From an uncultured virus (IMG/VR IMGVR_UViG_3300016471_000568) (lineage: Duplodnaviria > Heunggongvirae > Uroviricota > Caudoviricetes), in IMG/VR virus record IMGVR_UViG_3300016471_000568: a stretch of DNA of 64,000 bases; one strand, 5' to 3'. Made by a program: the position numbers and the translations under genes. The notes beneath the pieces were generated by a model. The model was not told where the DNA came from. It worked only from the letters and a program-made list of their open reading frames with translations, and did not search any database. Below, in pieces: positions 1 through 64,000 of the stretch. Each line of letters opens with the position of its first letter. Position 1 is the stretch's first letter.

Positions 1-981
1 AATAATTTATTTAATACTTTAGGAGTTAAAACAGGTTCGGATTTTTTAACGAATACTAGTTTAACTGATGCGTTAGTTGGAAATTCATTTGGATATGTAA
101 CTAAATTATCAAAAACATATGGTTCGGAAGCAGATAGTGGAGGATCTATATCATGGAAACAAGCTCGTATTGATGTTATTCCAGGACAACAAACATATAA
201 TATAATAACTGCAATATCAAAATCTTTGGGATTAGTATTAACATCAGGTTCAGTTGAAATTAAACGAGTACTTCATAATGCACCTCCAGCTATTGTGCGT
301 TATTTTGATCCATTCGTTGGTACCGGATTAGGATCTCAACAACTTTTAGATGCATTTGATTTTGGAGGATTTTCTCCGTCTGTATCGTTTATGATGATGC
401 CAATTCATGCAGATTTATTTAGATTACAAGCTATTGAATTTAATGATACTGTTAGAAAGTCTCAATATTCTTTTGAATTACATGGAGATGATATAAAATT
501 ATGGCCAGTGCCAATAAAACCAACCGGGTCATCGGCAGCAACTCCATTTTTTGATAAAGTATACATAGAATTTACGTTGCAAGATGAAAAAACAAACGAA
601 GGCGTTTTATTTGGCAATTCCGCACTTATGCGCGGCGTTGTAACGGACGCATCAAATATACCATATACATATCAAACATACAGTAGAATCAATGATATGG
701 GGCGTTCTTGGATTTTTAAATACGGTATTGCTTTAGCTAAAGAGATGTTAGGATATATTCGAGGAAAATATTCTTCTGTTCCAATACCAAATGGAGAAGT
801 AACACTTAATGGAAGTGATTTAACATCACAAGGACAAACAGAAAAAGGAGAATTAATTACACAACTTCGAGAATTTTTAGATAAAATGACTCGAGAACAA
901 ATGATCACAAGACAAAATGCAGAGTCAACACAAATGAATGAAATGCTAGCAAAAGTTCCATTAAAAATATATCTAGGATAA
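1..981 (+). CDS. Neck/head-tail connector protein (T4 gp13-like), 5'-truncated by the window edge
   Basis: The frame of the 226..981 ORF is open back to base 1. C-terminal WIxKYxxAxAKExLGxIRGKY...IPNGEVTLNG resembles gp13-like neck proteins. First gene of a neck/tail cluster. Confidence 0.7.
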   Translation, partial: NNLFNTLGVKTGSDFLTNTSLTDALVGNSFGYVTKLSKTYGSEADSGGSISWKQARIDVIPGQQTYNIITAISKSLGLVLTSGSVEIKRVLHNAPPAIVRYFDPFVGTGLGSQQLLDAFDFGGFSPSVSFMMMPIHADLFRLQAIEFNDTVRKSQYSFELHGDDIKLWPVPIKPTGSSAATPFFDKVYIEFTLQDEKTNEGVLFGNSALMRGVVTDASNIPYTYQTYSRINDMGRSWIFKYGIALAKEMLGYIRGKYSSVPIPNGEVTLNGSDLTSQGQTEKGELITQLREFLDKMTREQMITRQNAESTQMNEMLAKVPLKIYLG

Positions 982-995
982 AAGGAGAAAATATT

Positions 996-1517
996 ATGGC
1001 GCTGTTTGGAGGAATGCGAGATGCAAAATTTTTAGCATCTATTAATAGGGAATTAATAAATGCAATCGTAGATACAGAAATTGAATTTTTTAAATTAATA
1101 ATACAACAAAGTGATTCGAATCTATATGGAGAATCTGAACGAAAAATGTATTATGATTCTATTTTATTACCATGCATGATTACAAAAGAAAATAAAACAT
1201 CAAACATGGATGATTATGGTCATACTTATACAAGAACTGCACAATTTGCATTATCGCGCGACTTATTAGAACGAGCAAATTTTTATCCTGAAGTTGGAGA
1301 TATTATATTTTGGGACAATGAATACTATGAATTAGATAACGTTGATGCAAATCAATATTTTGTAGGAAAAAATCCTGAAACGTGGCCAAATGGTAACAGT
1401 CATGGATATAGTGTATCAATATTATGTGATGCACATGCAACGCATCAAACTGCAACCGGAATAACAAATACTAGAAACGGCGGCAATAATCGCTCTCCAG
1501 TTTACAAAGGATTATAA
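996..1517 (+). CDS. Neck/head-completion protein (gp14-like)
   Basis: NLYGE and PEVGDII...YYE motifs typical of gp14-like proteins; AAGGAG upstream; synteny. Confidence 0.65.
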   Translation: MALFGGMRDAKFLASINRELINAIVDTEIEFFKLIIQQSDSNLYGESERKMYYDSILLPCMITKENKTSNMDDYGHTYTRTAQFALSRDLLERANFYPEVGDIIFWDNEYYELDNVDANQYFVGKNPETWPNGNSHGYSVSILCDAHATHQTATGITNTRNGGNNRSPVYKGL

Positions 1518-2743
1518 TGGCTAAAATAAATCGCCAAAATATTGATCGTAAAACAAATAAACCAGAACCTGTAAATCGAGAAGGTTTATTTGAAGAACCA
1601 TATTTGCAACGATCTAGTCAAATTCGACAAGATGATGATATTGTTCGATCTGCAAAACGAACTATATATGATATTGATTATGCAATTAAATGGTATATTG
1701 AAAACGAAATTCAACCACAAATAAAAGCAAATGATACGTTAATATCAGTACCAGTAATATTTTCAAATGGTGAAAAATGGGATAACGTTCGTAGACTGGG
1801 ATATCTTCGTGACGAAAAAGGTATGTTACAATCTCCATTAATCATGTTGAAACGAAATTCATTTTCCGAAAACGACGGCCAACGCACATTGAATGTTAAT
1901 AAAGATATTGCCGGAAATCAAATTATTTATCGTAGAAAATACAATAGTAGAAATCGATATGAAGATGAATTATTTCCAATACCATTGGCACAACCTGCAC
2001 TATCAAATGAAATTTTTTTAATCGATATACCAAGATATATTACCGTAGAATATGATTTAATGGTATGGTGTGATTTTACTACACAGATGAATGATTTAAT
2101 TGAACAAATATTTGGTTATAGCAGATATGCGTGGGGTAACGAAACAAATAAATATCCAACATCATTAGGTTCAATAACATTTGAAACCGTAAATACAGTT
2201 GGAGAGGATAGATTAGTACGTGCAACAATACCATTAACAGTACGTGGAAATTTATTAGCAGAACAAAAAACTCGTATATCTACTATTAAAAAAATGTATT
2301 CAATTAAAAAAGTATCTTTTGATACAGTTGTAGACGTAGGAAATACAAATATATTTGATACAACGACTATTCCTATACAAATATTACAATTTAAATCTTC
2401 GGTATTAAGTGGAGGAAGTATTAATATAACTTCCGGTGGTAGTGCAATTACAATCAATTCACAAACCATGCAATATTTAACTACAATTACTGAAAAATAT
2501 GGTACTGTAGTATCAAGTACAACTTTAACAGTTAATGGATCAGCTGCAACAAACCCTACTACTAATAATTTAGCAACAGAGAATGAATTTGATATTTTTA
2601 TTAATGGACAATACATTGATAAACTTTGTTATAATTGGATTCCAAATGGATTGGGAATTCAACAAATTGTTTTTGATTTAGCCGTATTAGGATATGCATT
2701 AGATGCATCATATGTTATTGTTGTTAAAGGGAGATGGGCATAA
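1517..2743 (+). CDS. Tail terminator/sheath stabiliser (gp15-like) with C-terminal extension
   Basis: VPVIFSNGEKW, PLIMLKR and P.Y..VEYDL.VW..FTTQMN.LIEQI pattern; follows gp13/gp14-like genes. Confidence 0.6.
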   Translation: MAKINRQNIDRKTNKPEPVNREGLFEEPYLQRSSQIRQDDDIVRSAKRTIYDIDYAIKWYIENEIQPQIKANDTLISVPVIFSNGEKWDNVRRLGYLRDEKGMLQSPLIMLKRNSFSENDGQRTLNVNKDIAGNQIIYRRKYNSRNRYEDELFPIPLAQPALSNEIFLIDIPRYITVEYDLMVWCDFTTQMNDLIEQIFGYSRYAWGNETNKYPTSLGSITFETVNTVGEDRLVRATIPLTVRGNLLAEQKTRISTIKKMYSIKKVSFDTVVDVGNTNIFDTTTIPIQILQFKSSVLSGGSINITSGGSAITINSQTMQYLTTITEKYGTVVSSTTLTVNGSAATNPTTNNLATENEFDIFINGQYIDKLCYNWIPNGLGIQQIVFDLAVLGYALDASYVIVVKGRWA

Positions 2744-3276
2744 TGTCTCGTTTAATTAGATTTAGTCAACTATCTTCTATTGATGTATATAATATTACGG
2801 GGTCGTTATTTGGAACCGCATCGTGGGCTAAATCTTCATCTAATTCTATTTCTAGTTCGCATGCAATAACTAGTCTAGAAACAGCATCTGTAAATAATGC
2901 AACTATAACATTAATTAAAGGAAATGGTTTATCATTCGATATAACTGTTAATAACGTAACAAATGCAATTTCGTCATCGTTTGCATCAACGGCAACTTCC
3001 GCTTCATATGCCATAACAGCATCACATGCATTGAATGGCGGCGGCACTGGTGTAGGATTTCCATTTTCAGGAAGTGCTGTAATTACGGGCTCATTGCAAA
3101 TTAAAAGCGATATTAACAACGTATTTTTAATTAAAAATTTTAACAACGAGCCTATATTAACTGTATCACAAAGTGGTGTAGTAGTCTTTGCAACACAAAG
3201 TATGGAACTAACAGGATCGGCACCAAATGGTGCAATATACTTTACATCCGAATCTTTTTTTGTAGGTTTAGATTAA
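2743..3276 (+). CDS. Virion structural/fibre-associated protein
   Basis: Ser/Thr/Gly-rich with ITGSLFGTASWA, ASYA and FPFSGSAVITGSL motifs; ATG overlaps upstream stop (TAATG). Confidence 0.55.
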   Translation: MSRLIRFSQLSSIDVYNITGSLFGTASWAKSSSNSISSSHAITSLETASVNNATITLIKGNGLSFDITVNNVTNAISSSFASTATSASYAITASHALNGGGTGVGFPFSGSAVITGSLQIKSDINNVFLIKNFNNEPILTVSQSGVVVFATQSMELTGSAPNGAIYFTSESFFVGLD

Positions 3277-3309
3277 TGCATATATTTATTATAAAAATAG
3301 GAAACTAAA

Positions 3310-3885
3310 ATGGCAACATGGAAAAAAGTTGCAGTATCGGGCAGTAACATATCACAATTTGCTAACGATGCCGGATACGTAACAAACATAAGTGCAATTT
3401 CTTCATCGGTATTATCAAGTCCAGGACAGGGCCAAGCTGTATTAGTCAACAACGGTGTCTCTGGATCAATCGTAGATTTAGGATTAGAAACTGGAGATTC
3501 TCCTACATTTGTTGGATTAACGCTTACGGGTGATTTGACTGTACAAGGTACAGCTTCATTTCAAAACACGCAAAATTTACTAGTAGCAGATCGATTCGTA
3601 TTATTTGCATCTGGATCAAATATCGATGGCGACGGTGGTATTGTAGTACAACAAGATACTCAAAACGTTGGTGTGTTATATGGTTATAATTCAATGTTCA
3701 ATCGTTGGGGGTTTACTTCATCATTTGATGCAACGGGCAACTCATTTACGCCAGCAGCATACGTAGGAGCAGCAGAAGCCAGTCTAGGAGCACCAAATGC
3801 AGATCCAAAATATGGTGGTGCAAGTGCAGGATACGGAACAATATATGTTGACCAAGCAACCGGAGATATTTATATTTACGCATAA
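3310..3885 (+). CDS. Virion structural/fibre-associated protein (WKKVxVSGS N-terminus)
   Basis: Preceded by ATATTTAT motif and AGGA; LTLTGDLTVQGT...NLLVADRF fibre-like segment. Confidence 0.6.
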   Translation: MATWKKVAVSGSNISQFANDAGYVTNISAISSSVLSSPGQGQAVLVNNGVSGSIVDLGLETGDSPTFVGLTLTGDLTVQGTASFQNTQNLLVADRFVLFASGSNIDGDGGIVVQQDTQNVGVLYGYNSMFNRWGFTSSFDATGNSFTPAAYVGAAEASLGAPNADPKYGGASAGYGTIYVDQATGDIYIYA

Positions 3886-3897
3886 AAACAACAAGTT

Positions 3898-4074
3898 ATG
3901 AGCATACTAGACAAATTAAAATCACACCCTAAACCAGAATCAAACAATCAATTAACAAAACAAGAAATTGAATTTTTATTGGTTTTACTCAAAGACGTAT
4001 CCATTCGCGGAGAGCATGTAGAAACATTTTACAACATCATATTGAAATTACAAGAACAATACGTAAAACAGTAA
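3898..4074 (+). CDS. Small hypothetical protein, 58 aa (not in the ORF track)
   Basis: Read directly: MSILDKLKSHPKPESNNQLTKQEIEFLLVLLKDVSIRGEHVETFYNIILKLQEQYVKQ*; fills the intergenic gap; AAGTTATG start context shared with other genes. Confidence 0.7.
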   Translation: MSILDKLKSHPKPESNNQLTKQEIEFLLVLLKDVSIRGEHVETFYNIILKLQEQYVKQ

Positions 4075-4085
4075 TATTTATATTA

Positions 4086-4151
4086 AATGTTGTTGGCCGC
4101 AAGGAAGTGGGCACACGCACGGCATAAGTGTTTGTAACCAACCGCAGCATT
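4086..4151 (+). ncRNA. Putative structured cis-regulatory RNA (three-way junction, GNRA hairpin) in 5' leader of a tail-fibre gene
   Basis: GC-rich non-coding stretch. AATGTTGT(4086-93) pairs with GCAGCATT(4144-51); CC-GCAA-GG hairpin (4097-4104); ACACGCAC(4113-20)/GTGTTTGT(4128-35) stem; TGG(4108-10)/CCA(4138-40). Lies between a late-type motif (4074-82) and the RBS/ATG (4166). Confidence 0.55.
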
Positions 4152-4165
4152 AACAAGGAAACAAT

Positions 4166-5032
4166 ATGCCAAACTGGAAAAAAGTCATCGTATCAGGTTC
4201 TGATGCTGCGTTAAATTCACTATATGCATCGAGCATTACTGGCTCACTACTCGGAACTGCGTCGTATGCTGCAAATGGCGGAGTAACCCAATTATTAGCA
4301 GGCTCTAATATTACTTTATCTCCAACAAATGGTAAAGGACAAGTAACTATTACATCGACAGGGGGTGGTCCAAACTTCAACACAGCAACAGGATCATATG
4401 GTAGTTTTTACGATACTACAACCCAAACAAACCCAGTAGCTAATGTAGCTCGGTCAATGTCTTTTGATTCAACCGACATTACAAATGGCGTATCAATTTC
4501 AGGTTCAACATCACCATATAACACGTACATTAAAACTGAAAATGCTGGAGTATACGACATTCAATTTTCAGCTCAGTTAGATAAAACAGATTCAGGAAAT
4601 GATGATATATTTATTTGGCTAAGAAAAAATGGTATAGACCTAACCGACACAGCAACAAAAGTTACTTTATCGGGCAATAATGATAAAGATGTAGCAGCAT
4701 GGAACTGGTTTGTAAACTCAGCAGCAAATGATTATTATCAAATTATGTGGTCTTCACCTGATACACACGTAAGATTATTTGCTGAAACCGCCGGAGGAGG
4801 ACACCCAGGTATTCCTTCGGTAATACTAACAGTAAATCGAGTAGATCAGTTTTTAAGCAACACAGGATCATTTACGGGTTCATTTACAGGAACGTTAATA
4901 GGTACGGCTTCATATGCATCTCAAGCATTGTCAAGTTCATTTGCCGTAACAGCATCATATGCCTTATCTTCTGCAGGTGGACCTGGAGGCGACACAACAG
5001 CCGTTGAAGCACAAACATGGTTTTTAATGTAA
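4166..5032 (+). CDS. Tail fibre-like structural protein (WKKVxVSGS N-terminus; BclA/C1q-like beta domain)
   Basis: MPNWKKVIVSGS; YGSFYDTTTQ...GVYDIQFSAQL...IWLRKNG domain; TGSFTGS and TASYA repeats. Confidence 0.6.
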   Translation: MPNWKKVIVSGSDAALNSLYASSITGSLLGTASYAANGGVTQLLAGSNITLSPTNGKGQVTITSTGGGPNFNTATGSYGSFYDTTTQTNPVANVARSMSFDSTDITNGVSISGSTSPYNTYIKTENAGVYDIQFSAQLDKTDSGNDDIFIWLRKNGIDLTDTATKVTLSGNNDKDVAAWNWFVNSAANDYYQIMWSSPDTHVRLFAETAGGGHPGIPSVILTVNRVDQFLSNTGSFTGSFTGTLIGTASYASQALSSSFAVTASYALSSAGGPGGDTTAVEAQTWFLM

Positions 5033-5044
5033 TAAAAGAATAAC

Positions 5045-8005
5045 ATGGCAAAAAGAAACAATAACGGGTATATTGGTAGAGTTTTTGATTTAGACATTAA
5101 GGGCGTTATTGATCTACATAAACGCAATAATACCAGGTACAAATATGACACACTAACCTATCAAGACCCGGCACTGCAATTTACGGGAATAGACCAACCT
5201 ACTGGAAGTTTATTTGCATTAGGTGTATCAAATTTCGGTTCTGGTTCTGCAGCCACAACAAGCTTGGTTAGCGGAACATTAGCCAATGTAACTATATACA
5301 CAGCCGGTACTGGTTATGCAACAAATGCTACTTTGAGTTTTTCTGGAGGTGGGGGAACTGGTGCTAATGCATATGTTTCAACATTTGCAGCAGGTGCATT
5401 AAGTGTAGTAGAACGTTTAGGATACGTTAAAGACATAGTAATAACTGATCCAGGCCAAGGTTATACATCTGCGCCTACTATGACTGTATCAGCACCCGTA
5501 ACAGCAAATAGTGTTGCTGGAGTAACAGCTATTATTTCTGCTTCAATTACAAATGGCGAATTAACCGGATATACAATACATAACACAGGAAGTAATTATC
5601 GAGCAGGTAGCAACTGGCCAACAATTACATTTAGTGGAGGTGGAGCTACACGCGCCGCAACAGCTGTTCCTGTTTTAGAATTTGGACGAAATTACACAAG
5701 TAATCCTACAGTAACAGTAACTGGTGCTGGATCGGGTGCAGTAGTTTCTGCTTCAATTGTAGGTGTATTATCTCCAACAGGAACTGTTACAACAGCAGGA
5801 GGAGGATATTCTTCGGCACCTACTATTAACATTCCTGCAACAGATGCTTTGGTTTCTGCATCTGCAACTCTAAATGCAGGTGCTTTAGATACCATTACAA
5901 TTGCAACTGGTTCTTCAACAGTTCACAATGCACCTAACATTAACATAGGAGGCGAATTAAGTTATCCTGCACTAAACAATAATGAAATTTATGGAACATA
6001 TGCAGTATATAATAATAATTCAAATTGGGTAGCTTTTAACGTGACTACTAATGGAGGAGGGGGATATACTGTGGATTGGGGTGATGGAACTTCAAATAAC
6101 TATGATACAAATGTAACAGCATCTAAGCAGTATACTACCTCTTCATATGCAGCACTTTCAAGTTCATTGTATGATGGCACTAAATTAACCCAAATAAAAA
6201 TAACACTTTCAGGTAGTGCTACATCACTAGCAACTGTAAATTTAACTACAAGACCAACCCCAACAACAGGATCATTTCCCAGTGCAACAGCACAAACAAA
6301 TCATTGGTTATCTATTGCAGCTGCTGGAACAAACATAACATCATTTACGCTTGGTGCATCAGCGACCGGAAATAATTGCACTAGTGGAATGTTACAGCGA
6401 TTTTATTTTTCTGGATCAAATCAAATAAGCAATTTTCAAGCTATGTTTTTAAACTGTTACAGCTTGCGAGAAGTAACAGAATTATACATGGGATCAGGAA
6501 GTTCGTACGGATCTACAATTTCAGGTCTTGGTATGTTTGAAAACTGTACCAACTTAATAAAGATACCAACTATAAATTTAAATTCTGCAGCTGTAAGTTT
6601 AGGGTATATGTTTAGTCAGTGTAGAAATTTACCAACAATTACATTTTTAAATTCTGAAAATATTTTTGACTATACTGCTACATTTAGTAATTGTTTGGTA
6701 TTAGAATCAATTAATGGATCTAATTTAAGTAGTCCTAACGTAACATCCTTGTCATCAACATTTAACAATTGTTTAAATTTGGTAGAATTACCTGCTATTA
6801 ATGTTACTAATGTAACTAATATGGCTAGTACTTTTCAAGCCTGCTACTCATTGACAAGCTTAAAATTTACAGGAAATACTAGCAAAGTAACAACATTTAA
6901 CTCTACATTTTTATCATGCCTTTCATTATCAGATATACCTAAAGTTATTGATGCAACATCAGCAACAACACTTGCAAGCATGTTTAATGGGTGTCGACAA
7001 CTGCAAGAAGCACCTACAATCACAAACTCAACACAAGTTACAAATGTGTCGAGTATGTTTTCTGGATGCTCTTCGCTAAGACGCGTACCTTTATTTGATA
7101 CACGATCTGTAACAACATTTGTAAGCATGTTTAATGGGTGCACATCGTTAATTTCAATACCTCGTTTTAATCTTCGAAGTGCAACTACGGTATCTAGTAT
7201 GTTTCAAAGTGCTACTACTTTAAAAACAATACCACTGCTAAACACAGCAAATGTAACAACATTTTCAAATATGTTTGTTGGCTGTTTAAGTTTAATAACT
7301 ATTCCTGCTATTAATACTGCAAAAGGGACTGCATTTGACGGCATGTTTAGTGGATGCAATGGATTAAAATTTATACCGTACTTAAATACCGGGAATGGAA
7401 CTACGTTTGCAAGCATGTTTGCTTCATGTACATTGTTGTCTGAAATTAGCACATTAGACACTTCAAACGCAACTACACTACTTAATATGTTTAATGATTG
7501 TAGATCATTAAAACGTGTACCAAATTTTAATATACCAAATTGCACATCATTACAACAAATGTTTACAAATTGTGGTACTTTAACGCAAGCCCCAACTTTT
7601 TACAATGCAAATAAGGTAACAACGATAGCTAGTATGTACAATACCTGTACATCACTTGTGCAAATACCCAGCATGTCTGGTGCTGCATTAACAAGCATAG
7701 CAAATGCATTTGCTAATTGTGGTAATTTAATTGAAATCGGAAGTATTCCATGTTCAGCTGCTGGATTAGTTACGACAACTACTCCATTTACTAGTTGCTC
7801 ATCGTTAAAACGAATGGGAATAACCAACATAAATGCATCTTTTACTGTAGCAAACTGCTCATTAGATTCAAATGCATTAAACGAAATTTATACTAATTTA
7901 TCTGCAACTGGCACCGGAAAAACTATCACTGTAACAGGAAATTGGGGTACTGCAAACGATACTCCATCAATAGCAACGACAAAAGGGTGGACAGTCAGCG
8001 GATAA
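5045..8005 (+). CDS. Large receptor-binding/tail-fibre protein with DUF285/BspA-type leucine-rich repeats
   Basis: N-terminal GxGYTSAPT repeats, YTVDWGDG PKD-like motif, then many ~22-25 aa repeats of the form VTxFxSMFxGCxSLxxIPxxNT. Confidence 0.75.
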   Translation: MAKRNNNGYIGRVFDLDIKGVIDLHKRNNTRYKYDTLTYQDPALQFTGIDQPTGSLFALGVSNFGSGSAATTSLVSGTLANVTIYTAGTGYATNATLSFSGGGGTGANAYVSTFAAGALSVVERLGYVKDIVITDPGQGYTSAPTMTVSAPVTANSVAGVTAIISASITNGELTGYTIHNTGSNYRAGSNWPTITFSGGGATRAATAVPVLEFGRNYTSNPTVTVTGAGSGAVVSASIVGVLSPTGTVTTAGGGYSSAPTINIPATDALVSASATLNAGALDTITIATGSSTVHNAPNINIGGELSYPALNNNEIYGTYAVYNNNSNWVAFNVTTNGGGGYTVDWGDGTSNNYDTNVTASKQYTTSSYAALSSSLYDGTKLTQIKITLSGSATSLATVNLTTRPTPTTGSFPSATAQTNHWLSIAAAGTNITSFTLGASATGNNCTSGMLQRFYFSGSNQISNFQAMFLNCYSLREVTELYMGSGSSYGSTISGLGMFENCTNLIKIPTINLNSAAVSLGYMFSQCRNLPTITFLNSENIFDYTATFSNCLVLESINGSNLSSPNVTSLSSTFNNCLNLVELPAINVTNVTNMASTFQACYSLTSLKFTGNTSKVTTFNSTFLSCLSLSDIPKVIDATSATTLASMFNGCRQLQEAPTITNSTQVTNVSSMFSGCSSLRRVPLFDTRSVTTFVSMFNGCTSLISIPRFNLRSATTVSSMFQSATTLKTIPLLNTANVTTFSNMFVGCLSLITIPAINTAKGTAFDGMFSGCNGLKFIPYLNTGNGTTFASMFASCTLLSEISTLDTSNATTLLNMFNDCRSLKRVPNFNIPNCTSLQQMFTNCGTLTQAPTFYNANKVTTIASMYNTCTSLVQIPSMSGAALTSIANAFANCGNLIEIGSIPCSAAGLVTTTTPFTSCSSLKRMGITNINASFTVANCSLDSNALNEIYTNLSATGTGKTITVTGNWGTANDTPSIATTKGWTVSG
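6425..7830 (+). repeat. Tandem protein-level LRR (DUF285-like) repeats
   Basis: Recurring xMFxxCxxLxxIP units in the translation; partial DNA-level similarity (AGCATGTTTAATGGGTG at ~6978 and ~7124). Boundaries approximate. Confidence 0.8.
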
Positions 8006-8040
8006 TCTAATTAAATTTATATTTATAATAAAATAATAAT

Positions 8041-8304
8041 ATGGATACTTCAGGATTTTATAAGCTTGATCAAGATGGAGAAACAATCATATGTGGTCCT
8101 AACTATGTTTTAGGCCCATATGATCATTATAGATTGTATCGAAACAAAAAAGACACATACACATATCCAACTGATGGTTGGTATTGGTTTGATTCTGAAC
8201 AAAAAGCATATGCTTTTTTTGAAAAAGAATGGACACCTAATGCCCCAACAATGGGACTACTTAAACCATGGTTAAACGAAACAAATACGGAAAACAATGC
8301 CTAA
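8041..8304 (+). CDS. Hypothetical protein (possible fibre accessory)
   Basis: 87 aa; late-type motif at 8019; GFYK...PNYV...YTYPTDGWYWFDSE. Confidence 0.6.
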   Translation: MDTSGFYKLDQDGETIICGPNYVLGPYDHYRLYRNKKDTYTYPTDGWYWFDSEQKAYAFFEKEWTPNAPTMGLLKPWLNETNTENNA

Positions 8305-8623
8305 TACCTACAAATCAACAGCTGCCGAAATTAATGCAACTGGGTCAGTTACTATTTATACTACACCTAGTTTAACTACTACTATTGTAAAAAGTTTATA
8401 CTTATCAAACATAACTACTAGTAGTATTTCATTGGATGTTATCCTTAATAAAAGTGGCTCTGCTATAAACTATTTTTTAATCACAAGTGCATCAGTTCCT
8501 ACACAAACAGCATTTCAGCCTGTATCCGATACTTTAGTTTTGCAAACTGGAGATTCTTTAGTTATAGGAAATTCCTCACCAAGTAGTTCCGATGCTATAT
8601 TATCATATTTAGAAGTATCTTAA
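8297..8623 (+). CDS. Small beta-rich virion structural protein
   Basis: IYTTP...TIVKSLYLSN...LVLQTGDSL...SYLE pattern common in phage tail regions. Confidence 0.55.
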   Translation: MPNTYKSTAAEINATGSVTIYTTPSLTTTIVKSLYLSNITTSSISLDVILNKSGSAINYFLITSASVPTQTAFQPVSDTLVLQTGDSLVIGNSSPSSSDAILSYLEVS

Positions 8624-8693
8624 TTAACATAAGTAAAACAGAAATTCTTGGATAATTCAAACATTTTTATTATAATATCAAGAAAAGGTTATC

Positions 8694-8963
8694 ATGACTC
8701 GAAAACTAGATAAAGAGCATTTAGATGAAATTCAATTATTGCGAAAAAATTATAGTTCTAATGCATTAGAATTAGGAAATATTGCAATTGAAATTTCATT
8801 ACAAAAACAGCGAATAGATATGCTTAACAACGAGCACATTCGTTGTATTGATGAATACAATGAATTACGTAAACAAGAAACTGAACTTTTAGAAAAACTT
8901 CGAGAACGATATGGCGATGGCGAAATAAATATTGAACAAGGATTATTTACTCCTACTACATAA
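8694..8963 (+). CDS. Small coiled-coil hypothetical protein
   Basis: Heptad-rich with C-terminal RYGDGEINIEQG; has its own -35/-10 promoter at 8648-8676. Confidence 0.65.
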   Translation: MTRKLDKEHLDEIQLLRKNYSSNALELGNIAIEISLQKQRIDMLNNEHIRCIDEYNELRKQETELLEKLRERYGDGEINIEQGLFTPTT

Positions 8964-8982
8964 GGTTTGATAATTATTGTTT

Positions 8983-8991
8983 ATATTTATA
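8983..8991 (+). promoter_or_regulatory. Putative late-promoter motif ATATTTAT(A), representative copy before the tail sheath
   Basis: Same motif at 3282, 4074, 8019, 11520, 13204, 21107, 22602, 27105, 31627, 44440, 61715 and 63485, nearly all shortly upstream of gene starts. Confidence 0.75.
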
Positions 8992-9012
8992 AGAAAATTA
9001 CAAGGAGAATAA

Positions 9013-11481
9013 ATGGCAGAAAGAATAGTTTCACCTGGAGTATTTACTAGAGAAATTGATCAATCGTTTTTAGCACCGGGAATTGCTGCAATTGGTGCTG
9101 CAGTTATAGGACCAACAATAAAAGGTCCCGCATACATACCAACCACTGTTACGTCAGTTGCTGAATTTCAATCTATATTTGGAGGACATAGTGAAGAATT
9201 ATATGTTCCTTATGTAGTTGATGAATATTTTGCAAATGGTAATTCATTAACTGTTACTAGATTATTATATGAAGATGGATATCAATTAAATAATGGTGCT
9301 TTAGCAATTGTAGCAGAATCGGGATCTATTAAAGTAGTAACACATGTATTACATCCGGTGCAAGCTTGTTCAGGTAGTTCATTATTTGCTAATTCAATTT
9401 TAACTACCGGTAGCAACGGAAGTTTTGAATTAAAAATTTCCGGTTCATATTCAACGATATCAATACCTGGATTTTCTGGATTTACTTATCAAAATGGACA
9501 ACCGATATCAGCATCAATTAATTCTTCAGCAGCAGGAACATTTCCATATTTAACAAATTTATTAGGAACTTCGCCATCTAATACGGCATTTCCGGTTTAT
9601 GTGCAATATGAATATAAAAATGCATATAATTTATTTAATAATCCATCGTATATAACAGCATCGCTTCAAATCATCGATGATTATGAATTTTTACAAGATT
9701 ATAATCATGCATCAACACCGTGGATTACATCTCAATTATTTGGTGCAACAACAAAAAATCTTTTTAAATTTCATACTCTATCACATGGTACTAGCACCAA
9801 TCATGAACTTAAAATAATTATTTCAAACATTAAACATTCATCGGAAGTTATAGATCAATATCAATATGCAACATTTGATGTAACCGTTAGACGCGTTAAA
9901 AACACAGAAATTCCAAACTCACCATATGGAAACATCAATGATGATGATGTATTGAATCCAAATATTGTTGCTAGTAATACATTTGCAAATGTTAATTTGA
10001 ATCCAAATTCTCCTGATTTTATCGGACAAAGAATAGGAACAAGATATATTTCAATTGACGATTCATACAACGTATTAATTAATGGAGATTATGATAATCG
10101 ATCATCATATATTCGAGTAGAATTGGCTCCAGAAGTAACTAATAAAGCAATTAGCAATACAGCAATGCCATTTGGATTTAGAGCATTATATAGTCCAATA
10201 CCAATGTTAAGTGGTAGTACAAATATTGCATCTGCATCTTATAAAATAAATCAAACGCAACCCGGAGGTTCATATAATTCAAACATTGCTTTTGGGTTTG
10301 ATTTTAACATACAAAACAATTTAAATTATTTAGCACCCATACCAACATCTGGATCTAATACAGGCAGTAACAGTGATTTTTATTTAGGCGACATGTTTCA
10401 GCCAGCTCAAGCAAATTATCCAATATCCGTACCATACAGTGCGTCATTGCAAGCAGCACTAACCGGATCAGCTACTTCATTTGCAACAAATATTGCATTA
10501 AGTACAAGAAAATTTGCAGTTCCATTCCAAGGTGGATTTGATGGAACACGTCCAAATCTACCTAAATTTTCAGGACAAAATATTTCAGCCACTAACACAT
10601 TTGGATTTGATTGTAGCGGTACAACGACAACAGGTACTATTTCATATAGAAAAGCATTTAGCATATTATCAAATCAAGATTTGTATGATTTTAATTTGTT
10701 ATTAACTCCTGGTATACTTCATTATTATCACCCAATTGTAACAAACGAAGCTAGAAATTTAGTAACAAATCGTTCCGATGCATTTTACGTAATGGATTCG
10801 GTTGGTAAATCAGCTACCGTATCAGATGTGGTTAGTGCAGTACAAGGAATTGATAATAATTATACTGCAACATATTATCCATGGGTAAACATTAATAAAG
10901 CCACTGGCGGAACATTTTTTGTACCGCCATCTATAGTAGTTGCAGGAGCTCTTGCATTAAATGATGCAGTTCAAGCCCCATGGTTTGCTCCAGCTGGATT
11001 AAATCGAGGTGCATTAACTCAAGTAAATACATTAGCTATACAAACCGATCAAAATTCCCGAGATACATTGTATCAAGCAAGAATTAATCCAATAACAAAA
11101 TTTGCAGTTGGCGGACATTGTATTTGGGGACAAAAAACATTGCAATCATTACCTAGTGCATTGGATCGAGTCAATGTAAGAAGATTATTAATTGAAGTTA
11201 AAAAATTTATTGCATCTTCAACAAAATATTTAGTATTTGAACAAAATAGTGATGCAACTAGAGGTAAATTTTTAAATATTGTTAATCCGTATTTAGATGC
11301 AATACGTTTGCGACAAGGATTAAATGCGTTTAGAGTTGTAATGGATGCATCAAATAATACTAATGATTTGATTGATCAAAATATATTATACGGACAAATA
11401 TTTTTGCAACCAACTAGAACGGCTGAATTTATTATAATTGATTTTAATATTCAACCAACAGGTGCAGCATTTGCGGTATAA
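9013..11481 (+). CDS. Contractile tail sheath protein
   Basis: N-terminal SPGVFTREID; C-terminal PWFAPAGLNRG, INPI, WGQKTL, LDRVNVRRLL, FEQN and PTRTAEFI hallmarks. Confidence 0.95.
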   Translation: MAERIVSPGVFTREIDQSFLAPGIAAIGAAVIGPTIKGPAYIPTTVTSVAEFQSIFGGHSEELYVPYVVDEYFANGNSLTVTRLLYEDGYQLNNGALAIVAESGSIKVVTHVLHPVQACSGSSLFANSILTTGSNGSFELKISGSYSTISIPGFSGFTYQNGQPISASINSSAAGTFPYLTNLLGTSPSNTAFPVYVQYEYKNAYNLFNNPSYITASLQIIDDYEFLQDYNHASTPWITSQLFGATTKNLFKFHTLSHGTSTNHELKIIISNIKHSSEVIDQYQYATFDVTVRRVKNTEIPNSPYGNINDDDVLNPNIVASNTFANVNLNPNSPDFIGQRIGTRYISIDDSYNVLINGDYDNRSSYIRVELAPEVTNKAISNTAMPFGFRALYSPIPMLSGSTNIASASYKINQTQPGGSYNSNIAFGFDFNIQNNLNYLAPIPTSGSNTGSNSDFYLGDMFQPAQANYPISVPYSASLQAALTGSATSFATNIALSTRKFAVPFQGGFDGTRPNLPKFSGQNISATNTFGFDCSGTTTTGTISYRKAFSILSNQDLYDFNLLLTPGILHYYHPIVTNEARNLVTNRSDAFYVMDSVGKSATVSDVVSAVQGIDNNYTATYYPWVNINKATGGTFFVPPSIVVAGALALNDAVQAPWFAPAGLNRGALTQVNTLAIQTDQNSRDTLYQARINPITKFAVGGHCIWGQKTLQSLPSALDRVNVRRLLIEVKKFIASSTKYLVFEQNSDATRGKFLNIVNPYLDAIRLRQGLNAFRVVMDASNNTNDLIDQNILYGQIFLQPTRTAEFIIIDFNIQPTGAAFAV

Positions 11482-11544
11482 AAATATCAAAAGAAAACTT
11501 TACTTTTTTTTTAATTGATATATTTATATAAAAAAAGGATAATT

Positions 11545-12156
11545 ATGCCGTACCCACAAGGATCGCAATTTGATAACTTATTAACCAATCCGGGTTTTGT
11601 TTCAACAGGTCAAGCTCCGGCTGCCGGTACTCCAATTGGAGGGGTATATCCTAGTGCCCCATTAACGGATTATGGAGATGAAGCTGATTTTTATAACAAT
11701 GCATATACCTGGGAGCCAAAACGACAACATCAATTTATATTGTTATATTCAGGTATTCCGGCATATTTAATTAAAACTAGTGCAAAACCTAGTCTTACTA
11801 ATGGTGAAATTACATTGGATCATATCAATGTTAAACGCTATGTTAAAGGAAAAACAGCTTGGAATAGTATTGCAATAACAATATATGATGCAATTATACC
11901 ATCTGCAGCCCAGTCTGTAATAGAATGGGTTCGTTTACATCATGAATCAGTATCTGGACGAGATGGGTATTCAACTCAATACAAGAAAAATTTGACATTG
12001 CGACAATTATCACCAATTGGTGAAGTAATTGAAGAATGGACATTGTATGGTTGTTATTTGCAAGAAGTTAATTTCGGTAGTTTAGATTGGGGAGCCGAAG
12101 ATGTTGTTTCAATTGATGCAACGCTTCGATATGATTGGGCATTTTTAAATTATTAA
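11545..12156 (+). CDS. Tail tube protein (gp19-like)
   Basis: EPKR..F, KGK..W..I.IT.YD, EEW.L.G.....FGSLDW, LRYDWA; directly after the sheath; ATG at 11545 with AAGGA. Confidence 0.85.
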   Translation: MPYPQGSQFDNLLTNPGFVSTGQAPAAGTPIGGVYPSAPLTDYGDEADFYNNAYTWEPKRQHQFILLYSGIPAYLIKTSAKPSLTNGEITLDHINVKRYVKGKTAWNSIAITIYDAIIPSAAQSVIEWVRLHHESVSGRDGYSTQYKKNLTLRQLSPIGEVIEEWTLYGCYLQEVNFGSLDWGAEDVVSIDATLRYDWAFLNY

Positions 12157-12162
12157 AAAAAT

Positions 12163-12191
12163 ATAATGGGAGTTTTAGCTCCCATTATTTT
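12163..12191 (+). terminator. Rho-independent terminator after tail tube
   Basis: ATAATGGGAG(T)-TTTA-(G)CTCCCATTAT, 10-bp perfect stem followed by T residues. Confidence 0.75.
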
Positions 12192-12223
12192 GATATACAT
12201 TAAACAAGTTATAAAGGAATAAT

Positions 12224-12994
12224 ATGCCAGTAACAGACAGAATATCTGATAAAAATTTAATTGAATTAGCAAAACAACAATATGAATCTGCTAAGCAGAC
12301 CATGATACCTGCCAATGCAGTTTCGTTGCCTAGCTTGGGAAAAGTATATCCCGAATCAAGTCCTTTGCGTAAAGGATATGTAGAACTTCGACATATGACT
12401 GCATATGATGAAGATATTTTATCAAATACTACATATATTAAACAAGGAATTGTTTTTGATAAATTGCTTGAATCATTACTAATAACACCAATAAGTTTAG
12501 ACGATGTAATATCTGCAGACAAAGAAGCAATGATTATTTCAGCAAGAATACATGGTTATGGTGCAGATTATCCCGTAACGATTGTTGATCCAAATACTAA
12601 AAACGTGTTGCAACGCACATTGAAATTAGACAAATTAAAAACTAGAAATATAGAAACGGAATCAGATGAAAATGGCGAATTTACATATTTAATAGGAAAT
12701 CATTCAATTAAATATCGTCATATTTCTTCAAAATTGTTATCAACAATATCCGAACAAAATTCAATTTCGCAGTTGTTAGAACGAAGCATAACGGAAATTA
12801 ATGGTTCTAGAAAATCTGCAGACATTGTAGATTTTATTCGATATCAAATGACTCCATTGCAATCTAAACAATTTAGAAAACATCTTGAAGACACTGTACC
12901 TCGATTATTATTGCAAGCAGAATTTGATGGTGAAGATGGAGGCACCATAACTGCCGGGTTTCAATTTGGATCAGACCTTTTTTGGTTTGAGTAA
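12224..12994 (+). CDS. Tail assembly chaperone / baseplate hub assembly protein (gp26-like)
   Basis: LPSLGKVYP, MTAYDEDIL, DKEA..I.ARI.GYG.DY motifs; lies between tube and tape measure. Confidence 0.7.
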   Translation: MPVTDRISDKNLIELAKQQYESAKQTMIPANAVSLPSLGKVYPESSPLRKGYVELRHMTAYDEDILSNTTYIKQGIVFDKLLESLLITPISLDDVISADKEAMIISARIHGYGADYPVTIVDPNTKNVLQRTLKLDKLKTRNIETESDENGEFTYLIGNHSIKYRHISSKLLSTISEQNSISQLLERSITEINGSRKSADIVDFIRYQMTPLQSKQFRKHLEDTVPRLLLQAEFDGEDGGTITAGFQFGSDLFWFE

Positions 12995-13199
12995 AACACA
13001 TCGAGCTAGATTACACGAACAAATATTTGATATATTATGGGCCGGGCAAGGACGATGGTCGTGGACTGATATATATCATATGCCTATACCTATGCGACAA
13101 TTTTGGGTGCAACGTATCAATGATAAAATTATAGATGCTAAAACACCAAAAACAAACAAAACGGAGCCATCGCGTCCACCTAAAAACAAAACTTTGTAA
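12978..13199 (+). CDS. Frameshift-extension segment of the tail assembly chaperone
   Basis: No convincing start of its own; overlaps the upstream ORF at a T6 run; W.W.DIY.MP..MR.FW motif typical of chaperone extensions. Confidence 0.7.
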   Translation, partial: FFGLSKTHRARLHEQIFDILWAGQGRWSWTDIYHMPIPMRQFWVQRINDKIIDAKTPKTNKTEPSRPPKNKTL

Positions 13200-13217
13200 T
13201 TGAATATTTATTGATAT

Positions 13218-15092
13218 ATGAAACTGCATTTAATACATCGTTTTAAACAACAACCCAGACTTGGTGGCACACCTCCCAAAACAACATTTATTGATAAAAC
13301 CTCCGCCAACATAAAAGATTTACAACAAAGCATACAAACTGCAGCACAATCCTTGGAGGATTTTCATTTAGTTATAGATAACATAGCTGAGATATATGAT
13401 AAGTTCAATAACACAACGTTATCATTGGGCTTAGGAATCAATAAGTTAGCAGGGTTTCAAGACAAAGTAAACGCAAAAATAGTACAAGGAGTTAAAGATT
13501 CAACATTTTTAGAACAAAGAAATGCAAGTCTTGCAAAAACTTTAGGCATTCATGGTAGAAAGGCCTTTGAATTGGGTAAGCAGTATGACGATTTAAATAC
13601 TTTTTTAAAAATTGGCGGCGAAGAAATACGAAAATTTGGAATAAATTTAAATAAAATTGCGCCTGGTTATGCAAAAGCAATTGTTGGTGGAGGTAATTTT
13701 GGTAAAAATTTGTTGATGACACAACGTATTTTAACAAAAAATATAGGATTATCTGAAGATGCAGCAAACAAATATGAATTATATGCTACAGGCGTAGGTG
13801 CAGACAGCACTGCAATGATTGATTATCAAAGAAAATTAGCAGAGCAAATTGAGAAGAATACTGGATTAACCAATCAATTTGCTAGTATTGTTACGGATAT
13901 TGCTGCACTTAGCGAAGACATACAAATGCAATTCGGAAAAACTCCCGGAAGTTTAGAATTAGCCGTATTAAAAGCCAAGCAATTAGGAATGACATTTGAT
14001 AAAATTGATGCAGCAGCTACTAGTGCATTTAATATTGAACAAAGTATTGGTCAAGAAATTGAATATCAATTATTATCTGGAAAACGATTAGTAGATGCAG
14101 ATGGAAAAAGTTTAACAAACAAATTGCGAATAGCCAAAGCAATGGGTAATGCCAATGACATGGCTCAGGCTACTGCGGAAATTTTTGAAACACAACAATC
14201 AACATTAGAAGGAAATAATTTTTTAGCTCAAGAACAGCTGGCTGCTTTAATGGGTATGTCGCGACAAGAATTAATGCGAGCATATCAACAACAAAAACTT
14301 CAAAAAAAAATTCAGGCCGCAGCCACCGCAGCAGGGACTAAAATCGATGTTGATGCATTGATGAAAATGGATGAATCGCAAATTGCAGAAACATTAAAAA
14401 CAACCGGAATGTCTCAAGCAGAAATGGAAAAGTTATTACGAGATATCAAAGACAATACATCCCCACAAACAACAGATCAAATGCTTGCTGAACTTTTAGA
14501 CATGGCTCGCACTGATGGAATCAAAATCCAAGGTGGGTCTATTGATTTCGACACGATGCGCACCGCAGGATTAGATTTAGAAAAGGCAACTACGAAGTTA
14601 ACGGCGTTTGCACGCGACTCAAATTTTGCTGGAGTATATGGGGGCATTCAAGCATTGAAACAAATTCCTGGTGAAGAGCTTGAAACGTTTGCCAAGACCA
14701 TTCCCATAGTATCCAATGCGATGAAAGCGTTAAATACAGCCATCGAACAGGTGACCAAATTGGTTGATTACAGTGCAGCAACCAGCGGACGTACCGGAAC
14801 CTCGTTGGGCAGCGTAACGACTGACGAAGAGCAGGATGCTATAATCATGAATGATGGAATAGTAAAATTTCATCCTTCTGATAAATTCATGCAAGTCAAC
14901 GATTCAACCATGATTGCGGGAACAAATGTTGATGGAAATCGAAAATTAGCTCGAGCTATTACGGGAGGTGCAGATACAAACAAAATGATTTCTGCAATTC
15001 GTTCTGCATTGCAAGGTATGTCAATACATGTACATGTGGACCCAATGAAAATACAAAATGAAATTAAATTTAATACAAGAGGAATCAATTAA
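13218..15092 (+). CDS. Tape measure-like protein
   Basis: Ala/Gln/Lys-rich helical 624 aa protein after the chaperone; late-type motif at 13204. Confidence 0.65.
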   Translation: MKLHLIHRFKQQPRLGGTPPKTTFIDKTSANIKDLQQSIQTAAQSLEDFHLVIDNIAEIYDKFNNTTLSLGLGINKLAGFQDKVNAKIVQGVKDSTFLEQRNASLAKTLGIHGRKAFELGKQYDDLNTFLKIGGEEIRKFGINLNKIAPGYAKAIVGGGNFGKNLLMTQRILTKNIGLSEDAANKYELYATGVGADSTAMIDYQRKLAEQIEKNTGLTNQFASIVTDIAALSEDIQMQFGKTPGSLELAVLKAKQLGMTFDKIDAAATSAFNIEQSIGQEIEYQLLSGKRLVDADGKSLTNKLRIAKAMGNANDMAQATAEIFETQQSTLEGNNFLAQEQLAALMGMSRQELMRAYQQQKLQKKIQAAATAAGTKIDVDALMKMDESQIAETLKTTGMSQAEMEKLLRDIKDNTSPQTTDQMLAELLDMARTDGIKIQGGSIDFDTMRTAGLDLEKATTKLTAFARDSNFAGVYGGIQALKQIPGEELETFAKTIPIVSNAMKALNTAIEQVTKLVDYSAATSGRTGTSLGSVTTDEEQDAIIMNDGIVKFHPSDKFMQVNDSTMIAGTNVDGNRKLARAITGGADTNKMISAIRSALQGMSIHVHVDPMKIQNEIKFNTRGIN

Positions 15093-16606
15093 TGAGTATT
15101 GCATCATTATATGGTACCGGATTATGGAGAAACCAAAGTTTATCAACATTTAGTGTGCAAGCTGCACTATTTGGTGCATCATCATTGGGAGCCGGATTAG
15201 GAGTTTCGCAAATTGGAGGAATTGCCGATAATATTTTAAAATTATCCGGCGTAAACACAGACACATCATTGTATGCAACAAGCCCACCATGGCAACTTAA
15301 TCCAAATTCAAATCCATTAAATGTATTTAACGTATTAAATGACTTTAGATCTAGACTTGGAAATAATTCGTTTGCTCCATCTTTATTGAATCGATTAGAT
15401 GGATTTAGTGCGGCAACACGAGGATCAGTTAAAGCTGCAGCCTATGCTGCATTATCATTATCACCCATTAATGGAGGTGCATATTCAGTATTCAATTTAA
15501 ATAGTGTAGGCAAACTAGGGTATGGTTTAGGAGATCATGGTAACATAAACATTCCTAGAAAAGATTTTACCGCACAAAGTTTTGTTGCAACAGCTTGGAA
15601 TTTTGTTACAAAACAATGGAGTCCTGTTAAAAATCCATTATCAATGTTTACTGCATTTCGTGGAGATCGAGTTACAGTAATAGATTTTAGCAAACGAAAT
15701 TTAAAATCAATTTATAAATGGTATCCACGAAAAATTTTCGGATTGGATCCGGGTGAATTTGGGATGACTCGAGATTTCATTAAATTTTTTATAACAGGAC
15801 CAAGTTTATCGGCTGATAAAAAAAATAGTGACGATGAAGATGATATCATAGTTTTTCGTGCAACTATTAGCAGTTTAAGCGATGCACACTCACCAAGTTG
15901 GAGTCCTATTACCATGATAGGTAGAGCCGATCCAAATTATTTGTATAGTGGATATTCTCGTGAAGTAAGCTTAGATTTTGTAATTTATGCATCGGATAGA
16001 GATGAATTAAAACCTATATATAGAAAATTAAATGCATTAGCTGGATATACAACACCAGATTACGGATTAGATCCAACTGCTAATAGACAAACAACTGCTA
16101 ACGGACAAACAGTTAAAAATACTACAACTATAGGATATAAAGCACCATGGATGCGAATAACTATAGGAGATTTATTTTATCAACAACCTGTTGCAATTAA
16201 TTCATTATCATATACATTGTATGATTCAGATACACCATGGGAAACAAATCAATTAGATGATCCGCAAATGATGCAAGTACCTTTAAAAATCAACGTTTCA
16301 TTGGGATTGCATATGATTACGGATTGGTTACCGCAAAAAGGTGGACAATTTTATTCATTGTCACAACGATTTGATAAATTTGGAAGTCATCCTGGAAATG
16401 ATAATTGGTTAAGTGATACCGTTACTGCAAAACAAGCGGATGCAGAACGATATAAAGGTTTAAATGAAACTGACGAAAAAATAAAACGAAGTGAAACAGA
16501 AACACAAAAATATGGACAAACGCCAAAACAAAATACTACGGAAGTCGTAAAAGAAAAAGGATTTGATCGAGAATCTCGTCGACTAACAAAATTAGGAAAA
16601 CGATAA
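15092..16606 (+). CDS. Baseplate/tail-tube initiator-like protein
   Basis: FRA.I..LSD...P.W.....GRA...Y.Y.GYSRE.SL.F and AP.MR.TIGD motifs; synteny. Confidence 0.55.
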   Translation: MSIASLYGTGLWRNQSLSTFSVQAALFGASSLGAGLGVSQIGGIADNILKLSGVNTDTSLYATSPPWQLNPNSNPLNVFNVLNDFRSRLGNNSFAPSLLNRLDGFSAATRGSVKAAAYAALSLSPINGGAYSVFNLNSVGKLGYGLGDHGNINIPRKDFTAQSFVATAWNFVTKQWSPVKNPLSMFTAFRGDRVTVIDFSKRNLKSIYKWYPRKIFGLDPGEFGMTRDFIKFFITGPSLSADKKNSDDEDDIIVFRATISSLSDAHSPSWSPITMIGRADPNYLYSGYSREVSLDFVIYASDRDELKPIYRKLNALAGYTTPDYGLDPTANRQTTANGQTVKNTTTIGYKAPWMRITIGDLFYQQPVAINSLSYTLYDSDTPWETNQLDDPQMMQVPLKINVSLGLHMITDWLPQKGGQFYSLSQRFDKFGSHPGNDNWLSDTVTAKQADAERYKGLNETDEKIKRSETETQKYGQTPKQNTTEVVKEKGFDRESRRLTKLGKR

Positions 16607-16618
16607 AGGAACTGATAT

Positions 16619-16918
16619 ATGTCTAGATATGGTATTACGAAACAATTACAAACAGATTCGGGTAAACGAAAATTAGAAACAACTATCATACAAAATTTAC
16701 CAGTTACCAATTCAGATATATTCATACAAATAAGCGCACCTGAACGATTAGATCAACTATCATATAAATTTTATGGTAATACGGATGATTGGTGGATTAT
16801 TGCAACCGCTAATGGTTTAGGAAAAGGTTCATTATGGACTCCAAAAAATATTGTTATTCGTATACCTAAATATCAAGCAATTACTGATTATATTAGACAA
16901 AAAAACATTGAACGATGA
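16619..16918 (+). CDS. LysM/tail-X-like baseplate wedge protein
   Basis: RLDQLSYKFYG...WWIIA.AN...IRIP. Confidence 0.75.
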   Translation: MSRYGITKQLQTDSGKRKLETTIIQNLPVTNSDIFIQISAPERLDQLSYKFYGNTDDWWIIATANGLGKGSLWTPKNIVIRIPKYQAITDYIRQKNIER

Positions 16919-19173
16919 GTGATATTTTTTATTCGCAAGTAGATACTAATTTACAAATTGAATTAAATGCACGTGCACGAGCTGGCAAATTATCTCGTAC
17001 AACTAGAGATTTACAATTCATGTTAGAAAAAATTGCAAATTGCGAAGTTATTGCATATGCAGGAAATCAACGAGATGAAACGCAAATTGTACATCGATTA
17101 GGTGGAAAAAACGTATTAAATGGTGAATATCTACCTAGTGGAGAAAATGGTTGGTTAACTAATCGTATATATACATTAAAAAACACAAAATGGGCGGCAA
17201 AAGCTGGCAACTTTGACGTACCCGGTCCCAGCAACAGTGGCATGAAACCCCCGGTAATTTCTATAGACCAATCAGTATCATCTCAAGATTATTCCAATTC
17301 TTCATTTAGAATACCACCATTTATTACTTCTGCAGATATTACGATTGCAGATAATTCCATGGGTACATTAAATAAATCAACGATCAACATAACAATTCCA
17401 AATCCAGATAGAGATTTAGACTTTATGGAATCAGTATACGGAAGACCAGGACGATATTTATCAGTAACCTTTGCACATCCCGATTCGGCAATTGTTTCAC
17501 AAGAAGAAACTCAAGGATTACTTACAACAAACTCATTACCTAACGAAGAAATAATTAAACGATTATATCCAAATACTCCGTACAATGAACTTAGAAAACT
17601 AAATCAATTAATGTTTGAAGGATTATTAACATCATTTGAATATTCATACAATACCGATGGTACTGTTTCTATGACAATATACATGACCGGAACAAGCAAT
17701 ACATATACAGATTTATCATTGATAATGTCAGGTTCTTCAACGGAAACAAACACAAACAACGTGCCCATTTTAACTGAATCAACTACATTTTATGAAACAA
17801 TGTACAAAGAAATCGATAGCTTGTTTCAAAAAAAAGAAGCTGAACGTTTGGGAAATACTAGTATACCGCCAATTAAACGTGCATATAACGAAAACATACA
17901 AAATGCAACTGAGCAACGATTTTTAAGTAATAATGAACGATGGTGGACTTTTGGAGACTCGTTAAGCAGTAAATACAATCGTTACATAACATTAAACTAT
18001 TTAATATTTTTTATCAATCAAAAAATTTTATCAAAAATGAACAATGTTGTAGATGTCCCAATAATACAATGTTCAACGGAATGGGGCCATTATTCAAAAT
18101 ATTTACCATATTTATGTTCATGTGATCCGGATAATATATTATTTTTTACCGCAGAAACAGATGATACTTTCCTAAATCAAACCGATGTATATGGTGCAAC
18201 ATCTGCAGGCAACGTGCGAAAATGGATAAATGAGAACTTTTATAATAAAATTGATCCAGACTCTTCTTGGACAGATGTATATTCTGCAAAGTCATTTCCG
18301 GAAAATGATGCCGATGCAGGCGAAACTCGTTATAAACCAAGCTTGATTCGAATAAATTTAGAATTAATAAAAAACATTTTAACTGAAATTAATGAAAATA
18401 ACAGTTTTAACGTTCATGAATTTTTGCGAAAAATAAGTGAAAAAATTGAAACTGCTTCTGGCGGATGGATTCGTATGAAATTGGTAACTGATCCTATAGA
18501 TCAAAATGTATTGTATTATTTAGATGCAAATTATATTAATTTTGCCGATGTAACGCCCTATGAAGTTCCCATGTTTGCAAATCACCGTTATGGTACAATT
18601 GTTAGAGATTTTGCATTTAGATCAAAACTTCCACAATCAGTACAGGGTTTAATGTATACAATTAATCAAAGCAATAATGTATCTGAAGAATCAATTGCAC
18701 CATATTTACATTTTATGTATAATAATGCAACTATAACAAGAAATGGAAATGTAGAAACATCCAGTACTGGACCATCAAAAGAACAACTGCAAAAATTAGC
18801 AAATGAGTATTCTATACTACATACAAAATATGTTGAAGAATTAATAGCTGCACGTGAAAATTTTGGAAATAATCCAACTGATGAAAACAAACGCATTGCA
18901 TTATCAACGGCATTAAAAAAATATATACAATATCCATATCCTGAAATACAAAAATCTAATGATGCATTAGCTCCATTATTTCCAATGGAAATAGAATTTA
19001 CTATAGATGGAATTAATGGATTACGTTATGGAGATGTATTAGATTTTCCAGGATTACCTGCCAGATATAGAAATCATATGACATTTTCTATTAAAACATT
19101 GTCACATACTCTGAGTACGAGTGGAGATTGGACGTTAAAAATTATAACATTACTTCGACCAAAATTTGATTGA
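16915..19173 (+). CDS. Putative baseplate hub protein
   Basis: 752 aa; C-terminal P.E.EFTIDGI.GL.YGD...LP.RY...F.I....H.....W pattern; synteny. Confidence 0.5.
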   Translation: MSDIFYSQVDTNLQIELNARARAGKLSRTTRDLQFMLEKIANCEVIAYAGNQRDETQIVHRLGGKNVLNGEYLPSGENGWLTNRIYTLKNTKWAAKAGNFDVPGPSNSGMKPPVISIDQSVSSQDYSNSSFRIPPFITSADITIADNSMGTLNKSTINITIPNPDRDLDFMESVYGRPGRYLSVTFAHPDSAIVSQEETQGLLTTNSLPNEEIIKRLYPNTPYNELRKLNQLMFEGLLTSFEYSYNTDGTVSMTIYMTGTSNTYTDLSLIMSGSSTETNTNNVPILTESTTFYETMYKEIDSLFQKKEAERLGNTSIPPIKRAYNENIQNATEQRFLSNNERWWTFGDSLSSKYNRYITLNYLIFFINQKILSKMNNVVDVPIIQCSTEWGHYSKYLPYLCSCDPDNILFFTAETDDTFLNQTDVYGATSAGNVRKWINENFYNKIDPDSSWTDVYSAKSFPENDADAGETRYKPSLIRINLELIKNILTEINENNSFNVHEFLRKISEKIETASGGWIRMKLVTDPIDQNVLYYLDANYINFADVTPYEVPMFANHRYGTIVRDFAFRSKLPQSVQGLMYTINQSNNVSEESIAPYLHFMYNNATITRNGNVETSSTGPSKEQLQKLANEYSILHTKYVEELIAARENFGNNPTDENKRIALSTALKKYIQYPYPEIQKSNDALAPLFPMEIEFTIDGINGLRYGDVLDFPGLPARYRNHMTFSIKTLSHTLSTSGDWTLKIITLLRPKFD

Positions 19174-19174
19174 T

Positions 19175-19795
19175 ATGTCACGATTAAAATTAAAATATAG
19201 CAAAGCAGAAACCAAAGAAAATCTATATACCTTTGGAAAAGAATGGCAATTAAAAGATGGCGTTGAATATATAGGTTCATATCATCGTTATGATTCTACC
19301 AACGAAGTGTATACTCAGCCAACTTGGAATTCTACTACATCAAAACAATTATTTGAATATCAAGAACAATCATCAATAATTTCTACTTATAAAAAATTAA
19401 AAAATATAGCAGTTAAATTTGATCATATACGAGAACATCGAGTTTCATTAACAAAAAATGACATACGAAACGGATTTATTACGAGATATTTTTTAAAAAA
19501 AGTTAATGAAACTTTAATCATTGAAATTTCTGCAGAAACTGCAAAAATGTATTCAGAACAAAAAATTGATAATAATCAATATGAATTAGGTTTAATAAAA
19601 TGGGTAATTACTGGAACTATAGAAACAAATAATGTATCAATATCAATTCCTGGCGTAGTTGATATAAATAATACATCTATTAAACAATTGGAAAAAACGT
19701 TGCCTGGAATTTCAAATAAATTAAACAACCCATTAGAATTTTATATAGATTCTGATTATGTTGTGCCTGTAGACATTAACGGGTTGGATTCGTAA
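19175..19795 (+). CDS. Hypothetical baseplate-region protein
   Basis: NLYT.GKE, Y.G.YH, G.ITRYF.KK.N motifs; last gene of the tail module. Confidence 0.5.
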   Translation: MSRLKLKYSKAETKENLYTFGKEWQLKDGVEYIGSYHRYDSTNEVYTQPTWNSTTSKQLFEYQEQSSIISTYKKLKNIAVKFDHIREHRVSLTKNDIRNGFITRYFLKKVNETLIIEISAETAKMYSEQKIDNNQYELGLIKWVITGTIETNNVSISIPGVVDINNTSIKQLEKTLPGISNKLNNPLEFYIDSDYVVPVDINGLDS

Positions 19796-19818
19796 CGTGT
19801 TTTTCTTATTATTTGCAT

Positions 19819-21141
19819 ATGATTGTGGATACTGAACAAGACGTACTAAGCACATTACAATACATACAAGGTCGCAAAACATTGTTGGTTCCAATATTTT
19901 GTAGTCCCACAATTCACGTAGCAGCAAATACGTTATGTGCCATATACATTTATACGGAAGATGCCGTGGAAAGAATGATTCCATTTCGGCATTCCGAACA
20001 ACTAAGGGGCTTTACTGCGCACGTCCCAAAGTTTTTGGCATTGCAGAATATCTTTGTTCACGACAAGAAGCAATGGCTTCAAACGGGAGGAAATGCTGCT
20101 GTATGGGATGTTAAGACATTGTGGTGGTATACTTATGGAGAAGCATATGATGAATCGCATTATCCAACCACTGCACATCAATTTTATTGGCGTCGACATA
20201 AATCGTTGCCAGCAGTAAATAGCATTGTTCCGTTGCAGCAACATTTAGCAATGTGTCAAAAGATTCGACACTATGCTTGGCCAATGTGCGTAAATGCAGA
20301 ATTAACGGAATCATATTTGCAATTCAATGCCACATATCCGGAGGTATTTGCGCAAATCGAATCTGCCGGATTAGCAGTCACCGATGCATTTCGTATGCCA
20401 GAATTGATTCATGCAGACCGCGTATATTCACAATACAATTATCACACAACAACAGGCCGTCCTAGTAATGCATTTGGAGGATTTAATTTTGCAGCAATGA
20501 ACAAAGAAGATGGCACCAGAGCTGCATTTTGTAGTCGGTTTGAACGAGGTGCATTGGTTGAAATGGACTTTGATTCATATCATGTTAGATTGATTGCTAC
20601 GGCTATTGGATACAAATTACCAGAATCATCCATACATGATTATTTAGGACGTTTTTATTTTGATACCACAGACTTAACTGAAGAACAACGTGCAGAAAGC
20701 AAAGCCATAACATTTCGATTGTTGTATGGAGGTATTGATGCTGAATTTTTATCCATTCCATTTTTTCGACAAGTCAATACGTTTGTATACATGTTATGGG
20801 ATACTTGGAAACGCGTTGGATGCATACAAACTCCAATAACGCGTCGAAGTATATGCAAAGATGCCGTGCAGAACATGACCGCATTCAAATTGTTTAATTA
20901 CTATTTGCAGGCCATTGAAACCGAAGTATCCGTAAAAAAATTGCAGCAAGTACAACGGTTATTACAAAACTATAATAGTTGCATCATACTTTATACATAT
21001 GACTCAATTTTATTTGATGTAGACTATGCAGAAGCCAAAGATCTTTTGCCTCAGCTTAAAAACATGTTAGAACAAGGCGGATTACCAGTTAAATGTAAAG
21101 TTGGCGATATTTATGATAAAATGAAAACTATTTCGTTATGA
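19819..21141 (+). CDS. Compact, divergent family A DNA polymerase-like protein
   Basis: TTTGRPS; motif A LVEMDFDSYHVRLI; motif B R...K..TF..LYG; motif C LYTYDSILFD; NY.LQ. About 440 aa. ATG at 19819 just after a -10 box. Confidence 0.8.
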   Translation: MIVDTEQDVLSTLQYIQGRKTLLVPIFCSPTIHVAANTLCAIYIYTEDAVERMIPFRHSEQLRGFTAHVPKFLALQNIFVHDKKQWLQTGGNAAVWDVKTLWWYTYGEAYDESHYPTTAHQFYWRRHKSLPAVNSIVPLQQHLAMCQKIRHYAWPMCVNAELTESYLQFNATYPEVFAQIESAGLAVTDAFRMPELIHADRVYSQYNYHTTTGRPSNAFGGFNFAAMNKEDGTRAAFCSRFERGALVEMDFDSYHVRLIATAIGYKLPESSIHDYLGRFYFDTTDLTEEQRAESKAITFRLLYGGIDAEFLSIPFFRQVNTFVYMLWDTWKRVGCIQTPITRRSICKDAVQNMTAFKLFNYYLQAIETEVSVKKLQQVQRLLQNYNSCIILYTYDSILFDVDYAEAKDLLPQLKNMLEQGGLPVKCKVGDIYDKMKTISL

Positions 21142-22211
21142 CAATCGATTCGATACTTACAGAATGGAGATACCGATTACCTGCAGGGTATCCTAAAACA
21201 GATTCCGATTATCATGTTTTATATGACATTATTTTAGAAATGACTACATTAACTCCTTTAGAAGCACAACATATTGTGTCTAAAGCAAAAGGTAACAACG
21301 TATTAACTGAAGATAAATTGCCACCATTCAATAATGCACAATCATTTGAGCAATACATAATGCAACGATTTGCAGTAGAAGGCCAACAAATTATTGGTCT
21401 ACGTGGAATGTATGATGCCATTATGTCTGATGCAAATTCAAATGAGCTTGTTGATGTTATTACCGGACCAATCAAAATGCAATTAGCTACCGGAGTAGTT
21501 CCAATACGAGGTATTCATGAAATATTGTATACTATTATTAAAGATACAATTAAAATACCAAATGGCGATGAATCCGAACTTTGGTTTGCTATTGCATATG
21601 GTGGATTAGTAAAAGGAGCCGTAGCAGGCGAATCGGGAATTGAAGCAGATATAGAAGTTGACGGACAAACGGTTTCGCTTAAAAATTACGAAAAAACTAC
21701 ATTTGATTTTGGGTCATTGCCAGCTGACGCCATTCAACTTTTAAATGGATTTTTAGAAATGGCTAAACTGCTTACGGGTACGGATATCAATAAATCAAAA
21801 GGCCGTGATAACATCAATCAAGTTTTAAATTTTTTAGATAATGAAAAAGTTGAATCAGATATTCGACGTATTATAAAATTGGGTACAGAAACAGATATTC
21901 CCATGTTTCAAAACATTGCAAAAAAATTGCAATCTTTTTATAATTTGGATGATAATTTAGACACAATGATTCATGCATTTTGTAACATCGTAGACAACAT
22001 GATTTCGCAAAAAATTCGCAGCGTCAAATGGTGGGGCATGATTATCAAATCAAATAAAACGTTATTCCTAGAATCATCAGAAGAATTAGAACCCATATTG
22101 ATGTGTCGCAATGATCGATTATCTCCGGCAATTGCAAACTTTCATCAAAACAAATTGTTTGTAATAGGTAGTCAATTGAATACTAAAGTAACAACAAAAT
22201 CACAGGACTAA
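21138..22211 (+). CDS. Hypothetical protein, possible PD-(D/E)XK restriction-like nuclease
   Basis: GDESE...EADIEVDGQTVSLKNY resembles an E...D...(S)xK catalytic core; late-type motif at 21107. Confidence 0.4.
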   Translation: MTIDSILTEWRYRLPAGYPKTDSDYHVLYDIILEMTTLTPLEAQHIVSKAKGNNVLTEDKLPPFNNAQSFEQYIMQRFAVEGQQIIGLRGMYDAIMSDANSNELVDVITGPIKMQLATGVVPIRGIHEILYTIIKDTIKIPNGDESELWFAIAYGGLVKGAVAGESGIEADIEVDGQTVSLKNYEKTTFDFGSLPADAIQLLNGFLEMAKLLTGTDINKSKGRDNINQVLNFLDNEKVESDIRRIIKLGTETDIPMFQNIAKKLQSFYNLDDNLDTMIHAFCNIVDNMISQKIRSVKWWGMIIKSNKTLFLESSEELEPILMCRNDRLSPAIANFHQNKLFVIGSQLNTKVTTKSQD

Positions 22212-22215
22212 TGCA

Positions 22216-22602
22216 TTGAAAACACAATTGCTTTGCACATTTGCACATCGATCAGATTTAAACATTGTAATCGAATACATACAACAAAATTACACGATAC
22301 CAGAACGCAGAATATTTGTATTTTCCAATGCCGAAGCAACGGATAATTTGTATTGTACATACAATGCAGACGCCGGTACGCAGCGCGGACAAAACACGAT
22401 AAGCATTCATCGCAAAAAAGAAACCAATACCTTGTATACAGTTAATGCACTTAATGAAGTTATCAAAACGGTAAATAACGGTGTTTTAGACAAAACATAT
22501 CGATTAGATTGGAGCAAATATCAAAACGCATTCATACTTACGGATGATGCCGGATATCGTGTTATTGATTTAATCTTCTACAAGAAATTTTCTTGGCGTT
22601 GA
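22216..22602 (+). CDS. Hypothetical protein
   Basis: TTG start; LLCTF and HRKKETNTLYTVNALN; phage-like codon usage. Confidence 0.6.
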   Translation: MKTQLLCTFAHRSDLNIVIEYIQQNYTIPERRIFVFSNAEATDNLYCTYNADAGTQRGQNTISIHRKKETNTLYTVNALNEVIKTVNNGVLDKTYRLDWSKYQNAFILTDDAGYRVIDLIFYKKFSWR

Positions 22603-22713
22603 TATTTATTTATATAAAGAATTTTAACAATTTACTTTGAATTAACACATTAATTAATTATAATTTAATTAATATTTTTATTTATTAACCACTTAAAGAA
22701 AAGGAATTAAACA

Positions 22714-23490
22714 ATGGCCTTGAATTTAGACGCTATCAAAGCGAAACTCAATCAGTTAAACAAATCTGATGACAAAAAACAAAATTTGTGGAAACCCGAA
22801 TCAGGAAAAACGCGAGTAAGAATTGTTCCTTACATTCATCGCAAAGAGAATCCATTTCTAGAATTGTATTTTCACTATGACATCGGAAAACGTTCCATGT
22901 TATCTCCAATTACATTTGGTAATGCAGATCCAATCGTTGAATTTGCTGAAAAACTAAAAAAAACAGGAGATAAAGAAGATTGGCTAATGGGTCGTAAAAT
23001 TGAACCTAAAATGCGTACTTATGTTCCCGTTATCGTCCGTGGCAAAGAATCAGAAGGTGTTAAATTTTGGGGCTTTGGCAAAACAATTTATACGGAATTG
23101 CTTTCAATAATTTCCGATCCAGATTATGGTGACATTACGGATTTAATGAATGGCCGAGACATCGATGTAGAATTTACTCCAGCAGAAGGCGGTGCATATC
23201 CTAAAACGGCAATTCGCGTTAAACCAAATACGCAACCAGCAACAGAAGACAAAGAAATTGCACAAAAAATCATGAATCAGCCCGAGATTACCGATTTATT
23301 TCCGGAACCAACATACGAAGAACTTGAAGCGGCATTGGCAGAATGGATGAATCCAGAAAATGCAGATTCAGATGTTGATTCAGAAAATGATGAAGAAGAA
23401 ACACCAGCACCAGCAAAAACTTCTAAACCTGCCGCTACTAAAAAAATTGATGATGTTGCATCTGCATTTGATGACTTATTCAACAATTAA
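22714..23490 (+). CDS. Single-stranded DNA-binding protein (gp32-like)
   Basis: WKP..GK..VRIVP, FWGFGK, DYGDITD...GRD; acidic tail ending FDDLFNN; upstream of recombinase. Confidence 0.8.
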   Translation: MALNLDAIKAKLNQLNKSDDKKQNLWKPESGKTRVRIVPYIHRKENPFLELYFHYDIGKRSMLSPITFGNADPIVEFAEKLKKTGDKEDWLMGRKIEPKMRTYVPVIVRGKESEGVKFWGFGKTIYTELLSIISDPDYGDITDLMNGRDIDVEFTPAEGGAYPKTAIRVKPNTQPATEDKEIAQKIMNQPEITDLFPEPTYEELEAALAEWMNPENADSDVDSENDEEETPAPAKTSKPAATKKIDDVASAFDDLFNN

Positions 23491-23503
23491 TTAAAGGTAT
23501 GTA

Positions 23504-24664
23504 ATGGCAAAAAGTAAAAGTAAACTGGAAATTGAAGATGCATTGGCATCAACATTAGCAGATAGCATCAACAAACAATTTAAAGGTCAAAATCTCAAAA
23601 CAGCATTCTTTTTAGATGGCGACGAAGATGCACCAAGCAATGTATCAGAATGGGTGTCATCTGGTTGTTCGATGCTTGATTTGGCAATTTCAAATCGAGC
23701 ACATGGAGGCTTTCCGGTTGGGCGAATTACTGAAATTACCGGATTAGAAGCTTCTGGTAAATCGTTATTGGCAGCACATACATTGGCAGAAACACAAAAG
23801 AAAGGTGGTTTAGCAGTATACATTGATACAGAAGCTGCAGTAAGTTCCGAGTTTCTTGCGGCTATTGGTGTTGATTTAAAAACAATGCTATACGTTCCAT
23901 TGGAAACAATTGAAGAAATTTTTGAAACAATTGAAACAATTGTAGAAGGAGTTCGCAAATCAGACAAAAATCGTTTAGTTACAATTGTAGTGGATTCAAT
24001 CATGGGTGCATCTACAAAAATTGAAATGTCAGCCGAATATGATAAGGATGGTTATGCAACAAGCAAATCAATCATTTTGTCAAAAGCAATGCGAAAAGTT
24101 ACTAATTGGATTGCAAGAGAACGTATTTGTCTTATATTTACCAATCAGCTTCGTACCAAAATGGGTGTATCTTTTGGTGACCAATGGACAACTGCAGGCG
24201 GCAAGGCAATTCCATTTCATGCTTCGGTTAGATTGCGTTTAAAAAACACTGGAATGATTAAAGCTAAAATTGCTGGGGTTGAACAAGTTGTGGGTAGTAA
24301 AACAGAAGTGCAAGTAGTTAAAAATCGTATGGGTCCTCCACATCGCAAAGTCAATTATGAAATTTACTATGATTCTGGAATTGATAATTTTGGTGGTTGG
24401 TTGAACATCATGAAAACATTTGATATTGTTAAACAATCAGGTGCATGGTATACTATGGAAGATGTAGATATAGAAACTGGCGAAGCACATGGCGAGTTCA
24501 AATTTCAGAGCAAAGATTTTGTGGAAAAGGTTATTTTAAACCCAGAAGCAAAAGAAAGGTTATATCAAAGAATATGCGATGCTTATATTTTCAAATATCA
24601 AGCTGGTGTTGATGGTGGAATTGATGATGTAATAGTCATAGATGAAACGTATGATGAAGAATAA
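23504..24664 (+). CDS. recA: RecA/UvsX recombinase
   Basis: GRITEITGLEASGKS Walker A, YIDTE, VVDS, NQLR, GGKAIPFHASVR, KNRMGPP. Confidence 0.95.
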   Translation: MAKSKSKLEIEDALASTLADSINKQFKGQNLKTAFFLDGDEDAPSNVSEWVSSGCSMLDLAISNRAHGGFPVGRITEITGLEASGKSLLAAHTLAETQKKGGLAVYIDTEAAVSSEFLAAIGVDLKTMLYVPLETIEEIFETIETIVEGVRKSDKNRLVTIVVDSIMGASTKIEMSAEYDKDGYATSKSIILSKAMRKVTNWIARERICLIFTNQLRTKMGVSFGDQWTTAGGKAIPFHASVRLRLKNTGMIKAKIAGVEQVVGSKTEVQVVKNRMGPPHRKVNYEIYYDSGIDNFGGWLNIMKTFDIVKQSGAWYTMEDVDIETGEAHGEFKFQSKDFVEKVILNPEAKERLYQRICDAYIFKYQAGVDGGIDDVIVIDETYDEE

Positions 24665-25709
24665 GTATCAACAATTATTCAAAGAGTTACAACAAGAAAA
24701 GAGTTCTAGTCCGTCAAGCATCAATGATCATCTCATGGTGTTTGACGGCTTGAACACGTTTATTCGAAGCTTCGGAGCAACACCTGCATATAATGAAGAT
24801 GGCGATCACATAGGAGGAATAACCGGATTTTTATATTCAGTTGGTAAAACCGTACGAGATTTTCGTCCAACGCGATGCATTATTGTTTTCGACGGCCGTG
24901 GAGGCTCTGCTCGAAGAAAACGAATCTATGGTGATTACAAAGCAAATAGAGCAAATAAAACTAAATTGCGACGTCATGATCATCATGAATCTACATTGGA
25001 ACAAGAACAAGAATCAATGCGACATCAATTTAGTCGTTTGATTTCATATCTAGATAATTTGCCAGTAACATTCATTTCAATGGATGGAATTGAAGCAGAT
25101 GATACAATTGCATATATTGCACAAATGTATGAAACGGAATGCAAAAAAATTACCATTGTATCTACGGATCGAGATTTTTATCAATTGGTTGATGGTCGCA
25201 TTCAAGTTTGGTCACCAATCAAAAAGAAAATGTATGATGTAGATGCAGTGCAACAAGAATTTGGAGTGCATCCTGCTAACATGGTTATTTATAGATCATT
25301 TACGGGGGATGTTTCGGATAATATTCCAGGTGTTAATGGAATAGGGCCAAAAACCATATTGAAACTTGTTCCAGAATTAGCTGATGCAACACCATATACA
25401 ACACAACAATTGTTTGATAAAAGCACGGCATTGCTCAAAGAATCTAAATCATATCAAAAGATTCTGGATAACAGTCACATCATTGAACAAAATTATCAAC
25501 TAATGAATATCAAACTACTTGATATTCCGGCACAAACTGCAACCAAAATTCGTGGCATCATGGAACAACCTATACCTGAATTAAATCGTAGTGAGTTTCA
25601 AAAATTATTTTATGAAGACAAGATGTGGGCTATCATGAAAAATTTACCGGATTGGTTGACTAATACATGGTTGTCTTTGAATGCATTTGCAAAACAAACA
25701 CATAAATAA
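24651..25709 (+). CDS. 5'-3' exonuclease / flap endonuclease (T4 RNase H-like)
   Basis: DGLN.FIR, VFDG, YKANR, EADD, STDRDF.QL, GD.SDNIPGV.GIGPKT. Confidence 0.92.
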   Translation: MMKNKYQQLFKELQQEKSSSPSSINDHLMVFDGLNTFIRSFGATPAYNEDGDHIGGITGFLYSVGKTVRDFRPTRCIIVFDGRGGSARRKRIYGDYKANRANKTKLRRHDHHESTLEQEQESMRHQFSRLISYLDNLPVTFISMDGIEADDTIAYIAQMYETECKKITIVSTDRDFYQLVDGRIQVWSPIKKKMYDVDAVQQEFGVHPANMVIYRSFTGDVSDNIPGVNGIGPKTILKLVPELADATPYTTQQLFDKSTALLKESKSYQKILDNSHIIEQNYQLMNIKLLDIPAQTATKIRGIMEQPIPELNRSEFQKLFYEDKMWAIMKNLPDWLTNTWLSLNAFAKQTHK

Positions 25710-25744
25710 TTTGATTTTAACATAGTTTTTTATATATTGGTTAT

Positions 25745-27100
25745 ATGACCGACCGATTATCAGAATACGGCTTTGGCTTTCAAGTAAAAGTTATAGCAGC
25801 ATTATTCACAGACCGAATATTTTTACAACAAATTGCAGACATAATACAAGCAGAGTATTTTGAATCTGATGCAAACAGTTGGCTGTTAGAAGTTGTATTG
25901 GAACATTTTCGACAATACAAAGCTCCGCCATCAAAAGATGTACTCAAAGTCAAAATAACAGAGATTGAAAATGACATCTTAAAAACTGCAGTGTTAGAAC
26001 AATTGAAAGAAGTATTTCGATACATGGAATCAGATGACCTTTCTTTTGTAAAAGATGAAATTCTTAAATTTTGCAAGAATCAGGAAATTAAACGAGCCAT
26101 AATGGATTCGGTTTCGTTGCTCAAAATGGGCAATTATGATGAAATTAAAACCAAAATGGATAGTGCCATGAAAGCTGGTGCTGATACGGATATTGGTTTA
26201 GATTATATCAACAATGTAGCTGCACGATACAATGAAGCTGCACGACATACAATTACTACGGGTTGGGATGTTATTGATGATTTAATGGATGGCGGCTTAG
26301 CTCCAGGAGAGTTGGGAGTAGTAATGGCTCCTGCTGGCATCGGCAAGTCCTGGATGCTTATCAATATTGGTGCCAATGCAGTTAAAGCTGGAAAAACCGT
26401 TATTCATTATACATTGGAACTCAATGAAAATTATGTAGGTCAACGATATGATTCAGTATTAACTGGAATCAACGCACAAACACTTAAACATCATCAAGAC
26501 ACGGTTGAAGAAAAAATGAAATCGCTGCAAGGCGAATTGATTGTTAAGTATTTTCCAACCAAATCGGTCGGCGTAATGGCGTTAAAGGCCCATGTTGAAA
26601 AAACCATTATGCAAAACAAAACACCAAATTTAATCATTGTAGATTACGGTGACTTGCTCAAAGTAAACACAAAAAAAGACAAACACGAAGCATTGGAAGA
26701 TTTATATGAAGAACTTCGTGGTATGGCAGGAGAATATAAAATACCAGTATGGACTGCATCGCAAGCAGGACGTAGTGCATTAGAAGAAGATGTCATTGAA
26801 GCAGACAAAATTGCATCATCATACGGAAAAGTAATGGTTGCTGATTTTTTGATGTCATTGTCAAGAAAAGTTGAAGACAAAATGTCCGGCACCGGTCGGG
26901 GGCATGTTATTAAAAACCGTTTTGGTCCAGATGGCATTACGTTGCCAAGCAAAATCAATACTAATAATGGACAATTTCAATTTTTTGAACCACAAACAAC
27001 TCAAGGCAAACAAACCACACAAATCATGAAAACAGGTGAAAATTTAGTCAAGAAAAATTTAGCACAAAAGTTTAAAGATTTGGGCGGGACTTTGGGATAA
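25745..27100 (+). CDS. dnaB: Replicative DnaB/gp41-like helicase
   Basis: GELGVVMAPAGIGKS, TLEL, IIVDYGDLL, WTASQ, KNRFGPDG. Confidence 0.92.
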   Translation: MTDRLSEYGFGFQVKVIAALFTDRIFLQQIADIIQAEYFESDANSWLLEVVLEHFRQYKAPPSKDVLKVKITEIENDILKTAVLEQLKEVFRYMESDDLSFVKDEILKFCKNQEIKRAIMDSVSLLKMGNYDEIKTKMDSAMKAGADTDIGLDYINNVAARYNEAARHTITTGWDVIDDLMDGGLAPGELGVVMAPAGIGKSWMLINIGANAVKAGKTVIHYTLELNENYVGQRYDSVLTGINAQTLKHHQDTVEEKMKSLQGELIVKYFPTKSVGVMALKAHVEKTIMQNKTPNLIIVDYGDLLKVNTKKDKHEALEDLYEELRGMAGEYKIPVWTASQAGRSALEEDVIEADKIASSYGKVMVADFLMSLSRKVEDKMSGTGRGHVIKNRFGPDGITLPSKINTNNGQFQFFEPQTTQGKQTTQIMKTGENLVKKNLAQKFKDLGGTLG

Positions 27101-27124
27101 AATGATATTTATATGAAAGAATAT

Positions 27125-27149
27125 GGGAAGGAGTTATCCTTCCTTTTTT
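27125..27149 (+). terminator. Rho-independent terminator between helicase and nrdJ
   Basis: GGAAGGA-GTTA-TCCTTCC followed by T6. Confidence 0.75.
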
Positions 27150-27194
27150 CGTCTTAAAGAATTATGTTATTAAAAACAAAGGAAACTTATAATC

Positions 27195-29051
27195 ATGGAA
27201 ATTTCAAATCAAATTTTAAGTGAAATTACCGTATACATGAAGTATGCAAAATATCTTCCCGAACTCAATCGCAGAGAATCTTGGAAAGAACTAGTTACTA
27301 GAAACATGAATATGCACATCAAAAAATATCCGGCTTTGCGAGAAGAAATTGAAATGGCATATCAATTTGTATACAACAAAAAAGTATTGCCATCAATGCG
27401 TAGTTTGCAGTTTGGCGGGAAACCAATTGAAATTGCACCCAATCGAATTTACAATTGTGCATATCTTCCTATAGATGATTATCGTGCCTTTTCTGAAGCA
27501 ATGTTTTTATTGTTAGGTGGTACAGGTGTTGGATATTCTGTGCAAAAACATCATGTTGATGCATTACCAGAAATTCACAAACCAAACCCAACAAAAAAAC
27601 GTCGTTATTTAATTGCCGATTCAATTGAAGGGTGGGCCGATGCGGTAAAAGTATTAATTAAATCGTATTTTGAAGGCGGCACAACATATTCATTTGATTT
27701 TTCAGATATTAGATCAAAAGGTGCCAGACTAGTAACATCGGGGGGAAAAGCACCCGGACCACAACCATTGAAAGAATGTTTGATTAAATTGCAAGGTATT
27801 TTAGATGCAAAAATAGACGGAGAAAAATTGCAACCAATTGAAGTGCATGACATGGTATGTCACATTGCAGATGCCGTATTAGCAGGCGGCATTCGTAGAG
27901 CAGCACTAATCAGTTTGTTTAATGCAAATGATGAAGAAATGATTGCATGTAAATCAGGTAATTGGTGGGAAACAAACCCACAACGAGGTCGAGCAAACAA
28001 CTCGGCGGTATTGATTCGTCACAAATTAACCAAAAAATTTTTCTTGGATTTATGGAAACGCGTTGAATTATCAAATGCAGGAGAACCTGGAATTTATTTA
28101 AGCAATGACAAAGATTGGGGAACCAATCCATGTTGCGAAATTGCACTTCGACCATTTCAATTTTGTAATCTATGTGAAGTAAACGCATCGGATATTGAAT
28201 CACAAGAAGATTTAAATGCTCGAGTACGTGCTGCTGCATTTATTGGAACACTGCAAGCAGGTTACACTGATTTTCATTACTTACGTCCAGTATGGAAACG
28301 CACAACTGAGAAAGATGCGTTAATTGGAGTATCAATGACGGGTATTGGTTCGGGAACGGTATTAGGTTGCAACATGAAAGAAGCTGCTAAAATTGTTAAA
28401 CAAGAAAATGAACGAGTAGCAGAACTTATTGGTATTAATCGTTCGGCTCGTACGACTACAGTTAAACCTGCAGGAACAACATCATTAACATTGGGTACAT
28501 CATCTGGTATTCATGCATGGCACAATGATTATTATGTAAGAAGAATCCGTGTTGGAAAAAACGAAGCCATTTACACATACTTAGCAGAATATCACCCAGA
28601 ACTTGTTGAAGATGAGTACTTCCGTCCACATGATACTGCAGTTATTTCAATTCCACAAAAGGCACCGCAAGGAGCTATTATGAGAACAGAATCTCCATTT
28701 CAATTATTGGATCGTATTAAAAAGGTTCATTTAGAATGGGTTAAACCAGGACATAGAAGTGGAAACAATACTCATAATGTATCTGCAACGGTTTCTTTGA
28801 AAGCAGACGAATGGGAATTGGCAGGAGAATGGATGTGGGAAAACAGAGACCATTACAACGGATTATCAGTATTACCATATGATGGAGGAACATATACACA
28901 GGCTCCATTTGAAGATTGTACTAAAGAACAATATGAATCTATGTTAGAATCATTAACAAATATCGATTTGACACAAGTAATTGAACTTGATGATAACACT
29001 GATTTATCAGGAGAATTAGCTTGTGCAGGCGGAGCTTGTGAGATAAAATAA
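27195..29051 (+). CDS. nrdJ: Class II (adenosylcobalamin-dependent, monomeric) ribonucleotide reductase
   Basis: PSMRSL, NCAY, RRAALI, GEPG, TNPCCEI, CNLCE, TTVKPAGT and C-terminal CAGGACE; no beta subunit adjacent. Confidence 0.9.
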   Translation: MEISNQILSEITVYMKYAKYLPELNRRESWKELVTRNMNMHIKKYPALREEIEMAYQFVYNKKVLPSMRSLQFGGKPIEIAPNRIYNCAYLPIDDYRAFSEAMFLLLGGTGVGYSVQKHHVDALPEIHKPNPTKKRRYLIADSIEGWADAVKVLIKSYFEGGTTYSFDFSDIRSKGARLVTSGGKAPGPQPLKECLIKLQGILDAKIDGEKLQPIEVHDMVCHIADAVLAGGIRRAALISLFNANDEEMIACKSGNWWETNPQRGRANNSAVLIRHKLTKKFFLDLWKRVELSNAGEPGIYLSNDKDWGTNPCCEIALRPFQFCNLCEVNASDIESQEDLNARVRAAAFIGTLQAGYTDFHYLRPVWKRTTEKDALIGVSMTGIGSGTVLGCNMKEAAKIVKQENERVAELIGINRSARTTTVKPAGTTSLTLGTSSGIHAWHNDYYVRRIRVGKNEAIYTYLAEYHPELVEDEYFRPHDTAVISIPQKAPQGAIMRTESPFQLLDRIKKVHLEWVKPGHRSGNNTHNVSATVSLKADEWELAGEWMWENRDHYNGLSVLPYDGGTYTQAPFEDCTKEQYESMLESLTNIDLTQVIELDDNTDLSGELACAGGACEIK

Positions 29052-29269
29052 TGATACAATCAGCTTCGAAAGATTGGATACAACAACAGTTTGTGAAGGA
29101 GTTTGGAAGCAAGCTCCTTCCTACAGACTTTTACTACAATGAAAGTGGTCTTCGAGTAATGACTGAATCATATCACAAACGAAGAGGTACTTGTTGTGGA
29201 AATGGTTGTCGTCATTGTCCGTATGAGCCGCAACATGAAAAAGGTGTAAAAATTTTGAAAACTCAATAA
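29051..29269 (+). CDS. Small Cys-rich protein (DUF5522-like)
   Basis: DFYY...V.TE.YH.RRG.CCGNGCRHCPY. Confidence 0.7.
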   Translation: MIQSASKDWIQQQFVKEFGSKLLPTDFYYNESGLRVMTESYHKRRGTCCGNGCRHCPYEPQHEKGVKILKTQ

Positions 29270-29299
29270 AATATATTATATTAAGAATAATATTAAGTT

Positions 29300-29998
29300 A
29301 TGACAAAAAAACAAAGAAATAATTTAGAATTAGTTAAAGCTGGTTTTGCTAACGGAATTTCAACGCAATTAGCAACTAAACAAGCAATATATGGGCCAAA
29401 TGCTCAATTAACTAAAGAAGAAAAAGAAATAATTATCGAACAAGCTGCTTATTATTATGGTCAGTTTTTAGATGCATTAGGTGTTAATTGGGTCGAAGAT
29501 CCAAATTCTGCAGATACACCTCGCAGAGTTGCAAAAGCATATGTTAATGATTTATGGGCAGGTCGATACAATCCGATGTCTGGAATCACAGCATTTCCTA
29601 GTGACGGATACGATGGCATCGTATTTGAAGGAGGTATTCCATTAACTTCAATGTGTTCACATCATCATCAGACCATTATGGGAAATGTGCATGTTGCATA
29701 TATTCCAGGTGAGAATAGCAATGTTATTGGTTTAAGTAAATTGAATCGAGTCGTAGAACATTTTGGTAGAAGGGGTGCAATTCAAGAACAATTAACAGTA
29801 GCAATTCATCACGCTATTGATGAGCTTATTGAACGTAATAAAGGTGTTGCAGTAATGATTGAAGCAACTCATAATTGTGTGCAATGTAGAGGCGTTAAGC
29901 ATGGCGGAGCTTCAATGAAAACGGCAAAGCTATCTGGGGCATTCTTAAATGATGGCAATGCTCGTTCAGAATTTTATGAATTTGTAAAAGGTTATTAA
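29300..29998 (+). CDS. folE: GTP cyclohydrolase I
   Basis: DTPRRVAK, SMCSHH, GLSKLNR, IQEQLT, HNCVQCRGV. Confidence 0.95.
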   Translation: MTKKQRNNLELVKAGFANGISTQLATKQAIYGPNAQLTKEEKEIIIEQAAYYYGQFLDALGVNWVEDPNSADTPRRVAKAYVNDLWAGRYNPMSGITAFPSDGYDGIVFEGGIPLTSMCSHHHQTIMGNVHVAYIPGENSNVIGLSKLNRVVEHFGRRGAIQEQLTVAIHHAIDELIERNKGVAVMIEATHNCVQCRGVKHGGASMKTAKLSGAFLNDGNARSEFYEFVKGY

Positions 29999-29999
29999 T

Positions 30000-30464
30000 A
30001 TGGCAAAATTTCAATCAACGAAATTATTTGACGGTTATTCAACATGTTTTCGTCAATGGCGCGCAGATGATACGCATTGTAAATATTTACATGGATATGC
30101 TGTATCTTTTAGGGTGTGGTTTGAAGGTGATTTAGATCATCGCAACTGGGTATTTGATTTTGGTGGTATGAAACGTGCAAAAACTCAAATTGAAGGTATG
30201 TCTCCAAAAGACTATTTTGCATATTTATTAGATCACACTACAATCATAGCACAAGATGATCCATATTTATTTACTTTTCAAGAATTGCACGATTGCGGAG
30301 TAATCCAATTGCGTATTTTACCTGCTACGGGTTGTGAAAGATTTGCAGAATTCCTATACGACACAATCAATACTTTTTTAGAAAAAGAAACTGACGGTAG
30401 AGTTAGAGCCATTAAAGTAGAAGTTTATGAACACGAAAGAAATGCAGCAAGTTATGAAGAATAA
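30000..30464 (+). CDS. queD: 6-carboxy-5,6,7,8-tetrahydropterin synthase
   Basis: CKYLHGY, WVFDFG, LDH, GCERFAE, EVYEH.RN.A; directly after folE. Confidence 0.88.
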   Translation: MAKFQSTKLFDGYSTCFRQWRADDTHCKYLHGYAVSFRVWFEGDLDHRNWVFDFGGMKRAKTQIEGMSPKDYFAYLLDHTTIIAQDDPYLFTFQELHDCGVIQLRILPATGCERFAEFLYDTINTFLEKETDGRVRAIKVEVYEHERNAASYEE

Positions 30465-30825
30465 TGAAGAAACATATCTATCACTTTTTGAATATTTAGG
30501 TAAAGGTTCCGGTGGATCGAACATTGGCCGAGAAGTAACAGCTGAAGCTGTCAAACAAGGTATTGAGCTTAAATGGAAAATGTTACCTAAAGATATGCAG
30601 AAACCTGAATATACTCAAGTGCAATTGTATCCGTTATCATTTCTAGATGAATACTTTGCAACTAAAGCAGAAGTTGATGCAACACCGATAGTAAGACGAT
30701 CGGCTTTAATAGAAATTGAATCTAGATTAAACAAACTAGAAACTCAAATCAACGAATTAATAAAAAAATTAGATAATAATGTTACCAATAGTAATGAGTA
30801 CCACGATGATGACCTCCCATTCTAA
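30454..30825 (+). CDS. Hypothetical protein ending in an SSB-like acidic tail (DDDLPF)
   Basis: SLFEYLGK...G.EV...A and LYP.SFL.EYF N-terminal domain, coiled coil, C-terminal HDDDLPF; ATG at 30454. Confidence 0.65.
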   Translation: MKNNEETYLSLFEYLGKGSGGSNIGREVTAEAVKQGIELKWKMLPKDMQKPEYTQVQLYPLSFLDEYFATKAEVDATPIVRRSALIEIESRLNKLETQINELIKKLDNNVTNSNEYHDDDLPF

Positions 30826-31591
30826 AAGAATCACAGACTACGATAAAACGTTACCAATTGTTGAATTGTATAGATGCATTCAATCAGAAGGAAGCCGATT
30901 TGGTAGACCTACAATAGCAGTACGAACTACGGGATGCACGCATCGATGCTTTTTTGGCGAAGGTGGTTGGTGTGATAGCTGGTACACAAGTATACATCCG
31001 GAAAAAGGAACATTTTGTTTCAATGACATTATCAAGATATATGATAAAAATCCTCATATCAAAGAAATGATGCTAACTGGTGGATCGCCGACGATGCATC
31101 CGGCATTGGTAAATGAATTAACGCATTTTGCACATGAAAGAAACATTCTTATTACGATTGAGACAGAAGGATCTCATTTTATCGCCACTGATTATCCTAT
31201 TGGCTTGGTTAGTCTTAGCCCTAAGTTTAGTAACAGTGTTCCCGTTGTGGGTGTTGCTACGCCGCAAGGGGCGATTACGGATGAGAAGATGGTGGCGCAA
31301 CACGAAAAATTTCGTCTTAACAAAGATGCAATCAAACAAATGATAGAATTTCATACGGATTATCATTATAAACCAGTATGGGATGGCACTCAAGAAAATT
31401 TACAAGAAATTGAAACGTTTCGCATAGAAATGAATATTCCTAAAGACAAAACATACATTATGCCTGCAGGCGATACCCGAGAAGAATTAATTCATATGTA
31501 TCCGGTGGTATTTGATATGTGTGCTGAACATGGATATAACATGACAGGAAGAGACCACATAATTGCTTTCAACACGCAACGCGGTGTGTAA
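30806..31591 (+). CDS. queE: 7-carboxy-7-deazaguanine synthase (radical SAM)
   Basis: IQSEG, R.TGCTHRC.......CDS, LTGGSP, IETEGS, SLSPK; cysteine spacing CX3CX7C. Start could be 30806 or 30809. Confidence 0.9.
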   Translation: MMTSHSKRITDYDKTLPIVELYRCIQSEGSRFGRPTIAVRTTGCTHRCFFGEGGWCDSWYTSIHPEKGTFCFNDIIKIYDKNPHIKEMMLTGGSPTMHPALVNELTHFAHERNILITIETEGSHFIATDYPIGLVSLSPKFSNSVPVVGVATPQGAITDEKMVAQHEKFRLNKDAIKQMIEFHTDYHYKPVWDGTQENLQEIETFRIEMNIPKDKTYIMPAGDTREELIHMYPVVFDMCAEHGYNMTGRDHIIAFNTQRGV

Positions 31592-31648
31592 ACTGCATAT
31601 GATACTGAAAAAAGAATATAATATGCATATTTATAATAAAGTATCGTT

Positions 31649-32344
31649 ATGACATATGTACGAACAGAAAAAGTAGGACCGAGATATAAATTTATACATG
31701 GCAGAACTTGCGATGTATGTAATTCATATTTTGAAACAGTTAAAGGAAATAAAAATACAATAATTGCTAAAAATAATTGGTGTAGTGCCGAATGTAGGAA
31801 AAAATATTTTGAACAAACATCATATAAAACATTAGAATGTAAATTTTGTAATAATGTAGTAACTGTATATAATTCAAATACCTATAAATTTTGTAGTCAT
31901 ATATGTTATTCACAATATATGAAATTATATCCGTCGGAATTTGGATTGATTAGAGATTCATATAACATGCATCGATATTCAAACACACCAGAATCGATTG
32001 CAAAAGGTATACAAACAAAAAAAGAAAAAGGATTGATTCAGCAATGGATTGATGAACGAAATATTGAATGGAAAAAGTATTGGAAAGTATGTAATTATCA
32101 TACAAGAAAGATGCGTAAAATATTATTAGAAACATGGGACGGATATGATTATATTGATGGCGAATACATAAAAGATAATTTATCATTACATTATTCAGAT
32201 AAAAATTATCCTAGTTTAGATCATATTAAACCTCGTAGTAAATGTTTTGAAGAAAGCTTAACTGTTAGAGAATGTTGTGACCCATCTAATTTAGCTTGGA
32301 CTAAAAGAATAAATAATAGTAGAAAATATAATAAAGGAGTATGA
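31649..32344 (+). mobile_element. Free-standing HNH homing endonuclease with N-terminal Cys zinc-finger repeats
   Basis: Two CxxC...CS..C modules, then SLDHIKP...NL......N.RK.NK HNH-like core; very AT-rich; own late-type motif at 31627. Confidence 0.7.
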
Positions 32345-32403
32345 TGTATTACACAACAACAACTATTGGCGATATTAAAATTGTATACGAGATAACACGA
32401 TGA
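32341..32403 (+). CDS. 20-aa micro-ORF bridging the HNH and thioredoxin genes
   Basis: MMYYTTTTIGDIKIVYEITR*; ATGA overlaps at both ends; AAAGGAG upstream. Confidence 0.5.
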   Translation: MMYYTTTTIGDIKIVYEITR

Positions 32404-32645
32404 AAAAAATACTTTATTTTACAGCATCTTGGTGCGAACCATGTAAAGCATTGCGGCCACGTATAGAACGATTATCTGCAGAACTTCCCATACAAATTAT
32501 CGATGTAGATGCAAACAAAGCAACGTGCAATAAGTATGGAGTTAAAAGTGTTCCGTGTGTAATCATTACGATGAATGATTATGGAATAGGGCGCATCGTT
32601 GGAAACAACATCACGGAAACGGCAATTAGAAAAATGTTTAATTAA
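32400..32645 (+). CDS. trxA: Thioredoxin
   Basis: FTASWCEPCK, IDVD, GVKSVP. Confidence 0.9.
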   Translation: MKKILYFTASWCEPCKALRPRIERLSAELPIQIIDVDANKATCNKYGVKSVPCVIITMNDYGIGRIVGNNITETAIRKMFN

Positions 32646-32660
32646 AAAAAGGAATAAGTT

Positions 32661-32957
32661 ATGAATTGGTTACCAACCGGAGATCAGGTTTTATTAAAAT
32701 TACAAGAAAAAACAGACAAAACATCAAGTGGCCTTATTATCATGACAGGCACAGATGATTATCGGTATGCCGATGTAGTAAAAACAGGACCAGGTTTATT
32801 TACACAAACTGGCGATAGAATTCCAATGACAGTTCAAGAAGGCGATGAAATTATGATTCATTCCAATCAAATTGGAGATCACAAAGAAGTTTCAATTGCC
32901 GGAGAAAAATATCAATTAGTAAGAGAATCAGAAATTGCATTAATTAAACAAGCATGA
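32661..32957 (+). CDS. groES: Co-chaperonin GroES (Cpn10)
   Basis: P.GD.VLL, KTSSGLII, V.TGPG, PMTVQEGD, LVRESEI. Confidence 0.9.
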   Translation: MNWLPTGDQVLLKLQEKTDKTSSGLIIMTGTDDYRYADVVKTGPGLFTQTGDRIPMTVQEGDEIMIHSNQIGDHKEVSIAGEKYQLVRESEIALIKQA

Positions 32958-33175
32958 TAGAAATTTTAGGATGGATTAGTACGGCTTTGGTATTAGCTGG
33001 ATACTTTTCAAATGCAAAAGGCTGGACAAAAACCGCAATGATTACTTGGATCATTGGAGATACCGGATGGATTACATATGATTTTTTCATTGATAATTAC
33101 AGTCATTTGGTTTTGAGTTTAGTTATTATTGCAATCAACGTTTACGGAATTTATAGAATATGGAAAAAATCATAA
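32954..33175 (+). CDS. Small 3-TM membrane protein (PnuC/SemiSWEET-half-like)
   Basis: Three hydrophobic segments; LGW, W...D..W..Y, IN.YGIY.W pattern. Confidence 0.5.
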   Translation: MIEILGWISTALVLAGYFSNAKGWTKTAMITWIIGDTGWITYDFFIDNYSHLVLSLVIIAINVYGIYRIWKKS

Positions 33176-33666
33176 CACAAAAACAAATACAACAACGTGT
33201 TAAAGAATTAGCAAAATCAATTTCACGAGATCATATTGAGTCAGGAAACATTATGCCACCAGTATTAATTTGCGTACTTAATGGCGCTGTGCATTTCTTT
33301 TCAGATTTAAGCAGATCTATGCCAATCGATCATGAAATTGATTTTGCAGGCCTACAATCATATCAAGGTCGAGATAATTCTGGAGGAATTTCAATAACTA
33401 AAACAATTGATTTGGAACTTCGTGGTAAAAGAGTCTATATTATAGATGATATATGTGACTCTGGTGCTAGCATCATGGAAATGTTGTTCATGGTAAATAG
33501 TAGAATTCCAGAATGCGTAAAAGTTGTCACATTGTTAAAACGACGCAACGGAGTAGACCTAACTAACTTTCATGGATTTGAAATTGATGATGAATGGATA
33601 GTTGGTTACGGATTAGATGATAATGGATTAAAACGAGAATTACAAGACATATACAAGGTCAATTAA
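33160..33666 (+). CDS. hpt: Hypoxanthine/guanine phosphoribosyltransferase
   Basis: CVLNGA..F..DL.R, SY, PRPP loop IIDDICDSGAS, W.VGYGLD...R.L. Confidence 0.88.
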   Translation: MEKIITQKQIQQRVKELAKSISRDHIESGNIMPPVLICVLNGAVHFFSDLSRSMPIDHEIDFAGLQSYQGRDNSGGISITKTIDLELRGKRVYIIDDICDSGASIMEMLFMVNSRIPECVKVVTLLKRRNGVDLTNFHGFEIDDEWIVGYGLDDNGLKRELQDIYKVN

Positions 33667-36182
33667 TGTATCAGGCAATAGGTTACGACAAAAAGAATGG
33701 CATTATGCACATATGGGATGATGAATTGGGACATCAAAAATTTCCATTCAAACCATATGCATATTTGCCAGATGATTCAGGACAACATCAATCTTTAGAT
33801 GGAACTCGTTTATCTCGAGTAGATGGCAATTGGAAAGATAATGCGTCTGCATATGAATCAGATTTAAATGAAGAAATGCGTACGCTTATTGACCTTTACT
33901 ACGAAAGCGATTTAGTTTCCAAAGGACATCGAGACTTTTTTTTCGATATCGAAGTAGAACGGGACGAAGATGGTTATTCGACTCCTGATGAAGCTCGTTC
34001 ACGAATAACGTCCATTGCATATTATGATAAAGCTGGGCGTACCATGAAAGTTTTGTTGTTAGACGAATCAAGAAGAGTAAAACACGATGCATTTTCTACT
34101 AATAAATATGATGTAGAAATATTTGATTCTGAAGCAACAATGCTTATGCGATTTATCAATGCATTTGCAGAAATACAACCCACCGTAATTACAGGCTGGA
34201 ATACGGATAATTTCGATATTCCATATCTTGTTAATCGCATCAAAAAAGTATTAGGAGTACAAGCAATTAAAAAATTATCTCCTGCAGGTATCGTTGAATG
34301 GAACAAAAATCGAGACCGTTACAAAATATTTGGTGTATCTAGTTTAGATTACCTAACATTGTACAAAAAGTTTACATATACCGAGTTACCAAATTATCGT
34401 TTAGATACTGTTGCAAAAAAAGAATTAGGCAGAGGTAAAATTGAATATGATGGTGATTTGGATCAATTGTTTGCAACAGACATTCACAAGTTTGTTGAAT
34501 ATAACGTAACAGACGTTGAACTCATTTATGAAATGGATGAAAAACTGCAACTAATTGCACTTGCACGAACCATATGTCATAAAGGGCATGTTCCGTATGA
34601 AGATGTATATTATGCATCTAAATACTTGGATGGTGCAGCAATTGTAGATTTAAAACGCAATGGATTAGTTGCTCCTAACAAACAATTTCGTTTTGTTGAA
34701 GAAGAATCAGAAGCCGATGCACTTGCAGGAGCATATGTAAAGGATCCGGTACCGGGATTGTATAAATGGATTTATGATTTGGATTTGACGTCACTGTATC
34801 CAAGCATCATCATGAGTTTGAACATTTCTCCAGAAACTAAAATTGGTGTTATTTCAAATTGGAATCAAGAATGCTTATTGAAAGATGAAGCACAACAAGC
34901 AAAGTTTGTTGATGGCACATATGTACAAAATGTTAAAACGTGGCTGCAAGATACACAACATGTTGTTGCAAGTAACGGTGCAGTGTATCGTACGGACATC
35001 AAAGGTTTCTTACCGACGATTCTTGAAAAATGGTTTGATGAACGTGTTACATACAAAGACAAACGAGATGAATATGCAGTTGGAACAGAAGAATATAAAT
35101 TTTATGATGCATTGCAATTAACACAAAAAGTATTGCTTAATTCATTTTATGGAGTATTGGGACTTAAAACGTTTCGCTTTCATGATTTGGATAATGCAGG
35201 TGCAATTACCGCTACTGGTCAAAGCGTGATTAAATTTTCAGCAAAGGTAATTAACAATCATTATGCAAAAGAAACAGGACAAGATCATTTTGTTAATGCA
35301 ACCAATGGTAAAGCAGAATTTGCTTTTTATACAGATACGGATTCAACATTTGTTTCTAGTTTACCACTTATTGCAAAACGGTTTCCAGGATTTGATGAAT
35401 CAGATGAACAATTCATGATTGACCAAACCAATGCAATTGCATCGGAAATACAAAAGTTAGTAAACACAATGTATGACCGGTATGCCGAAGTATTTCACAA
35501 TACCAAATCACATCGTTGGCAAATCAAACAAGAATATGTTGCAAAGTCCGGTTTATGGATTGCTAAAAAGAGATATGCACAATGGGTTATTTTTAAAGAA
35601 GGTAAACCTACAGATAAACTTGATATCAAAGGATTAGATGTTGTAAGGTCATCATTTCCGGAAGATTTCAAAAAAATTATGAAAGAAACATTGTGGAACA
35701 TTCTTAAAGAAAAAGACAAAACCGAAACTACGGATATGATTCATAAATTTAAATCTGGATTAAAATCATCTCCAGTACTCAATGTAATGAAAAATTCCGG
35801 AGTCAAAGAAATATCAAAATTTACAAAAGGTCGCAAAACATTTACGGGATATGAAAAAGGTACTCCAGCACACGTTAAAGCCGCAATCAATTTCAATGAT
35901 TTATTGTCAATGCATGGAATTCGAGATATTCAACCTATTCAAAATGGTGAAAAGGTAAAATGGGCATATTTGTCAGATAATCCATATGGATTTGATACAA
36001 TGGCATTGCGAGGATATGAAGATCCATCACAAATTGTTGATTTTGTTACTCAATACATTGACCGCAATAAAATCTTTGAAAAAGAATTAAAAAATAAACT
36101 TGATGATTTTTATGCTGCAATGAATTGGGGTGCATTTCCAGAAAATAATTCGGTAGCACGTTTCTTTTCATTTGGAAAATAA
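33666..36182 (+). CDS. polB: Family B DNA polymerase with 3'-5' exonuclease
   Basis: FDIE, GWN...FDIPY, YN..D, DLTSLYPS, K..LNS.YG, YTDTDS, KKRY. Confidence 0.97.
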   Translation: MYQAIGYDKKNGIMHIWDDELGHQKFPFKPYAYLPDDSGQHQSLDGTRLSRVDGNWKDNASAYESDLNEEMRTLIDLYYESDLVSKGHRDFFFDIEVERDEDGYSTPDEARSRITSIAYYDKAGRTMKVLLLDESRRVKHDAFSTNKYDVEIFDSEATMLMRFINAFAEIQPTVITGWNTDNFDIPYLVNRIKKVLGVQAIKKLSPAGIVEWNKNRDRYKIFGVSSLDYLTLYKKFTYTELPNYRLDTVAKKELGRGKIEYDGDLDQLFATDIHKFVEYNVTDVELIYEMDEKLQLIALARTICHKGHVPYEDVYYASKYLDGAAIVDLKRNGLVAPNKQFRFVEEESEADALAGAYVKDPVPGLYKWIYDLDLTSLYPSIIMSLNISPETKIGVISNWNQECLLKDEAQQAKFVDGTYVQNVKTWLQDTQHVVASNGAVYRTDIKGFLPTILEKWFDERVTYKDKRDEYAVGTEEYKFYDALQLTQKVLLNSFYGVLGLKTFRFHDLDNAGAITATGQSVIKFSAKVINNHYAKETGQDHFVNATNGKAEFAFYTDTDSTFVSSLPLIAKRFPGFDESDEQFMIDQTNAIASEIQKLVNTMYDRYAEVFHNTKSHRWQIKQEYVAKSGLWIAKKRYAQWVIFKEGKPTDKLDIKGLDVVRSSFPEDFKKIMKETLWNILKEKDKTETTDMIHKFKSGLKSSPVLNVMKNSGVKEISKFTKGRKTFTGYEKGTPAHVKAAINFNDLLSMHGIRDIQPIQNGEKVKWAYLSDNPYGFDTMALRGYEDPSQIVDFVTQYIDRNKIFEKELKNKLDDFYAAMNWGAFPENNSVARFFSFGK

Positions 36183-36200
36183 GAATAAATTCATTATAAT
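36172..36200 (+). promoter_or_regulatory. Putative early/middle promoter TTGGAA-N17-TATAAT driving the deazaguanine operon (representative copy)
   Basis: Same architecture with an exact 17-bp spacer at 8648, 19784, 22636, 25710, 29254, 42811, 43786 and 53915. Confidence 0.75.
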
Positions 36201-36205
36201 AAGTT

Positions 36206-36628
36206 ATGATTGGTTATAAAACGCATTGGTATGGTAAAGAAGTTGAAGGACGCTTTACGGATATCGAAACATTGTTTATTGCAGATGTCAAAGCAATGTA
36301 TAAAAAATTAACACCTTGTGCACACATTTATTTTTGTTCTCCAGCAACGGAACAATTAATTAAAAATCAATCATGGGATTCAGTATTTGCAATGATAACA
36401 GATACTACATTTGTTACAATTGAAGTTACTCCTGGTATGTTAAAACATGTACCACCTATGATTAGAATTAGAGCACACGTTTTATTGATGTTAGATTGTG
36501 AAGATGCTGCATTGTTAAAACAAACAGATAGCATCAAAGTTGTATATGCAGATTATTCTTTATATTGCACAACAGTTCACAATATGCAACAAGTTACACC
36601 CGATATGTATAAATTTGATAGACAATGA
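36206..36628 (+). CDS. Hypothetical protein, first gene of the deazaguanine-modification operon
   Basis: WYGKEVEGR...ETLFI, HIYF; leaderless start after promoter 36172-36200. Confidence 0.65.
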   Translation: MIGYKTHWYGKEVEGRFTDIETLFIADVKAMYKKLTPCAHIYFCSPATEQLIKNQSWDSVFAMITDTTFVTIEVTPGMLKHVPPMIRIRAHVLLMLDCEDAALLKQTDSIKVVYADYSLYCTTVHNMQQVTPDMYKFDRQ

Positions 36629-37056
36629 AGATAGGACTTATTGCCGGTAGCTTCGATGTATTACATCCAGGCTACATTGAAATGTTTGAACAAATGGAAA
36701 ATGAATGCGATCAGATATGGGTATTGCTCCAAACCGATCCAACAATTGAACGTCCCGAAAAAATGAAACCAGTTCTTTCAGTTAAAGATCGAGCATCGAT
36801 GTTGATTGCATTGCGACACGTTAATCATGTTATTACATATACATTGGAATCAGAATTGCATTATAAATTAAAGCAGTTTGCTGAAAACAAATCCGCCGAA
36901 TATGTTCGTTATTTAGGTGATGATTACATCGGAAAGAAATTTACGGGCGATGATTTAGATCTTCCAATTCAATACTTAAGCAGAGACCATGGTTGGTCAA
37001 CAACTAAATATAAAAAATTAATAGCAGATGAAGTACAGCGTAGTAGTAACATTTAG
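36625..37056 (+). CDS. Cytidylyltransferase-like (TagD/RfaE family) nucleotidyltransferase
   Basis: GSFDVLHPGY (HxGH variant), K.KPV.S...R, GDDY, R.HGWSTT. Confidence 0.85.
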   Translation: MKIGLIAGSFDVLHPGYIEMFEQMENECDQIWVLLQTDPTIERPEKMKPVLSVKDRASMLIALRHVNHVITYTLESELHYKLKQFAENKSAEYVRYLGDDYIGKKFTGDDLDLPIQYLSRDHGWSTTKYKKLIADEVQRSSNI

Positions 37057-37378
37057 TATCGAAGGGTTTCATTGTTGGCCTGCAGCTAAAGATGTTTTTC
37101 CAGAAGTAGCATTTTTATCAGATAGACATCGTCATATGTTTGGATTCCGTTGTTATGCACGAGTAACGCATACAGATCGTGATGAAGAATTTATTTTGTT
37201 GAATCGCAAAATACAAAAAGCGTTGCGAATTTGTTTTACTGGATCAGAAACCAATGTATTGGAATTTGATTCAATGTCGTGCGAGGCAATTGGAGAATGG
37301 TTACTAGAACAATTTCCAACTCTTTACAAAGTAGAAGTTTGGGAAGATTGGGAAAATGGTTGCGTTATTGAAAGATAA
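37028..37378 (+). CDS. dpdL: QueD-like T-fold protein, DpdL-like (predicted CDG decarboxylase)
   Basis: EGFH.W, LSDRHRHMF (LxxxHRHxF signature as I recall it for DpdL), DR..EF, SCE, V.ED.ENG; second T-fold protein besides QueD. Confidence 0.75.
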   Translation: MKYSVVVTFSIEGFHCWPAAKDVFPEVAFLSDRHRHMFGFRCYARVTHTDRDEEFILLNRKIQKALRICFTGSETNVLEFDSMSCEAIGEWLLEQFPTLYKVEVWEDWENGCVIER

Positions 37379-37379
37379 T

Positions 37380-38408
37380 ATGAAAATATATTTAGTAGAC
37401 ATAGAATCAGTTCCAACTCGTTATACTTGCGAATGGAAAACACATGTACCGCAATTGCTTCAAGATAATGGATTTGATGTTGAGGTAGTTGAGGGTGATA
37501 CCACAATACCAGAAGCTGCAACACTAGGTGCCTTTTTAAATTTCGGTGGCACTAATATGTACAAATCAACACAAGTGCATCGATTAGCAGAATTATTTAC
37601 GAACGGAACAATACAAGCAGGAGATCATATTATTTTTACAGATGCTTGGCATCCAGGTATTATCAATGTAAAATACATGAGTGAACTTTTAAATATTCCT
37701 GTTGTAACGCACGGACTTTGGCACGCGGGTTCATATGACCCAAATGATTTTTTAGGTCGACTCGTAGGAGATAAACCATGGATACGACACGCTGAACAAG
37801 CCATGATTGCAGCATATGATCGCAATTGGATTGCAACGTCGGCACATTTCAAATTAATGAATCAAACATATGATATTTTTCATAATTCATCGTTTGATAA
37901 AACAGGTTGGCCTATGGAATATACTAAATCAATGATTGCCCCAAAAGCTTGGGATAAAAAAGAAAATATCATTGTGTTTCCACATCGCATTGCTCCAGAG
38001 AAACGTTTAGATTTGTTTCAAGAATTAGCAGCTCGTCCAGAATTGGCACATTATCAATTTTGTGTTGCTATGAAAATGAATTTGACAAAAACAGAATATC
38101 ATGTGTTGCTTCAACGTGCCAGATTTGCAGTGTCATTTGCAGATCAAGAAACATTGGGTATTTCAATGTATGAATCAGCTTGTGCCGGAGCATGCCCATT
38201 GGTACCAAATCGTTTATCATATTCGGAAATGTATGATCCAATGTTTAAACAAGCTAATTCGGTTGATATGGCAGTTACGGCAATTTTGGAATACGAACAA
38301 AAAAACATATCTGAAAATATAGCACAATTGGTGGAAAAGTTGCACAATAACTTTTTTTCAGCAAAACGATTAATTAACAAACTAAAGGAATACGATGGCA
38401 GAAAATAA
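37380..38408 (+). CDS. GT-B glycosyltransferase inside the deazaguanine operon
   Basis: E....RYT..W, DAWHP, HAGSYDP.D, FPHR.APEK, ETLGI..YE, P.RLSY.EMY; ATG at 37380. Confidence 0.8.
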   Translation: MKIYLVDIESVPTRYTCEWKTHVPQLLQDNGFDVEVVEGDTTIPEAATLGAFLNFGGTNMYKSTQVHRLAELFTNGTIQAGDHIIFTDAWHPGIINVKYMSELLNIPVVTHGLWHAGSYDPNDFLGRLVGDKPWIRHAEQAMIAAYDRNWIATSAHFKLMNQTYDIFHNSSFDKTGWPMEYTKSMIAPKAWDKKENIIVFPHRIAPEKRLDLFQELAARPELAHYQFCVAMKMNLTKTEYHVLLQRARFAVSFADQETLGISMYESACAGACPLVPNRLSYSEMYDPMFKQANSVDMAVTAILEYEQKNISENIAQLVEKLHNNFFSAKRLINKLKEYDGRK

Positions 38409-39654
38409 AAGATTCATATATTTTCCATCTTTATCTGCAGGATCTATGGTTTCTGCATTCAAGAAAGATATGAAGTTTGCAAATGGCGATCCGGTAAAAT
38501 TCTTTGATTCTAGATATCCCGCAGAATGGAGACATCCATACTTTTTGGTTACAGCAGGACATCATTACAAGAAAATGGATTTTCGAGATCAAATGGGATT
38601 AGAAAAAGATGTGTTAGTATTTGGCGATTCTGGAGGTTATCAGATTGCGACAGGTGCATTGCCATATAGCAATGAATTGCGAGAAAAGATATTTCATTGG
38701 TTAGAAGCAAACAGCGATGTAGCAGCTAATTTGGATATTCCACCTAAAACAAAATATCGCAATCAATTTGCACATTGTGCTGACATTAGTTTTGATAATT
38801 TTGCTTGGTTTGAAAAACATCAAAGCGGTAAAACAAAATTCTTAAACATGTTGCAAGGATCAAATGCTGATGAATATACTTGGTGGTATCATAAATTTAA
38901 GCATTTTGATTTTCAAGGTTGGGCAATTGGAGGTCCGCAGAAATTAGTTGATTTCATGTTTGCGGTTTCTTTGATGCTTAAAGAGCGAGAATTTGAAAAT
39001 AAACGATTAGAATACGTTCACTTGTTAGGCATTAGCAAAATTTCAGATTTCTTTATTTTGGCTACATTGCAAAAATTAATGAATGAACATACCGGAAATC
39101 GAATTTATATTACAACGGATTCATCTTCTCCAGGACAATATCCAGTATTTGGAACATATCTTCATTCAACAAATTACAAAACACAATCATTTTCAGAATT
39201 GTATTTTCCAAAGAATGCCGAATATCGCAGAAAGGCACACATCAAACAAGGTAAAACTGGAGAAGTTGCAATCGATTTAACTCAATATGTTCCGTGTGCA
39301 TTAGGATGTCCTGCTTGTAAAGATTTTACCTATGAATTGCTAGGAGGTAAAACTGCAGATGGGTTGGATCGGTATTCTCAAGAAGCAATGCCAAGAATGG
39401 TAGTTCACAATACGCATTTGTATGTACAAGCAGCAAATGAAATCAATCAAATGGTTGACAGTCACGTAGAATTGCTAGAAACAGTAATACCAAGAGATTT
39501 ATACGATGTAATTTTGTCATTACATGAAATGTTTGCAGATCCAGATTCGGCGCCGCAAGTATATGAAAAATACATCAAAACATATAAAAAATTCGGTGGT
39601 AGTAGTATATCGACTACCGATGCAGAAAATTTTAATAAATTCTTTACATTTTAA
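38395..39654 (+). CDS. dpdA: DpdA/TGT-fold base-exchange transglycosylase (divergent)
   Basis: DSGGYQ, LDIPP, LQG, WAIGG, HLLG, DSSS, and Zn site C...C..C...HN. Confidence 0.8.
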   Translation: MAENKRFIYFPSLSAGSMVSAFKKDMKFANGDPVKFFDSRYPAEWRHPYFLVTAGHHYKKMDFRDQMGLEKDVLVFGDSGGYQIATGALPYSNELREKIFHWLEANSDVAANLDIPPKTKYRNQFAHCADISFDNFAWFEKHQSGKTKFLNMLQGSNADEYTWWYHKFKHFDFQGWAIGGPQKLVDFMFAVSLMLKEREFENKRLEYVHLLGISKISDFFILATLQKLMNEHTGNRIYITTDSSSPGQYPVFGTYLHSTNYKTQSFSELYFPKNAEYRRKAHIKQGKTGEVAIDLTQYVPCALGCPACKDFTYELLGGKTADGLDRYSQEAMPRMVVHNTHLYVQAANEINQMVDSHVELLETVIPRDLYDVILSLHEMFADPDSAPQVYEKYIKTYKKFGGSSISTTDAENFNKFFTF

Positions 39655-39667
39655 ATTGGAATAAATA

Positions 39668-40378
39668 ATGGAAAAAAGCAAGTTACAATCGTTTATTAAT
39701 CGTTACTATTTAGCAGGAAACTGCGAAGCGGTTATTTTGAAAGAACAAGAAGAATCAATTGGTTGCGAACTAATTGATATGGATCAAACCATCGTTGGTA
39801 AAATTAAATGGAATACTAAACCATTCATGAAGGGCATGTTGGGTATTAATCACACTGGAGCATTAATTAAAATGCTAGGAGCATTAGGTGAAAACATTGC
39901 AATTGATGTAAAAGATGCTGCAGGTAAAAATTATGCCATGAAAATTTCAGAAGGTAGTACGCAAGCAACTTTTATGTTAGCCGATACAACAGTTATTCCG
40001 GCGGTGCCATCAATCAATGCAGAACCTGAATATCAAATTACTATTCCAGTCAATGAAGAATTTGTTAGCAAATTTATCAAAGCAAAAAATGCATTACCTG
40101 ATGCAAAAAATTTTGCAGTGCAAGTTATTAACGGACAAGTAAAATTCATTATCAATTACACAACAGTAAACGCAGATAATATTTCATTTGAAGTAGGTCC
40201 CACTAACATGGACAATATGGATCCGGTTTGTTTTTCGGCAGATAAATTAAAAGAAGTTCTTGTAGCAAATCGCGGTGATTTGGGCGAATTAAAAGTATCT
40301 CCAGATGGATTATCAAGAATTGAATTTAAAGGTACGGATTTTGAATCAACCTATTGGTTAGTAATGCTACAGAATTGA
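39668..40378 (+). CDS. Sliding clamp (gp45/PCNA-like)
   Basis: 236 aa alpha/beta protein; F....LKEVL.AN, L.VS..GL..I.F......Y.LV C-terminus; next to the clamp loader. Confidence 0.7.
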   Translation: MEKSKLQSFINRYYLAGNCEAVILKEQEESIGCELIDMDQTIVGKIKWNTKPFMKGMLGINHTGALIKMLGALGENIAIDVKDAAGKNYAMKISEGSTQATFMLADTTVIPAVPSINAEPEYQITIPVNEEFVSKFIKAKNALPDAKNFAVQVINGQVKFIINYTTVNADNISFEVGPTNMDNMDPVCFSADKLKEVLVANRGDLGELKVSPDGLSRIEFKGTDFESTYWLVMLQN

Positions 40379-40379
40379 T

Positions 40380-40805
40380 ATGCAAGTACAAGTAATAAAC
40401 AATTCATTAAGCCCTTTACCGGCTTATGAAACACCGCAGAGTGCCGGTATGGATGTAAAATGCACAGAACCCATTGTGTTGAACCCGGGAGAACGAGTTT
40501 TAGCAAAAACAGGATTATTTGTGCAAATACCTGCAGGATTTGAACTTCAAGTTCGTCCGCGCAGCGGTTTGGCATTAAAACATGGTGTTACTGTATTGAA
40601 CGCCCCGGGCACAATCGATGCCGATTACCGAGGAGAAATTGGTGTGATTTTAATTAATCATGGCAATATGGTTGTAGAATTTGCACAAGGAGATCGAATA
40701 GCACAAATAGTATTGGCTCGGGTAGAACAAATTCAATGGCAATTAACCGATTCATTATCAACAACAAAACGAGGACAACAAGGATTTGGTTCAACAGGTA
40801 AATAA
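40380..40805 (+). CDS. dut: Trimeric dUTPase
   Basis: SAGMD, RPRSGLA, GTIDADYRGE, RIAQ, RG..GFGSTG. Confidence 0.97.
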   Translation: MQVQVINNSLSPLPAYETPQSAGMDVKCTEPIVLNPGERVLAKTGLFVQIPAGFELQVRPRSGLALKHGVTVLNAPGTIDADYRGEIGVILINHGNMVVEFAQGDRIAQIVLARVEQIQWQLTDSLSTTKRGQQGFGSTGK

Positions 40806-40806
40806 C

Positions 40807-41733
40807 ATGATAACAAAACAAGAAAATACACTCTGGGTAGAATCGTTCAGGCCAGACACATTAGAAGGATACATAGGAAATGAACACATTATTGAAAAAG
40901 TTAAAATATTTATTGCAAATGGCGACGTTCCGCATCTATTATTTTATGGATCAGCTGGAACAGGCAAAACAACGTTGGCGAAAATAATTGCAAACAGCGT
41001 AGATGCAGATTTAATGTATATCAATGCATCTGATGAAAATTCGGTAGATGCTGTACGAGACAAGATTAAGCGTTATGCATCTACCGTTGGATTTAGACGT
41101 TGGAAAATTATTATTTTAGATGAGGCAGATTATTTAACGCCCAATGCTCAAGCTGCTCTTCGTAACCTAATGGAAACATATAGCAAAACAACACGTTTTA
41201 TTTTAACATGTAATTATGTTGAAAAAATTATTGATCCAATTCAATCGCGTTGTCAAACATTTGCTATTACACCGCCAAATAAATCAGATGTTGCAAAGCG
41301 GTTGGTTGCAGTATTGGATGAAAAGGGTGTTACGTATGATATCAAAGATATTGTAGCAATTATCAATGCATCATATCCAGACATTCGTCGCGCAATTAAT
41401 GCAGCACAAGCATCGGTTGTTAATAACGTGTTACAATTAGATAAAGCAAGTGCAATACAAGCAAATTACATGACCGAAATATTGGAGATTCTTAAAACGT
41501 CAAAAGATAAAAAAGCATCGTTCACAAAAATTCGGCAAGTAATTGCTGACAGCAAAGTACGAGACTTTACTGGATTGTATACATTTTTATATGATAATTT
41601 AGATGATTTTGCACATGGTCACGTTGCCCCGTGCATTTTAATTATAGCAGAAGCACAATTCAAAGATGCAAATGTAGTAGACAAAGAAATCAACATAATG
41701 GCAATGTTTGTAAATTTATTAGGAGAATTATGA
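40807..41733 (+). CDS. Clamp loader AAA+ subunit (RFC/gp44-like)
   Basis: WVE.FRP, G.AGTGKTT, NASDE, LDEAD, SRC motif. Confidence 0.93.
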   Translation: MITKQENTLWVESFRPDTLEGYIGNEHIIEKVKIFIANGDVPHLLFYGSAGTGKTTLAKIIANSVDADLMYINASDENSVDAVRDKIKRYASTVGFRRWKIIILDEADYLTPNAQAALRNLMETYSKTTRFILTCNYVEKIIDPIQSRCQTFAITPPNKSDVAKRLVAVLDEKGVTYDIKDIVAIINASYPDIRRAINAAQASVVNNVLQLDKASAIQANYMTEILEILKTSKDKKASFTKIRQVIADSKVRDFTGLYTFLYDNLDDFAHGHVAPCILIIAEAQFKDANVVDKEINIMAMFVNLLGEL

Positions 41734-41948
41734 GTAGTTTAAATGTTAATATTGGTCCGCAAGATATGCAACCAATTTCATGCAAAGAATGCAATGGATT
41801 GTATTTTCGTCAAGTAATGGCAATCAACAAAGTAAGCAAATTTTTAACTGGTGCAGATAAAGACACAATGGTACCTATTCCCGTATTTAGATGCGATGAT
41901 TGCGGATACATTCCAGAAGAATTTCAACCCGTTAAAGTTAAAAAGTAA
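41730..41948 (+). CDS. Small zinc-ribbon protein
   Basis: CKEC...CDDCG; ATG at 41730 with AGGAG. Confidence 0.7.
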   Translation: MSSLNVNIGPQDMQPISCKECNGLYFRQVMAINKVSKFLTGADKDTMVPIPVFRCDDCGYIPEEFQPVKVKK

Positions 41949-42163
41949 TGTCTGTACCATACCATAAAGATTTAGTAACGATTGTATTTAAAACATCGGA
42001 CCGGAGCAATGCTCGCACAAAAATTAAAACGTTTCGCAACAAATCAATTGATGATATTTTAAGTGCAAAGCGAATCATAGGAATACCAGATACGGCTGTT
42101 ATCTTGGAAGCAGGAATGGGTGAATGTTTAGAACAACAATATCGTAAAAAATATAATTTATAA
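41948..42163 (+). CDS. Hypothetical protein
   Basis: 71 aa ORF, translationally coupled (TAATG). Confidence 0.55.
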   Translation: MSVPYHKDLVTIVFKTSDRSNARTKIKTFRNKSIDDILSAKRIIGIPDTAVILEAGMGECLEQQYRKKYNL

Positions 42164-42166
42164 TAA

Positions 42167-42616
42167 ATGGCAGAAGAAAAAAAAGCAGCAACAATTTTTG
42201 ATTTAATTGGCGGAGTAACTGATAAAAAACGAGAATGGAAAAAATGGTCAGAAACGGATCAAAAGAAATTTTCTACATTCATTGTTAATCGTTGGTTGTC
42301 AATGCGCATGGAGTTAACGGAATTGATCAATGAATTGCAAATGTATACTATTGGATACTTACGTCCACAAGAAACTTATAAATTGTATCATGATCTTTTG
42401 CCTAACAATAAAAGTTTTGCAAAATACATTAAAGGCAAATCGGAAGATAAGTATGATAAAGACTTGATTACACAATTTGCAGAACATTATCAAGTTAGCA
42501 AATTAGAAGCTACAGATTATTTAGATCTAATGGATAAAATGCAATGCGAAAGAATATTAATCATGTACGGATATAGTGAATCGGACAAAAAACGTATGTT
42601 AAAAGGTATCAAATGA
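42167..42616 (+). CDS. Clamp loader small subunit (gp62-like)
   Basis: F..F.VNRWLSM......IN.....Y......F.KYIK and YQVS..EA.DYL..M patterns. Confidence 0.65.
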   Translation: MAEEKKAATIFDLIGGVTDKKREWKKWSETDQKKFSTFIVNRWLSMRMELTELINELQMYTIGYLRPQETYKLYHDLLPNNKSFAKYIKGKSEDKYDKDLITQFAEHYQVSKLEATDYLDLMDKMQCERILIMYGYSESDKKRMLKGIK

Positions 42617-42828
42617 ATGTAAATACACAAAAACATTACCAAGGACCATATTCATTATATGAGTTTGCAGAAGATTTTAAACTTAATAGCTACGAATTTG
42701 ACATCATTAAACGCGTTGTTCGATGTCGACATAAAGGATCGTTTTCGGAAGATCTAATCAAAACTAAAGATTTAATTGATATTTATCTTCGAGAACAAGA
42801 ACATCGATATTTGGATTTTAACAAATAA
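42613..42828 (+). CDS. DUF3310-like small protein
   Basis: HY...F......IIK.V.R...KG...EDL.K....I. Confidence 0.6.
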   Translation: MNVNTQKHYQGPYSLYEFAEDFKLNSYEFDIIKRVVRCRHKGSFSEDLIKTKDLIDIYLREQEHRYLDFNK

Positions 42829-42844
42829 TTCCTTATCATATAAT

Positions 42845-43801
42845 ATGAAACAAGGAAATTACATTAATCCTGTATATAAATTAGCAATACGAGATGCAGA
42901 TTCTGTTCCTAGAAAAATATCTTATTCGCAATGGTCAATGTATGAACGTTGTCCCCTTTCTTGGAAACTTGCATACATTGATGGATTGGCGCCATTTCAA
43001 GCATCAATTGAAACCGTATTTGGTACGGCATTTCATGAAACATTTCAACATTTCTTAACCGTAATGTATACAGAATCTGTTAAAAAAGCAGAATCGTTAA
43101 ACCTTCGTTCCATATTGCAAAGCAAACTTCGCGATGAATATACTCGATGTGTGCAAGAAATGGGAGGTCAACATTTTTCTAATCCATTGCAATTAGCAGA
43201 ATATTTAGAAGATGGTGCTGCCATTTTGCAATGGTTTTTGAAACGACGCGCACAATACTTTTCAAGCAAAGATTGGGAATTGGTTGGCATTGAAATTGAA
43301 TTGTGTCAGCAAGCATCAACAAACAACCCTTCAGTATATTGGTACGGTTTTATTGATGTTGTTATGCGGCACGTTCCTAGCAATACGTTTAAATTGTTTG
43401 ACATTAAAACATCTCGTAGTGGATGGAATAAATCGGCCAAATCGGATTCCATGAAAGCTGCACAATTGGTAGCATATAAAAATTATTTTTCAGAACAGTT
43501 TGGTGTTCCTCGAGAAAATATTGATATTGAATTTTTCATTGTTAAACGCAAGATTGTTGAAGAATCAATGTTTCCGCAAAAACGCATTCAAAATCACAAA
43601 CCTTCTGCAGGTTCAGTAACACAAAAGAAAATACAACGGCAAATTGATGCATTTGTTGATGCATGTTTTGATCAAGCAGGAAATAAAGATGCAAACAGAA
43701 ACTATGTAGCTGTTGCCGGCAAGGGTGCTGTAAATTGCAAATATTGTCCGTTTAAAACTGATTATGAACGATGTCCAAAAGATGCTAGGATTCGTGAATA
43801 A
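42845..43801 (+). CDS. PD-(D/E)XK RecB/Cas4-like exonuclease
   Basis: SYSQ...Y..CP, FGTA.H, G.ID, DIKTS, QL..Y, C..CPF.....C (4-Cys). Confidence 0.85.
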   Translation: MKQGNYINPVYKLAIRDADSVPRKISYSQWSMYERCPLSWKLAYIDGLAPFQASIETVFGTAFHETFQHFLTVMYTESVKKAESLNLRSILQSKLRDEYTRCVQEMGGQHFSNPLQLAEYLEDGAAILQWFLKRRAQYFSSKDWELVGIEIELCQQASTNNPSVYWYGFIDVVMRHVPSNTFKLFDIKTSRSGWNKSAKSDSMKAAQLVAYKNYFSEQFGVPRENIDIEFFIVKRKIVEESMFPQKRIQNHKPSAGSVTQKKIQRQIDAFVDACFDQAGNKDANRNYVAVAGKGAVNCKYCPFKTDYERCPKDARIRE

Positions 43802-43819
43802 AATTTATTATAATAAGTT

Positions 43820-44035
43820 ATGAAATGGACACATAAACATGTATATGTATATGAATTTATATTGGAAAATCATGAATCTTGGTCCGGTACAAAAACATGT
43901 GTCATGGAATATGCTTTATGCACAAACACGGATGGTCCCGAACACAAAGAAAATCGAAAATTACTAGAACAAATGCTTCGTTTAGTTTACAAGCATTATC
44001 CAAAAGGTGTTAAATTTGTACGAGATAGAAAATGA
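43820..44035 (+). CDS. Hypothetical protein
   Basis: 71 aa; promoter 43786-43814 immediately upstream. Confidence 0.6.
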   Translation: MKWTHKHVYVYEFILENHESWSGTKTCVMEYALCTNTDGPEHKENRKLLEQMLRLVYKHYPKGVKFVRDRK

Positions 44036-44436
44036 AACGAATTGCAATTATTGGAAACACGGATTGGCAGAACAAAAGAAAAATACAAGAAACATTGCAA
44101 TTAGCAAAAAAGAAATTTGGAGATGATGTAGTTGTAGTGGGAGCTGGCGGCAATGAAGGAGCAAATAGTATGGTTAGAAAATATGCATTGGAATTTGGAC
44201 TTCATTATGAAGAATACAATCCTTCATTTTCAGGACATAACATGTACTCAGCAATGCCCGAATCATATTATGGAAAACCATATCATTTTTCACAACTTCA
44301 TCACCGCATGAAACTCATTGCAGAACGATGTGATTACATGATGATTTTAAACAATCACACACAATTAGACCCAGTGTTACAAACCGCATGGACTCGCACT
44401 AAAAAATTAAATAAACCGGTGGTTATACTAGGCTGA
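44032..44436 (+). CDS. SLOG/YspA-like nucleotide-binding protein
   Basis: IAIIG...W, V.GAGG..GA....KYA, A..CD.M, K.V.I. Confidence 0.65.
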   Translation: MKRIAIIGNTDWQNKRKIQETLQLAKKKFGDDVVVVGAGGNEGANSMVRKYALEFGLHYEEYNPSFSGHNMYSAMPESYYGKPYHFSQLHHRMKLIAERCDYMMILNNHTQLDPVLQTAWTRTKKLNKPVVILG

Positions 44437-44468
44437 AACATATTTATATAAAAGTTATAAAGGAGTAA

Positions 44469-45962
44469 ATGGAGTTACCAAAGTTAAGAAAAATCGATCC
44501 AAACAAACCCAAGAAAAAGAAAATTTTATTATTAGCAGACGATTTTCGGTTGCCATCTGGCATTGGAACAATTAGTCGTGAAATTATTTTTAACACTGTG
44601 CATCATTATGATTGGGTGCAATTGGGTGCTGCATTAAAACATCCAGAAGCCGGACAAGCATTTGATTTATCTGTGCAAGTTGCACAAGAAACAGGCGTAC
44701 CAGATGCTTCAGTTAAAATTATTCCATGGAATGGGTATGGTGATAGAAATGTATTATTTGCAATTTTAAATCAAGAACGACCAGATGCAATATTTCATTT
44801 TACTGATCCTAGATATTGGACGTGGTTGTATGCTATTGAACATGAAATTAAAACTACCTTTAAACTTCCAATTATATATTACTCAATTTGGGACGATCTA
44901 CCATATCCAATGTGGAATGCACCATTTTATGCAAGTTGCGATTTGATTATGGGTATTAGCAAACAATCAGACAATATTCATCGCGAAGTACTTACACAAA
45001 ATGGTTTTGATATTGTAGATTATGATGCCGATGTTTGTACTGCAGATGTAAAATGGAATCAAATTATTACGGGATTTGTTCCGCACGGATTAAATCATAA
45101 CACGTTTAAACCATTATCGCAAGATGATGTCGTATATAAACAAATGCATGAACGTATTAAAATTAAAAATGGTGTTGATTTTGTAGTTTTTTGGAATAAT
45201 CGAAATATACGGAGAAAACAACCAGGCGATGTAATATTAGCATTCAAAACATTTGTAGACGCATTACCAAAAGAAAAACAAAATCAAGTTGCACTTTTAA
45301 TGCACACTCAAATTGTAGATGAAAATGGTACAGATTTAAATGCAATTCATAAAACACTGGCGCCAGAATGTAAAATTATTTTTTCTGAACAAAAAATGAT
45401 GCCAAATGAATTAAATGCAATGTATAATGTTGCCGATGTAGTAGTTAATATTGGTAGTAACGAAGGTTGGGGACTAAGTTCAACCGAAGCAATGTTATCA
45501 GGAACTCCTATTATTAATAACGTAACAGGTGGACTACAAGATCAATGCGGATTTGTCGACGAAAATGATGAATGGATACGATTTAATAGTGATTTTTCAA
45601 CAAATCATACGGGTAAATATAAAAATCACGGAATTTGGGTAAAACCAGTATTTCCTAGTAATAGAAGCTTGCAAGGTTCTCCGCAAACGCCATATATTTT
45701 TGATGATCGAGCTCGTTTCGAAGATGTTGCTGATGCAATTCGTTATTGGTATGACACTCCAGAAACGCTTCGAGAGTCAATGGGCCAATCAGGAAGAGAA
45801 TGGTGTTTAAAAAATGGATTGACTGCTCAACAAATGGGTCAAAAAATGATTAAAATGATTGATTATTTATTCCAATCTAAACCGCAAATGAGAAAAAACT
45901 ATACGATACATAAAGTTACAACTAAAAAATACGAAAAAACAGGAATAGTATGCGAACAGTAG
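44469..45962 (+). CDS. GT4-like glycosyltransferase
   Basis: SGIG, NRNIRRKQPGD, YNVADV....SNEGWGLS..EAM..GTP....TGG. Confidence 0.9.
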   Translation: MELPKLRKIDPNKPKKKKILLLADDFRLPSGIGTISREIIFNTVHHYDWVQLGAALKHPEAGQAFDLSVQVAQETGVPDASVKIIPWNGYGDRNVLFAILNQERPDAIFHFTDPRYWTWLYAIEHEIKTTFKLPIIYYSIWDDLPYPMWNAPFYASCDLIMGISKQSDNIHREVLTQNGFDIVDYDADVCTADVKWNQIITGFVPHGLNHNTFKPLSQDDVVYKQMHERIKIKNGVDFVVFWNNRNIRRKQPGDVILAFKTFVDALPKEKQNQVALLMHTQIVDENGTDLNAIHKTLAPECKIIFSEQKMMPNELNAMYNVADVVVNIGSNEGWGLSSTEAMLSGTPIINNVTGGLQDQCGFVDENDEWIRFNSDFSTNHTGKYKNHGIWVKPVFPSNRSLQGSPQTPYIFDDRARFEDVADAIRYWYDTPETLRESMGQSGREWCLKNGLTAQQMGQKMIKMIDYLFQSKPQMRKNYTIHKVTTKKYEKTGIVCEQ

Positions 45963-47236
45963 TTATTTCATCACCTTTAGCAACACAATCCGGGTATGGA
46001 CATCATGCACGAGAGATTATTGCAAATTTTATAGAACAACGAAACTCCGATTGGGACATTAAATTAGTTTCAATGCCATGGGGCCATACTCCATTTACTT
46101 ATCCACTATCAATTGATTGGCAAAAACGATTGATTCCATTGCCATTACAATATCAGCCAGATATTTGGGTACAAATTACAGTTCCAAATGAATTACAAGC
46201 AATTGGTAAATTTAATGTTGGAGTTACTGCAGGAACGGAAGGAGACATATGTCCAGAAGCTTGGATTGATAATTTGAATGCAATGCAACTAGTTATTGTT
46301 CCAAGTGAATTTACCAAACAAGTATTTGTTAATACATCACAAAAACACAATAAACCAATAACAACACGTATTGAAGTTATTCCGGAATATTTTGATGAAA
46401 CGATTTATACAAACAATGTACAATTGCAATTAGAAATTCTAGAACAAATTCCAGAAACATTTGCATTTTTATCAGTTGGCCATTGGCTGCAAGGACAAGT
46501 TGGAGAAGATCGTAAAAACATTAGCGGCTTGCTTCATTGCTTTTTCAATACATATAAGAATCAAAAAGATGCACCTGCTCTCATATTGAAATCAAGTGGT
46601 GCAACATATTCCGTAATGGATCGAATGGAGATTGAAAATAAAATCACACAAATACAAAATATGTTTGGTAATGCAAAATTACCTAATGTATATTTGTTAC
46701 ATGGCGATTTGGCAGATGAAGAAATGAATATGCTTTACAATCATCCAAAAGTTAAAGCTATGATATCGTTTACCAAGGCAGAAGGATTTGGAAGACCATT
46801 ATTAGAATTTTCTACCACAGGTAAACCAATTATTGCTCCACATTATTCTGGACAAGCAGATTTTCTTAAAAAAGAATTTATTTGCCCGCTTTCAGGAGTA
46901 TTAACAGATATCCATGGGTCTGCTAGAAATGAATTTTTAATTAAAGGAGCAAAATGGTTTACTGTAGATTATGGATATGCTGGTAAAATGATGAAAGAAG
47001 TTCAAAAGAATTATAAAAAATGGAAAGAATTAGCAAAACGTCAACGATATTATGTCAATTCAACATTTACAAAAACTGCAGTAGCCGCAGTATATGAAAA
47101 AGTATTAAATATTATTGATAATTCAATTCAATCGTCGCCGCAGCATGTAACTTTAAATTTACCAAAATTGAAAAAAATTGATAGCGAAACTAAACCGACT
47201 ATTACATTACCCAATTTAAAAAAGATTGAGGCATGA
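45950..47236 (+). CDS. GT4-like glycosyltransferase
   Basis: SGYG.HAR, RKN, EGFGRPLLE....KP......SG..DF. Confidence 0.9.
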   Translation: MRTVVISSPLATQSGYGHHAREIIANFIEQRNSDWDIKLVSMPWGHTPFTYPLSIDWQKRLIPLPLQYQPDIWVQITVPNELQAIGKFNVGVTAGTEGDICPEAWIDNLNAMQLVIVPSEFTKQVFVNTSQKHNKPITTRIEVIPEYFDETIYTNNVQLQLEILEQIPETFAFLSVGHWLQGQVGEDRKNISGLLHCFFNTYKNQKDAPALILKSSGATYSVMDRMEIENKITQIQNMFGNAKLPNVYLLHGDLADEEMNMLYNHPKVKAMISFTKAEGFGRPLLEFSTTGKPIIAPHYSGQADFLKKEFICPLSGVLTDIHGSARNEFLIKGAKWFTVDYGYAGKMMKEVQKNYKKWKELAKRQRYYVNSTFTKTAVAAVYEKVLNIIDNSIQSSPQHVTLNLPKLKKIDSETKPTITLPNLKKIEA

Positions 47237-47862
47237 AAATAAGTTATGCCGTCACGGTTTGCAATGAGTTTATAGAAATTCAGCGACTGTTAAATTTTTT
47301 ATTGAAACATAAACGGCAACAAGATGAAATTGTAGTACTACTGGATACTACAAAAGCTGATTCTGAATTGATATCAACGTTACGACTTTTTGAAAGTCAT
47401 AACATGGATCATATGGTAGTTTGGCCTGCAGAGTTTCAAGGACATTTTGCTAATTGGAAAAACAAATTAACTAGTTTTTGCAAAGGCGACTACATTTTTC
47501 AAATTGATGCGGATGAAATTCCAGATGAAAATTTAATTGATATTTTACCTGCAATGCTAGAAGAAAACAATGAGATTGATGTTTTTTTAGTGCCGCGCAT
47601 AAATACAGTAGAAGGCTTAACGGCCGAGCATGTTGCTAAATGGAGATGGAACGTAAACAATGAAGGTTGGGTCAATTGGCCTGATTATCAATGGCGTATA
47701 TGGAAAAACAATGCTGAAATTACGTGGATAAACAAAGTGCATGAACGTTTAGCTGGTTTTAAAACTTACACAACGATGCCAGACGCAAAACAATTTGCAC
47801 TTTATCATCCAAAGACTATTGCTCGACAAGAAAAACAAAACGCATATTACGATACATTATAA
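47233..47862 (+). CDS. GT2 glycosyltransferase
   Basis: ISYA..VCNE, F...KN, IDADE, PR.N, WPD.Q.R, VHE. Confidence 0.9.
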   Translation: MKISYAVTVCNEFIEIQRLLNFLLKHKRQQDEIVVLLDTTKADSELISTLRLFESHNMDHMVVWPAEFQGHFANWKNKLTSFCKGDYIFQIDADEIPDENLIDILPAMLEENNEIDVFLVPRINTVEGLTAEHVAKWRWNVNNEGWVNWPDYQWRIWKNNAEITWINKVHERLAGFKTYTTMPDAKQFALYHPKTIARQEKQNAYYDTL

Positions 47863-48272
47863 TGGAAACAATTTATAGCAAAGTTAATTCTAATTTATTA
47901 CATATTATTGTACGTAAAACTGATTTAAAGCCAGGTAGAACGGAAGTTGTGCCAGAATCAAATTTTATTCAATGTGCTTTACTTAATATGCCAAATGGAA
48001 AAACATTTCAGCCGCATAAACATATATGGAAAGAACGTACCAGAAATGTTATCGCACAAGAAAGTTGGATTGTAATTCAAGGTAGTGTACGATGCATATT
48101 ATATGATATTGATGATACAATTATTGCAACGCCAACATTATATCCTGGAGATGCATCATTTACTTTGCAAGGCGGACATACATATGAAATATTAGAAGAT
48201 GACACGTTAGTATACGAATATAAAACAGGTCCATATGAAGGACAAAAATTAGATAAACAATTTATTTTATAA
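47862..48272 (+). CDS. Cupin-fold protein (sugar isomerase/WbuC-like)
   Basis: PH.H...QE.W.V..G; GGH; E.K.GPY.G...DK. Confidence 0.75.
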   Translation: METIYSKVNSNLLHIIVRKTDLKPGRTEVVPESNFIQCALLNMPNGKTFQPHKHIWKERTRNVIAQESWIVIQGSVRCILYDIDDTIIATPTLYPGDASFTLQGGHTYEILEDDTLVYEYKTGPYEGQKLDKQFIL

Positions 48273-48288
48273 AAATACAAGGACAAAT

Positions 48289-48909
48289 TTGAAATCGCAT
48301 GAAGTTAAAAGTTTAATTACATCAAACAATCCAATTATTTTAGATATCGGATGTCATATTGGCAAAGATAGTGTTATTATGGCAAATAATATCCCAAATT
48401 CAACAATATACTCATTTGAAGCTGATCCTGAAGTGTGTAATCGATTTAAACAATATGTATATGTTGATAATTTTACAAATACTACATGTAATATAAATTT
48501 AGTTGAAACTGCACTCAGTGATGAAATTGGATTTGTATCGTTTAATAGATCAAATCAATTTAAATCAGGAACATTGCAAAAACCGACAGGGCATTTACGA
48601 GTACATAGTGGAGTAACATTTGAAGCAATATCAGTGCCATGTACTACATTAGATAATTGGTATTCAAATCATTTATTGGGGCATGTTATAGATTTTATAT
48701 GGTCAGATGTAAATGGTGGAGAAAAAAAATTAATAAATGGCGGAATAGATACATTAAATAATCATGTAAAATACATACAATTAGAATGTATAAATCGCGA
48801 ATTGTGGGAAGGACAAATATATCAATCAGACATTCTAAGTTTATTAACTAATTTTGAAACAATACATTATGATAATCATGATATTTTACTAAAAAATAAA
48901 ACGTTATAG
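48289..48909 (+). CDS. FkbM-family methyltransferase
   Basis: ILDIGCH.G, SFEADP, TLD, IDFIW.DV.G.E; TTG start. Confidence 0.85.
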   Translation: MKSHEVKSLITSNNPIILDIGCHIGKDSVIMANNIPNSTIYSFEADPEVCNRFKQYVYVDNFTNTTCNINLVETALSDEIGFVSFNRSNQFKSGTLQKPTGHLRVHSGVTFEAISVPCTTLDNWYSNHLLGHVIDFIWSDVNGGEKKLINGGIDTLNNHVKYIQLECINRELWEGQIYQSDILSLLTNFETIHYDNHDILLKNKTL

Positions 48910-48917
48910 TTAATTTT

Positions 48918-49460
48918 ATGCAAACAATTAAATTACATTTAGGCTGTGGATGGCGGAATTTTGGTCCAGATTGGATACATGTTGATGGTGGCGATTATCC
49001 ACATTTAAAATTCAATGATATTACTAATTTACCATGTCAAAATGACATGGTAGATGTAATTTATGCATCTCATGTTATTGAATATTTTGATAGAAATGAA
49101 ATTAAAACAGTTTTAGCAGAATGGCATCGAGTTTTACGTCCTGGTGGCGTATTGCGAATTGCAGTACCTGATTTTTTAAAACTAATGTGGGTATATCAAG
49201 ATACAAAAGATTTAAATAAGATATTAGGTCCATTGTTTGGACGAATGCCAATGGGTGATCAAACAATTTATCATAAAACTGTATATGATTTTAATTCTTT
49301 AAAAGAATTGTTAGAAACATTAGGATTTTACAATATAATTCATTATAATTGGAAAGAGACAGAGCATGCACAGCATGATGATCATTCTCAAGCATATTAT
49401 CCCCATATGGATAAAGAAAATGGATTATTAATTAGTTTGAATGTGGAGGCAACTAAATGA
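48918..49460 (+). CDS. Class I SAM methyltransferase
   Basis: LHLGCG, YASHV.EY, EW.RVL.PGG.LRIAVPD. Confidence 0.88.
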   Translation: MQTIKLHLGCGWRNFGPDWIHVDGGDYPHLKFNDITNLPCQNDMVDVIYASHVIEYFDRNEIKTVLAEWHRVLRPGGVLRIAVPDFLKLMWVYQDTKDLNKILGPLFGRMPMGDQTIYHKTVYDFNSLKELLETLGFYNIIHYNWKETEHAQHDDHSQAYYPHMDKENGLLISLNVEATK

Positions 49461-50044
49461 ATTTCAACACGGTTACAGAATTTGAAAATCAAATTGCTAA
49501 GTTTTTTGGTTCACCATATGCAATTGCTGTTGATAGCTGTACGCACGGAGTTGAACTATGTTTAAGATATACATATGCAGATTATATTAGTGTTCCAAAA
49601 AATACATATCTTTCAATTCCATTCTTAGCAAACAAATTGTGTATTGATTTGCTGTGGAAGAATGAGGATTGGATTGATTATTATTATCTAACAGAAAATG
49701 TAATTGATGCTGCAGTATTGTGGAAATCAAATAGTTATGTTCCAGGCACATATATGAATTTGTCATTTCAATATCAAAAGCATTTAAGTTTAGGTAGGGG
49801 TGGTATGATATTGTTAGATAACGAACATGCTGCTATACAATTAAAAAAGATGTCATATGATGGTCGATTACCTAATATACCGTGGCGAGAACAAAATATC
49901 GAAACATATGGATATCATTATTACATGACTCCCGAAACTGCACAATTGGGTTTAGATAAATTGGATATGGCAATTGCAACTCAACCAAAACAATGGACAA
50001 CAAAGGATTGGCCAGATTTAACAAAAATGGAAATTTTTAAATGA
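49457..50044 (+). CDS. Short DegT/DnrJ-type PLP aminotransferase
   Basis: FE..IA.F.G..YA.AV.SCT, IDAA, SFQ..K.L..G.GG (PLP lysine); only 195 aa. Confidence 0.75.
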   Translation: MNFNTVTEFENQIAKFFGSPYAIAVDSCTHGVELCLRYTYADYISVPKNTYLSIPFLANKLCIDLLWKNEDWIDYYYLTENVIDAAVLWKSNSYVPGTYMNLSFQYQKHLSLGRGGMILLDNEHAAIQLKKMSYDGRLPNIPWREQNIETYGYHYYMTPETAQLGLDKLDMAIATQPKQWTTKDWPDLTKMEIFK

Positions 50045-51012
50045 AAAAGAAAGCGTTTATTACAGGTATAGCGGGACAAGATGGTTCATATCTAGCAGAA
50101 TATTTACATAGTTTAGGATACGAAGTACATGGCATTGTACGAAGAAATTCTACTCCAGAACATCAAGAATCTAGAATTACTCATCTAGATGACACAATTT
50201 ATACATATTATGGTGATTTGTTAGATCAAAGTAGTTTGGAACATTTGTTAGTAAAAATACAACCAGATGAAATTTATAATTTAGCAGCACAAAGCCATGT
50301 TAGAATTAGTTTTGATATTCCACAATTTACGGTACAAACAAATGCATTAGGAGTATTAAACATTTTGGAAGCATATAGAAATGCATGTCCAAATGCAAAG
50401 TTTTATCAAGCATCATCATCTGAAATGTTTGGTAGTTCAGTAGATGCAGATGGATTTCAACGAGAATCAACACCAATGCATCCTGTGTCTCCATATGGGT
50501 GTAGCAAAGTATTTGCATTTAACATAGTTCACAATTATAGAAATGCATATAAGTTGCATGCATCTAATGGTATCTTGTTTAATCACGAATCACCTAGACG
50601 CGGATCTAATTTTGTTACTAATAAAGTAGTAAAAGCTGCCGTGCGAATTAGTTTAGGTTTGCAAGACACGTTAGAATTAGGAAATATGGATGCATATCGT
50701 GATTGGGGACATTCATATGATTATGTACGGGCAATGTATTTAATTTTACAACAAGATAAGCCAGGCGATTGGGTAGTTGCAACGGGAGAAACAAGATCGG
50801 TACGAGATATGTGTGAGTATGTATTTGGCAAGTTAGGATTAGATTACAAACAATATGTAGTGCAAAATCAAAAATTCTTACGACCAGAAGAATTACCATA
50901 TCTTAAAGGAGATTCGACAAAGATACGTACAGAATTAGGATGGCAACCAACATATACGTTTGAAAGTATGATGGATGAAATGATTGAATTTTGGCAAGGA
51001 ATTTATCAATGA
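50041..51012 (+). CDS. gmd: GDP-mannose 4,6-dehydratase
   Basis: ITGI.GQDGSYLAE, NLAAQSHV, YQASSSE.FG, SPYG.SK, FNHESPRRG, RDWG. Confidence 0.96.
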   Translation: MKKKAFITGIAGQDGSYLAEYLHSLGYEVHGIVRRNSTPEHQESRITHLDDTIYTYYGDLLDQSSLEHLLVKIQPDEIYNLAAQSHVRISFDIPQFTVQTNALGVLNILEAYRNACPNAKFYQASSSEMFGSSVDADGFQRESTPMHPVSPYGCSKVFAFNIVHNYRNAYKLHASNGILFNHESPRRGSNFVTNKVVKAAVRISLGLQDTLELGNMDAYRDWGHSYDYVRAMYLILQQDKPGDWVVATGETRSVRDMCEYVFGKLGLDYKQYVVQNQKFLRPEELPYLKGDSTKIRTELGWQPTYTFESMMDEMIEFWQGIYQ

Positions 51013-51728
51013 TATCAATAGTCCAAAATTTTATTTGCACAAAGCCAGAGCGATTGCAAATACTAAAAGAACAGCTTCCGATAATTGGCAATGTATTTAG
51101 CGATGTAGAATTTTTTGTGAATTACAATACTATAAAAAATTTAGATGAAATACATTCATTATACAAACAATACATACCTAAATTGAATTTCTATAATGAT
51201 TTAAATGAAGAATGGGCACCAGTTACATTAGCATTGGCAAAACAAATAACAACACCATATACGATCTTTTTATGTGAAGATACACAAATACATGTATCTA
51301 AACAAAATGTATATAATCGTATCAATGAATTTATTGAATTAGATTATGATTATTTATTGTTAACTAAATTAGAAAAATATCTGCGTCCCGAATATGTAAA
51401 TGGATATACTCCATATAATCACACGACATCGCCAGGTTATCAAAAATTGAAATACGGATATTCTTATTTAGGTAAACATGCTCCTCATAAAAGATTAAGT
51501 ACTGATGCAGTTTATAAAACTAGTTGGTATCAAGATCGTTTAGAAGAATTTATATTGAATATTGATCAATGTAAACATCATATTCCAATTCGAGATAAAA
51601 GAAAACCAAATTGTTATGAAGGCTATTATGATTTTGATAATGGTATGGCTCGATTTGCAGAATTAAAATGTTATATACCAGATGAAGTAATTATATCTGA
51701 ATTTGATGGAGTAAAACAAAATTCATGA
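51009..51728 (+). CDS. Hypothetical, GT-A-like protein
   Basis: Inside the glycan island; Y..FLCED resembles a DxD-type site. Confidence 0.5.
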   Translation: MISIVQNFICTKPERLQILKEQLPIIGNVFSDVEFFVNYNTIKNLDEIHSLYKQYIPKLNFYNDLNEEWAPVTLALAKQITTPYTIFLCEDTQIHVSKQNVYNRINEFIELDYDYLLLTKLEKYLRPEYVNGYTPYNHTTSPGYQKLKYGYSYLGKHAPHKRLSTDAVYKTSWYQDRLEEFILNIDQCKHHIPIRDKRKPNCYEGYYDFDNGMARFAELKCYIPDEVIISEFDGVKQNS

Positions 51729-53929
51729 AAAATATAGTTTTTATACCTAATGTTGATTTAGGAAACGGAAGAAATCAACCATATCATTATTCAATTAAAA
51801 GTTGGCAGAATTGGTGTGATAAAAATAATGTTCAATTAGTTGAATGTAAAGATGTAATCACAGATCCAAATCATTTAAAGGTTACTTTGCAAAGATATTG
51901 GGTACATGATATATTAGAACATAATGGAATTGATTATGATCAGGTATTAATTGTTGATGCTGATACCATCATACATCCGGATACTCCGAATTTCTTTTTA
52001 GAAACAAATGGCAAGTTTAGTGTTGTAGTTAATAACGGGTGTTATGAATGGACAATTAGAAGTATACAACGTTGGGGTGATGCATTATTTCCAAATCAAC
52101 CTAAAATTAAAACATGGAATTATTTTAATAGCGGATTTCAAATTACCAATAAAACTCATAAACCATTTTACGATAAAGTTAAGAATTTTTATTTGACAAA
52201 TATTGATACTATAAATCAATGGGATGCTCAAATTAAAGCAGGAACAGATCAAACCTTAATTAATTATTTAACACAATTATTCAATGTAGATGTTAATTAT
52301 CTGCCAGAGTGTTATAATTTGCAAGATTTATTTAGAAAGAATTTATTACACATTCCGGGACATTCTTGGTTTACTGATGAATTACATTTTGTTAATGCAG
52401 GTTGGATATATCATTTCAATGCAATTCCTCAAAATCCTAGGCATGTAGCATATTGGTTGGAACGAACTTATAATGAATTGTATCCGATATCAAATGAAAT
52501 TCCTAAATTTAGTCCTATTAGTTTGGATTATTTTTTAAATATGGAAGTAGCCAATGGTGGCATTAGCAAACAAATTTTAAATTTAAATGGAAAATTAAAA
52601 ACAGTCCGTGAGATTGTCGAATATTGGAAAACAGCAGCAGCCCCTGAATTAAAACCTGATAATTGGCAATATTATAATTGTATGATTGCTGGATTTCGAA
52701 AGAATGTTGCAAATCATCATGATTTAGGTTGGGATAAGATGACATTAGAATATTATGAATCTTTGGAACCGATGTCTGACGATGAAATTGAAACATACTT
52801 ACAAACAACTCCAGTAGATTTTGATAATGGATTTATTAAACATAGTTATCACAGAGCATATGCTATGATTGGTCGTCTTGTTCGAGGAGAAAAATATATT
52901 CCATTTTATATTGAAACTAAAAAAATATATGATACCCCTACAAAACTCGATGGCGTGCATCGTGTTAAACCAATAACATCGAAAATTAAACTTTTGAAAC
53001 AATTGGATGATTTAGGAATAGATAAAAATGAATATTGTTTGACACAAAGTTCTATATTAAGCATAATGGATATTAGAGACAATGATGATTTAGATATTAT
53101 TATTTCATCTAAACTGCGATTAAAGAATATTACATTTCCTGCAGGTATAGAAGTATTTCCAGAGAATTATGATAAATTTAAAATGTTTGGAGCTAACGGC
53201 GATAATGATATTTTAAAAAATTATTGTATAGAAATTGATGGATATAAATTTTTAGAACCTAGATTTTACTTTTCTAGAAAAAATATAAATCAAAGCAGTC
53301 GGGATATTGCAGATTGGAATGCAATTCAAAAGTTTTTTGAATTAGAAAGTCATAAAGGATATCCATTTAACTTTGATTTTTATAAATGGGGAGTTACATA
53401 CGTAGATAAAATTCAATTGGCCGATTTGCAATTAAACAAGTTTAAATTGATTAAAGACAAATATCATCGAGTAGTAGATGGTATCAATCAAGGTCGATCG
53501 ATATATTTTGACGAAACTACAAATTCATTTATAAAAATTTTTAATCCAGCATATTGTAGATTACAAAATTTTCAATCAGCAATCGAATCTGGATTGTTTA
53601 ATGGATTAGTTCCTGCATTAGTAAATTTAATATATGATGACAATGTATTAATTGGTTATACGATGCAGAAAGGTCAAACGATTGCTGATAATGATTATGA
53701 GTTTAATAAAATACCAACGCATTTTATGAAAAGCATATTACGAAATTGCAAAAAACGCAATAAAATTTATTATGATTTAGTTCCGCAAAATATGATTCAA
53801 TTAGCAAATGGACAATATAGTTTAATTGATTTAGAAAGTGTATATGAATATAATCAAGAAGATTTAATGCAACAACATAATGCAGTGTATAAACCAAGTA
53901 ACTTGTTAGAACAATTGGATTCTATTTAA
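51725..53929 (+). CDS. Multidomain glycosyltransferase fusion (GT-A + unknown + nucleotidyltransferase-like + kinase-like)
   Basis: VDADT, YFNSG, DQT..N, HFN (GT8-like); SS.L....IR...DLDII (NTase-like); YYDLVPQN...LIDLES (kinase-like). Confidence 0.7.
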   Translation: MKNIVFIPNVDLGNGRNQPYHYSIKSWQNWCDKNNVQLVECKDVITDPNHLKVTLQRYWVHDILEHNGIDYDQVLIVDADTIIHPDTPNFFLETNGKFSVVVNNGCYEWTIRSIQRWGDALFPNQPKIKTWNYFNSGFQITNKTHKPFYDKVKNFYLTNIDTINQWDAQIKAGTDQTLINYLTQLFNVDVNYLPECYNLQDLFRKNLLHIPGHSWFTDELHFVNAGWIYHFNAIPQNPRHVAYWLERTYNELYPISNEIPKFSPISLDYFLNMEVANGGISKQILNLNGKLKTVREIVEYWKTAAAPELKPDNWQYYNCMIAGFRKNVANHHDLGWDKMTLEYYESLEPMSDDEIETYLQTTPVDFDNGFIKHSYHRAYAMIGRLVRGEKYIPFYIETKKIYDTPTKLDGVHRVKPITSKIKLLKQLDDLGIDKNEYCLTQSSILSIMDIRDNDDLDIIISSKLRLKNITFPAGIEVFPENYDKFKMFGANGDNDILKNYCIEIDGYKFLEPRFYFSRKNINQSSRDIADWNAIQKFFELESHKGYPFNFDFYKWGVTYVDKIQLADLQLNKFKLIKDKYHRVVDGINQGRSIYFDETTNSFIKIFNPAYCRLQNFQSAIESGLFNGLVPALVNLIYDDNVLIGYTMQKGQTIADNDYEFNKIPTHFMKSILRNCKKRNKIYYDLVPQNMIQLANGQYSLIDLESVYEYNQEDLMQQHNAVYKPSNLLEQLDSI

Positions 53930-53952
53930 AAATTTTATATAATAAGAAATAT

Positions 53953-54876
53953 ATGAAATCATTTCGGATATTAGTTACGCACGCAGGTGGTCCTGCTGCA
54001 ATTAGTGTTATAAAATCATTAAGATGTAGTAAATTTAAAAATGATATTGAAATAATTGCAGTTGATGCTGACCCAACAGCTGCAGGATTATTTTTAGCCG
54101 ATCAACAGAGTACGCTTCCGTATAGTACACAAGAAACACAATGGTTAGAATCTTTATTTAAATTAATCAACCAATACAACATCAATGTAATATTTCAAAC
54201 CGGCGATTCAGATGTAACATTGTTTTCTAAGTTTCAAAAACAAATTCGAGAAGCTGGCGTAAAAATATTAATTTCATCTATGTTAACAATTGATAGTTGC
54301 CAAGATAAATATGCATTTTATTCATTATGTAAAACTGAATTCAAATTGCCGTTAACATCTCTGACGCGATTAGATTATCCTGGTAAAAAAATTATTAAAC
54401 CTATACGAGGCAGTGGTAGTAGAGATATACAAATTGTAGCCAATTCGCTTTCATTGATATTGGATCCAGGGTTCATGATACAACATTATGTTGATGGGCC
54501 AGAATATTCTGTGGATGTACTATGCGATGAATCATCTAATATGATAATTGGCGTTGCTAGAGAACGCATTCAAACAAAAGCAGGAATTTCAACTAAAGGT
54601 CGCATTGTTAATAATCATAAACTTTTAAATGAATGTGCGCGCATATGTATGCATTTAAATATAATTGGTCCGGCATGTATTCAATTAAAACAAGAAGCAA
54701 ATGATTATTTTTTCTTGGAAATTAATCCTAGATTCGGTGGAGGATTATTTTTTAGTACATTAGCAGGTGTTAATATTCCAGAAATGATGTTAGAATATTT
54801 TTCTAAAAATTCAATAACAATTAATCAACCACAAGAAATAACGGTGGTTAGATACTTTAATGAGATTGTAATATAA
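53953..54876 (+). CDS. ATP-grasp ligase (carbamoyl-phosphate-synthase-like)
   Basis: ILVT.AGG, CQDK, IKP..GSGSR, Q.YV.G.EYSVD, EINPRFGGG. Confidence 0.88.
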   Translation: MKSFRILVTHAGGPAAISVIKSLRCSKFKNDIEIIAVDADPTAAGLFLADQQSTLPYSTQETQWLESLFKLINQYNINVIFQTGDSDVTLFSKFQKQIREAGVKILISSMLTIDSCQDKYAFYSLCKTEFKLPLTSLTRLDYPGKKIIKPIRGSGSRDIQIVANSLSLILDPGFMIQHYVDGPEYSVDVLCDESSNMIIGVARERIQTKAGISTKGRIVNNHKLLNECARICMHLNIIGPACIQLKQEANDYFFLEINPRFGGGLFFSTLAGVNIPEMMLEYFSKNSITINQPQEITVVRYFNEIVI

Positions 54877-55805
54877 TGGCACATTTTTTTAGAATACATA
54901 ATAATCAACTATCATCTTTAGGCGAAGTTAAAAAACTTGGATTTGATAAAAACGATGCGTATGTAATTCCTGATGAGTATTTGCAACGGCAAGAATTCAT
55001 TGTTATGCGTACTTGTCATGGTATTGGCGATTGGGCGGTTATTTCTGCTATGCCTAGATTATTGAAACAAAAATATCCAAATTGTAAAGTTTACGTCCCA
55101 TCGGCACAAATGTTACGTACTATATTTGGCGAAATGCTAAATACATGGGGCTATGGCGTATATGATTGTTCCAACATAACCTTAGATATCTTTAAAAATA
55201 ATCCATACGTAGACGCATTCGTAGATAGCTATAACGATGAAATATTTCATGACCATTATAGGATTTATGATTTAGAAAATTCAAAAATTCCATTGGTAGA
55301 ACAAATGTTAACATTTTGGCAATTTGAAAATTCTGAAATGCAAGACAGTAATCCAGATATATTCTTTGATCAACAAGAAATTGAACAAGGAAATCAAATA
55401 ATTGCAAATACATGGAATGATTCGGCATATGGATATATTTCAGTATCATCAACATTTGGTACTACATCGGATGCACAAAATTTAATTGATGTCATTGATA
55501 GAAAATTAAATTGGTTTTATTATGGCGAACAACCAATTCAAGAAACAGCATTGAATTTTCTAAAAAATGTTATTGAAGTAAAACCAATGCAGTTGTCAAT
55601 TAGAGAACAAATGTATTTAAAATCAAAAGCAATAGTTAATGTAGGAAATGAAACGGGCATGAACTTATGGTCGACACGTTTTTCAAAAACATATATTTTA
55701 GGAAATAAACGGTATGGTTCAAACCATGGCGGAATCAACGAAGGTAAAATTAGAAAAGATCCATTTTCAAGTGGTAACTTTGTAAAAAATGTTATATACG
55801 TATGA
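54876..55805 (+). CDS. GT9 (heptosyltransferase)-like glycosyltransferase
   Basis: GIGD......PR.LK.KYP, F.NNPYVD, VGNETG. Confidence 0.65.
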   Translation: MAHFFRIHNNQLSSLGEVKKLGFDKNDAYVIPDEYLQRQEFIVMRTCHGIGDWAVISAMPRLLKQKYPNCKVYVPSAQMLRTIFGEMLNTWGYGVYDCSNITLDIFKNNPYVDAFVDSYNDEIFHDHYRIYDLENSKIPLVEQMLTFWQFENSEMQDSNPDIFFDQQEIEQGNQIIANTWNDSAYGYISVSSTFGTTSDAQNLIDVIDRKLNWFYYGEQPIQETALNFLKNVIEVKPMQLSIREQMYLKSKAIVNVGNETGMNLWSTRFSKTYILGNKRYGSNHGGINEGKIRKDPFSSGNFVKNVIYV

Positions 55806-56137
55806 AATTTTATGAATCAACCCCATATTCAAAAACGCAGCAAGTTGCATTAGTAGATATTGATGAAACAATTTGTTGTTATCCCAATATACGGCGATAT
55901 GATTTAGCACAGCCTATACAAGAGCATATTGATAAAATCAATGCAATGTATGATGCGGGATGGAAAATAATTTATTGGACGGCACGCGGAGCAGTATCAG
56001 GAGTTGATTATCGAGAATTCACGCTTAAACAATTGAACGAATGGAATTGTAAATTTCACGAACTAAAATGCGGCGATGAAAAACCGCATTTTGATTTAGT
56101 AATAGATGATAAAGCAAAAAGGATTGAAGAAATATGA
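55802..56137 (+). CDS. HAD-family phosphatase (capsule-biosynthesis type)
   Basis: VDIDETIC, WTARG, KP..D..IDDKA. Confidence 0.85.
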   Translation: MKFYESTPYSKTQQVALVDIDETICCYPNIRRYDLAQPIQEHIDKINAMYDAGWKIIYWTARGAVSGVDYREFTLKQLNEWNCKFHELKCGDEKPHFDLVIDDKAKRIEEI

Positions 56138-57084
56138 AAAACAAAAGAATTTTAATTATCGGCGGCACAGGAGCATTAGGAAGCAATTTAGTACGACGAT
56201 ATTATAAAGATAACAATATTATGGTGTTATCTAGAAATGAACATAAACAAGAAGCAATGCGTTTAGAATTTCCTAATGTTATTTATAAGTTAGGTGACGT
56301 TAAAGATAAAAATTCAATTGCACGTTCATTTCAAGAATTTAAACCGCAAATTGTTATCAATACAGCCGCCGTTAAAACAGTTTGGGTATGCCAAGCAAAT
56401 CCATATGAATCGGTAGAAGTAAATATCAATGGGCATCAAAATTTATTAGATGTTATTCAAGAAAGTACACATAAAATTGAAACGGTAATTTTTATTTCAA
56501 CAGATAAAGCATGTAAACCAGTTAATGTATACGGGATGTCAAAAGCAATTGCAGAACAACTATATGTAGAATTTGCAAAGCAACAAACAGATATCAAAGT
56601 AGTATTAGCTAGATATGGAAATGTTTTAAATTCAACCGGATCAATTATTCCCGTATTTAAGAAGATGATTGAAGACGGCGTTGAATCATTACCTATTACA
56701 GACAGTAAAATGACTCGTTTTCTTTTAACATTAGATCAAGCTATTAATTTAGTCGAATGGGCATATAATCATCCAACATCTCATGGCAAAATTGCAATTC
56801 CAAAAATTGAATCTTTAAACATAATGGATTTGGTTAAATCGATTGCAGCCGCATGCGGCAAAACAGATATCAAGTTTCATAAGATTCCGATTCGAGATGG
56901 CGAAAAATTACATGAAGAAATGATTAGTGAAATTGAATGGCAACGAACTGAGGATGTTGGCGATTATTACTTAATTGGATTTGAAAAAAGAAATGAAGAT
57001 TACGGAAAGCTTTCATACAATTCACAATATTATGTAACTAATAATGTAGTTAATTTCTTTAAAAACAATAATATTACAATATGA
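56134..57084 (+). CDS. UDP-GlcNAc 4,6-dehydratase (FnlA/CapE/PseB family)
   Basis: GGTG.LG, SR.E.KQ, GDV.D, STDKA.KPVN.YG.SKA, RYGNV..S.GS, MTRF, R.GEKLHE. Confidence 0.9.
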   Translation: MKNKRILIIGGTGALGSNLVRRYYKDNNIMVLSRNEHKQEAMRLEFPNVIYKLGDVKDKNSIARSFQEFKPQIVINTAAVKTVWVCQANPYESVEVNINGHQNLLDVIQESTHKIETVIFISTDKACKPVNVYGMSKAIAEQLYVEFAKQQTDIKVVLARYGNVLNSTGSIIPVFKKMIEDGVESLPITDSKMTRFLLTLDQAINLVEWAYNHPTSHGKIAIPKIESLNIMDLVKSIAAACGKTDIKFHKIPIRDGEKLHEEMISEIEWQRTEDVGDYYLIGFEKRNEDYGKLSYNSQYYVTNNVVNFFKNNNITI

Positions 57085-58148
57085 TAGTCGGACTAAATGG
57101 AAATGGATTTATTTCGTATCATTTGCAAGTATACTTTTTTTATAAATGTAACGATATTAAAGTTATACAATTAAAACAAGATTTGCTAAATGATTTAGAA
57201 AATTTAAATAAATGCAATGTAATTATACATATGGCCGAAAAAAATCGAGGAAATGAATCGGAAATATATGCAAATAACATACAAAGTGCATTAAATTTAA
57301 CTATTGCATTAGATAAAATAAATAAACAACCATTAGTTATTTATACGTCATCTATACATGAAACTGCCGATAATGTATATGGTCAATGGCGGCGAACTAA
57401 TAAAATAACTTTTTTAAAATGGGCAAAAAATAATAATTTTATTTCAATTAAATTACCAAATATATTTGGTCCATTTTGTAAACCAAATTATAATTCATTC
57501 ATTGCAACATTATGTGATTCGTTTATTTCAAAAAAAGAAGTTACTGTTACGGATAATAAAATTACATTGTTGTATGTAGAAAATTTATGTAAACAAATCC
57601 ATGAAATTATATTAGGTACGAGAATTGATATCGATTATGACATAACAATAACAATTGGTAGCGTTGTTGATACCGTATCTAAATTTGTAGAATATATTGA
57701 AATTGGAAAGATACCCCATATCAATAATGAATTTGAATTAAATTTGTTTACAACATTTCGTTCATATATTTCAAATCGATTATTTGATATTAAACATATA
57801 TCAGATGATAGAGGAGATTTAAAAGAATTGGTAATTTCCAAAGAACAAGGACAAGTATTTTATTCAACAACTAAACCTAATGTAACTCGAGGAAATCATT
57901 TCCATACAAAACGAATTGAAAGATTTTGTATTATTAAAGGTTGTGCAAAAATTGAAATGCGAAAAATTGGATCTGATGAAATAGTTTCATATATTATAAA
58001 AGATTCAGATAATCATGTTATTGATATGCCACCATATTATACACATAATTTAACCAATATTGGTACGGAAGATTTAGTATGCGTATTTTGGATGAATGAT
58101 ATTTTATCGGAACAACAAATAGATGATACATATTTTGAAAAGGTCTAA
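57081..58148 (+). CDS. FnlB/CapF-like reductase-epimerase (SDR + C-terminal cupin)
   Basis: G.NGFI, LPNIFG.F.KPNYNSFIAT, D.RG...E, RGNHFH..R.ERF, DMP..YTHN..N.G. Confidence 0.88.
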   Translation: MIVGLNGNGFISYHLQVYFFYKCNDIKVIQLKQDLLNDLENLNKCNVIIHMAEKNRGNESEIYANNIQSALNLTIALDKINKQPLVIYTSSIHETADNVYGQWRRTNKITFLKWAKNNNFISIKLPNIFGPFCKPNYNSFIATLCDSFISKKEVTVTDNKITLLYVENLCKQIHEIILGTRIDIDYDITITIGSVVDTVSKFVEYIEIGKIPHINNEFELNLFTTFRSYISNRLFDIKHISDDRGDLKELVISKEQGQVFYSTTKPNVTRGNHFHTKRIERFCIIKGCAKIEMRKIGSDEIVSYIIKDSDNHVIDMPPYYTHNLTNIGTEDLVCVFWMNDILSEQQIDDTYFEKV

Positions 58149-58777
58149 TGAAATTTTTAAATTTTAATAACGTACTTTGTTTATCTCCGCATCCGGATGA
58201 TGTTGAATATGGTATGATGGGTACTATAAAAAAATACAGAGATACCCATTTTGATATTTTATGTTTGACTCAAGGAGGAGATTATGATACAACAACTGGG
58301 ATTTCTAGATTAGATGAAGTTAAACATGTGTGGCAACCAGATATCAGAAATAACATTAACTTATTATTTTCTAATATAAAATTTTTAAAAGAGATGGGAC
58401 AAGATGGGTGGGTTAATTTTATTGAAACACACTATTTGCGAGACCATGATTGTATATTTGTTCCTACAGCAGACGATTCTCACTTTGAACATAAATTTGT
58501 TAATGAATTATCATATCCATTGACTCGTATTAAAGATTTGAGTATTATTGAATATAGAACTCCTAGTACATTGGATACGTGGTCACCAAATATGTTTGTA
58601 GACATTACGGAGTTTTTTGATGCAAAGCATGAACAACTTTTAAAATTTGAATCACAAGCACACCGATGGTATTTTCAAAAAGAATTATTAGAATCATTTC
58701 ATTCGAATTATCAAAGTTATAAAAAAGGTATTAAACACGTAGAAAAATTTAAAGCAAGGCAGTTGTATAGATTATGA
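58148..58777 (+). CDS. PIG-L family N-deacetylase
   Basis: SPHPDDVE.G..G, D.H.EH, K......F.SQ. Confidence 0.85.
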   Translation: MKFLNFNNVLCLSPHPDDVEYGMMGTIKKYRDTHFDILCLTQGGDYDTTTGISRLDEVKHVWQPDIRNNINLLFSNIKFLKEMGQDGWVNFIETHYLRDHDCIFVPTADDSHFEHKFVNELSYPLTRIKDLSIIEYRTPSTLDTWSPNMFVDITEFFDAKHEQLLKFESQAHRWYFQKELLESFHSNYQSYKKGIKHVEKFKARQLYRL

Positions 58778-59679
58778 AAATAGCATTTTTTACAGAAATG
58801 GGATTTCAAGGTAAGATATCTAGAACCCATGAAAATATGAGAACTGAATTTGCGTGGATGTGTGCACTCGATGCAGATCATTATAACATAAAAGATCGTC
58901 CTATAAAATCATATGATTTAGGAATTGTAATTATACCAAAGAAGAATCCAGATTTTAATATTGACAATTTAAAATTTAGTTGCAAAAAGGTTGCAGTGAT
59001 GCAAGAAGGTCCGAGTTGGTATTTTCAAGATTATGATTTAGCAAAACAAATTTGGTATTTTAATACATTAACATCGGCTGATATTATTTTTACTCACAAT
59101 GAAACGGATAGAAAATATTATCAAGGATTAACGGCACATCCGGATGTTAGAGTGATGCCATCATTAATGATTGAAGATGCAATTGGATCTTTAGAATCAG
59201 CTGAACGAGATGGTGTTATTATTGGAGGAAATTTCGTATCATGGTATGGTGGATTTGATTCATTTATCATTGCACAAGAATTTGATAATGGAAAAGTATT
59301 TGCACCATCGATGGGACGAAAACAATCTGATGAAGAACAATTATTAACGCATTTGCCATATATGAATTGGACACAATGGATACATGCACTTAACAAGTTT
59401 AAATATGCAGTTCATCTAATGCGTACGCATGCAGCAGGCACCTTTGCATTGAATTGTGCGTATTTAGGAATTCCATGTATTGGTTATAAAGGATTAGATA
59501 CTCAAGAAACATTACATCCTGAATTAACAATAGAATTGGGAGATTTGCAAGCAGCAAGACATATTGCAAAGAAACTTAGAACCGATACTGAATTTTATGA
59601 TTTATGTAGCAAAACTACTAAAGAATTATACAACCAATATTATTCAGAATCGGTATTTATAAAAAAGTTTCATATATGA
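58774..59679 (+). CDS. Putative GT-B glycosyltransferase
   Basis: MKIAFF.E, AAGTF.LNCAYLGIPCIGY; glycan island context. Confidence 0.55.
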   Translation: MKIAFFTEMGFQGKISRTHENMRTEFAWMCALDADHYNIKDRPIKSYDLGIVIIPKKNPDFNIDNLKFSCKKVAVMQEGPSWYFQDYDLAKQIWYFNTLTSADIIFTHNETDRKYYQGLTAHPDVRVMPSLMIEDAIGSLESAERDGVIIGGNFVSWYGGFDSFIIAQEFDNGKVFAPSMGRKQSDEEQLLTHLPYMNWTQWIHALNKFKYAVHLMRTHAAGTFALNCAYLGIPCIGYKGLDTQETLHPELTIELGDLQAARHIAKKLRTDTEFYDLCSKTTKELYNQYYSESVFIKKFHI

Positions 59680-60548
59680 AAATATTAGTTACGGGCGGCG
59701 CTGGATTCATTGGTACTAATCTAATTAAACGATTGGTTGCTGAAGGTCATGAAGTAATATCATATGATAATTATTCTACCGGGTTACATTCGAATCATAT
59801 TGATGGTGCAACATATATCGATGTTGATATACGAACACTAGGTCATAAATCTAAATATTATTTAAATAACTTTGATGTTGTATTTCATTTAGCTGCAATA
59901 GCACGTATACAACCATCATTTGATCACCCAGAAGATTATTTTGATACAAATGCATCAGCTACTATGAAGCTTGCAAAAATTTGTGTAGATAGTAATATTC
60001 CAATGATATATGCAGGATCTAGTTCACATCATTCTGGTAAATTTAAGAATCCATATACTTTTAGCAAAGATATTGGTAAAGAAATAATTAAATTGTTTCA
60101 ACAACAATATGGATTGCGAGCCTCTATTGCTAGATTTTATAATGTATATGGGCCATATCATTTAAAACAAGGCGGGTATTGTACATTGTTAGGTGCATGG
60201 GAACGATGTTTAGAATCAGGAGAACAAGTTGTAATTTATGGTGATGGATCTAAACGAAGAGATTTTACTCATGTTGATGATATTGTAGATGCATTAATAC
60301 GTATTTGTATGCAAAATGCCTGGGGTCATGAATTTGAATTAGGTCGAAGCAAAAATTATTCAGTATTGGATATTGCTAAAATGTATGGTATCGACAATAT
60401 TGAATATCGACCAGATAAGCCCGGCGAAGCTCAAGATACATTGTGTACCGATATGACAGCACATCAAGTATTAGGATGGGAACCAACATTAAAAATAGAA
60501 GATTATATAAAAGGTTATAATGAAAATTTCAATAATTCAACCAAGTAG
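59676..60548 (+). CDS. NAD-dependent epimerase/dehydratase
   Basis: LVTGGAGFIG, FHLAA, PY..SK, RFYNVYGP, GDG...RDFTHV.D. Confidence 0.92.
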   Translation: MKILVTGGAGFIGTNLIKRLVAEGHEVISYDNYSTGLHSNHIDGATYIDVDIRTLGHKSKYYLNNFDVVFHLAAIARIQPSFDHPEDYFDTNASATMKLAKICVDSNIPMIYAGSSSHHSGKFKNPYTFSKDIGKEIIKLFQQQYGLRASIARFYNVYGPYHLKQGGYCTLLGAWERCLESGEQVVIYGDGSKRRDFTHVDDIVDALIRICMQNAWGHEFELGRSKNYSVLDIAKMYGIDNIEYRPDKPGEAQDTLCTDMTAHQVLGWEPTLKIEDYIKGYNENFNNSTK

Positions 60549-61728
60549 AAACAATTTAAAGTATCTTAAATGGTCATATGATTCTATTCGCAAAAATCAA
60601 GGAGCACATGAAGTCGAAATATGTGTAGCAGATGACTTCAGTGATAAAGATGGCACATGGGATTGGTGTATAGAAATGATGGCAAAAGATCCACATTTCA
60701 AAGCAATTCGTAATGAAGGTCCTACTCGGTTAGGTCATACAATATTATATGATCGATTAGTTAACGAAGTAGCATCCCATGATGTTTGTATGATATATCA
60801 TGCTGATATGTATTTATGTCCTGGTGCGTTAGATGAAATTGAACGTAATATAGGTCCTAAAAAGATTGTGTCACTTACAAGAATAGAACCACCATTGCAT
60901 CCACGTGGGCCTGAAAAAATATTAATGGATTTTGGTATAGAACCAGAACAGTTTAATGAAAACGAATTTTTAGAATGGTTTTATAGAGAAGTTCCAAAAC
61001 ATCATGATAAAAAATATACCAATGGTGTATTTGCACCATGGGCCTTTATGAAATCAGATTTTCAAGAAATTGGCGGACATGATCCTTTATATGCTCCGCA
61101 ATCAAAAGAAGATTCAGATATTTTTAATCGTTTCCAATTAAATGGTGTTGAGTTTATTCAAACATGGGAAGGTTGTGTATATCATATGACTTGTAGAGGT
61201 AGTAGATTTAATCCAGAATTAACTACGCCAGGAAAAAATTCTAACGAATGGGAAGCTCAAAATATAAGATCAACTCGTAACTTTATTCGTAAATGGGGAC
61301 ATTTTTGTAAACATGATTCATTAATGAAACCTATTATTCCAAGCAAATATAATATTGCATTTCGTGTTGAAAAATGTACGCAACAACTTTTACATACATT
61401 AGAACCATGGTGTGATAGAATATATTCAGATGCCGAATGGATGAAATACATTACATTAGAACAGCCTAATACAAAATTTGATTTGCATAAACGTTGTCAT
61501 GAATTAACTGATACGGATCGATATGATTATGACAATATCATTGTAGAAATCAATGGTAATCAATTTACTCAACAAGATTTCGACGTCATACAAAATTTAT
61601 CAGAAATCATACAAGATTCTGGCGAACCTGGTACATTTATGTTGGGTAACTTAAAAATTACAATTGTTTCTATGGAAACGTATGAAAATGATTTGATTAA
61701 AGTAAAACAAGAACATATTTATCTATGA
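60520..61728 (+). CDS. GT2 glycosyltransferase
   Basis: ISII.P..N, DD.S..DGT, HADM, GG.D..Y.P...EDSD...R, F..KWG. Confidence 0.88.
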   Translation: MKISIIQPSRNNLKYLKWSYDSIRKNQGAHEVEICVADDFSDKDGTWDWCIEMMAKDPHFKAIRNEGPTRLGHTILYDRLVNEVASHDVCMIYHADMYLCPGALDEIERNIGPKKIVSLTRIEPPLHPRGPEKILMDFGIEPEQFNENEFLEWFYREVPKHHDKKYTNGVFAPWAFMKSDFQEIGGHDPLYAPQSKEDSDIFNRFQLNGVEFIQTWEGCVYHMTCRGSRFNPELTTPGKNSNEWEAQNIRSTRNFIRKWGHFCKHDSLMKPIIPSKYNIAFRVEKCTQQLLHTLEPWCDRIYSDAEWMKYITLEQPNTKFDLHKRCHELTDTDRYDYDNIIVEINGNQFTQQDFDVIQNLSEIIQDSGEPGTFMLGNLKITIVSMETYENDLIKVKQEHIYL

Positions 61729-62021
61729 AACAATTGTTATCAAACATAAGGAATACATTGAAGAAAAACAAAACATTTTTTCAACGCATGTTATCAGATG
61801 CTCGTTCAGGTGATATTTCATCTAAACGCGTAATTGGATTTGTTGGTTTTGTGTCTTTGCTTATCATAATGTTTGTTAACGCACTTTATTCAAAATCTAT
61901 TGCACCTGCAGAATATTTAGTTGATGCAATTGAATATATTGTTATTGCTGCCATGTTTGGAACCGTAGTAGACAAGTTTTCAAATCATGTAAAAAAACAA
62001 GATGATGAACCAACTGTATGA
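61725..62021 (+). CDS. Two-TM membrane protein, holin/antiholin candidate
   Basis: SSKR followed by two hydrophobic helices; late-type motif at 61715; upstream of the endolysin. Confidence 0.6.
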   Translation: MKQLLSNIRNTLKKNKTFFQRMLSDARSGDISSKRVIGFVGFVSLLIIMFVNALYSKSIAPAEYLVDAIEYIVIAAMFGTVVDKFSNHVKKQDDEPTV

Positions 62022-62028
62022 AAAAGGT

Positions 62029-62454
62029 ATGAGTAGAATGAAAACAGGAATATTGATGTCTGTAGCAACAACGGTATCATTTCTTTGCACGTATTTATTT
62101 AATTTAACAATGGCCAATGCAGAACAATATTTAGCAATAGTAGCAACCGTAGCATTGGATGGCATATTTGGCATCATAGCCGGAACACGTCGCGAAGGAT
62201 TTAAAACATTTAAAGCAATCAAAGTACTTGTTACTGCATTTGTTTGGATCATATTTCTGACGGCATTGCTTGTTATAGAACGAGGATTTCCAGGAACATC
62301 TTGGCTGAGTGAAACCATTATTTTGCCATTCATATTCTTTCAAATTGTTAGTGCATTGAAAAATGCATCGATGGCCGGATTCATCGAAGCAAAATTATTA
62401 GTAGAAATTTTAGATAAAATTGACCTACATAAAGGTTTAAGAAAAAAGGATTAA
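62029..62454 (+). CDS. Phage holin-family protein
   Basis: 3-4 TM segments; D...G..A...EGF, S.LKN....G; adjacent to the amidase. Start may be 62029 or 62038. Confidence 0.7.
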   Translation: MSRMKTGILMSVATTVSFLCTYLFNLTMANAEQYLAIVATVALDGIFGIIAGTRREGFKTFKAIKVLVTAFVWIIFLTALLVIERGFPGTSWLSETIILPFIFFQIVSALKNASMAGFIEAKLLVEILDKIDLHKGLRKKD

Positions 62455-62457
62455 GTT

Positions 62458-63135
62458 ATGAGTTTGGACGTATCAAAAATCAAACAAGTTCCGTTACCAG
62501 AATCACAATATGTTAAAGAAGTAACAGAAAAACGACAAATTGTATTGCATCATACCGCAGGAAATTCATCAGGTCCTGGAACAATTAAAATGTGGGCCAA
62601 TGATGACCGGGGACGCATTGCAACTTGTGTTGTTATTTCTGGAAAAGGTCAATCAAAAGATACATATGATGGAGAAATTTGTCAAGCATTTTCATCAAAG
62701 TATTGGGCACATCATTTGGGAATAAAATCGGATGTATTCAAATCAAAAGGATTGCCACAAAAACCACTTACTAAACATGCAATTGGTATTGAAATTTGCA
62801 GTTGGGGGCCATTAGAAAAACGTGGTGATAAATTTTATAACTATGTAGACCGAGAAGTTGCAGCAGATCAAGTAACAAAATTAGAAACTCCGTATAAAGG
62901 ACATACGTATTATCATCGATATACTGATGCACAGATTGAATCAGTAAAAAATCTTTTATTGTATTGGCGAGATTTATATGGTATCGATTTAACATATCGT
63001 GACGAAGATATGTGGAATCTATCAACTCGTGCTTTAAAAGGAGAAAACGGAGTATATACACATAATTCATATCGTAAAGATAAATCAGATATACATCCTT
63101 GTCCTCGCATGATTGCAATGTTAAAATCATTGTAA
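62458..63135 (+). CDS. N-acetylmuramoyl-L-alanine amidase (endolysin)
   Basis: IVLHHTAG, WAHHLG, IGIEIC, YTDAQI, TH...RKDK.D..P (Amidase_2 zinc-site pattern). Confidence 0.9.
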   Translation: MSLDVSKIKQVPLPESQYVKEVTEKRQIVLHHTAGNSSGPGTIKMWANDDRGRIATCVVISGKGQSKDTYDGEICQAFSSKYWAHHLGIKSDVFKSKGLPQKPLTKHAIGIEICSWGPLEKRGDKFYNYVDREVAADQVTKLETPYKGHTYYHRYTDAQIESVKNLLLYWRDLYGIDLTYRDEDMWNLSTRALKGENGVYTHNSYRKDKSDIHPCPRMIAMLKSL

Positions 63136-63482
63136 TGAATTATAAACATATTGTAATATCATTTTTAATATTTTTTATTGGGCAATCTATTGTTTGGATA
63201 CAAACAAATGGTCCTTTATTATGGAATTGGGCTAAAACATACAAATTTGCGTTGATGTTATTAGGTGTTCCGATAACATGGGCATTCATGGAAGCAACTC
63301 GTTATGCAGTTTCCGGGTATGGCGGTCAATTTTGGCCCGGTAGATTCACTTCATTTGTTTCGGGAATAATTGTATTTACTATTATGACATACGTATTCAA
63401 AGGAGAAATAATTACGGCGAAAACTGCTATATCTTTGATATTAGCATTTTTATTATTAGTAATTCAATTATTTTGGAAATAA
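63135..63482 (+). CDS. 4-TM small membrane protein
   Basis: Four hydrophobic segments, W..R; ATG overlaps the amidase stop. Confidence 0.65.
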   Translation: MNYKHIVISFLIFFIGQSIVWIQTNGPLLWNWAKTYKFALMLLGVPITWAFMEATRYAVSGYGGQFWPGRFTSFVSGIIVFTIMTYVFKGEIITAKTAISLILAFLLLVIQLFWK

Positions 63483-63512
63483 ATATATTTATATTAAACT
63501 AGAAGGAAATAC

Positions 63513-64000
63513 ATGAAAAATGTTTCTAAAAAAAGAATTTTAATTGAAAAACTATTACGTGAAGATTTATTAACTAAAAGTAATGTATTAGATACAAAAT
63601 GGCAACCAAAACAAAGTTGGTCCGGAGAATTAGCAAAAGTTGAAGACAAACTTATTGAAATAGGAGCTTTACCATTTCCTGGATCAATGATGGATCCAGA
63701 CAAATCTCCAGCTCATTATGAACTAATTATACAAACTCCAGATGGTGTTCGAGATAGGCTTATGTTTTATCATAGTGGAACCGTATATTCTGGAAATGAA
63801 TCAAAAAATTTAAACGTAAAAATTAATAGTTCCGATGAAATAGAATTATTAGATTCTGCAAATTCCGATAAAGTAGCTGGAACAATAACAAGTTCTAACA
63901 ATAAATTTTTAGAAAATGGAATAAACAAATCGGTTGCAACATTTAATATAGAAACAGTTGAGGCAGATTCGGGGAATGATGTAATAGATACTATACAAAC
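63513..64000 (+). CDS. Hypothetical late protein, 3'-truncated by the window edge (not in the ORF track)
   Basis: MKNVSKKRILIEKLLREDLL... open to base 64000; AAGGA RBS and late-type motif at 63485. Confidence 0.7.
   Translation, partial: MKNVSKKRILIEKLLREDLLTKSNVLDTKWQPKQSWSGELAKVEDKLIEIGALPFPGSMMDPDKSPAHYELIIQTPDGVRDRLMFYHSGTVYSGNESKNLNVKINSSDEIELLDSANSDKVAGTITSSNNKFLENGINKSVATFNIETVEADSGNDVIDTIQ

Follow-up and report, generated by a model that had tools for sequence, protein, structure and literature searches.

An uncatalogued family of three-way-junction RNAs forms a dedicated leader of phage tail-fibre genes

A tail-fibre-like gene of an uncultured Caudoviricetes virus is preceded by a three-way-junction RNA, which belongs to a family that is the dedicated leader of phage tail-fibre genes starting MP[NSA]WKK...SGS. 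The gene lies in the window, the 64,000-nt stretch of DNA analysed here. Members of the family are about 55-95 nt long, share a conserved fold encoded on the strand of the fibre gene, and are strictly linked to the fibre start and to a gene for a small protein directly upstream. The two collections combined yielded at least 130 distinct leader copies from viral contigs, and the family is larger than the 130 copies counted. This three-stem fibre leader is an uncatalogued family, for which no match exists in Rfam 15. As to its role, we would give a probability of about 0.5 to the reading that the RNA, as an uncatalogued and dedicated fibre leader, serves as a cis-acting translational operator, judging from sequence comparison.

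The preliminary description had placed a GC-rich structured leader of a tail-fibre gene at 4074..4166, and every element it described is present there (Table 1). The spacer between the small ORF and the fibre gene (4075-4165, 91 nt) is the longest same-strand gap within the first 12 kb, and its GC content is 42% (51.5% in the folded part) versus 33% for the whole window and 3-25% for eight other spacers. All nine exact copies of ATATTTATA in the window are on the + strand, and copies are located 14-25 nt ahead of the ATGs at 3310, 3898, 8041, 9013, 11550, 44473, and 63518, whereas the distance between motif and ATG is 84 nt at the fibre gene. Subtracting the 66-nt fold from the fibre leader leaves 18 nt, which is normal for the late genes of this phage, and the RNA thus looks like a 66-nt insert within an otherwise ordinary late leader. 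The fibre-like paralog provides an internal contrast, as it has the promoter-like motif (at 3282, 20 nt ahead of its ATG) but not the RNA. The sequence ATATTTAT(A) is found on the + strand at 3282, 3866, 4074, 8019, 8983, 11520, 44440, and 63485, upstream of structural-gene starts, and is probably the late promoter element of the window phage. AAGGAG-like sequences also occur at several motif-preceded genes, e.g. the tail sheath gene at 9013. Scans for terminators and sigma-70 promoters around the fibre locus gave nothing relevant. The 288-aa fibre-like protein matches no Pfam family, and its relatives are annotated with C1q-like or cerebellin-like tips. In the gene that follows it, the DUF285 repeats at 6948-7500 correspond to a 72/144-nt periodic repeat family in the DNA.

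Table 1. Features of the fibre locus in the window, elements of the RNA fold, and endonuclease ORFs at related loci (L numbers denote loci)
Feature	Position	Strand	Remarks
191-aa fibre-like paralog, similar N-terminus MATWKKVAVSGS	3310..3885	+	
58-aa small ORF	3898..4074	+	just upstream of the RNA; conserved helical-hairpin protein family
ATATTTATA, late-promoter-like motif	4074..4082	+	putative promoter role
Structured RNA, three-way junction	4086-4151	+	66 nt; MFE fold and comparison
P1 outer stem, 8 bp including two G-U	4086-4093 with 4144-4151	+	MFE fold
Bulged U	4094	+	MFE fold
P1 inner pairs	G4095, G4096 with C4143, C4142	+	MFE fold
P2 hairpin CC-GCAA-GG	4097-4104	+	
Junction J2/3, AAG	4105-4107	+	
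P3 arm	4108-4140	+	base U-G-G/C-C-A, 4108-4110 with 4138-4140
P3 bulge	A4136, A4137	+	
P3 inner stem	4111-4118 with 4128-4135	+	
P3 loop ACGGCAUAA	4119-4127	+	
J3/1	A4141	+	followed by P1 3' strand C4142, C4143, 4144-4151
Unpaired linker, 14 nt	4152..4165	+	SD-like AAGGA at 4155-4159
288-aa tail-fibre-like gene, starts MPNWKKVIVSGS	4166..5032	+	MPNWKK class
986-aa protein gene after fibre, six DUF285 repeats	5045-8005		Pfam E 1.6e-51
NUMOD1 + GIY-YIG-like ORFs, 238-241 aa	L011:2126-2848, L012:2203-2916, L013		
HNH ORF, 81 aa	L093:1243-1485	-	

The closing stem of 8 bp with G-U pairs, the GCAA hairpin, and the long second arm described before are the elements of the minimum free energy (MFE) fold, and they are supported across relatives. 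Folding of a single sequence was rejected as proof of structure on either strand as it performed no better than shuffles: the window sequence alone gave a z score of -0.66, 51 of 200 shuffles folded at least as well, and the minus strand of the element folded about as well as the + strand.

Relatives were collected along two routes. A protein search of viral contigs gave 80 loci with relatives of the 288-aa fibre protein, and the same leader, with clear compensatory changes, is found upstream of those relatives that start with MPNWKK. Using the core-strand pattern GGAAGTRGRC...GTAWCYAAYC we obtained at least 120 viral loci, from which chance pattern matches (L126, L144, L164, L185, and L204) were left out; each remaining locus has an MP[NSA]WKK ORF within about 12-25 nt or is cut at the locus end. 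Alignment A2, generated with MAFFT and not fitted to a structure, contains 115 distinct sequences including the window. A second set was chosen by the coding pattern ATGCCNAAYTGGAARAAR alone, the first 100 matching loci being examined, and the RNA copies of this gene-first set make up alignment A5. The covariance model R1 describes the family by the core GGAAGURGGC...GUAWCYAACC, three covarying helices, and an end 12-25 nt before the MP[NSA]WKK start. It matches the window copy over its full length (4072-4159) with 61.7 bits and an E value of 1.8e-13, values that hold partly by construction as the window is in the seed; membership of the window copy is also evident from direct reading against its relatives. 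Within the 64-kb window the model has a single match.

The preliminary description had proposed to look for covariation upstream of MPNWKK-type homologs, and the outcome was strongly positive in both alignments. RNAalifold recovered the three-way junction from the 115 distinct sequences, with standard pairs in 95.9% of the cells of A2 versus 82.9% after column shuffling; none of 500 shuffles reached 95.9%, a significance that is overstated because shuffle controls ignore sequence relatedness. Sliding the 3' partners is, together with counting pair types, the safer control: the covariation score of A2 is 0.414, compared with 0.174 for shuffled columns and 0.04-0.11 after a displacement of the partners by 1-3 columns. 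Double changes are present at 11 of 18 pairs, and at seven of eight among the P1 pairs. A structure-blind ranking by mutual information with average-product correction placed helix pairs at all top six ranks. As A2 had been selected by the RNA core, the test was repeated on the loci selected by coding pattern, giving 96.5% paired cells versus 83.6%, a score of 0.420 versus 0.181, and double changes at 12 of 18 pairs in A5, an alignment that is fitted to the covariance model and hence biased towards structure.

With one bulged nucleotide permitted, and only then, outer P1 reaches 5-8 bp in most members. The P2 hairpin comes in 65 distinct sequences with a mean uninterrupted stem of 4.25 bp, compared with 2.5 bp when the inner bases are shuffled, and its third pair is C-G in 46, U-A in 36, and U-G in 9 cases. 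For inner P3 there are 76 distinct hairpins with a mean stem of 4.6 bp versus 2.6 bp after shuffling. Both hairpins vary freely in sequence and length across the family and yet close far better than shuffled sequences, ruling out that the conservation reflects coding. The strand is given by conserved G-U pairs, which are found at one pair in 108 of 115 sequences and as U-G at another in 47, indicating that the RNA is made from the strand of the fibre gene.

At the base of P3 the middle pair of UGG/CCA is G-C in 81 and A-U in 34 of the 115 sequences and is never broken, even though the search pattern also allowed G-U and A-C. This bears on the suggestion that GUUGG(4092-96) might alternatively pair with CCAAC(4138-42), competing with UGG/CCA, so that two conformations would exist. 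The alternative helix can indeed form in the window; across the 115 sequences, however, 78.6% of its cells are paired versus 78.2% in shuffled sequences, and the outer pair does not form in 70 of 115. Since the alternative helix shows no covariation while UGG/CCA covaries, the switch between two conformations was dropped. A further correlation exists between a base of the P3 bulge and the neighbouring pair (A2 columns 85, 119, and 121; window 4109, 4137, and 4139), the combination being A with G-C in 79 and U with A-U in 33 sequences, with three exceptions. This covariation possibly reflects a base triple, or else shared descent, i.e. a lineage effect.

The AAG of J2/3 is fixed by construction in the pattern-selected set. 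We therefore turn to the 17 true gene-first copies that lack the exact core pattern and carry the core variants GUUACC, GUAGCC, and ACCUACC: here J2/3 is AAG in 16 of 17, with GAG in L420 (L420 as the eighteenth row listed shows spacer and not RNA, and was not counted). These off-pattern copies also contain compensated changes in the opening C-G pair of inner P3 and in the second pair of P2.

The linkage between RNA and fibre gene is strict. In the gene-first set, i.e. the first 100 loci, all 76 MPNWKK..SGS genes have a covariance-model match just upstream, one of them cut at the locus end, and the RNA is found at none of the other 24 pattern matches, which are out-of-frame or unrelated. Likewise, only 14 of the 80 loci with fibre relatives have the RNA, exactly those that share the N-terminus. 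Among the 120 matches listed for bacterial and archaeal genomes there is one true copy (L292), the others being chance pattern matches. In phage records (n=50,697) the N-terminus is confined to three immuto isolates (four records). The RNA of Flavobacterium phage vB_FspM_immuto_2-6A scores 71.4 bits with the model and is located in the gap before a gene annotated 'putative tail fiber-like protein'. As in the window, the gene order in phage immuto is a MATWKKVAVSGS-type gene, small ORFs, the RNA, and the fibre gene; the region lies around MW353175.1 137,650-137,960, and the small proteins are immuto26A_217 and _218.

The small ORFs located just upstream of the RNA also form a family. Of 101 distinct ORFs, 100 match one family profile, which was built from the same ORFs and thus detects outliers only; 45 of the 101 match the 58-aa protein of the window alone at E<0.01. 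The family was aligned as A3. AlphaFold2 predicts a two-helix hairpin for the window protein (pLDDT 82.9; helices 21-32 and 38-57). Scanning 87 loci plus the window, we found the small protein only where the RNA was found, a co-occurrence that may in part result from shared descent. The protein matches no Pfam or PHROG family, a PDB profile search retrieved designed helical repeats only, Foldseek returned nothing at E<=0.001, and in the Atlas search the only matches were viral clusters of hypothetical proteins. The small protein is often present as two tandem paralogs, as at L020:2416-2673 and 2681-2917 or at L448:7150-7350 and 7415-7648. In the com-mom system of phage Mu the product of a small upstream ORF, the zinc-finger protein Com, binds to the leader of the next gene. 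The fibre locus resembles it in its order of small ORF, folded leader, and target gene; RNA binding by the small protein is, however, putative here, and a Com-type Cys4 zinc finger was rejected as the window protein is free of Cys and predicted to be a two-helix hairpin, any Cys being present in just 8 of the 101 family members.

The position of the RNA relative to the start codon is nearly constant. Between the end of the core and the AUG of the same gene there are 12-25 nt in 124 of 130 copies, which makes a free-standing small RNA, the other possibility raised in the preliminary description, unlikely. In nearly all of 128 members 6-21 unpaired nt separate the 3' end of P1 from the AUG. Of 128 members 43 have an SD-like motif, which overlaps the P1 3' strand in 19, mainly in a subgroup whose P1 3' strand is AUAAGGAG. 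Upstream of P1, 100 of 128 members have a TATTTAT-like heptamer, mostly 5-11 nt away, and in the other 28 the stop codon of the upstream gene abuts P1. As these 28 RNAs are internal, following a stop codon, the RNA need not be at the 5' end of a transcript; what is retained is the short distance to the AUG. Four of the 130 copies lie at about 118 nt from the AUG. At three loci with this distance (L103, L183, and L420) the RNA is followed by an insert with a hairpin and with the sequence UAUCCAACC, which is similar to the 3' core strand and possibly a partial duplication of it.

Some members could also contact the start codon through a hairpin loop. In the window the loop sequence GGCAUA (4121-4126) is complementary to UAUGCC (4165-4170), with -8.9 kcal/mol. 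Such a GGCA(U) in an enlarged loop, complementary to the invariant (A)UGCC of the start, is found in two lineages only: the freshwater group, to which the window belongs, has it on P3, and the SD-type group has it on P2. At least five Watson-Crick pairs between loop and start are possible in 38 of 115 distinct copies, and the mean longest match is 3.77 versus 2.72 for shuffled loops. Because Met-Pro is fixed, this pairing cannot covary, and the complementarity is a suggestion that loop and start codon pair. A different contact, between the invariant UUGGC and GCCAA of codons 1-3, was discarded, since visual inspection showed no correlated change between the bulge base and position three of the Pro codon (e.g. 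A facing A or C).

The assumption that the element belongs to no recognised family held in a cmscan against Rfam 15, in which neither the window nor ten relatives gave a match to it. At gathering thresholds the 4227 models gave no match in the whole window; at E<=10 the region 3900-4350 gave only a chance PreQ1 match at 3934-3969, outside the RNA element, and ten divergent relatives gave no match at E<=1. These searches include c-di-GMP-II (RF01786; window at E<=10, ten relatives at E<=1) as well as GP20-a and GP20-b (RF02991 and RF03003; window and ten relatives), none of which matched. Full-text literature searches yielded no description of this junction RNA, and the 2026 preprints checked contain neither 'phage' nor 'tail fiber' in their text. 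In phage T4, translational operators are located in the leaders of mRNAs, examples being the pseudoknot of the gene 32 leader and the operators of gene 43 and RegA. Like these, the junction RNA is a folded element on the 5' side of a leader that is short, A/U-rich, and unstructured and belongs to one phage gene, its presumed role being to set translation of that gene alone. It has no likeness to them in sequence or fold, however, and whereas the T4 operators regulate genes for nucleic-acid-binding proteins through a repressor, the junction RNA precedes a virion fibre gene for which no repressor is known. The T4 gene 32 leader operator is among the systems described in PMC10690425, a catalogue of 8,495 IMG/VR candidate RNAs. 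The main text of this catalogue does not contain 'tail' or 'fiber' and its supplement files 3-6 do not contain the core strings; the RNA may still be listed in the catalogue as an unnamed candidate. GP20-a, GP20-b, and other candidate leader motifs presented in it are orphan motifs from comparative analysis located <=~25 nt upstream of one phage gene family (PMC10690425). The junction RNA is likewise an orphan structured motif close upstream of one phage gene family, but the downstream gene, here fibre-like and not GP20, and the fold are different. New as well are the conserved small upstream protein, the two upstream contexts, the homing endonucleases at the start codon, and phage immuto as a cultured carrier.

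The constant short distance to the AUG, the SD overlap in a subgroup, and a junction that is conserved although its stems are free to change suggest a cis-acting translational operator, as does the fact that either a promoter or a stop codon may precede the RNA. The RNA would act in cis on the fibre mRNA, its junction with the conserved unpaired bases (AAG, the two-base bulge, and one A) being the docking site for a trans factor. Once the junction is held closed, P1 would limit entry of the 30S subunit because its 3' strand lies about 7-20 nt before the AUG and overlaps the SD-like motif in the subgroup, and in some lineages the block might be reinforced by a hairpin loop with complementarity to AUGCC. 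As a result, the output of fibre would be set separately from that of the other late genes. The trans factor might be the upstream small protein, its closest candidate, a guess made from gene order only. Speaking against an operator, P1 and the SD-like motif overlap in just 19 of 128 members, and in the window fold both AAGGA and the AUG are outside the junction; in addition, four of 130 copies are 118 nt away from the AUG, and the upstream protein matches no known family or fold.

A much more tentative extension of the operator reading is a three-part phage module of small helical proteins, RNA, and fibre N-terminus, in which the small protein or a ligand reporting the state of the host would dock to the junction RNA and switch an alternative receptor-binding fibre via P1 and the loop-start pairing. 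If this were true, the module would allow large Flavobacterium-type phages to tune which fibre they display, and it would represent a new class of RNA-protein or RNA-ligand regulation that is confined to virion genes.

Alternatively, the RNA might be a passive fold, 5' or intercistronic, that has no partner and either shields the fibre mRNA from decay or insulates its short A-rich initiation region from the sequence upstream. Since 100 of 128 members carry a promoter-like heptamer closely ahead of P1, the fold could cap the 5' end, and the linker following P1 is as long as ordinary late leaders are. A plain hairpin would suffice for this purpose, however, whereas the junction bases are preserved in very divergent phages whose stems differ freely, and 28 of 128 members have the RNA internally, flush with a stop codon; we regard a passive fold as doubtful. 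A riboswitch, where a small molecule bound in the junction would alter fibre translation through P1 closure according to the state of the host, appears more doubtful still. The layout is aptamer-like, with a closing P1 next to the initiation region, a conserved junction, and variable peripheral hairpins, and translational riboswitch aptamers such as c-di-GMP-II similarly have a P1-closed junction a few nt from the initiation region. The family is, however, associated with a single family of structural genes and with no gene for metabolism or transport, its context is not related to any ligand, no known riboswitch model matches, and only the one true copy is present among the 120 bacterial-genome matches listed.

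As a small junction RNA of phages that is placed between two cistrons in a subgroup, the element also brings to mind a self-cleaving ribozyme or a nuclease processing site that would separate the fibre message from the RNA upstream. The hammerhead core is a three-way junction with the strands CUGANGA and GAAA. The junction strands of the RNA described here (0 nt, AAG, and A, i.e. 0, 3, and 1 nt) are too short for such a core, and cmscan of the window and ten relatives detected neither a hammerhead nor any other ribozyme, so that we consider cleavage or processing very improbable.

Few structured RNAs are dedicated to a virion gene, and little is understood of them. The junction RNA is abundant in lake and marine phage contigs, its covariation is of textbook quality, and it is tied to a gene for host recognition. 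Flavobacterium phage immuto on Flavobacterium sp. LMO8 offers a cultured test system together with a candidate partner gene, making the control of fibre dosage in phages of Bacteroidota, bacteria which are said to make little use of Shine-Dalgarno pairing, directly testable. The RNA is also a candidate addition to RNA family libraries and a marker of the fibre module.

Finally, ORFs for homing endonucleases are inserted exactly at the fibre start codon of some relatives, with the leader RNA intact upstream (Table 1). These insertions right beside the RNA, and its location at the boundary of a shuffled fibre module, would suit a DNA-level element, i.e. a recombination or homing target or a protein-binding site that mimics a conserved RNA, but compensatory changes, conserved G-U pairs, and hairpin length variation fit an RNA fold and not a duplex DNA site, leaving this explanation the least credible of all. 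The inserted endonuclease ORFs take over the leader at the usual spacing between leader and AUG; the fibre ORF then begins anew at an (A/T)TG overlapping the stop codon of the endonuclease, and its product reads MH[NS]W(K/R)K.
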